Below are positions 1 to 37,488 of a stretch of DNA of 37,488 nt, in pieces. The stretch spans positions 49,633,519 through 49,671,006 of the forward strand of contig NC_068996.1 in assembly GCF_001194135.2 (NCBI RefSeq), in the 5' to 3' direction. Origin of the DNA: Octopus bimaculoides (lineage: Eukaryota). A program made the position numbers and the translations under genes. Each line of letters opens with the position of its first letter. Position 1 is the first letter of the stretch. The notes beneath the pieces are model-generated. The model made no database searches. It had not been told where the DNA came from and was given only the letters and a program-made list of their open reading frames with translations.

Positions 1-283
1 TCCGACATGACCGTTGAAGTCTCCAGCCACAAAGAGAAGGTCCCTGTCACTCGTCGACGAGGTAGTTTGCAAGAGGGTGTCATAGAATTGGTCTTTCAGA
101 CCATCTGGTAGCCCAGGTTGAGGTGCATAGGCTGAGATGACAGTAGCTAATCTATGATGAAGCACTAGTCTGATCTTAAGTACTCTGTCACTTACTCTAA
201 CGACCTCGATTACCTTATCCACCCATTTCTCCGCTAGAAGTATTCCTACGCCCCCGACCCCGTCAGTGTTCCCTGCCCAGATA
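1..283 (-). mobile_element. RTE-clade LINE, endonuclease (EEP/APE) coding segment, 5'-truncated, runs off the left edge of the window
   Basis: Manual minus-strand translation is stop-free: WAGNTDGVGGVGILLAEKWVDKVIEVVRVSDRVLKIRLVLHHRLATVISAYAPQPGLPDGLKDQFYDTLLQTTSSTSDRDLLFVAGDFNGHVG. It carries the GVG, SAYAP and GDFNGHVG motifs typical of RTE APE endonucleases. Confidence 0.9.
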
Positions 284-584
284 GTGCTAAAAAGTACAGA
301 AGTATTAGTAGCAGATGGAAAGTAATCAAAACAGCTGCTATGGAACTGCTAGATCAAATGATTTTCTGGATATTGACACATCATAGCTAGCAAGCAGGCA
401 CTATCCACCGTGTGCTTAGAAAAATTTCGCCTCTACTGATATTAGAAAAATAGAGGTGAAATTTGTCTAAGCATGCACTTGATAGTGGATAACAATATGT
501 AGAAATTGTGTGATCTAGCAATTCCACTGCTGTTGTTGGATGCTACTAATTATTTGCTACTAATATTTCTGTGCTTTTTAGCAC
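284..584. mobile_element. Foldback (palindromic) MITE-like element, about 300 bp
   Basis: Ends gtgctaaaaagtacagaagtattagtagc and gctactaatatttctgtgctttttagcac are inverted copies. Inner arms ggaactgctagatca/tgatctagcaattcc also pair, and 412-435 pairs with 451-474 at 21/24. Confidence 0.7.
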
Positions 585-763
585 AATACATCAAGACAAG
601 ATATCTTCTGAAGATGAATACTGCTGTTTTGTAGCTTTCTTACTATAGTATCCATGTTAAGAAGGGCACACAAATCATTATTCTGAACTAATATTGAATC
701 TTTAGAATAAGTACTTTTATTCTTTAAAAGAATTTTAAAATGTTGAAAGTTTTTAGTTCTTAC

Positions 764-841
764 CCATTCCTAAAGCAATTTCAGTCATACTGCGACACAA
801 TGAATCAAGGCTATCATTAATTTCTCTGTCTATTTCTATCA
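764..841 (-). CDS. SAMD4: Smaug/SAMD4 exon, C-terminal conserved motif (phase 1-1, 78 nt)
   Basis: tttttcag|TG ATA GAA...GGA ATG G|gtaag. Translates IEIDREINDSLDSLCRSMTEIALGM, resembling vertebrate SAMD4 [21 protein letters not shown] (recalled). Confidence 0.88.
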
Positions 842-972
842 CTGAAAAATTAAACAGATAGAATAAAATTTAATTAATGCATTACAGAAAATTCAAATGT
901 GCTTAAAAAGACAAACATGAAATTAATCTAAGAGGTATACACCAAAGATAAATCTATAGACCGATACCTTTG

Positions 973-1126
973 ACTCTTTAGCATTCAAACTAGCCACGTC
1001 TGGCCCAAATATTCTACCTATTTTATTCAAACCAGCCAGGTCCAACATCTCACACCAACCCTACAATGTCATTCTAAAAATAAACAAACACATCACTGAA
1101 ATCTCAAAGTTATGAAATAATGCATG
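973..1126 (+). mobile_element. piggyBac-like MITE fragment ('ccctttagcatt' family)
   Basis: Begins actctttagcattcaaac and aligns by eye with copies at 16755-17089, 27850-28055, 29197-29414 and 34895-35080. Confidence 0.6.
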
Positions 1127-1519
1127 TATCCCTGTCAAATCTCTTCCTAATACCTCCTTCTACTTGTCGCCACCCACTACATTCCCTCCAAGCCATCTCC
1201 AACTCTTTCTGAATCTCATGGGCTTACCCACCTACTCACCCTATCCAATCCCTGGTTCCACTTCACTTATATATATATATACCCCACACTCTTACATGAG
1301 TGTGTGTGCCCTGCCACCACATCTTCACCATTGTATCTCCATTCTTTCTCTCTCTCTCCAACTAAGGTAGTCATGGATCTCCTCTACTGTAAGACACCTA
1401 TTTCCGTCCCTCTCTTCATACGCCAACCCCTCATCACTTGGCACAGAACCACCTCCATCAATACTACTTTCCACTCAGTTGAAATGCATTAGATTTGCTT
1501 GCTATTATCAATAAATTGA

Positions 1520-1915
1520 ATAAGGCAGCAAGCAGGCAGAATTGTTAACACACTGAACAAAATGCTTAGCAGTATTTCGCCCAGTTCTATGTTCTGAGTT
1601 CAGTTTCCGCCGACATTGATAAGTACCATTGTTGGCACTCCGTCGCTTACGATGTCGAGGGTTCCAGTTGATCCGATCAACAGAACAGCCTGCTCGTGAA
1701 ATTAACGTGCAAGTGGCTGAGCACTCCACAGACATGTGTACCCTTAACGTAGTTCTCGGGGATATTCAGCGCGACACAGAGTGAGACAAGGCTGACCCTT
1801 TGAAATACAGATACAACAGAAATAGGAAGAAAGAGTGAGAGAAAGTTGTGGTGAAAGAGTACAGCAGGGTTCGCCACCATCCCCTGCCGGAGCCTCGTGG
1901 GGCTTTAGGTGTTTT
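1520..1915. mobile_element. Composite SINE: family-A head joined to an inverted family-B body
   Basis: 1520-1615 matches the aaggcggcgagctggcagaa head. From about 1630 to the gap the sequence is near-identical to 35093-35370. Confidence 0.7.
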
Positions 1916-2225
1916 NNNNNNNNNNNNNNNNNNNNNNNNNNNNNNNNNNNNNNNNNNNNNNNNNNNNNNNNNNNNNNNNNNNNNNNNNNNNNNNNNNNNN
2001 NNNNNNNNNNNNNNNNNNNNNNNNNNNNNNNNNNNNNNNNNNNNNNNNNNNNNNNNNNNNNNNNNNNNNNNNNNNNNNNNNNNNNNNNNNNNNNNNNNNN
2101 NNNNNNNNNNNNNNNNNNNNNNNNNNNNNNNNNNNNNNNNNNNNNNNNNNNNNNNNNNNNNNNNNNNNNNNNNNNNNNNNNNNNNNNNNNNNNNNNNNNN
2201 NNNNNNNNNNNNNNNNNNNNNNNNN

Positions 2226-2427
2226 ATTCTTTTACTTGTTTCAGTCATTTGACTGCAGCCATGCTGGAGCACCGCCTTTAGTTGAATAAATCGATCCCAG
2301 GACTTATTCTTTGTAAGCCTAGTACTTATTCTATTGGTCTCTTTTTGCCGAACCGCTATTTTACGGGGATGTAAACACACCAACATTGGTTGTCAAGCGA
2401 TGGTGGGGGGACAAACACAAACGACAA

Positions 2428-2462
<35 letters not shown>

Positions 2463-2598
2463 CGACGGGCTTCTTTCAGCTTCCATCTACCAAATCCACT
2501 CACAAGGCTTTAGTCGGCCCGAGGCAATAGAAGACACTATAGAACCCGGAACCATATGGTTGGGAAGCAAGCTTCTTAGCACACAGCCACTCCTGCGC
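2226..2598 (-). mobile_element. tRNA-derived SINE, family C (most abundant in the window)
   Basis: tRNA-like head at the right end, internal (AC)n(AT)n, and tail cttttacttgtttcagtcatttgactgc. More than 10 related copies occur in the window. Confidence 0.85.
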
Positions 2599-3160
2599 AC
2601 TTTAACTTTTTTTTTCTTCTTTCCCTTCAGGGTTGAAGTTGTCTTAGGTGGGATTTGAACTCGGAACATAAATATTTTACCTCCCCTTTTGTTCAAAACC
2701 AACCAGATCCAGCTTCTTACACCTACCCTACAATACCATTCCCAAAGTAAAGAGTCACATCACATAAATTTCACATCTCTGAGATAAAGCATGACTAATT
2801 GAATACAATGTGAATAGAAAATTGTCATGTTTGGTAGAAGAATATGAATACTAAAGGGTTAATTATAAAACACAATAAGATTTTTTTTAAACAACAAATA
2901 GCTAGGAGGATCCATCCAAGTAAAATAGGAATAAAAATTGAGAACCATTGGTCAACACAATTCTTGACATATTTTGCATTCCTCCTCCTCCTCTTGGGTC
3001 TTCACTCATTTAAGGAGTTATAGGAACAGCATTATGAAATATGGTATATCTTGGGCATTTTAAACCTAGCAGAGTGGACCCCTCTTCAAGCCTTCAATAT
3101 AAGAGAAAGGGTTATTCCTACACACATTCTCCAAGACTGTATTACAGTACCTCTCTTATA

Positions 3161-3498
3161 AAAATGAGTAAAGACCCACTTCGGTCATGAATAACCATGG
3201 GACTGCACCTAGAAAGTTAACCTCGGAGGGACAAGTCTGGGCAAGATTATTTATTATTTATGCAAGTCAACCATGCATACAAGCCTCCTCTCTCCACACC
3301 ACCAATGTTATCCAAGAAAAAGGTAAAGGGGCCGATACAGCTTGGTACCAGTGATGTCGCAACTTATTTCTATAGCTGAGTGAACTGGAACACGTGAAAT
3401 AAATTGTCTTGCTGAAAAACACAACACATAGCCCAATCTGGGAATCGAACTCACTACCTCATGACTGTGAGCCCAATGCTCTAACTGTTGAGCCATGC
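3161..3498 (-). mobile_element. tRNA-derived SINE, family E, with 12-bp TSD
   Basis: A-box/B-box-like head (tggctcaacag...gttcgattcc on the minus strand). TSD acctctcttata at 3149-3160 and 3499-3510. Second copy at about 21590-21915. Confidence 0.85.
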
Positions 3499-4698
3499 AC
3501 CTCTCTTATACAGAACACTAATTAAGTCATCTGTAGCTGCTTAACCAGACAAGAGAATACAATGTTTCACACAGCTGCCATGATATCAGCTTCATCTTTC
3601 CCAAACAAGGGTAATGAGGAAATATGTGGTCACTTCAAATGTTAGAAAAAGCAGTCAGATCTTGCTCAAATCACAACTTACTAGCATAAAAAAAAAAAAG
3701 AAAAAAAAGACGCCTGATAAAATGTCTGACAGTAAATATGATGCTTGGTCATGGCTGGAATACTTTTGACAATAGACTCAGTTGAAATTGACATGAAACA
3801 ACAACAGAAACAGCAGTAACAACAACAACAACAGTAAATTCTTCAGGGTTTGTACAGACAAAAGAATGCTCCCTGTATGCTCTGGAATGAAGGAAAGCAT
3901 AGGGCCTGGAGCATTTNNNNNNNNNNNNNNNNNNNNNNNNNNNNNNNNNNNNNNNNNNNNNNNNNNNNNNNNNNNNNNNNNNNNNNNNNNNNNNNNNNNN
4001 NNNNNNNNNNNNNNNNNNNNNNNNNNNNNNNNNNNNNNNNNNNNNNNNNNNNNNNNNNNNNNNNNNNNNNNNNNNNNNNNNNNNNNNNNNNNNNNNNNNN
4101 NNNNNNNNNNNNNNNNNNNNNNNNNNNNNNNNNNNNNNNNNNNNNNNNNNNNNNNNNNNNNNNNNNNNNNNNNNNNNNNNNNNNNNNNNNNNNNNNNNNN
4201 NNNNNNNNNNNNNNNNNNNNNNNNNNNNNNNNNNNNNNNNNNNNNNNNNNNNNNNNNNNNNNNNNNNNNNNNNNNNNNNNNNNNNNNNNNNNNNNNNNNN
4301 NNNNNNNNNNNNNNNNNNNNNNNNNNNNNNNNNNNNNNNNNNNNNNNNNNNNNNNNNNNNNNNNNNNNNNNNNNNNNNNNNNNNNNNNNNNNNNNNNNNN
4401 NNNNNNNNNNNNNNNNNNNNNNNNNNNNNNNNNNNNNNNNNNNNNNNNNNNNNNNNNNNNNNNNNNNNNNNNNNNNNNNNNNNNNNNNNNNNNNNNNNNN
4501 NNNNNNNNAATCACCCCTTCAGGAAGCAACAATACTTTCAGAATACACATGGGTTCCTAAGTTAGAGTTTGTTAAAAAAAGGATTGTTTCTGGGAGACAA
4601 TAGGAGCTGGCTTTCTGGTCTTGGGAGGAGGAAATAATAGACAATGGCTTATCAGGAGCAGACCACAGTGCCTTTTATGTACGGCGGGGGGGGGGGTC

Positions 4699-5165
4699 TT
4701 TTATTCTTACTTGTTTCAGTCATTTGACTGTGGCCATGCTGGAGCACCACCTTGAAGTGATTTAGTCAAATAAATTGACCCCAGGATTTAACATCTTTTT
4801 TGAAAGCCTGGTACTTATTCTATTGGTCTCTCTTTGCCAAACCACTAAGTTACAGGGACATAAACACACTAACACCAGTTGTGGGGGACCAACACAGACA
4901 TAAAGAGATACACATAGATATACACATGTATCATCGTCATTTAATATCCATTGTCCACGATGGCATGGGTTGGACAGTTTGACAAGGGTTGGCAAGCTGC
5001 ACCACACTCCAGTCTGATTTGGCATGGTTTCTACGGTTGGATGCCCTTCCTAACACCAACCACTCTACAGAGTGTGCTGGGTGCTTTTATGTGCCACCAG
5101 CAGAGATACCATTTGCATGACACCAGTATCTGCCACAACTGCCATTTTACTTGGCTTAAAGGTCA
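4699..5165 (-). mobile_element. Partial family-C SINE (4699-4925) followed by an RTE 3'-UTR fragment (4930-5165)
   Basis: Matches the family-C tail, then the (CAT)n-tailed gtttctacggttggatgcccttcctaac motif of the RTE 3' end. Confidence 0.75.
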
Positions 5166-5879
5166 TGTTCTAAAACACCAAACAGAGAGGCTTGTCTGAG
5201 AGTAATGTCTGGACAATATTTTATAATCAGTACCACAAAAAAGCTAATTGGAATCTTGCTAAAATACACAGAAAAGTTGAAGGTTTTACTTGATATGATT
5301 GGAAGAGATGAATAATTTGAACAGCAATATAGTGTAGTAATGAGGGTTTTCAAAACTAATTTAAAGTGGAAGTTAATAATGAATTCTTTGATTAGTACAA
5401 ATGCATAAATTTGTAAGAGAGAATATGAAGTCAATTAGTTTTGACATGTTATGTAATTTGTAATTGTTTTATTGCCCTGTGAGGAATGAAATGCAAAGTT
5501 GCTTGAAGCATTGTAGTATAGATGTAGAATAATGAATGAAATGAGAAATAAGGAAATCTAACAATGCAGGAAGTTTTTTTTTGTTTTTTTTTAAACCTTT
5601 ATATTTCAGTTACCAAGATCCTATCTTCAGAAGAATACAGTCAAAGAAATATGTATTTACATAGATCCTGCCATTTTGGATAGCCCGATGTTTAAGTTGG
5701 CAATAGCAGAAACTCCCCAAATAATGTAGTTGGTATCATAGAAGTCATGTTGGGGACGGTAGTGCTAATTAATGACATGCATCAAAATCCTATGAAAACT
5801 CACCCCACCCTAACCAATTGTCTGGCAAAAAAACCAAAGCTATGGGAATAAGATTGAGAGAGAAGACCCAGTTAAACTA

Positions 5880-6570
5880 AAGTCTCATTTGGCTTTGTGA
5901 GGAGACACTCCAGAGGTGTACCAATGATGGTGATTGCTGCATTTTGCTGACTGCCACAAACGAACGTTTTTTGGACTGAATAGTGACTGGTGACCAGAAA
6001 TGGGTTTTCTATAAAAATGTCAAGTGCTGAAGACAGTGGGTAGGGAAGGGAGAAACACCGACACCCTAGGCTAAAGAAGGTCTTCACTCACGTAAAGTGT
6101 TGTTATCTTTTTGGCAGGATATGAAAGGTTCAGTCCACTTTGAACTTTTAAAGCCAAACCAAACGATAACAGAGGAGATCTACTGTGAGCAGCTTAAAAG
6201 TCAACGCTAGAAGAAAAATTACCATCTTTGGTTTCAAGACAAAAAGGGGTTCTTCCATCAGGATGATGCTCGGCCACAGACAGCAAGGATGACATTCCAA
6301 AGGCTGGAGCAGTTTGAATAGGAAATGATGCCCCCACCACCATATTCACTTATTCTGCAGTCTTCAAAATCATTTAGACGGAAAAATATGAATTCTGTCG
6401 ACGAGGTCAGAACAGTATTGGAGGAGTATTTTTCTTCATGGACAAGTGAATTTTGGAAGAGGGGCCTTGCAAGTCTACCAGATAGATGGAAGGACATTGT
6501 AGAAAATGAAGAATATATTTTAGAGTAAAAAAGAACTTTGTTTATCTTAATTTTGAAAAATAAAAGTATT
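5880..6570 (+). pseudogene. Decayed mariner (DD34D, Mos1/Hsmar-like) transposase, 5'-truncated
   Basis: Frameshift-corrected reading: FLD*IVTGDQKWVFYKN...KVLLSFWQDMKG...FELLKPNQTI...FHQDDARP...PPYS...YFSS...FWKRGL..LPDRW..IVEN. Multiple stops and frameshifts; ends at a gap. Confidence 0.9.
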
Positions 6571-6924
6571 NNNNNNNNNNNNNNNNNNNNNNNNNNNNNN
6601 NNNNNNNNNNNNNNNNNNNNNNNNNNNNNNNNNNNNNNNNNNNNNNNNNNNNNNNNNNNNNNNNNNNNNNNNNNNNNNNNNNNNNNNNNNNNNNNNNNNN
6701 NNNNNNNNNNNNNNNNNNNNNNNNNNNNNNNNNNNNNNNNNNNNNNNNNNNNNNNNNNNNNNNNNNNNNNNNNNNNNNNNNNNNNNNNNNNNNNNNNNNN
6801 NNNNNNNNNNNNNNNNNNNNNNNNNNNNNNNNNNNNNNNNNNNNNNNNNNNNNNNNNNNNNNNNNNNNNNNNNNNNNNNNNNNNNNNNNNNNNNNNNNNN
6901 NNNNNNNNNNNNNNNNNNNNNNNN

Positions 6925-6988
<64 letters not shown>
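6925..6988. repeat. (GA)n microsatellite immediately downstream (transcript sense) of the 7000 donor
   Basis: Direct reading; the left end is bounded by an N-gap. Confidence 0.95.
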
Positions 6989-6989
<1 letters not shown>

Positions 6990-6999
6990 ACATACATAC

Positions 7000-7204
7000 C
7001 TCTATTGGATTTGAGACCACGCTGGGGCTATATGAATTTTTTCTATTTATTGGAATGTGCCCACAACCTATAACCGAAGACCGTTTAGAACCAAAACTCC
7101 ATTGAGATAGACCAGCAGCAGTAGGTTTCTGGGGATCTCGTAGCATCCTTTGACTACCCATTCTCATATTAGAGTTAGCACAAATAGGAAATGTATTGCC
7201 CCAA
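7000..7204 (-). CDS. SAMD4: Smaug/SAMD4 exon, low-conservation C-terminal region (phase 2-0, 205 nt; alternative donor at 6996)
   Basis: tttttttcag|T TGG GGC...ATA GAG|gtatgt. Open frame WGNTFPICAN...SVVSNPIE, and the start phase matches the AA| end of exon 9748-9648. Homology is weak, so support comes from splice sites and phase. Confidence 0.75.
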
Positions 7205-7865
7205 CTGAAAAAAAATAATATAAAGTAAATGTAAGTTATATGAGTTAAACAGGTTTTTTAAGAATTATTATTATTATTATTTTTTTTACAAAGAATACAA
7301 CAGCACATCTGTGAGTTAATAGTTGCAGTATGTCATTATAAGTGGTTCTTTGCCAATCATTGAAATGGCTTCTTGAAAATGGTTTACAATGTTTGCAAAT
7401 AGATATCTGGTACTCTGTTGGTTATGACGAGTGTTTCAGTTGATCCAATCAACAGAAATTAACATGAAATTAATCTGCAAGTATTTGAGCACTCCACAGA
7501 CACACGTACTCTTAATGAGGTTTCCAGAGAGATTGAGTGTGACACAGAATGTGACAAGGTAGTTAGGTTCAGTGTGCGTGTGCGAGTCTAGTAGTAGTGC
7601 AACTCAAAGAACTGCATTGGTAGACAAAATGAAGGATATCAACAAACTAACAAAGATACTTTTTTACCAGAGTGAGATGGCCCTGTTATGATTATGACAG
7701 CTCGTAAGGAAGTGCAATGCACACAGGAATCCTTTGCTTTTGTGATCCTTTCCCAAATGTTGTCTGGTTTCATCCAGGCATTGCAGATAGTGTTCATCTA
7801 TAGAGTTGTAGTTATCAGTAAACCTCTTGGAATGAGGACTTTGGCCGTGTGAAGTATATGAACAG

Positions 7866-8240
7866 ATCATCATCATCGTAGTTTAACGTCCGCTTTCCAT
7901 GCTAGCATGGATTGGACGATTTGACTGAGGACTGGTGAACCGGATGGCTACACCAGGCTCCAATCTGATTTGGCAGAGTTTCTACAGCTGGATGCCCTTC
8001 CTAACGCCAACCACTCAGAGTGTAGTGGCTGCTTTTACGTGTCACCTGCACGAAGGCCAGTCAGGCGGTACTGGCAACGGCCACGCTCAAAATGGTATAT
8101 TTTACGTGCCACCTGCACAGCAGCCAGTCCAGCGGCACTGGCAATGATCTCGCTCAAATGTCTTTACAGGTGCCATCACGATTTCGCTTGCCCCAACAGG
8201 TCTTCGCAAGCTGAGTTTTGTGTCCAATGAAGGAGACGTC
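7866..8240 (-). mobile_element. RTE LINE 3'-UTR fragment with (GAT)n tail
   Basis: Reverse complement of 11400-11917; catcatcatcgtagtttaacgtccgctttccatgctagcatgg. Confidence 0.85.
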
Positions 8241-9647
8241 TAGGTCACTACTTGGTGCCTCAGATGACTTATAAATGGAAAACATTTGCTGTTCAAGAAA
8301 AGCCAGTTGAGAAATGGCAGAACTTCAACCACATAGATGTCTCACAGTACCACAGGACAGGAGATATACATTAGGATGTGAGTTATACTGTCTTGATTAG
8401 CTAATATTCAGATAATCCATTGAAGTTATATTCAGAGATCATCATCATCATTAAATGCTCATTTTTCCATGCTTACATGGTTCAGATGGAATTCATTGAG
8501 GCAGACTTTTCTACAATCAAATGTCCTTCCTGTTGCCAATCCTCACCTGAATCCAAGCAAGGTAATATTTCCCCATGACCTGACATGTTTGTCACAGAAG
8601 ACTGAAAACAAACAACATCACTTGTATGACAATGATATTCATTTACAATTATCACATAATGTCTAGAAAAGGGCAAACACACAAACAAACAAACAAACAA
8701 ACAAACAGGTATGTTTCAGTTTCAGTGATTCCTGGGTAAAAGTTGAGTTTGGCATTGAGAAATAGTCGGGTGAGGAACCTAATGAAGGAAGTTTAGAATG
8801 GTGATGTCACTGTAAACTACACGCTGTTTGCTTTACCCATTTTTTAACCAGATATATTATTCAGTGATAAACAGAAGTGATTTATCACCTGAATAACTTG
8901 ACTTTGAAGAAAATAAATACTTCTCTTTAAATTATCTACAAACTTACAAAGGAGAAACATTAATAGTCAAAAGTCATGCAATCAGAGGAAAAATTGTCGT
9001 TTTATTAAAACCAGAAAATATAGTTATGGGTATCAACACAAACATTTTTTTCTAAGCTTTTAAAATCTAAAATGGTAGCGACAGAATCATTTTTTTTCCC
9101 TACTTTGGCCACATATTTTGGGTGCTGATGAATAAGAAAATATAAAATACTCGATGGCCTTGCTAGTGCTAATGCCATGTGAAAAAGCACCCAGTACACC
9201 AAATGGTTGGCATTAGGAAAAGCATCCAACCACAGAAACCATGTCAAAGTTGACATTGGAGCCTAGCCCCCCCAAAAAAAGTTGATATTAGAGCTTGCTA
9301 GTTTCTGTCAAACCATTGTCATTTCTCATTTTTGTCTTAATGGAAAATGAAAGTCAAACAATGATGAAGATCAGTGTAACTGAAGAATTAATAAAAAGTA
9401 AAAACTGAAGCCACTCCAAAAATATGAACAGACTTGTGAAATAAAGGAAAGTTAATGCATTTGCGTGTTTAGGTCAATGTGTTTAGAACAGGTATCTTAT
9501 TTGTATCCAATGGAGGTCAATACACACAATACAGATCTGCAGATCTTAAAAGGGATCAAAGAAATAATTCTTTTGATGTGTTTCAACAAGATATGCTAAA
9601 ATGGTAAAGGGTTCAGGAATTAATATTAACACGTAAAAAAATCTTAC

Positions 9648-9748
9648 TTTTTCCTTGGTTTTACATCTATGGTATATTTAGGAGGTGAAGTGATTTGGAT
9701 TTGCTGCTTCCAGGATGTCAGTAATTTCCTTTGTTTTTGAGTAAAAGC
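9648..9748 (-). CDS. SAMD4: Smaug/SAMD4 exon, end of PHAT domain (phase 0-2, 101 nt)
   Basis: ttcttgcag|GCT TTT ACT...AGG AAA AA|gtaaga. Translates AFTQKQRKLLTSWKQQIQ, matching SAMD4 AFTETQKKRLLSWKQQVQ (recalled). Confidence 0.93.
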
Positions 9749-9811
9749 CTGCAAGAATTAAGCAAAAAAAAAAAAAAAAAATTGAATGAAGAATTGGATT
9801 TTGTTTTTGGG

Positions 9812-10180
9812 CAGTGGTTTTCAACTACAGTCCATATATAAGATTTTGTTAAAATTTTTTACCTGTAATAAATTAGTTATACTGCTACAAAACACAAAAT
9901 AGCTTAACTTTTTGTACAATTCCTAATAATATTTCATTATATAAATATAAGGGGATGTTTTAAACATCAAATGGCTATGAGGGGCCCATCCGAGTAAGAT
10001 AGAAATCGAAGGGGTCCATCCAAGTAAGAGAGAAATTGAAGGGGTTCATCCGAGTAAAATAGAAATCAAAAGAGTCCGTCCGAGTACAACAGAAATCAAA
10101 GGGATCCATCCGAGTAAAACAGAAATTGATCCAAGTAAAATAGAAATAAAAGGGATCCGCAAGTAAAAAATGGTTGAGAA
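9812..10180 (+). mobile_element. hAT-like MITE with an internal 30-bp minisatellite; right TIR cut by the RTE
   Basis: Left TIR cagtggttttcaac at 9812-9825 and partial right TIR gttgagaa at 10173-10180. A deleted relative at about 2875-2951 ends ttgagaaccattgg. Confidence 0.65.
9981..10168. repeat. 30-bp minisatellite, about 6 copies (ggggtccatccgagtaaaatagaaatcaaa)
   Basis: Units start at 9981, 10011, 10041, 10071 and 10101, followed by two partial units. Confidence 0.9.
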
Positions 10181-11917
10181 ATACCTAGCCAAAGATAAAT
10201 CCCTATACTTGGCTCTTGTGGACTTGGAGAAACCTTTGACAAGGTTCCCCGATCCCTTATCTGGTGCACGATGTGAAAACTGGAGATTGAAGAGTGGTTA
10301 ATAAGAGCTGTACAGGCCGTGTAGAGGAATACCGTTCATAAGCTAAGGGTTGGCAATGAGTATAGCGAAGAATTCTGGGTAGAAGTAGAGGTCCACCAAG
10401 GATCAGACTTCAGCCTCTTCTTATTCATCATAGTCCTCCAGGCAAAAACAGAGGAATTCAAGGCAGGTTGTCCCTGGGAGCTTCTCTATGCTGATGACCT
10501 TGCTCTCATAGTGGAATCACTACCAGAACTAGAGAAGAAATTTCAAGTGTGGAAGCAAGGTTTAAAATCGAAAGGCCTTAGAGTCAATGTTGCAAAAACT
10601 GAAGTCCTAGTAAGCAGGAAGAGGAACACATCACAAACCCCTTCAGGTAGATGGCCCTGCTCAATCTGTAGGAAAAGTGTAGGTAGAAACTCCGTAAGAT
10701 GTATCCATTATAAGCTATGGATGCCTAAGAGGTGCAGCAACATCAAAGGAAGGTTAACTGGGAAGATTGGTTTTGTGTGTAGCAGATGCATAGGGGCAAT
10801 AAACACCACAGATGCTCAGAAAACTGATTCTATCACATTCCAGGGGGAGAAACTAGAAGTAGTTGATAGCTTTCACTACCTAGTGGACCAAGTCTGTAGT
10901 GGGAGTGGATGCTCAGAGTGTGTTGCTATTAGAATAAGAATAGCCTGGGCAAAGTTCAGAAAGCTCCTACTTCTACTGGTGACAAAGGGTCTCTCGCTCA
11001 GAGTGAAAGGTAGATTGTACGATGCATGTGTGCGAACTGCTATGCTTTACAGCAGTGAAACATGGGCTGTGACTGTTGAGGACACATGTAATGTCAGTGT
11101 GCACACACAACAGAGTGTAAACATCACTGAGAGAAATGTTGGCCATAAGAAGCATCAGATGTGGTGTGCAAGAGAGACGACTGCACTGGGATGGTCATGT
11201 GCTACGTATGAATGGGGACAGCTGTGTGAAGTGTCACTCCCTAAAGGTGGAAAGAACCCGTGGAAGAGGTAGACCCAGAAAGACGTGGGATGAAGTGGTG
11301 AAGCATGACCTTTGAACGTTGGGCCTCACAGAGGCAATGATGAAAGACCAAAACCTCTGGAGATATGCTGTAACTGAGAAGACCCAGCAAGTAAAGTGAG
11401 ATTACTGCCGTAGCCTACACCAGCCCACTTAGAAAAGCACCTTTGGATCACTGGGCAACATGCCATGCTTGAGGAGACCTATTGAGTCAAGTAAATCAAA
11501 ATCAAATTGAAATTGTAGTTGTGGCCAATGCCAGTGCCGCCTGACTGGCTCCCATACTGGTGGCACGCAATAAGCACCATTCATGCGTGGATCATTGCCA
11601 GTGCCAGTGGAATGTAAAAAGCACCATCTGAATGTCGTCAATGCCAGCCCCCCGCCCCCGACTGGCTCCTATATTGGTGGCACGTAAAAAGCACCATCCG
11701 AACATGGCCAATGCCAGTGCCGCCTGACTGACTCCCGTGCTAATGGCACATAAAAAGCACCCACTACACTCTTGGAGTGGTTGGCATTAGAAAGGGCGTC
11801 CAGCTGTAGAAACATTGCCTGATCAGATTGGAGCCCGATGAGGCCTTCTGGCCATCCAACCCATGCTAGCATGGAAGATGGATTTTTCACGATGATGACT
11901 GAATACAGAAGCTAAGA
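10175..11917 (+). mobile_element. 5'-truncated RTE-clade LINE: decayed RT, Cys-rich insert, C-terminus, long 3' UTR and (GAT)n tail
   Basis: EKYLAK...LVDLEK...VHQGS...LLYADDLAL (YADD at about 10487-10498) runs into ORF 10511-11272 with WAKFRKL...KGRLYDACVRTAMLYSSETW. Stops and frameshifts are present. The 3' UTR has short tandem units and ends acgatgatgac. Confidence 0.93.
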
Positions 11918-12002
11918 AATCCTCAATACAACAAAGCCAGCTTACTTAAAGAGTGTTAATAAACAGCAATAGTCGGTCATCACTGAAAGGACCTATGATT
12001 AA

Positions 12003-12200
12003 CTCTTTTGATACTGGCTTATCTGGTTCTATATCAAATTCATATTTTAAACTAATCTAACTTAAAACCTTTCATGAAAATGCCATGTTAATTTATGTTT
12101 TAAACACCAATTTAAAAATGACAGTTATTTTAGTAAATTCTTCATTATTTTCAAAAAACAAAAGTTATATATTTCAACAGAAATATGGTAACAAAAGGGG
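12003..12200 (+). mobile_element. piggyBac-like MITE ('cccttttgatacc' family) with TTAA TSDs
   Basis: ttaa|ctcttttgatact ... tggtaacaaaagggg|ttaa. Relatives at 16251-16640 and, inverted, at about 29915-30148. Confidence 0.7.
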
Positions 12201-13160
12201 TTAAAGACATTCTAGCTGTTACCAGCCTGTCTTTTTTCTTAGATAATGTATCCAGTACTACATTATCTAATATCTTTCTTTTAAGGATAGTTGGGGAGGG
12301 TGACGTGTGTACTATTTGTAGCAGGTTGAGCAGTTACAAGAGCTCACGCACTGGATCAAAGGCAGATGAAAACATTCAATTAGAGTTGGGAGGTTTCAAC
12401 AACATTTGATACAATGAACAAAATTTTGGAAGTTGTTTTGTAATAAATAATAGGAAGATACAAAGAGAATCTTAATTAGATCCCAAGAATTATTACACTT
12501 AGGAACTTACAAGATATATTTATTCAGAAAGAAAATAATGAAACCTGTAGATATGTTAAGATTAAGAGACGTCAAAAATTCAGGGTTAAAGAAACAAAGA
12601 TAAATTGGTGCAAAGTGAAGTAAAATAAATATAACATTTTGAGCAGGGAATTCAAAGCAACAGTGTTCAGATATTAATGATTGTTTCCTCTTCAACTCAC
12701 TTTGAGGTCTAGGGACATGTATCCTTTGTACTTCTACCCCATATCTCCCAGAACAAGTTGCAGGTTTATTGCTGGTTGTATTTGACTTTGAACAACCCAA
12801 CTCCTAAGGTCTGAACATGTCCCTTGCTAACTCACGTGACAGACAAGACAGTATGGTTATTTTTTTTGAAAACCCTATTCATATTGCAGCTTTTGATGGG
12901 CTTATTTGCACTAGGCACCAAGCCAAAATTTGAACTGAACCCAAGCAAAAAGTGATGACGGTTGCTTCTGATAGGAATCTATGGATGAGATACCTAAGTA
13001 TTCAGATAAAAAAATAGAACATTTCCAATGTATTTTAAACTGTTCAATTAATGATCAACCACATTATCTAGATTGCAAATGGGGGAAAAAAAAAAAACAG
13101 GAAAAATTTTTTTACAGAAATGTTAATAGTTGCTTAAAAGGTTATGAAAATTATACATAC

Positions 13161-13249
13161 CTCATGGTTTATACATTTATCAATTAATTGTAAATATATA
13201 TTTCGGCTCTCCTCATCAGTTTTGTTACCAACTAAAAATTGGGTACATA
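13161..13249 (-). CDS. SAMD4: Smaug/SAMD4 exon, PHAT domain (phase 1-0, 89 nt)
   Basis: gtcttttgtag|TA TGT ACC CAA...CAT GAG|gtatgt. Translates (I)[29 protein letters not shown], matching [29 protein letters not shown] (recalled). Confidence 0.95.
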
Positions 13250-13675
13250 CTACAAAAGACAAAATAATTAGAAATTAGTTACTCTTAAACCATTACATAT
13301 GTGTGTCATCATCATCATTTTAATGTCCACTTTTCCATGCTCACATAGGTTGGAAGAAGTTCACTGAGGCAGATTTCCTACAGCTGGATGCCTTTCCTGT
13401 CACCAACCCTCACTTGTTTCCAAAGCAAGACGCTTTCAAAGATTGGAAATGGACACTGCTTGCATGATGGAGACAGTAATAAACACACTAATAGTAATAA
13501 GCAAAATTCTATCCAACCCACACGAGTATGGAAAAGTGGACATTAAACCAATGGTGATGATACAGGATAGGCTTCTTTCAGTTTCTGTTGATCAATTTCA
13601 CTTGCAAGGCTTTGGTTGGCCCATAGCTATAGTAAAAGGCACAAACCCAATTTTCATTTATTTTTAGATTCAATA

Positions 13676-14843
13676 ATGAAAGGAGCCAGACTGAGCTTTG
13701 AACAAAGGAAAATTATCCCTGAAGTGTATCAGAAAGTTTGAAAATACAGTGAAAATGCAAAGACAGTTCTGCTTATACAACTTACCACCAACTGTTCAGA
13801 ATGTGCACAAGAAATGTTCCAGAAGACTATGGACATCTATGAGCCCCACAAAGCAAGAAAAGGTACTAGAAATACGTTGCCAGAGTTCACAAAAAATTTT
13901 GAAGCATTGACATTCGAAAGATTACATTTCAAGAAAATAATCCAGACCAAAGAGTGGTGTTTTGCGAGTGGTACTTGGCAAGATGCACACTTTCCAATAA
14001 ATATTGTTTCCACATATTACAGAATATCATGTTAATTTACCAGAAGTTATAGTACGGTGTTGCTTACCATTGAAAAAAAGATTAATCGAAGCATTCTTTT
14101 GTCATGGTACTATGACTGGTTCCATTCTACTTGAACTTGCTGTGACAATCTGTTGTCCCAATCATTCGAGATGATATAAGATATGGAGTTTTACTTCCAA
14201 CAAGATGCGGCACTCCCTACCATAGTTATATAAGGGCCTACCTTGACATTTTGCCAAACAGGTGGATTGGACAAAAAGGTTCAGTAGAATCCACATCTTG
14301 TTTGTCAGACTTCATACAAGACTTTTGAAGGCGGCAGAAACGTTAACACGCTGGGCGAAATGCTTAGCAGTATTTCATCTGCCGCTATGTTCTGAGTTCA
14401 AATAGTGCCGAGGTCGACTTTGCCTTTCATCCTTTCAAGGTCGATAAATTAAGTACCAGTTACGCACTGAGGTCGATGTAATCGACTTAATCCCTTTGTC
14501 TGTCCTTGTTTGTCCCCTCTATGTTTAGCCCCTTGTGGGCAATAAAGAAATAACAAGACTTTTTGTTTTTATGGAGATACTTAAATGATAAAGTTTAGAG
14601 TACAAAATCAGCAACATGTGATGAATTTGAGGGCAGCCATTGAATGAGAATGCACACAAATGTTATAACTGAAATGTTTCTTGATGTTTGCAATCCCTTT
14701 GCTTCACGTTATCAAGAGCATTTGGATCAGAATGGTCATCAATTTGAAAAACAGGCAGTAGAGAAAAGATGTCCCACCCATGCACCATGAGATTTATTTA
14801 TTTTCTATCACTTAGATGTGGGTAGTTATTCTGAACACCCCTT
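13676..14843 (+). pseudogene. Decayed IS630-Tc1-mariner transposon, DD41D/rosa-like, interrupted by a SINE
   Basis: MKGARLSFEQRKII...KFEN...QRQF...FQQDAA...AYLDILPNRWIGQKGSVE...SDFIQDF|FLWRYLNDKV...RYQEHLDQNGHQFE. Right TIR-like ttattctgaacaccc at 14826-14840. Confidence 0.8.
14327..14552 (+). mobile_element. SINE family A with 11-bp TSD, nested in the transposase
   Basis: TSD acaagactttt at 14316-14326 and 14553-14563. Tail gggcaataaagaaata. Confidence 0.9.
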
Positions 14844-14899
14844 TTCAGGGCCTCTCTGACTGAAAGAATAGAGTGAGTGTTGAGCCTCATGGAGACAAT

Positions 14900-15177
14900 A
14901 AGACCTTTGGCACTATGTTGTGCTTGAGAAGAAGACACATCAAGCTGAGCAAAATCGCAGTCGTGGCAGATACTGGTGTCACACAAATGGTACCCGTGCC
15001 AGTGGCACATAAAAATGCTCATTACACTCTGAGTGGTTGGCATTAGGAAGGGCATCCAGCCGTAGAAAACCATGCCAAATCAGACTGGAGCCTGACACAG
15101 CCTTCCAGCATGCTAGCCCAGTCAAACCGTCCAACGCATGCCAGCATGGACAACGGATGTTAAATGACGACGACAAC
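14900..15177 (+). mobile_element. RTE 3'-UTR fragment
   Basis: ggttggcattaggaagggcatccagc...catggacaacggatgttaaatgacgacgac. Confidence 0.8.
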
Positions 15178-15454
15178 TGGGGAGTAGGCCTGAATGCTTG
15201 CAACAGAATGAACTGCTATATAGAAAAAAAATAAATAAATAAAAGAAATTCTTTTAAAAAGTCCCCAAGAATCAAATGACAGTGTTAAACAGGCCAATAG
15301 ATTAAGCCTCCCACCTATGAAAAGGAATGGTTTTGACCCTTGATGGACTTTCAGACAGTTCCTATCTCAAGGAGAGGAATTTGGTTATAAACATACAGTA
15401 ACAACGATGATAACGATGAGTTTATAATCTTAAAAACTGAAATCAGAGACTTAC

Positions 15455-15656
15455 TTTTCCCCATTACTCTGGTGAATTGTTTTGGAAGATCCTCGCCTGC
15501 CTGTGAAGTATCTCCTTCAGAGATTGGACTTAAATTTGCTTTCCGTATTGGTAATTTATCATTTGATGCTATGTCTGCATTTGCTTTCATTGGTGTATTT
15601 AGAATGCTCTTCAACTCCGCCAATGCTGTTTTAATTGAACCACCACTCATGATATT
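15455..15656 (-). CDS. SAMD4: Smaug/SAMD4 exon, PHAT domain start (phase 0-1, 202 nt)
   Basis: ttcatttttcag|AAT ATC ATG...GGG AAA A|gtaagt. Translates NIMSGGSIKTALAELKSILNTPMK...EDLPKQFTRVMGK, matching DIIEGGSL...TPIK...GDLPGQFTRVMGK (recalled). Confidence 0.95.
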
Positions 15657-15748
15657 CTGAAAAATGAATAAATAAAATGAGAGAGAGAGAAACCTTGTGC
15701 TCTGTGTATGTTACATAAACTTAAGTACTGGCCAGCATTGGCTTAGAC

Positions 15749-16018
15749 CAGTGCTACATGGTCCGCGAGCCATTAGCTGCCAGTACGTGGCGAGTTTCCA
15801 GAAAAAAAAGAAACATTATAAAATGCTTATGTAATATTGTATTATTTGTTTACAAAATAAATATAAGATAAAAAGAATTTGCCAACTTTTATTATATTCA
15901 TTATATATATTGTTTCCAGTATAAATTGATATTACTAAGAAATATTACCAGCACCTGGCACACTGGGAAAAAAAGACAAACTGCCGGTATGCCACATCAG
16001 ATAGTTTGAGAAGCACTA
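15749..16018. mobile_element. hAT (Charlie-like) MITE with 8-bp TSD
   Basis: cagtgct...gtttgagaagcacta, flanked by gcttagac (15741-15748) and gcctagac (16019-16026), a 7/8 match of TCTAGA-type target. Confidence 0.7.
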
Positions 16019-16250
16019 GCCTAGACTATATTTAAATTGAATACAATGAACTAAGAACATATTTACTATTAATTTCTTGACTTTTCACATCTACATATAC
16101 TGCATAACCTTCTTGGAATTTTGTGAAATTCTCTTAACATTCCAGAAATCTACATAAAGGCCCCCTAAGACCCTAGAAGTACTGCCCTTCATTTAAATAC
16201 TCTGCACAAGGCCTGAAAACAGGCATTCTTTCGAGTCATGGTTCTATTAA

Positions 16251-16640
16251 CCCTTTTGACACCAATCCAACCAAGACCACCCTAAAATCTCTAATACAAA
16301 CTTCTTGTTTAAAACCTTCAGTCATCAAACTTTCAGATTAATTCTTATTTTAATAATAGCAAAGTCATTTTACCAAACTGTTCATTATTTTCAAAATGAA
16401 CTGAAACAAAGGCTGGTGCCACGTAAAAAGCACTTTGTCCACTCTATGGCGTGGTTGCTGTTAGGAAGGGCATCCAGCTGTAAAAACCCTACGAAAACAG
16501 ACAGTAGCCTGGTGTAGTTTTCTACCTGGCTGGCTCCTGGAAAACCGTCCAACCCATGCCAGCATGGAAGGTAGAAGTTTGATGATGATGATGATGAAAG
16601 AAAAGCAGAACATCTCAAGAAAAATATGGTAACAAAAGGG
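16251..16640 (+). mobile_element. piggyBac-like MITE with a nested RTE 3' end (about 16412-16597)
   Basis: ttaa|cccttttgacacca ... tggtaacaaaaggg|ttaa. The insert ends in gatgatgatgatgatg. Confidence 0.75.
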
Positions 16641-16754
16641 TTAAAGGAAGAGACTGGCGGCAGGAAAGGGAGATACTTATTCTCACAGTCGACACTTTGA
16701 TCTGAATGCTTGCAACAGAGGACTCTTCTAATGATACCAAATGGCGCTAACCAA

Positions 16755-17089
16755 CCCTTTAGCATTTAAACCAGTCACATCTGGCCAAAATATTCTACCT
16801 GTGTTATGTCTAAACCGTTAAATCATTGAAATCTTGAATGTAAAAAAAAAAACCAGTTGAAATGAAATAAACTCTTCAGCATTTAAACCAGCCATATTTG
16901 GCCTAAATATTCTCCGTTTTATGATCAAAGTGGCCACATCTGGCCTCTCGTGCTTACTCTACAATGTTATTCAAAAAAATAAACAATCTTAACAAAACAT
17001 CAAAGTTACGAGATAATGCATGATTAATTCAACATAATGTGAACCAATAAACATTACATATGACAGTAGTAATTTGAATGTTAAAAGGG
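16755..17089 (+). mobile_element. piggyBac-like MITE ('ccctttagcatt' family) with a duplicated left end
   Basis: ccctttagcatttaaacc at 16755 recurs as ctcttcagcatttaaacc at about 16872. Ends aatgttaaaaggg|ttaa. Confidence 0.7.
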
Positions 17090-17104
17090 TTAATATAACA
17101 TTAA

Positions 17105-18601
17105 CCCTTTCGTTACCATATTTCTAACCAAATTACACCCCTTATGTGTTTCAATTAATTTCTAACAGTCATAAATTTAGGCTGGTTTCATTAAACAACT
17201 CTAACTTTTTTATTTATCAGCATATTAATGTGATTTTTGGAAGATAAATTAACGAAAGGTTCTCAACCAATTCTATACCAAAATTTTTGTCACAAAGTGA
17301 CTTTAATTACAGGTAAATACAGGTAAATTCAACAAAATATAAAATTATTAAAATTTTTGTTCAAACATCGCTATAGAAAATGGGTTATTAGCTAATATTC
17401 AATTGGGTATACAACAAAATATTATTATAGAAGAGTTGTGCACATTACTGGATTTATTACTGTCTCNNNNNNNNNNNNNNNNNNNNNNNNNNNNNNNNNN
17501 NNNNNNNNNNNNNNNNNNNNNNNNNNNNNNNNNNNNNNNNNNNNNNNNNNNNNNNNNNNNNNNNNNNNNNNNNNNNNNNNNNNNNNNNNNNNNNNNNNNN
17601 NNNNNNNNNNNNNNNNNNNNNNNNNNNNNNNNNNNNNNNNNNNNNNNNNNNNNNNNNNNNNNNNNNNNNNNNNNNNNNNNNNNNNNNNNNNNNNNNNNNN
17701 NNNNNNNNNNNNNNNNNNNNNNNNNNNNNNNNNNNNNNNNNNNNNNNNNNNNNNNNNNNNNNNNNNNNNNNNNNNNNNNNNNNNNNNNNNNNNNNNNNNN
17801 NNNNNNNNNNNNNNNNNNNNNNNNNNNNNNNNNNNNNNNNNNNNNNNNNNNNNNNNNNNNNNNNNNNNNNNNNNNNNNNNNNNNNNNNNNNNNNNNNNNN
17901 NNNNNNNNNNNNNNNNNNNNNNNNNNNNNNNNNNNNNNNNNNNNNNNNNNNNNNNNNNNNNNNNNNNNNNNNNNNNNNNNNNNNNNNNNNNNNNNNNNNN
18001 NNNNNNNNNNNNNNNNNNNNNNNNNNNNNNNNNNNNNNNNNNNNNNNNNNNNNNNNNNNNNNNNNNNNNNNNNNNNNNNNNNNNNNNNNNNNNNNNNNNN
18101 NNNNNNNNNNNNNNNNNNNNNNNNNNNNNNNNNNNNNNNNNNNNNNNNNNNNNNNNNNNNNNNNNNNNNNNNNNNNNNNNNNNNNNNNNNNNNNNNNNNN
18201 NNNNNNNNNNNNNNNNNNNNNNNNNNNNNNNNNNNNNNNNNNNNNNNNNNNNNNNNNNNNNNNNNNNNNNNNNNNNNNNNNNNNNNNNNNNNNNNNNNNN
18301 NNNNNNNNNNNNNNNNNNNNNNNNNNNNNNNNNNNNNNNNNNNNTTGAAAACACAACAGGAACAAATTTGGAAAAAAATCTCCCAAAATTCACAAAATCA
18401 AAAAAACATGTTGATCGTTGTACAAAACTATAGCTGAACTGTTTACACAAATAATCACGTGTTTTCACGAATGTACTAACGAGATTTGCTCAGATATTCT
18501 CATTTAAATATGAATAGGTGATTACGGGCAGTTTTGGGCGGCTTGGTCACATGAACCAAAATTTTTTTCGGGCAGCTTTGGGCGGTTTGGTAACGAAAGG
18601 G
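17105..18601. mobile_element. piggyBac-type element with perfect 14-bp TIRs and TTAA TSDs, spanning a gap
   Basis: ttaa|ccctttcgttacca (17105-17118) ... tggtaacgaaaggg|ttaa (18588-18601). Gap 17467-18344 lies inside. Confidence 0.85.
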
Positions 18602-19061
18602 TTAATAAATATAAAATATTAAATTTGGTTCATTAGTATAAAGTTGTTTTTTTTTAACAAAGTATCTCATGTAAAAGCACGTTTAATCTTATCTTGTGGT
18701 AACAGATTATCTTAATCCTTTGCCTGTCCAAAGTATTTTCATAAGTTTGTCCTAAACATCCGTGCTTGCTTTCAGTCTTGAAGTTAGCCTTTGTTTCATA
18801 CATTCTGAGTAATATAAAACTTTCTTTTCAAATGTCCCGAGTAATTCTGATAGTTGAAAAGAATTGGGAATATGTGTATCATACACAATGCATGAACGCC
18901 AGGGAAATATGTGACATGCCAGAGATATTTCCCTGGCATGTCACATGGGATATACAGGAGAGGAAAAAGGGTTAATAGAAGATTTTCATTAAGCACTAAG
19001 ATATGGCATGGTCAGTCCTTTCAAATATAGAAACTTTTTAGATGAAAAAGGTTATAATTAC

Positions 19062-19148
19062 CTGTTCTAAAGTCCTCAAAAGCTTGTGTCTATCTTTTAA
19101 TTTCTGTATACTTAATACTATTTTGTGTCGTGCTCCTTTTGTAACATT
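19062..19148 (-). CDS. SAMD4: Smaug/SAMD4 exon, C-terminal half of the SAM domain (phase 0-0, 87 nt)
   Basis: gattcttttcag|AAT GTT ACA...GAA CAG|gtaatt. Translates [29 protein letters not shown]. Confidence 0.97.
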
Positions 19149-19617
19149 CTGAAAAGAATCAAAAAATCATTCCATGAAATAAACCAATGCTTCTGTAGTT
19201 TTAGAAACACAGATGTGTCTCAGTCTTCTAAATCAAACCACAAGGCTTTGGTTGGCCGAGAGCAATAGCAGAAATCCCTTGCCTAAGTTGCAGCACAGGG
19301 AGACGAAACCTAAAAACCATACAGAATTAGGTACAATAACATCATTTAACCTTTTGGGACTATTTTTAATGAAGTAAGCCGTCTATGCATTTTTAAATTA
19401 ATCTAATAACCAACTTCATCATTAAATTGTTGTTTAGAATATAATTGAAGAGATGGAAAATTTTAATTTAAATATGAACAATTTTAAAATTATTGGTTTT
19501 GCATCATTGATGCCCGTTCACAGTTTCAAGCAGCTTGGTGTCAAAAAATGCAAATATTTGAGTAAGTTGACTCATTATTGGCCAATGTTTTATTTTAGGG
19601 ACAAAGATTTTAAATTT

Positions 19618-19957
19618 TTACTCTTTTACTTGTTTCAGTCATTTGACTGTGACCATGCTGGAGCACCACTTTTAATCGAGCAAATCAACCCCAGGACTTA
19701 TTCTTTGTAAGCCTAGTACTTATTCTATCGGTCCCTTTTTGCCGAACCGTTAAGTTACGGGGACGCAAACACACCAGCATCGGTTGTCAAGCGATGTTGG
19801 GGGAGGACAAACACACACACACATATACCGGGCTTCTTTCAGTTTCCATCTACCAAATCCACTACCAAAATTTTGGTCGGCCCAAGGTACCACACAGAAG
19901 GACTGAACCTGGAACCATGTAGTTGGTAAGCAAACTACTTACCACACAACCACTCCT
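19618..19957 (-). mobile_element. SINE family C
   Basis: Aligns by eye with 2226-2598. Confidence 0.85.
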
Positions 19958-20294
19958 AAAGATTTTTGTGTTTCTTTTGTTATATAAANNNNNNNNNNNN
20001 NNNNNNNNNNNNNNNNNNNNNNNNNNNNNNNNNNNNNNNNNNNNNNNNNNNNNNNNNNNNNNNNNNNNNNNNNNNNNNNNNNNNNNNNNNNNNNNNNNNN
20101 NNNNNNNNNNNNNNNNNNNNNNNNNNNNNNNNNNNNNNNNNNNNNNNNNNNNNNNNNNNNNNNNNNNNNNNNNNNNNNNNNNNNNNNNNNNNNNNNNNNN
20201 NNNNNNNNNNNNNNNNNNNNNNNNNNNNNNNNNNAAATCTGCTTTTATCCTTCAGATCAACCAAACAATAATAAAACTAATTTGTACATGAAAA

Positions 20295-20580
20295 ATCATT
20301 CGAGCGAGATCGTTGCCAGTACCGCTGGACTGGCTCCTGTGCAGGTAGCACGTAAAATACACCATTTTGAGCATGGCCGTTGCCAGTACCGCCTGACTGA
20401 CCTTCGTACCAGTGGCATGTAAAAGCATCTACTACACTCTCAGAATGGTTGGCGTTAGGAAGGGCATCCAGCTGTAGAAACACTGCCAGATCAGATTGGA
20501 GCCTGGTGCAGCTATCTGGTTTGCCAGTCCTCAGTCAAATCGTCCAACCCATGGAAAGTGGACGTTAAACGATGATGATG
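20295..20580 (+). mobile_element. RTE 3'-UTR fragment with (GAT)n tail
   Basis: Ends gtggacgttaaacgatgatgatg. Confidence 0.85.
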
Positions 20581-21589
20581 CCTTTCATGGCACTGGCCCT
20601 TGTCTGTTTTTCAAGAGAGATATTTGTTTTTTTATTCTGCTTACCTCTTGCAAGTGCGAACATGTTGTCAATGGAGAATTTAAACATCACATCAACATTT
20701 TGCTCAGACAATGACAACAAACAGGAGCCATATGAAATGTCAACATCCACATGCACACGACAGGCTTCCATACAGTTTCTATCTACTAATTTCATGCACA
20801 ATCCTCCATTTTTCCTCTCCACAACCAGAGTGTCATCTCCTTAGAATACCCATATTTTGCTCATAGTTGTTCAAGAAGAATGCCAACTGCATTGTCGTCA
20901 GTAGCCTTGAAAGGCTTTCAGGTGTCATGGAATCGCTACTGTACCCAAATAATTAAAACACAAACATATGGAAGTTAACCTATTTCTCTAATAAGTAACT
21001 AATTTATATAGTTATATAACTACTTGACTATTCTATGTACATCACAAATTTGGAGAAGCTGGTATGCCATCAGAAGTTGAATCTGTCATTTTGAAGTAGT
21101 CTTTTCACGTGTGTGCATGTGTGTAAGCACTAGAGAAGAAGAGAAGGAGAAAAGGATAACAGAAAGAGAGAGGGGGAGGAACAGAGAAAGATTTTCTTTC
21201 TAATGAAGGATCAGTTCCACCTAATGTCAGATTTCTCTTCTGAAATGGTACGTCTAGCCTCATTCATCATAGGGATTTGATTCCAGAACAACACAGTGAT
21301 AAATGAATCATCTCCACATACTTTGTAAATGGAACAAATGGTAGAATCATTGTCTCCATCTGTATAAATCCTTATAAAAAAAAAAAAATGTAGCCTTGCA
21401 GCACAATCATGCAAACAAGCAATAATCAGTGTATTCTGAGCAGTTGACACTGTGGGTGTTCACCGAGGCACATTTCTGCTGTAGAAGTAAAATCTTTGAC
21501 TACCAACCTACGTTATCACAGATCAGTCTGTGATAAGCATACCATGTCATCCTCAGATCAGTGAGAAATGAATCCGAGAGATATGAAGT

Positions 21590-21915
21590 TAAAGGGTAAA
21601 GACCATGGGATAGTACTTAGAAAGTTCCCCTATGAGACATGAGTCCAGGCAAGGTTGTTTGTAGAAGACCAGCAGTTTGTCTATGCATACCAGACTCTCC
21701 TCTCGATGCCACTGATGTTATCCAAGGGAAAGGCAAAGGGATCGATACAGCTTGGCACCTGTGACGTCACAATTCATTTCTACAGCTGAGTGAACTGGAG
21801 CAATGTGAAATAAAGTGTCTTGCTCAAGAACACAACACACAGCCTGGTCCAGGAAATGAACTCACTATCTCATAACTGTGAGCCTGACACTCTAACCACT
21901 GAGCCAAGTGCCTTT
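21590..21915 (-). mobile_element. SINE family E
   Basis: Aligns with 3161-3498. Confidence 0.8.
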
Positions 21916-22073
21916 ACAAGTTACATGTATGTAAATTTATCCAGATCCATGAACTTCACTACAAAGTTTCCTCTGATGCAAACAGTCGTTAATTTCCTCA
22001 GACTGATTCCTGGCAGCTTTATGCTCCTAGAAGGGAAAGCAACAACATTTTACATTTTATGTTCCTGTAATAC

Positions 22074-22183
22074 CTGCTCTTCGAGCCATTGCTCAGAAAG
22101 ATCCATCATGTCTTCATAACTCAACAATTGAAATAAGTAGGAGTATTTGTGCAATCGCAGACTTTTCAACCAAATAGGAACAT
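22074..22183 (-). CDS. SAMD4: Smaug/SAMD4 exon, N-terminal half of the SAM domain (phase 1-0, 110 nt)
   Basis: tttttgttgtag|AT GTT CCT...GAG CAG|gtatta. Translates (D)[46 protein letters not shown] is the Smaug/Vts1 RNA-binding SAM signature. Confidence 0.97.
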
Positions 22184-22998
22184 CTACAACAAAAATAAAA
22201 TAAATCAAAATAAATCAAAAATGAAAACAAAAACCAGAAAGCAAAAACAAAAAAAAAAAAATCAAATTGTTATTTGCAAATATACATAAAAAAAACATAA
22301 GTATAGTAATGTATCTTAGAATAATAATCTATATTTTACTATGGTAATTATTCTATAGAATAATAACCATAGTAAAATAAAAGTGTGTGTGTGATCATTG
22401 TTTGAGCATCTAGTTTTCTATGCTTGCATGGGTCAGACAGAATTCAATGAGAGTTTTTCTATAGCCAAATGACCTTCCTGTTTCCAAGCAGAGTAATATT
22501 TCTTTATGGTTGGACATATTTTCACAGAAAATTGGAAGCCATAGGCACTGCTTGCAGTGATGGTTCCTTTACAACCATCACATGATGTCAAAACACAATC
22601 AAAACCCCCCACCCCTATACACATATGTCACAATATATAGATTCAAGTAATCCAGTGGTACTCATAAAAAAAGCTCTTTAATGTATCATCATTCTAGAAA
22701 ACATATCGTACGATCCAGGAGAAAACAATAAGGGGCATATAAAATTATGAATAACGAGAGAAATAATTTGTCATGAAATTTGAATTTTCTTATTGTTAGA
22801 TAAAATTTCATCAAATTGTTTTGTAACTTAAAAACATGTAAATAATTTATATTATCGTATCTAATAAATCAATTACTTACATGCAAAAAATCCTTCAAAA
22901 TAATGCAGAATTTAAGCTACGTCTTCAGGTGAAAGACAGTCTTTGTTAAATAGTAAATTCTCTTACATACATAAACACAGACACATCGAACTTCTTTC

Positions 22999-23521
22999 GG
23001 CACTACTTAAATACAGAGATACCACATAGGCACTACTTATAATACAGAGGTCTACATAACGACATGAAGGGGAGGTAATCTAGTCTTACCAAAATTACTG
23101 TTAATGATGTAAGGGGCCCCACAATATCGTCTGTTTTTACTTTGATCTTTTTCCCCCACAAGATGTTTTAGGGTTAGATTTTAGGGGTAAGGTTAGTTTT
23201 TAGGGTTAGGTGGTGTGCACACACTTTACCTTCACCCATTGTATGATATTGCGATCATCTCTTGTGCTTGTATCAGCAATAAGTGTCATTACTCGTCCAT
23301 ACAGCGTTCACTTAAAATGTTTTGTATGTAACACACCATGTCTTTTGAAAAAATTTACCAACTTCTTCAGATCATTTGCAATAGTTGTAACTTGAAATAT
23401 ATCCATTTCGACTTACACAAGGGCCGCTTATGTGAAATCACAATAGTTTTGGTAAAACTAGATTACCTCCCCTTTATATCATTACATAAACGTGTCAGGA
23501 CCTCTGTATTTAAGTAGTACC
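22999..23521. mobile_element. Merlin-like non-autonomous DNA element with long TIRs and 8-bp TSD, inserted in a family-C SINE
   Basis: TIR ggcactacttaaatacagag versus reverse complement ggtactacttaaatacagag. TSD cttctttc at 22991-22998 and 23522-23529. Confidence 0.7.
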
Positions 23522-23798
23522 CTTCTTTCAGTTTTTTGGTTTATCAAATCCACTCTCAAGTCTTTGGTCAGTTCAGAGCTATAACAGAAGATACTTGCCC
23601 AAAATGCCACACAGTGGAACTGAACCCAAAATAGAGTGGATAGAAAGCAAGCTTTTCAACTACACACCTATAATAGACACACAACAGACACTATCTTTCT
23701 TTTAGTATCATGTTAAACGATGATGACGAGCACAAAAATGAAAGAACATTATTGACTAAGAAAGAAAAAAAAGATTTTTACAGTTCCATGTTTTATAC

Positions 23799-23829
<31 letters not shown>

Positions 23830-25902
23830 GATCTTTCACCCCACTACAATTTTCCCAGGCCCCACAATAGGAATCACCAATCTAAAATGTTTGTGAAAAC
23901 TCAATCATGGAAAATGGTGGTTGTAAAGTGCAAGGAGAACAAGTGAGAGCTATGAATAGATACATCATCATTTAATGTCCCCTTTTCCATGGGGCATTTG
24001 CATTCACAACTGCCAGATTATGGCTTTGTGCTTCCCAAACCGGGTTGTGTATTGTGTTCTTTGAGCAAAACACTTTATTTCATGTTGTTCTCATTCACTC
24101 GGCCATAAACGAGTAACCTTGTTACAGACCGGCATCTTGTTTAGGGAGAATGTTATGATCTGAGCCACTTATACAGCATGGAAACAATGTATGCAGCCCA
24201 AGTTCTTCCTAGAACCCAAGAAAGATTTTCACAGGCCATGGGGAAAATAGGTTGGGAAACATTGCTTTAGACTTTTGTGTAATACCCTGCAAACTCAGAT
24301 ATAATCTTGTGGATTATTCTAACACCCGTAATATCAGGATACATCAATATCGGCAGATTTTCTTTCTACAGCTGAATCCCTTATCACAAACCCTTGCTTG
24401 TTTACAAATAAGATATTTTTCTTAATCCATGAAACAGGAACAGCACAATGTCCCAGACATGATTTCACAGACAGTAATGTCCTGAGGTCACCTGTTATTC
24501 TTTTTTCTTTAAGGGTCCAATGGAATTTACTTAGGCAGATTTTCAACAATCAGATGCCCTTGCTGTTGCTAACTCTCACAGGTTTCCAACCAAGAAAGGT
24601 AATATTTTCCCCCTTGGCCAGAGGTGTTTCCATAAAAGAGACTACAATGAATGACATTGCTTGTATGACGATAACATTCACAAACTGTTATCACAAGATA
24701 ACAAAACAGGGACACATACATCCACACTTGAGAGGTCGGGCTTCTATCAGGTTCTACCTACCAAATCCACTCACCTCAGCTCACATGAGGGGTATAATAG
24801 AAGTCACTTTCCCAAGAGGCCACACAGTGGGACTGAACCTGATACCATGTGGTTGGGAAGTGGATTTTTTAACTACACATCCATGCCTATGCCCTGTCAT
24901 GTCTGCAAGAGCAAGCACAAGCAGGAACGGATGAAGTATATTTTGTGATGTTTTGTTCATTTATATATGATATCGTATAAACTTTCATAATTATTAATGG
25001 AAAATAAAATTAATGATATCTGCCTGTGGATAACATCTGGATAACATTTAAACTAAATTGATATCAAATTTCAGTAATTTGGAATTCTTGATTAAAAATT
25101 ATTTCTATTACAATTTATTAATGCTTTTGACTTGAAAGTTGATACAATATTTATTTGGTTGCAGGAATTCACAAGCTGCTTTTGTTGCAACTTCATAGTT
25201 TGAACTTAAAAAAAAAAAAAAAAAAAAAGATACTTTATTTCAATTTATAGTCAAGGAAATCTTATAATTTCATAACTAGAAAGATCTTTTTAATGCTAAA
25301 GTTCAGTATCTTGGATACATTATATTGAATATATGCCGTGCTTGAGTAGACCTACTGAGTCAAATAAATCAAAATCAAATTAAATGGAAATTGTAGTTGT
25401 GGTAAATACCAGTGCTGATCGCCGCCAGAGCTGCCTGACTGGGTCCATACTGATGGCATGTAAAAAGCACCCACTAAACTCTGAGTGGTTGGCATTAGGA
25501 AGGGCATCCAGCTNNNNNNNNNNNNNNNNNNNNNNNNNNNNNNNNNNNNNNNNNNNNNNNNNNNNNNNNNNNNNNNNNNNNNNNNNNNNNNNNNNNNNNN
25601 NNNNNNNNNNNNNACCATGTGGTTGGTAAGCAAGCTACTTACCATACAGCCACTCCTATGCCTCAAATTTCAAAGTTTTCAAATTTTTTTGCAGTCTTTC
25701 CTTATTCTAGCTACTATATTTTCACCATTGCTGGCAATAAATAATAACGATTAGTCTAACAAAGCATTTCTTAGGCTCAATGGGTTAACTCATACATAGT
25801 TTCTAAACAGGGGGGGAATTGTGATGGCAGGGTTAGGTTGGAGGTGTTGCCAACAAATTGGCCTGATCAATAAACTCTTAAGAGTTAAATGGCTAATCTT
25901 AC

Positions 25903-26148
25903 CTTGCATGCCACTACCAGGTTCTGTGAAACTATTCCGGATAGGCTGACCACCTTCATCTTGATGTGTGTCACTACCACTCCCTGATGAAGTCACACTG
26001 CTCTGAGGTGATAATGGTGCATGATCTGAAGTGCTAGATAATGGACGTATACGGGAATAAGGATCTTCACATTTTGCTAGCCAGTCTGATATATTATCAG
26101 GGGGTGTAACAGAATTAGTTCGCCGTAAAGGAGTGTGTGAATTGATGC
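25903..26148 (-). CDS. SAMD4: Smaug/SAMD4 exon preceding the SAM domain (phase 1-1, 246 nt)
   Basis: tttttatttcag|GC ATC AAT...ATG CAA G|gtaaga. Translates INSHTPLRRTNSVTPP...SDHAPLSPQSSVTSSGSGS...RNSFTEPGSGMQ, matching SAMD4 SPLKRSVSLTPP...SDHAPLSPQSSVASSGSG...RNTFQEEGSGMK (recalled). Confidence 0.96.
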
Positions 26149-26297
26149 CTGAAATAAAAAAGAAATATATATATATATATATACAATATCAAATTAAAAA
26201 TTTTAATAAGTTAGCATTAAAAGATAATTAATCCTTTTAGGTATGTTTCTTGTATACTTAAGTCACCTGTTAAAATAGTATATATGTTTAGTTAGTG

Positions 26298-26336
<39 letters not shown>

Positions 26337-26918
26337 TGTCACTAGCAAAAACAACTCGACATTTAGCACATCATCATTCAATGTCAGTTTTCCATGCTGG
26401 CATGGATGGGTTGGATAGTATGATAGGGTCCAACAAACTGCAGGGCTGCATCAAGTCCCAATGTCAGCTTTAGCATAGTTTCTACAGCCAGATGATGCCC
26501 TTCCTAACACCTACCACATAACAGCATGTACTGGGTGACTAGTGGGGGTCACCAAGTAACTTGCAAGAGCAGGACAAAGAAATGAAAGGAAAAGAAAAAT
26601 GCCCCCACCTCTGTCCAACCTGACTGAGGGGGGGGGGTCTATTTGAGAGAGGAAAAGGAAGCTGTATGTTGGGTTGAGAGGCTAGGGTATGATAAAGGGA
26701 CAAGCAAAGGTGTGTAGCAAGAGAGGAGATACATGGCTACCCTACATTATGTGAGGGTAGGTAAGAGTAGCCGGAAGGGAGATAAAAATGGTGATGACAG
26801 GACGACAGGGTGCCAGAGTGTACATGTAAGCTACAAGAAGGTAAGTACAAGGCATAAGGACCAAGTAGATGTATTTCAAAAACTAATCTCTCTCTCTCTC
26901 TCTCTCTCTCGCACGCAC

Positions 26919-27173
26919 TAATAATTTAAAGACCATCCTGAAATTTAAATAATAATCTAGAGAAAAAGAAATTAATATGCATGAAACATTTCAAATTAAG
27001 TTTGTTTCAACTAAACAGTTCTCAATATCCTCTCATATGCGCGCGCGTGCATATGAGAGGATATTGAGAACTGTTTAGTTGAAACAAACTTAATTTGAAA
27101 TGATGTTTCATGCATATTAATTTCTTTTTCTCTAGATTATTATTTAAATTTTAGGATGGTCTTTAAATTATTA
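26919..27173. repeat. 255-bp near-perfect palindrome with no spacer
   Basis: Arms 26919-27044 and 27045-27173 differ by two substitutions and one 3-nt indel. Centre is catatgcgcgcgcgtgcatatg. Confidence 0.95.
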
Positions 27174-27507
27174 TCTTTTTATACATAAACTTAAACAAAC
27201 TTAAAACTAAAGAACAGAGTCTTTGCACACATTTAAGTAGATCTATGAAAGAAAAAAAAAGGCATTCAATTGTGACCATCCAATCTATCTTTTATGTATC
27301 TAGGATTATAATGTCAAATTAATTTTTCCTTTAAGATATGATTTGGCTGCTATTTCTAGCAGAATTAGCTACTACATAGACGCTCTTTTGTTGGCTCATT
27401 TCTTTTTTTTTCTTTTCCTGTTTTAAGTTGTTTGTAAAGCAGAAAATGCATGGTGAGAATAAATACTGAATTTGCTTTTAAAATTAACTTTTTAGTAAAT
27501 TACTTAC

Positions 27508-27594
27508 AGCCTTTTGGATCATATCTTAATTCTTGGCATCTATAAGTATCTATATCAAGTGCACATAGGAGGTTCTCAGACTGTCCACCTCGAC
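27508..27594 (-). CDS. SAMD4: Probable Smaug/SAMD4 exon, symmetric (phase 1-1, 87 nt)
   Basis: tttatatttcag|GT CGA GGT...GGC T|gtaagt. Strong sites and an open frame (RGGQSENLLCALDIDTYRCQELRYDPKG) that joins in frame to 26148. No homology recognised. Confidence 0.72.
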
Positions 27595-28163
27595 CTGAAA
27601 TATAAACACCTTATAACAACTTTTGAACAACTGGACAAAAAAAAAAAAAAAATTACAAACCAATACGTTTTCCATTAAATCCTAATTGTGCATTCATATT
27701 TAATAATAAAGAGGATTATTATTATTATTATTATAATTACTTGTTTTTGCAACTTCAACATTTGCCAGAAATACTGCATGCATGCACACGCACAAAACAT
27801 AATGCATGCCTAAAGACAATTAGGCCATCAACTTTTTTTATGTTTTGATTTGTAATTCTCCAGTATCTATACCAACCATATCTAGACTAAATATTTTAAG
27901 TTTTATGTTCAAACCACTCACATCTCTACAGTGTCGTTCTAAACATAAACAATCACATCAATGAAATCTCAAAAGGTACAAAATCTCAAAATTCCAAAAC
28001 AATGTGGATAAATAAGCATTACATTTGACAGGATAAACTGAATGCTAAACAGTTAAAGAAGTTTGACTGAAAATGTTTTATGGGGATTCCAAAATTTCGT
28101 AGAATTCATTTGAAAATACTTTTTAAAAAAAATAACACTTTCGTATATAAAAGTAGTCTAATT

Positions 28164-28775
28164 AGGCACAGCAGTAGCTGTGTGGTAAGTAGCTTGCTTA
28201 CCAACTACATGGTTCCGGGTTCAGTCCTACTACGTGGCACCTTGGGCAAGTGTCTTCCACTATAAACCTCAGCCCAACCAAAGCCTTGTGAGTGGATTTA
28301 GTAGATGGAAACTGAAAGAAGCCTGTCACATATATATGTGTGTGTGTGTTTGTCCCCCCAACATCGCTTGACAACTGATGCTGGTGTGTTTATGTCCCCA
28401 TAACATAGTGGTTCAGCAATAGAACCGATAGAATAAGTACTAAGCTTGCAAAGAATAAGTCTTGGGGTCGATTTGCTCAACTAATGGCTGGATGGGTGAG
28501 ACAAGGACTTCCCAAAATACAGTACAGGTAGCTCATTTAGAAGAATATTGCTCTTTACTCTACTCTTTTACTTGTTTCAGTCATTTGACTGCGGCCATGC
28601 TGGAGCACCGCCTTTAGTCGAGAAAATCGACCCCAGGACTTATTCTTTGGAAGCCTAGTACTTATTCTATCGGTCTCTTTTTGCCGAACCACTAAGTTAC
28701 GGGGGACGTAAACACACCAGCATCGGTTGTCAAACAATGTTGGGGGAACACACACACACACACACACACACATAA
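28164..28775. mobile_element. Two family-C SINEs in tail-to-tail inverted arrangement (28164-28484 plus; 28563-28775 minus)
   Basis: About 28337-28484 is the reverse complement of about 28613-28770. Confidence 0.85.
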
Positions 28776-29196
28776 AATACAGTGTACATTTAATATACAT
28801 TAGAGATGCCTATAAAAGGAAATCTGACCCGCTAGAAAGAGTAACCAAAGCTCTACACCACAAAATTAGGGATAATTTCGAAAGGAATGAAAAATAAAAA
28901 CATTTACCATCTATATTTCGAACCAGGTTTGAAGTTATTTTAGCAAAACAAACTATTTTGCAAGGCCAACTATCATCAGCGAAATAGCCTAGATCGACTT
29001 ATATGCACGAGGCATTACATAGAGAACATGACTTGTGCATATATGTCTAATTTTTCAAAAATTACCGCACATATGCGGAATACCTAATCAGCAGCAAATA
29101 CAAAAAAAAAAGACACTTGCCCAAGGTGCCACGCAGTGGGACTGAACCCGGAACCATGTGGTTGGTTAATCAATTAAAAGTACTGATAATGATTAA

Positions 29197-29414
29197 CCCT
29201 TTAGCATTCAAACCAGCTATATCCAGCTACAATATTTAGCCTGTTTTATATTGAAACTGACCAGATCCAGCCTCTCACACATACCCTACAATGTCATTCT
29301 AAAACTAAGCAATCACATCATTGAAATCTCGGAACTACAAAGATGATGCATGATTAATTCAAAACAATATAAAACAAACATCTGGTTTAGCAAAATAATC
29401 TGAACACTAAAGGG
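29197..29414 (+). mobile_element. piggyBac-like MITE ('ccctttagcatt' family)
   Basis: ttaa|ccctttagcattc ... aacactaaaggg(c)ttaa. Confidence 0.75.
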
Positions 29415-29528
29415 CTTAAGACACTTCTGCCACAAACTTCCCTAATTTTTCAAGTCCAAGTTGTAAAGAGAAAGATATCCTGCAGTTAAAACGATACATG
29501 ACATATACAGCAAATATTACTAGTTTCT

Positions 29529-29742
29529 TATTTCTTTATTGCCCACAAGGGGCTAAACATAGAGGGGACAGACAAAGGGATTAAGTCGATTACATCGACT
29601 CCTGTACGTAACTGGTACTTAATTTATCAACCCCGAAAGGCAAAGTCGACCTCGGCAGAATTTGAACTCAGAACGTAACGGCAAACGAAATACCGCGAAG
29701 CATTTCGCCCGGCGTCCTAACGATTCTGCCAGCTTGCCATCT
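29529..29742 (-). mobile_element. SINE family A with perfect 14-bp TSD
   Basis: TSD tattactagtttct at 29515-29528 and 29743-29756. Confidence 0.9.
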
Positions 29743-30706
29743 TATTACTAGTTTCTACCTGTTGTTTTGTGTGCTAGATACCAAAAGACTGTAATGATTG
29801 GCTACGTGCTGAGACCTGCCAAACCTATGCCAATAAACAACAGCATACGACGATGACTACTACTACGACTACTACTACTACTCCACTTGAGATGGTCAAT
29901 ACTGAAGTGTTTATGTCCTTGTGTTACTATAATTCTGCTGAAATGCACTGCTTTTGTTTCAATTATTTCTTGAAAATAATGGAGAATTCATTCAAATAAC
30001 TTCTTTTTTTTTAATTATTAAGCTTATATCTAAAACAAATTTCACATGAAATCTTGATGGAAGGTTTTAATGTAGATCACTTTTAAACAGGAAATTGGTA
30101 TCATCGGATCAAAAGGTGCTTCCAGGCAGGTTGGTATCAAAAGAGTTAAATGAAATCTCAAGCCAGAATTGTCAGAATTAATAGCATAGGAGTCCATCCA
30201 TCCGTCCACCTGCCTGCCTGGAGCTAACTACCTTGATGTATATTAAGGAATTCACTCATGTCCTACACCCTGTTGTCTTGTACGCTTATCTCTGTTGTGC
30301 CCGCTATTTCATGTGTGAGCAAGGAATATATTATGTTTGTTAGTCCAACCCATGCTAGCATGGAAAGCGGACGTTAAACGACGATGATGATGAACCAAAA
30401 ACATTGCCTTCTGATATTTATTGTTACCTCTTTGTAAAACATGCATTTCAAACCTTCTTAGGTGCACACATCCAAATATACTTCCTAAATTGGTAAAGCC
30501 CAACTCTTAATTAACCTCTTGTTACAAACCCATCAGATTAATGTAAAATTGTTTTTTTATTAAGACTGAATATAAAAACAAACATTAACAATATACACAT
30601 AGAATTAGATATTTTAGTAAACCCTTTCAAAATCATTATATTGAAAGCATATGAAAATGCAAAGGCACTTTACACATCAGAAATACAGTTGTGAAATGTA
30701 GTTGTA

Positions 30707-30940
30707 AAGGCGGCGAGCTGGCAGAAACGTTAGCACCCCGGGTGAAATGCTTAGCGGTATTTCGTCTGCCGTTATGTTCTGAGTTCAAATTCCGTAGAAA
30801 TCGACTTTGCCTTTCATCCTTTCAGGGTCGATAAATTAAGTACCAGTTACACACTGGAGTCGATGTAATCAACTTAATCCCTTTGTCTGTCCTTGTTTGT
30901 CCCCTCCGTGCTTAGCCCCTTATGGGCAATAAAGAAATAA
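30707..30940 (+). mobile_element. SINE family A
   Basis: aaggcggcgagctggcagaaacg...gggcaataaagaaataa. Diverged TSD gaaatgtagttgta/gaaatatagctatg. Confidence 0.88.
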
Positions 30941-32129
30941 GAAATATAGCTATGAAAAATGAAAAGTTTAACAGCTTTTTGATTATATTTTGTAGCAGTT
31001 TAGTGGAAACATGATCAACCACATAGCACACTCACAATAAGCATGTGAGAAATGTGTGACACATTTTAGTACATCATTATTTATTTAATAAAAGAGAATA
31101 GTAACTGGTAGAATACCTGCTACTGAAAGATTTAAAACTAATAATTAAATCAACAAAATATGAAATGTTGTAAAATATCTACCTACTGACAAGAGGATAA
31201 AATATATTTGAAGTTTCTTTTCTCTTTCTTAGGTAGAAAGCAAGAAATTTCAGGGAAGTGGGTAGTTGATTATATCAACCCCAGTTTGGTTCTATTCTGC
31301 CAGTCCACTGATATTCACTATTGGCCATGCTTCCACCCAAATTCCTCATTCACTTCTATTTTCATCCCTCTCACACTCTTGTGAACTTACCTACACATCT
31401 ATACCCTTTTCAAACTTCTGTCCCTATTCTCTTTTATATTTCCCTTATTGTACCTCGAGAGTATACTCTGACATCTCATCACCATCATCTCTAGCTGAGT
31501 TAGCCATGTATCTTCTCCATAACAAAACACTTGTTCCTTCCTGTCCTTTCTCTCCAATAGCTGGCATAACGCCACCTCCTCCAATACTACATACATACAC
31601 ACTCATTTGCTTGCCTTGTCAGTTACTAGATGACCACACTAGTGCTGGGGCCACATTAAAAGCACTCCGTACACTCTGTAATGTGGCTGGCATTAGGAAG
31701 GCCATTCAGCCATAGAAACCATGCCAGAGCAGACACTGGAGATTGATGCAGTTCTCTGACTCATTAAATCTTAAACCAACCAAACCAATGCCAGCATGGA
31801 AGCCAGACGTCAATCAATGATGATATATATATATATTGGTACAAAGCCATTTTTGTTTTCCTTATGGTGGGGACATATATTTGATAAAATAAGTGGCAAA
31901 TGCCAAAAAATTCATGGTGGAATTCAGTCTGGGAGAAGTCAACAGATCTGAACTGAAAAAGAAATTTAATTAAATACTGCAAAGCATTTAATACCGTATT
32001 CTATTGCTTCTGCCATTCACTGCTGCCACCGCCTTATGTTGGTGTGATATTTTTTTTTTAATTTATTTCTTATGAACCACTAGAAATACTTTGTGAGTGA
32101 TGCCAAATTCTTTACAGGTAAAGTGATAC

Positions 32130-32153
32130 CTGAATATGTAGAAACTGGTGCTA
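32130..32153 (-). CDS. Candidate Smaug microexon, 24 nt (21 nt from the second AG), phase 1-1
   Basis: gtattttattttcctactgatag|TAG|CACCAGTTTCTACATATTCAG|gtatca. Reads xAPVSTYS(G) in frame with exon 27594. Based on splice signals only. Confidence 0.35.
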
Positions 32154-33059
32154 CTATCAGTAGGAAAATAAAATACACCACTTAGATTACTGTAGAAATG
32201 GTTACCAAAAAAAAAATATATATAAAGGCAGTATTCCAGTATATCCTTATCCTTACTTTCTAAAACAAACTAAAGAATAACAAAGAAAAAAACAATTAAC
32301 AGCAGTTCATGCTGTGCAGCAACTTATAGGAATTGTTCCACACATAGGTGCAGGCATAGTTAAGATGCTAGCTTTGTAACCACAAGGTTTCGGGTTCAGT
32401 CCCATCGAATGGCTTCTTAGGCAAGTGTCTTCTATAAGCCCCAGGCCAACTAATACCTTGTAAGTAATTTGTTAGTTGGAAACTGTAGAAGCCCTACACA
32501 CACAACACACACACACATTGACATTATAAATATTTATAAACTTTGAGGGAACATGAAATAATTTTTGGAATAGTGAAACTTGAAACATTACATTATAGAT
32601 AATCCTTTCTAATTTTAGACACAAGGCCTGGGGGAGGGCGCTAACCAATTACATTGACTCCAGTATGCAACTGGTATTTATCTTATTGACCCCGAGAGGA
32701 TGAAAGTCAGTGTTGGAGGAATTTGAACTCAGAATTTAAAGATGGACAAAATGCTGCTGAGCATTTCGTCTGGCATGCTAATGATTCTACCAGAGCATAA
32801 ATAAAAAAGAAGTTCCCGGGGGGGGTCAATTCATTTGACTAAAAATTCTTCAAGGTGGTGCCCCCAGCATGGTCACAGCCTAATAACTGAAACAAGTATA
32901 TATTAAAAAAAAATTTAAAAAAACAGATAAAGATATAAACATCATGAAAAGCAACATATAATTTTTTACCATGTCGGATATTTCAGTTGTGTAACTATGG
33001 CTGTTGTAATTTTAATATAATAAACGAAGGGGAATGCTGAGACAATGTATGGTTAATTA

Positions 33060-34289
33060 CCATATATACTCGAGTAATAATCAATCTCATGTAGAAGTCA
33101 ATCTCCTATTTTAGACCAAATATTTTCCATAGACCCCATATAAAAAAGTCAACCTTAGTATTTCACAAACAACAGGACATTTGTGGGTCCAGGTACCATA
33201 TTATCCTGTACATAGAAATAACATTGTTACAAAATTGTGTGGCTACCTTACTGAAGCCTGTTCTATAGGTGGAATGCTTGATGCTTATAATGGAATGCTC
33301 GTTGCTTATAGTAAAACACCATTCAATAGTGAGTACTACGCATCTGTTGATGGGTGTTACATCACCATTTCTAAAATGTATGCACAGGANNNNNNNNNNT
33401 GGGTGTTACATCACCATTTCTAAAATGTATGCACAGGATATGTTGCAAGCCTGCATACATCTTCAAGCACAATAAACACATGCGTCATACACTCGTTGTT
33501 CACATGGTGAGAAACGTGTTTCACAGACAGCACTTTTGGCGAACACTGGCAAACACCAGTGTCTGGATTTGTAGAAAGGCATGACTTTGATAAGCCTAAA
33601 AACATTCAATTAATCGCTGGATCAGTGGTTCCCATGCAACCTTTATATTTTTTCTATCTCCAAATACAATAAACACATGCATCATATGCTTGTCTGTTTA
33701 CATGGTTAGAAACGTGTTTCACAGACAGCACTATTGGCAAACAACAGCAAACACTACTGTATGAATTTGTACAGCGGTAGGACTTCAGTAAGCCTAAAAA
33801 CATTTAGTTAATCGCTAAATCAGTGCTTACCAAACCTTTTTTTTTTTTTTTTTTGCCACAGAATCCTTCGACATTATTTTTACAAATGTGGAGCCCCTGA
33901 TAACTTTCAGGGAACCCTGGAGTTTTGTAGAACACACTTTGGGAATCCCTGCCCCAGATTAACAGTTTTACACCATATTATGGACATTTACTGGTAACTG
34001 CATGAGAGAAAATGTAAATATTTATAAGAGCTACACGGTCTTGTTTATGGGTTTTGTTATTTACTAGGACGTGTGTTTTGATGCGTAGATTTGGTAATAT
34101 TACTGTAATTCATTGTGTTTTTGTTTTTATGCACTTAGAGATCAGTTGGGCTTCTGCTGCTGATATGGTACTTCGGATTCTAGCTTGAATTTCAGCCCCT
34201 CAAAAGTAGTATGCATGTAATAATCAACCCCATAAATTTGACCTTAAAAAGTGGTCTAAAAAATTTGACTTTTACATGAGTATATACAG
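33060..34289. mobile_element. Tc2/pogo-type non-autonomous DNA transposon with TA TSD and a nested hAT-like MITE (33821-33951)
   Basis: ta|ccatatatactcgagtaa ... ttacatgagtatatacag|ta, a 14/18 inverted match. The inner element runs cagtgcttaccaaac...tttgggaatccctg. Confidence 0.7.
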
Positions 34290-35089
34290 TAAACATTAGA
34301 TTTGATAGAGTAACCTGAATGCTAAAGGATTAAACACATCCTTAAGATCAACCATCAAAAAACCCGCACAAGACAAATAGCTACCATAAAAATACAAACA
34401 CGATAGGAAAATCCCAGACTTTAGAGCCAGACAAAATTCCAAACGTAAAGTACAGCTCTACCACAATACCAACAAAATATTCTAAAACTATAATTCTAAA
34501 CAAACACCCAAGTGAGACACCATCAAACGGATTCGTTACATTCTGGTATACACCCTAAAAAATCCTGGTAAGACTTCCTTGATTATCACCACATTTAGCC
34601 ACAAAGAAACAAATATCATATACTGCATCCATCATGGGTAACATCTTAGTCATAGATTATTATGTCCTACCAATCCTACCAATTTTTTTTTTATTTCCAC
34701 AATAAATCACAGCAATAACAAAACAAAAAAAAAAAAAGAAAAAGAAGAGATCTTGCATCATCACAAGTTGCAAAATAAACCCAACCCACTGACTTCCTAC
34801 ACAGTGAAAGAAATATATTCAGAAAGATCAACCAGACATACAAGGAAGGCAAGTTTTGTTGCTATAGAAAATCTCCAGTTCATACTGTCATGTGTTTAGC
34901 CTTTTAGTATTCAAATTATTCTGTCAAACATAATGCTTATTCATAGTCACAGGTTTTGAATTAATCATGCATCACCACATAGCATAAAGATTTCAATGAT
35001 TCGATTGCCTCGTTTTAGACCGACATCATAGGATAGGTGTGAGAGGGCAGATCTGGCCAGTTTAAAATGCTAAAGGATTAATTCTATTA

Positions 35090-35468
35090 GCATTCTGTCG
35101 CTTACGACGTCGAGGGTTCCAGTTGATCCAATCAACAGAACAGCCTGCTCGTGAAATTAATGTGCAAGTGGCTGAGCACTCCACAGACACGTGTACCCTT
35201 AACATAGTTCACAGGGGTATTCAGCGTGACGCAGTGTGACAAGGCTGGCCCTTTGAAAATACAGGCACAACAGGAACAGGAAGAAAGAGTGAGAGAAAGT
35301 TGTGGTGAAAGAGTACAGCAGGGTTCGCCACCATCCCCTGCTGGAGCCTCGTGAAACTTTTAGGTGTTTTCGCTCAATAAACACTCACAACGCCTGGTCT
35401 GGCAATCAAAACCACGATCCTATAACCGTGAGTCCGCTGCCATAACCACTGGGCCATTGCGCCTCCAC
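35090..35468 (-). mobile_element. tRNA-derived SINE, family B, near full length
   Basis: tRNA-like head at about 35385-35468. The body matches 1630-1915 and, degenerately, 7420-7560. Confidence 0.8.
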
Positions 35469-36166
35469 AATTCTATTAGCATACCAGTAGCAAATAGTCA
35501 GATATCCACTACTGTTTGTAAGTGATTGTGTCATTTAAAAGATTAATTTAAGATACAAAAGTGACATAACACTGACATGTTTGTAGTGTATACAGTTTTT
35601 TTTTCTGTATGCACCTTTATAGTTGAAAGTGACATCATACAAGAGGATAACTATTTTTAGCTATGACAGGTGGATGTGGGGAGGGGCAAGAGGGTGCACA
35701 TAATATTCACAATTGCATCATACTTGAGTACATGTAGTACCTTTAAGATTTTATTTGTTTCAGTCATTAGAGCTTGCCCATGCTGGGGCACCACCCCGAA
35801 CAAAAATAAGCACTGGGGTTGAACAAATGAACTCAGGTATTCGGTTTTTTTTTTTAAAGCCTGGTACTTATTCCATCACTTTCTTTCTGCTAAACTGCTA
35901 AGTTATGGGAACATAAACAAACCAACAGTTGTCAAGTGGCAGTGGAGAGGAAAACACAAACAGACATGCACACATTTGACATCTTTCAGTTTCCATCTCC
36001 CAGATTCACTCACAAGGCTTTAGTTGGCCTGAGGTTATAAAAGAAACTTGTCCAAGGTCTCACACTGGGTGGTTGGGAAGCAGCATGCCTATTTTTAGCT
36101 ATAACAGATGGGTGAGGAAGAAGGTGCACCTAACATTCACAATTGTATTAAGTTAATGTAGTATTT

Positions 36167-37465
36167 TTATTCTTTTACTTGTTTCAATCATTTGACTGCA
36201 GCCATGCTGGAGCACTGCCTTTAGTCAAACGAATTGACGACCCCAGGACTTATTCTTTGTAAGCCTAGTACTTCTTCTATCGGTCACTTTTGCCGAACTG
36301 CTAAGTTACAGGGACATAAAATATATATATATATATCATCATCATCATTATCATCCTCGTTTAACATCCGCTTTCCATGCTGGCATGGATTGGATGGTTT
36401 GACTTAGGACTGGTGAGCCAGAGGCTGCACCAGGCTCCTATCTGATCTGGCAAAGTTTCTACAGCTGGATGCCCTTCCTAATGCCAACCACTCTGAGAGT
36501 GTAGTGGGTGCTTTTATGTGCCACCAGCACAAGGCCAGTCAGGCGGTTCTGGCAACGACCACGCTCAAAAGGTGTCTTTACATACTACCTGCATAGGAGC
36601 CAGTCCAGCTGCACTGGCAATGACCACACTCGAATGCTGTTTTCCATGTGCCACCAGCACGTGCCGGTAAGGCGACGCTGGCAACGGTCATGCTCAAATG
36701 GTGCTTTTCACGTGTCACTGGCATGGGAGCCAATCCATGGCCCTGGCAACAATCATGCTCGGATGTACTTTTAACATTCCACTGGTATGAGTGCCAATCA
36801 GGTGGTACAGTCATCGGCCACGTCACCTATTTTGATTTGTTTACACTTGCCTCAATAGGTCTTCGCAAGCAAAGTTCATTGTCCAATGAATGAGGGGTAC
36901 TCATAAGTGGGCCGGTTACACCCCACGTTCGGATGTGCTATCAGATGTGGTGTGCAAGAGAGACGAATGTGCTGGTATGGTCATGTGTTGCGAATGAATG
37001 AGGACAGCTGTGTGAAAAAGTGTCACACCCTAGCAGTTGAGGGAATCTGTGGAAGAAGTAGACCCAGAAAACCTGGGATGAGGTGGTGAAGCATGACCTT
37101 TGAACATTGGGCCTTACCCAGGCAATGACTAGTGACTGAGACCTTTGGAGATATGCTGTGCTTGAGAAAACCCGAAAAACCAAGTGAAACCATAACCCAT
37201 GGCCTATGCCAGTGGGTGTAACCAGCCCACTTATGAATACCCCTCATTCATTGGACAATAAACTTTGCTTGCGAAGACCTGTTGAAGCAAGTGAAATCAA
37301 AATCAAAATACACAACGGGCTTCTTTCAGTTTCCGCCTACCAAATCCACTCACAAGGCTTTGGTCAACCCGAGACTATAGCAGAAAACACTTGCCCAAGG
37401 CACTGTGCAACGGGACTGAACCTGGCACCATGTGATTGGGAAGCAAGCTTCTTACCACACAGCCA
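36167..37465 (-). mobile_element. Family-C SINE split by an internally inverted RTE 3' insertion (36336-37309)
   Basis: SINE tail at 36167-36320 resumes at 37311 (acaacgggcttctttcag). The insert is a minus-strand 3' UTR plus (GAT)n tail (36336-36925) joined to a plus-strand ORF end and UTR start (about 36938-37309). Confidence 0.8.
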
Positions 37466-37488
37466 TTTTATTCTATGGCTTAGTCATG

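What the first reader, a model, noticed from the sequence alone, without database searches (positions are those of the whole stretch)
6990..7000. 4-nt tandem donor (GAG|GTAT|GTATGT) that could switch the conserved C-terminal motif on or off
Seen: exon 7204 ends in phase 0 at 7000, but the next recognised exon (841) starts in phase 1. Joining 7000 to 841 gives GAG|TGA TAG, an immediate double stop that drops EINDSLDSLCRSMTEIALG. A second GTATGT donor 4 nt downstream (exon end 6996) gives GAG GTA T|TG ATA (E-V-L-I) and restores the frame. Inference: either a donor-shift switch between truncated or NMD-prone and full-length Smaug, or a missing phase 0-1 exon. That exon could sit in a gap (6571-6924, 3917-4508, 1916-2225) or be the weak 79-nt candidate at 4614-4536 (KASSYCLPETILFLTNSNLGTHVYSE). 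A missing exon is at least as likely, since the 7000 donor is the stronger one.
Basis: partly seen in the sequence, partly recalled or inferred. Interest (0 to 1): 0.7.

Follow-up and report, generated by a model that had tools for sequence, protein, structure and literature searches.

The report
Missing Smaug exon, not donor switch
The reading-frame break that suggested a 4-base splice-site switch in this Smaug (SAMD4) gene comes from an unsequenced assembly gap hiding an ordinary 79-base exon, which every RNA data set examined splices in between the two known exons.

Summary
The sequence facts are correct. On the minus strand, exon 7204-7000 ends in phase 0 at GAG|GTATGTATGT, and exon 841-764 starts in phase 1. 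A direct 7000>841 join reads GAG TGA TAG. The headline interpretation, a donor-shift switch, is not supported. In 9 of 9 RNA contig sets from seven studies the exon ends at 7000 and continues with CCTGTAAAATCAGCTGTTACTAAAACACAA, a sequence that is nowhere in the window. Two long transcript contigs place 75 foreign bases, plus TCAG, between 7000 and 841. That is a 79-nt phase 0-to-1 exon which keeps the frame open. No RNA covers 6996-6999 and no contig joins 7000 directly to 841. The hidden exon's peptide, PVKSAVTKTQ[5 unknown]SSQMNYLLSQS, aligns with the conserved K-x-x-V-x-R/K-T-x-S-A/L-P block of Smaug orthologues. That block appears to be the human SMAUG1 Ser665 14-3-3 motif region. With the real exon in place, 7000 is the in-frame donor, and 6996 would break the frame with a TAA nine codons after GAG. 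Its candidate at 4614-4536 is wrong. I could not tell which of the three gaps (6571-6924, 3917-4508, 1916-2225) holds the exon. This is an ordinary assembly artefact of low interest.

The parts
7000..7204 (-). Smaug coding exon (WGNTFPICANS...VVSNPIE). Acceptor ttttttcag|T at 7204. Ends in phase 0 on GAG at 7000.
   Evidence: Sequence and translation. RNA contigs of 9 runs cover exactly 7000-7204 with loose ends on both sides.
6990..6999 (-). GTATGTATGT: the donor in use (GT at 6999-6998) plus a second GT 4 nt downstream (6995-6994) for which no use was detected.
   Evidence: Depth is 0 at 6985-6994, and the 6995-7004 bin has half the depth of the next bin in all 12 RNA runs laid. Match to CAG|GTAAGT is 7/9 for the 7000 site and 6/9, without the -1 G, for the 6996 site (read from the sequence).
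6925..6985 (.). (CT)n/(GA)n microsatellite that borders the gap just inside the intron.
   Evidence: DNA contig depth there is in the millions, so the flank cannot be walked.
6571..6924 (.). Assembly gap (354 N), one of three possible hiding places of the 79-nt exon.
   Evidence: The flanks are a high-copy mariner-like element and the microsatellite.
3917..4508 (.). Assembly gap (592 N), a possible hiding place. DNA contigs bridge it with 567-569 real bases that I could not read.
   Evidence: a joint 3916>4509 with '567 letters between' in X25, X28 and X30. The 30-nt loose ends at both edges do not match the exon.
1916..2225 (.). Assembly gap (310 N), a possible hiding place, flanked by very high-copy repeats.
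764..841 (-). Smaug exon encoding the conserved C-terminal motif ([V]IEIDREINDSLDSLCRSMTEIALGM). Starts in phase 1. Donor GG|gtaaga lies after 764.
   Evidence: RNA contigs match 764-845. The motif is conserved in the orthologue alignment A1.
842..845 (-). TCAG: the last 4 nt of the intron, which are identical to the last 4 nt of the missing exon. This is why contigs appear to match up to 845.
   Evidence: The canonical AG is at 843-842.
9648..9677 (-). 3' end of the preceding exon (...YTIDVKPRKN), with donor AAAAA|gtaaga after 9648.
   Evidence: The loose end at 7204 in all runs maps uniquely to this place (donor).
22053..22214 (-). Open segment holding the first SAM-domain exon ([36 protein letters not shown]).
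   Evidence: Pfam SAM_1 E=3.8e-8. PDB 1OXJ Smaug E=2.2e-16.
19041..19166 (-). Open segment holding the second SAM-domain exon ([29 protein letters not shown]).
4536..4614 (-). Rejected: it is not an exon of this mRNA.
   Evidence: RNA depth is 0.03-1.5 in the 4500-4699 bin. Its sequence is unrelated to the real inserted sequence.

Best explanation
The window carries the 3' two-thirds of a Smaug/SAMD4 gene on the minus strand. Between exon 7204-7000 and exon 841-764 the mature mRNA contains a constitutive 79-nt exon: CCTGTAAAATCAGCTGTTACTAAAACACAA, then 15 nt not read, then TCTTCCCAGATGAACTATCTTCTATCCCAATCAG. This exon has not been assembled and must lie in one of the three N gaps of the 6.1-kb interval, or on an unplaced piece. 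It converts phase 0 to phase 1, so the normal donor at 7000 gives an uninterrupted frame: ...SNPIE|PVKSAVTKTQ.....SSQMNYLLSQS|VIEIDREINDSLDSLCRSMTEIALGM. The second GT at 6995-6994 is a by-product of the donor consensus and a short GTAT repeat. It is not a switch. With the true downstream exon it would shift the frame: GAG GTA TCC TGT AAA ATC AGC TGT TAC TAA.

Shown: the junction sequence, the 75+4 nt spacing, the absence of the sequence from the window, and the homology of the peptide. Inferred: that the exon sits in a gap of this locus, that the canonical AG at 843-842 is the acceptor in use, and that the 5 unread codons carry the S-A/L-P core.
For: 1. Nine RNA contig sets from seven studies (X1, X3, X7, X8, X10, X11, X13, X15, X16) all end at 7000 and continue with the same 30 nt.
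2. In X3 (a 1,972-nt contig) and X8 (1,236 nt), the same contig holds 7204-7000 and 845-764 separated by exactly 75 nt. The joint 845>7000 is listed.
3. The first 30 nt are absent from the window even with 3 mismatches, and no 11-mer of the 64 known nt occurs anywhere in it.
4. 79 = 26x3+1, so the frame stays open across both junctions with no stop in the 64 known nt (read from the sequence).
5. The peptide aligns with the conserved block of Smaug orthologues: Nucella AKQAVCRTHSAPLRSSQLALSQS, JGI protein P0002 VKQPLTRTQSAPIKSS..LSQR, and rat SSVQKTRSLPVHTSPQ.
6. Gene identity: SAM_1 E=3.8e-8, PDB 1OXJ Smaug E=2.2e-16, and 106 Smaug homologues.
Against: The exon itself was not seen in genomic DNA. 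The gap flanks at 6571-6924 are high-copy and unreadable. The bases bridging gap 3917-4508 exist but were not printed.

Logan contigs drop rare variants, and only about 6 raw RNA reads touched the exon, so isoforms at the few-percent level are not excluded. The middle 15 nt of the exon are unread. X10's contigs break inside the exon, which hints at sequence variants there.
Confidence: 0.93

Rival explanations
1. Donor-shift switch. Splicing alternates between the 7000 and 6996 donors and joins directly to 841. This would yield full-length Smaug (6996) or a truncated, NMD-prone form (7000).
For: The tandem GTATGTATGT exists, and the arithmetic of the two direct joins is right.
Against: No RNA contig in 9 runs and no raw read in 3 runs covers 6996-6999, and none joins directly to TGATAGAA. 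An intervening 79-nt exon is always present. With that exon, 6996 breaks the frame rather than restoring it. The E-V-L-I junction has no counterpart in orthologues, whereas the hidden exon does.
Confidence: 0.01
2. Low-level unproductive splicing. The 6996 donor (+4 nt) or skipping of the 79-nt exon (7000>841) occurs in a minor fraction of transcripts. Either event creates a premature stop, either as GYNNGY-type noise or as NMD-coupled tuning of Smaug level.
For: GYNNGY sites are the most common alternative 5' splice sites, and most regulated ones are proposed to act through NMD (PMC4267661). The exon length is not a multiple of 3, so skipping would be frame-breaking. The data here, contigs plus about 6 raw reads, cannot see rare isoforms.
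Against: There is no positive evidence at all. The 6996 site lacks the -1 G and matches the consensus less well than 7000. The same paper concludes that such events are mainly noise.
Confidence: 0.15
3. The 79 nt do not belong to this locus. The transcript contigs would be assembly chimeras, or the scaffold is mis-joined so that 7204-7000 and 841-764 are not neighbours in the genome.
For: The exon was not located in DNA, and the interval is rich in repeats and has three gaps.
Against: The identical junctions occur in independently assembled contigs of 9 runs from seven studies. The order of blocks (WGNTFP block, R/K-T-x-S-x-P block, INxxLxSLC motif) is the order found in all orthologues. Both window exons have canonical splice sites in the right phases for a 3n+1 insert.
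Confidence: 0.03

Closest known systems
Smaug / SAMD4 (Drosophila Smaug, vertebrate SAMD4A/B, yeast Vts1) C-terminal region
   Same: The SAM domain is most like Drosophila Smaug 1OXJ. The tail has the same order of blocks: G-N-T/S-F/L-P, then R/K-T-x-S-A/L-P, then (E/D)-I-N-x-x-L-(D/E)-S-L-C-x-S-(M/V)-T-E-x-A-L. I count the serine of RTRSLP as residue 665 of the 718-aa human protein (54 residues from the C-terminus in the vertebrate tails P0004 and P0010). Ser665 is one of four 14-3-3 binding motifs of SMAUG1 and has Arg at -3 (bioRxiv 10.1101/2023.02.09.527857).
   Different: Here the motif reads MTEIALG rather than MTEHALG. The mRNA splices on after ALGM into a further exon outside the window (DSPTTIIYPP...) instead of ending about 10 residues later as in the orthologues. 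The serine core of the 14-3-3-like block falls in the 15 nt I could not read.
GYNNGY tandem 5' splice sites (delta-4 tandem donors)
   Same: There are two GT dinucleotides 4 nt apart, and use of the second would shift the frame and create a premature stop.
   Different: The defining property, use of both sites, was not seen in any of 12 RNA runs. This is a constitutive donor that merely has the common GT at +5/+6.
Gene-model frame breaks caused by exons lost in assembly gaps
   Same: There is a phase mismatch between neighbouring annotated exons, N gaps lie in the intervening intron, and transcripts carry extra in-frame sequence that is absent from the assembly.
   Different: Nothing differs. 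This is the textbook case.

Membership tests
Smaug/SAMD4 family | RNA-binding SAM domain of the Smaug/Vts1 type | tested here: met
   Pfam SAM_1 E=3.8e-8, above the cut-off. The best PDB hits are Smaug 1OXJ (2.2e-16) and Vts1 (about 1e-5).
Smaug/SAMD4 family | PHAT-type helical region directly after the SAM domain | tested here: inconclusive
   The 67-aa piece from 15710-15354 gave no Pfam hit on its own. However, NIMSGGSIKTALAELKSILNTPMKA...LPKQFTRVMGK parallels the orthologues' region after the SAM domain, and BLASTP coverage of the composite query reached 50%.
Smaug/SAMD4 family | Conserved C-terminal INxxLxSLCxSxTExAL motif | tested here: met
   Eleven invariant columns (I, N, L, S, L, C, S, T, E, A, L) across mollusc, priapulid, JGI and rat sequences.
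Smaug/SAMD4 family | N-terminal Smaug similarity region (Vts1-like domain, PF25479) | not tested
   The upstream part of the gene was not modelled. It may lie beyond the window.
Alternatively spliced GYNNGY tandem donor | Two GY dinucleotides 4 nt apart at an exon end | tested here: met
   GAG|GTATGTATGT at 6999-6990.
Alternatively spliced GYNNGY tandem donor | Both GYs used as splice sites in transcripts | tested here: not met
   Only 7000 is used in 9/9 contig sets. There is no coverage of 6996-6999 in any of the 12 RNA runs. Sensitivity to rare isoforms is low.
Alternatively spliced GYNNGY tandem donor | Tissue-dependent ratio or conservation of the tandem site (regulated subclass) | not testable with these tools
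   Contigs give no isoform ratios, and no orthologous genomic sequence was available.

The most novel reading that the evidence does not exclude
The 79-nt exon (3n+1), or the +4 donor, is used as a regulated unproductive-splicing valve. Skipping the exon, or shifting to 6996, would remove both the 14-3-3-like block and the C-terminal motif and send Smaug mRNA to NMD in particular tissues or stages.
Probability: 0.04. Interest if true: 0.3.

Novelty: not a real feature. Interest (0 to 1): 0.07.

Why it matters
Mainly as a caution. A phase mismatch next to N gaps should be read as a missing exon before any regulatory splicing is proposed, and a GT four bases into an intron is the norm, not a signal. 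In practice, any gene model for this Smaug orthologue built on this assembly alone will lack 26 codons or be truncated. Those codons include the block that appears to correspond to the human SMAUG1 Ser665 14-3-3 site. The model should be repaired from transcript data.

Tried and rejected
1. Laying RNA on 1300-7290 to find the intervening exon. Repeats swamped the output, and no exon appeared between 7000 and 1300.
2. Searching the window for the junction sequence. It is absent.
3. Printing the 75 inserted letters from a stretch spanning both exons. The joint 845>7000 was listed, but its letters were pushed out of the table by repeat-derived joints, so 15 nt remain unread.
4. Protein search with the exon-7204 peptide. 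No candidate was found, so this species' protein is not in that collection.
5. Walking into gap 6571-6924 with DNA contigs. This was hopeless because of the (CT)n tract and a mariner-like high-copy flank.
6. Gap 3917-4508. It is bridged by DNA contigs, but only 30 nt at each edge were shown and neither matches the exon.
7. Rejected on sequence and on RNA depth.
8. Pfam on raw six-frame stretches.

Full report
**What is in the sequence**

The gene runs on the minus strand. Exon 7204-7000 follows a ttttttcag acceptor. It is open in only one frame (WGNTFPICANSNMRMGSQRMLRDPQKPTAAGLSQWSFGSKRSSVIGCGHIPINRKNSYSPSVVSNPIE) and ends on a whole codon, GAG, at 7000. It is followed by gtatgtatgtcc, a (CT)n tract (6985-6925) and a 354-N gap.

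Exon 841-764 follows tttttcag and begins tg|ata gaa. It reads [x]IEIDREINDSLDSLCRSMTEIALGM, so it starts in phase 1. A direct 7000>841 join gives GAG TGA TAG, and a 6996>841 join gives GAG GTA TTG ATA. Three N gaps (6571-6924, 3917-4508, 1916-2225) lie between the two exons.

**Is the tandem GT remarkable?**

No. GT at intron positions +5/+6 is part of the donor consensus GTRAGT (established knowledge). In this window 8.8% of all minus-strand GTs have a GT 4 nt downstream, and 2 of 13 GTATGT hexamers are in tandem. [quoted passage not shown] Against CAG|GTAAGT, the 7000 site matches 7 of 9 positions. The 6996 site matches 6 of 9 and lacks the -1 G.

**What the RNA shows**

- I laid public RNA data of the same organism on 6975-7260. 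In nine independently assembled contig sets from seven studies (X1, X3, X7, X8, X10, X11, X13, X15, X16), the contig covers 7204-7000 exactly. It then continues with one and the same sequence, which on the transcript strand reads CCTGTAAAATCAGCTGTTACTAAAACACAA.
- Depth at 6985-6994 is zero in all twelve RNA runs laid. The 6995-7004 bin has half the depth of its neighbour, which is what coverage stopping at 7000 produces.
- The few raw reads behave the same way (X48: 1 read, X50: 2, X51: 3).
- No loose end sits at 6996, and none reads TGATAGAA.
- On exon 841-764, the contigs of X3, X8 and X10 match 764-845. Upstream they carry ...TCTTCCCAGATGAACTATCTTCTATCCCAA.
- In the 1,972-nt X3 contig, 7204-7000 occupies contig positions 1244-1448 and 845-764 occupies 1524-1605. 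In the 1,236-nt X8 contig the numbers are 618-822 and 898-979. Exactly 75 nt lie between them in both, and a stretch spanning both exons lists the joint 845>7000.
- The four bases 845-842 (TCAG) are the end of the intron before the canonical AG|T at 841. The foreign exon evidently also ends in TCAG, so the insert relative to a 7000|841 join is 79 nt.

**Frame**

79 = 3x26+1, which is exactly the phase 0-to-1 converter that is needed. The reading is GAG | CCT GTA AAA TCA GCT GTT ACT AAA ACA CAA [15 nt] TCT TCC CAG ATG AAC TAT CTT CTA TCC CAA TCA G|TG ATA GAA. This translates as E|PVKSAVTKTQ.....SSQMNYLLSQS|VIEIDREIND..., with no stop in the 64 known bases.

With this exon in place the logic of the finding reverses. 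Donor 7000 is the productive site. Donor 6996 would give GAG GTA TCC TGT AAA ATC AGC TGT TAC TAA, a stop nine codons after GAG.

**The exon is not in the window**

The first 30 nt have no match even with 3 mismatches. No 11-mer of either known part occurs anywhere on either strand. The exon therefore lies wholly in a gap or on an unplaced piece.

It is rejected.

**Identity and conservation**

- Two open segments upstream (22214-22053 and 19166-19041) join to [65 protein letters not shown]. This hits Pfam SAM_1 (E=3.8e-8). Among solved structures it is closest to Drosophila Smaug 1OXJ (E=2.2e-16), followed by yeast Vts1.
- A composite query returned 106 Smaug/SAMD4 proteins. The best is from the gastropod Nucella lapillus at 50% identity, so the host is plausibly a mollusc. 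That is an inference; the organism is coded.
- In the alignment of C-terminal regions (A1), the hidden exon's peptide lines up with a conserved block. The window gives PVKSAVTKTQ-----SSQMNYLLSQS, Nucella AKQAVCRTHSAPLRSSQLALSQS, JGI protein P0002 VKQPLTRTQSAPIKSSFGLSLSQR, Priapulus GGIQRTKSAPTRPP, and rat SSVQKTRSLPVHTSPQ.
- The five unread codons fall on the S-A/L-P-x-x core.
- Counting from the C-terminus of the vertebrate tails (54 residues in P0004 and P0010), the serine of RTRSLP is residue 665 of the 718-aa human SMAUG1. Ser665 is one of four 14-3-3 binding motifs and has Arg at -3 (bioRxiv 10.1101/2023.02.09.527857). This equivalence is my inference.
Columns I, N, L, S, L, C, S, T, E, A and L are invariant.

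**Where is the exon?**

Not determined.

- Gap 6571-6924 is bordered by the (CT)n tract on one side and by a high-copy mariner-like element on the other (Transposase_1 E=4.4e-8 at 6097-6210). DNA contigs pile up by the thousand there and nothing can be read.
- Gap 3917-4508 is bridged by single DNA contigs in three runs, with 567-569 real bases between the flanks. Those letters were not printed, and the 30 nt shown at each edge are not the exon.
- Gap 1916-2225 sits in very high-copy repeats.
- The budget for laying reads was then exhausted.

**Verdict**

The apparent switch is an artefact of an incomplete assembly.

What remains open is only noise-level use of 6996, or rare skipping of the 79-nt exon. 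Contigs and about six raw reads cannot exclude either.

Confidence that a constitutive hidden exon explains the frame break is 0.93. Interest is low.

Noticed in passing
window 764 and beyond the window start (<1): After ALGM the mRNA splices from 764 to an exon that is not in the window (ATAGTCCTACTACCATAATATACCCGCCGG = DSPTTIIYPP...) in X3, X8 and X10. Orthologues end within about 0-14 residues of ALG. Reading through the 764 donor would give GMGKN-stop, an orthologue-like ending. The tail of this Smaug may be extended or alternatively terminated.
   Followed up: partly
missing 79-nt exon (not in window), run X10: In X10 (depth about 245) the contigs stop 12 nt into the hidden exon and resume 33 nt before the end of its 75 unmatched letters (37 nt before the exon's own end). 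Other runs assemble straight through. This fits two or more variable positions about 30 nt apart inside the exon, either SNPs or RNA editing. One would fall in the unread 15 nt that should encode the S-x-P core.
   Followed up: no
window 3917-4508: This N gap (592) can be closed. Single DNA contigs of X25, X28 and X30 join 3916 to 4509 with 567-569 bases between them.
   Followed up: partly
window 6097-6528 (+): A degenerate mariner-like transposase remnant (Pfam Transposase_1 E=4.4e-8). It has very high copy number in DNA and RNA contigs and abuts gap 6571-6924.
   Followed up: partly
window 1-348 (-): A 116-codon open frame runs off the window start (GILLAEKWVDKVIEV...FVAGDFNGHVG). Its only Pfam match is weak, to Endonuclease-reverse transcriptase (E=0.15). 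RNA depth is several hundred to about 1,500, and many reads leave at 281 into the same foreign sequence. It is probably an expressed LINE-like repeat.
   Followed up: partly
window 1500-2700 and 4700-5100: Very high-copy interspersed repeats, with RNA contig depth of 10^4-10^5. Position 1682 reads G instead of A in most of that depth in all four RNA runs. This is more likely a repeat-family consensus difference than editing.
   Followed up: no
window 7110-7139: In X7, one 60-nt low-depth contig (depth 4) leaves the exon at 7110 into unrelated sequence (transcript sense GTCCAATCTCTGAAGGAGATACTTCACAGG). There is no GT at that point. It is probably a chimera or a paralogous fragment.
   Followed up: no
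window 25793-26188 and 22053-22214 (-): The exon ending ...EPGSGMQ (CAG|gtaaaa, phase 0) and the SAM exon (gtag|AT GTT CCA, phase 1) also disagree in phase when read naively. A 100-N gap (25514-25613) lies between them. This may be a second case of the same artefact or a mis-set boundary.
   Followed up: no
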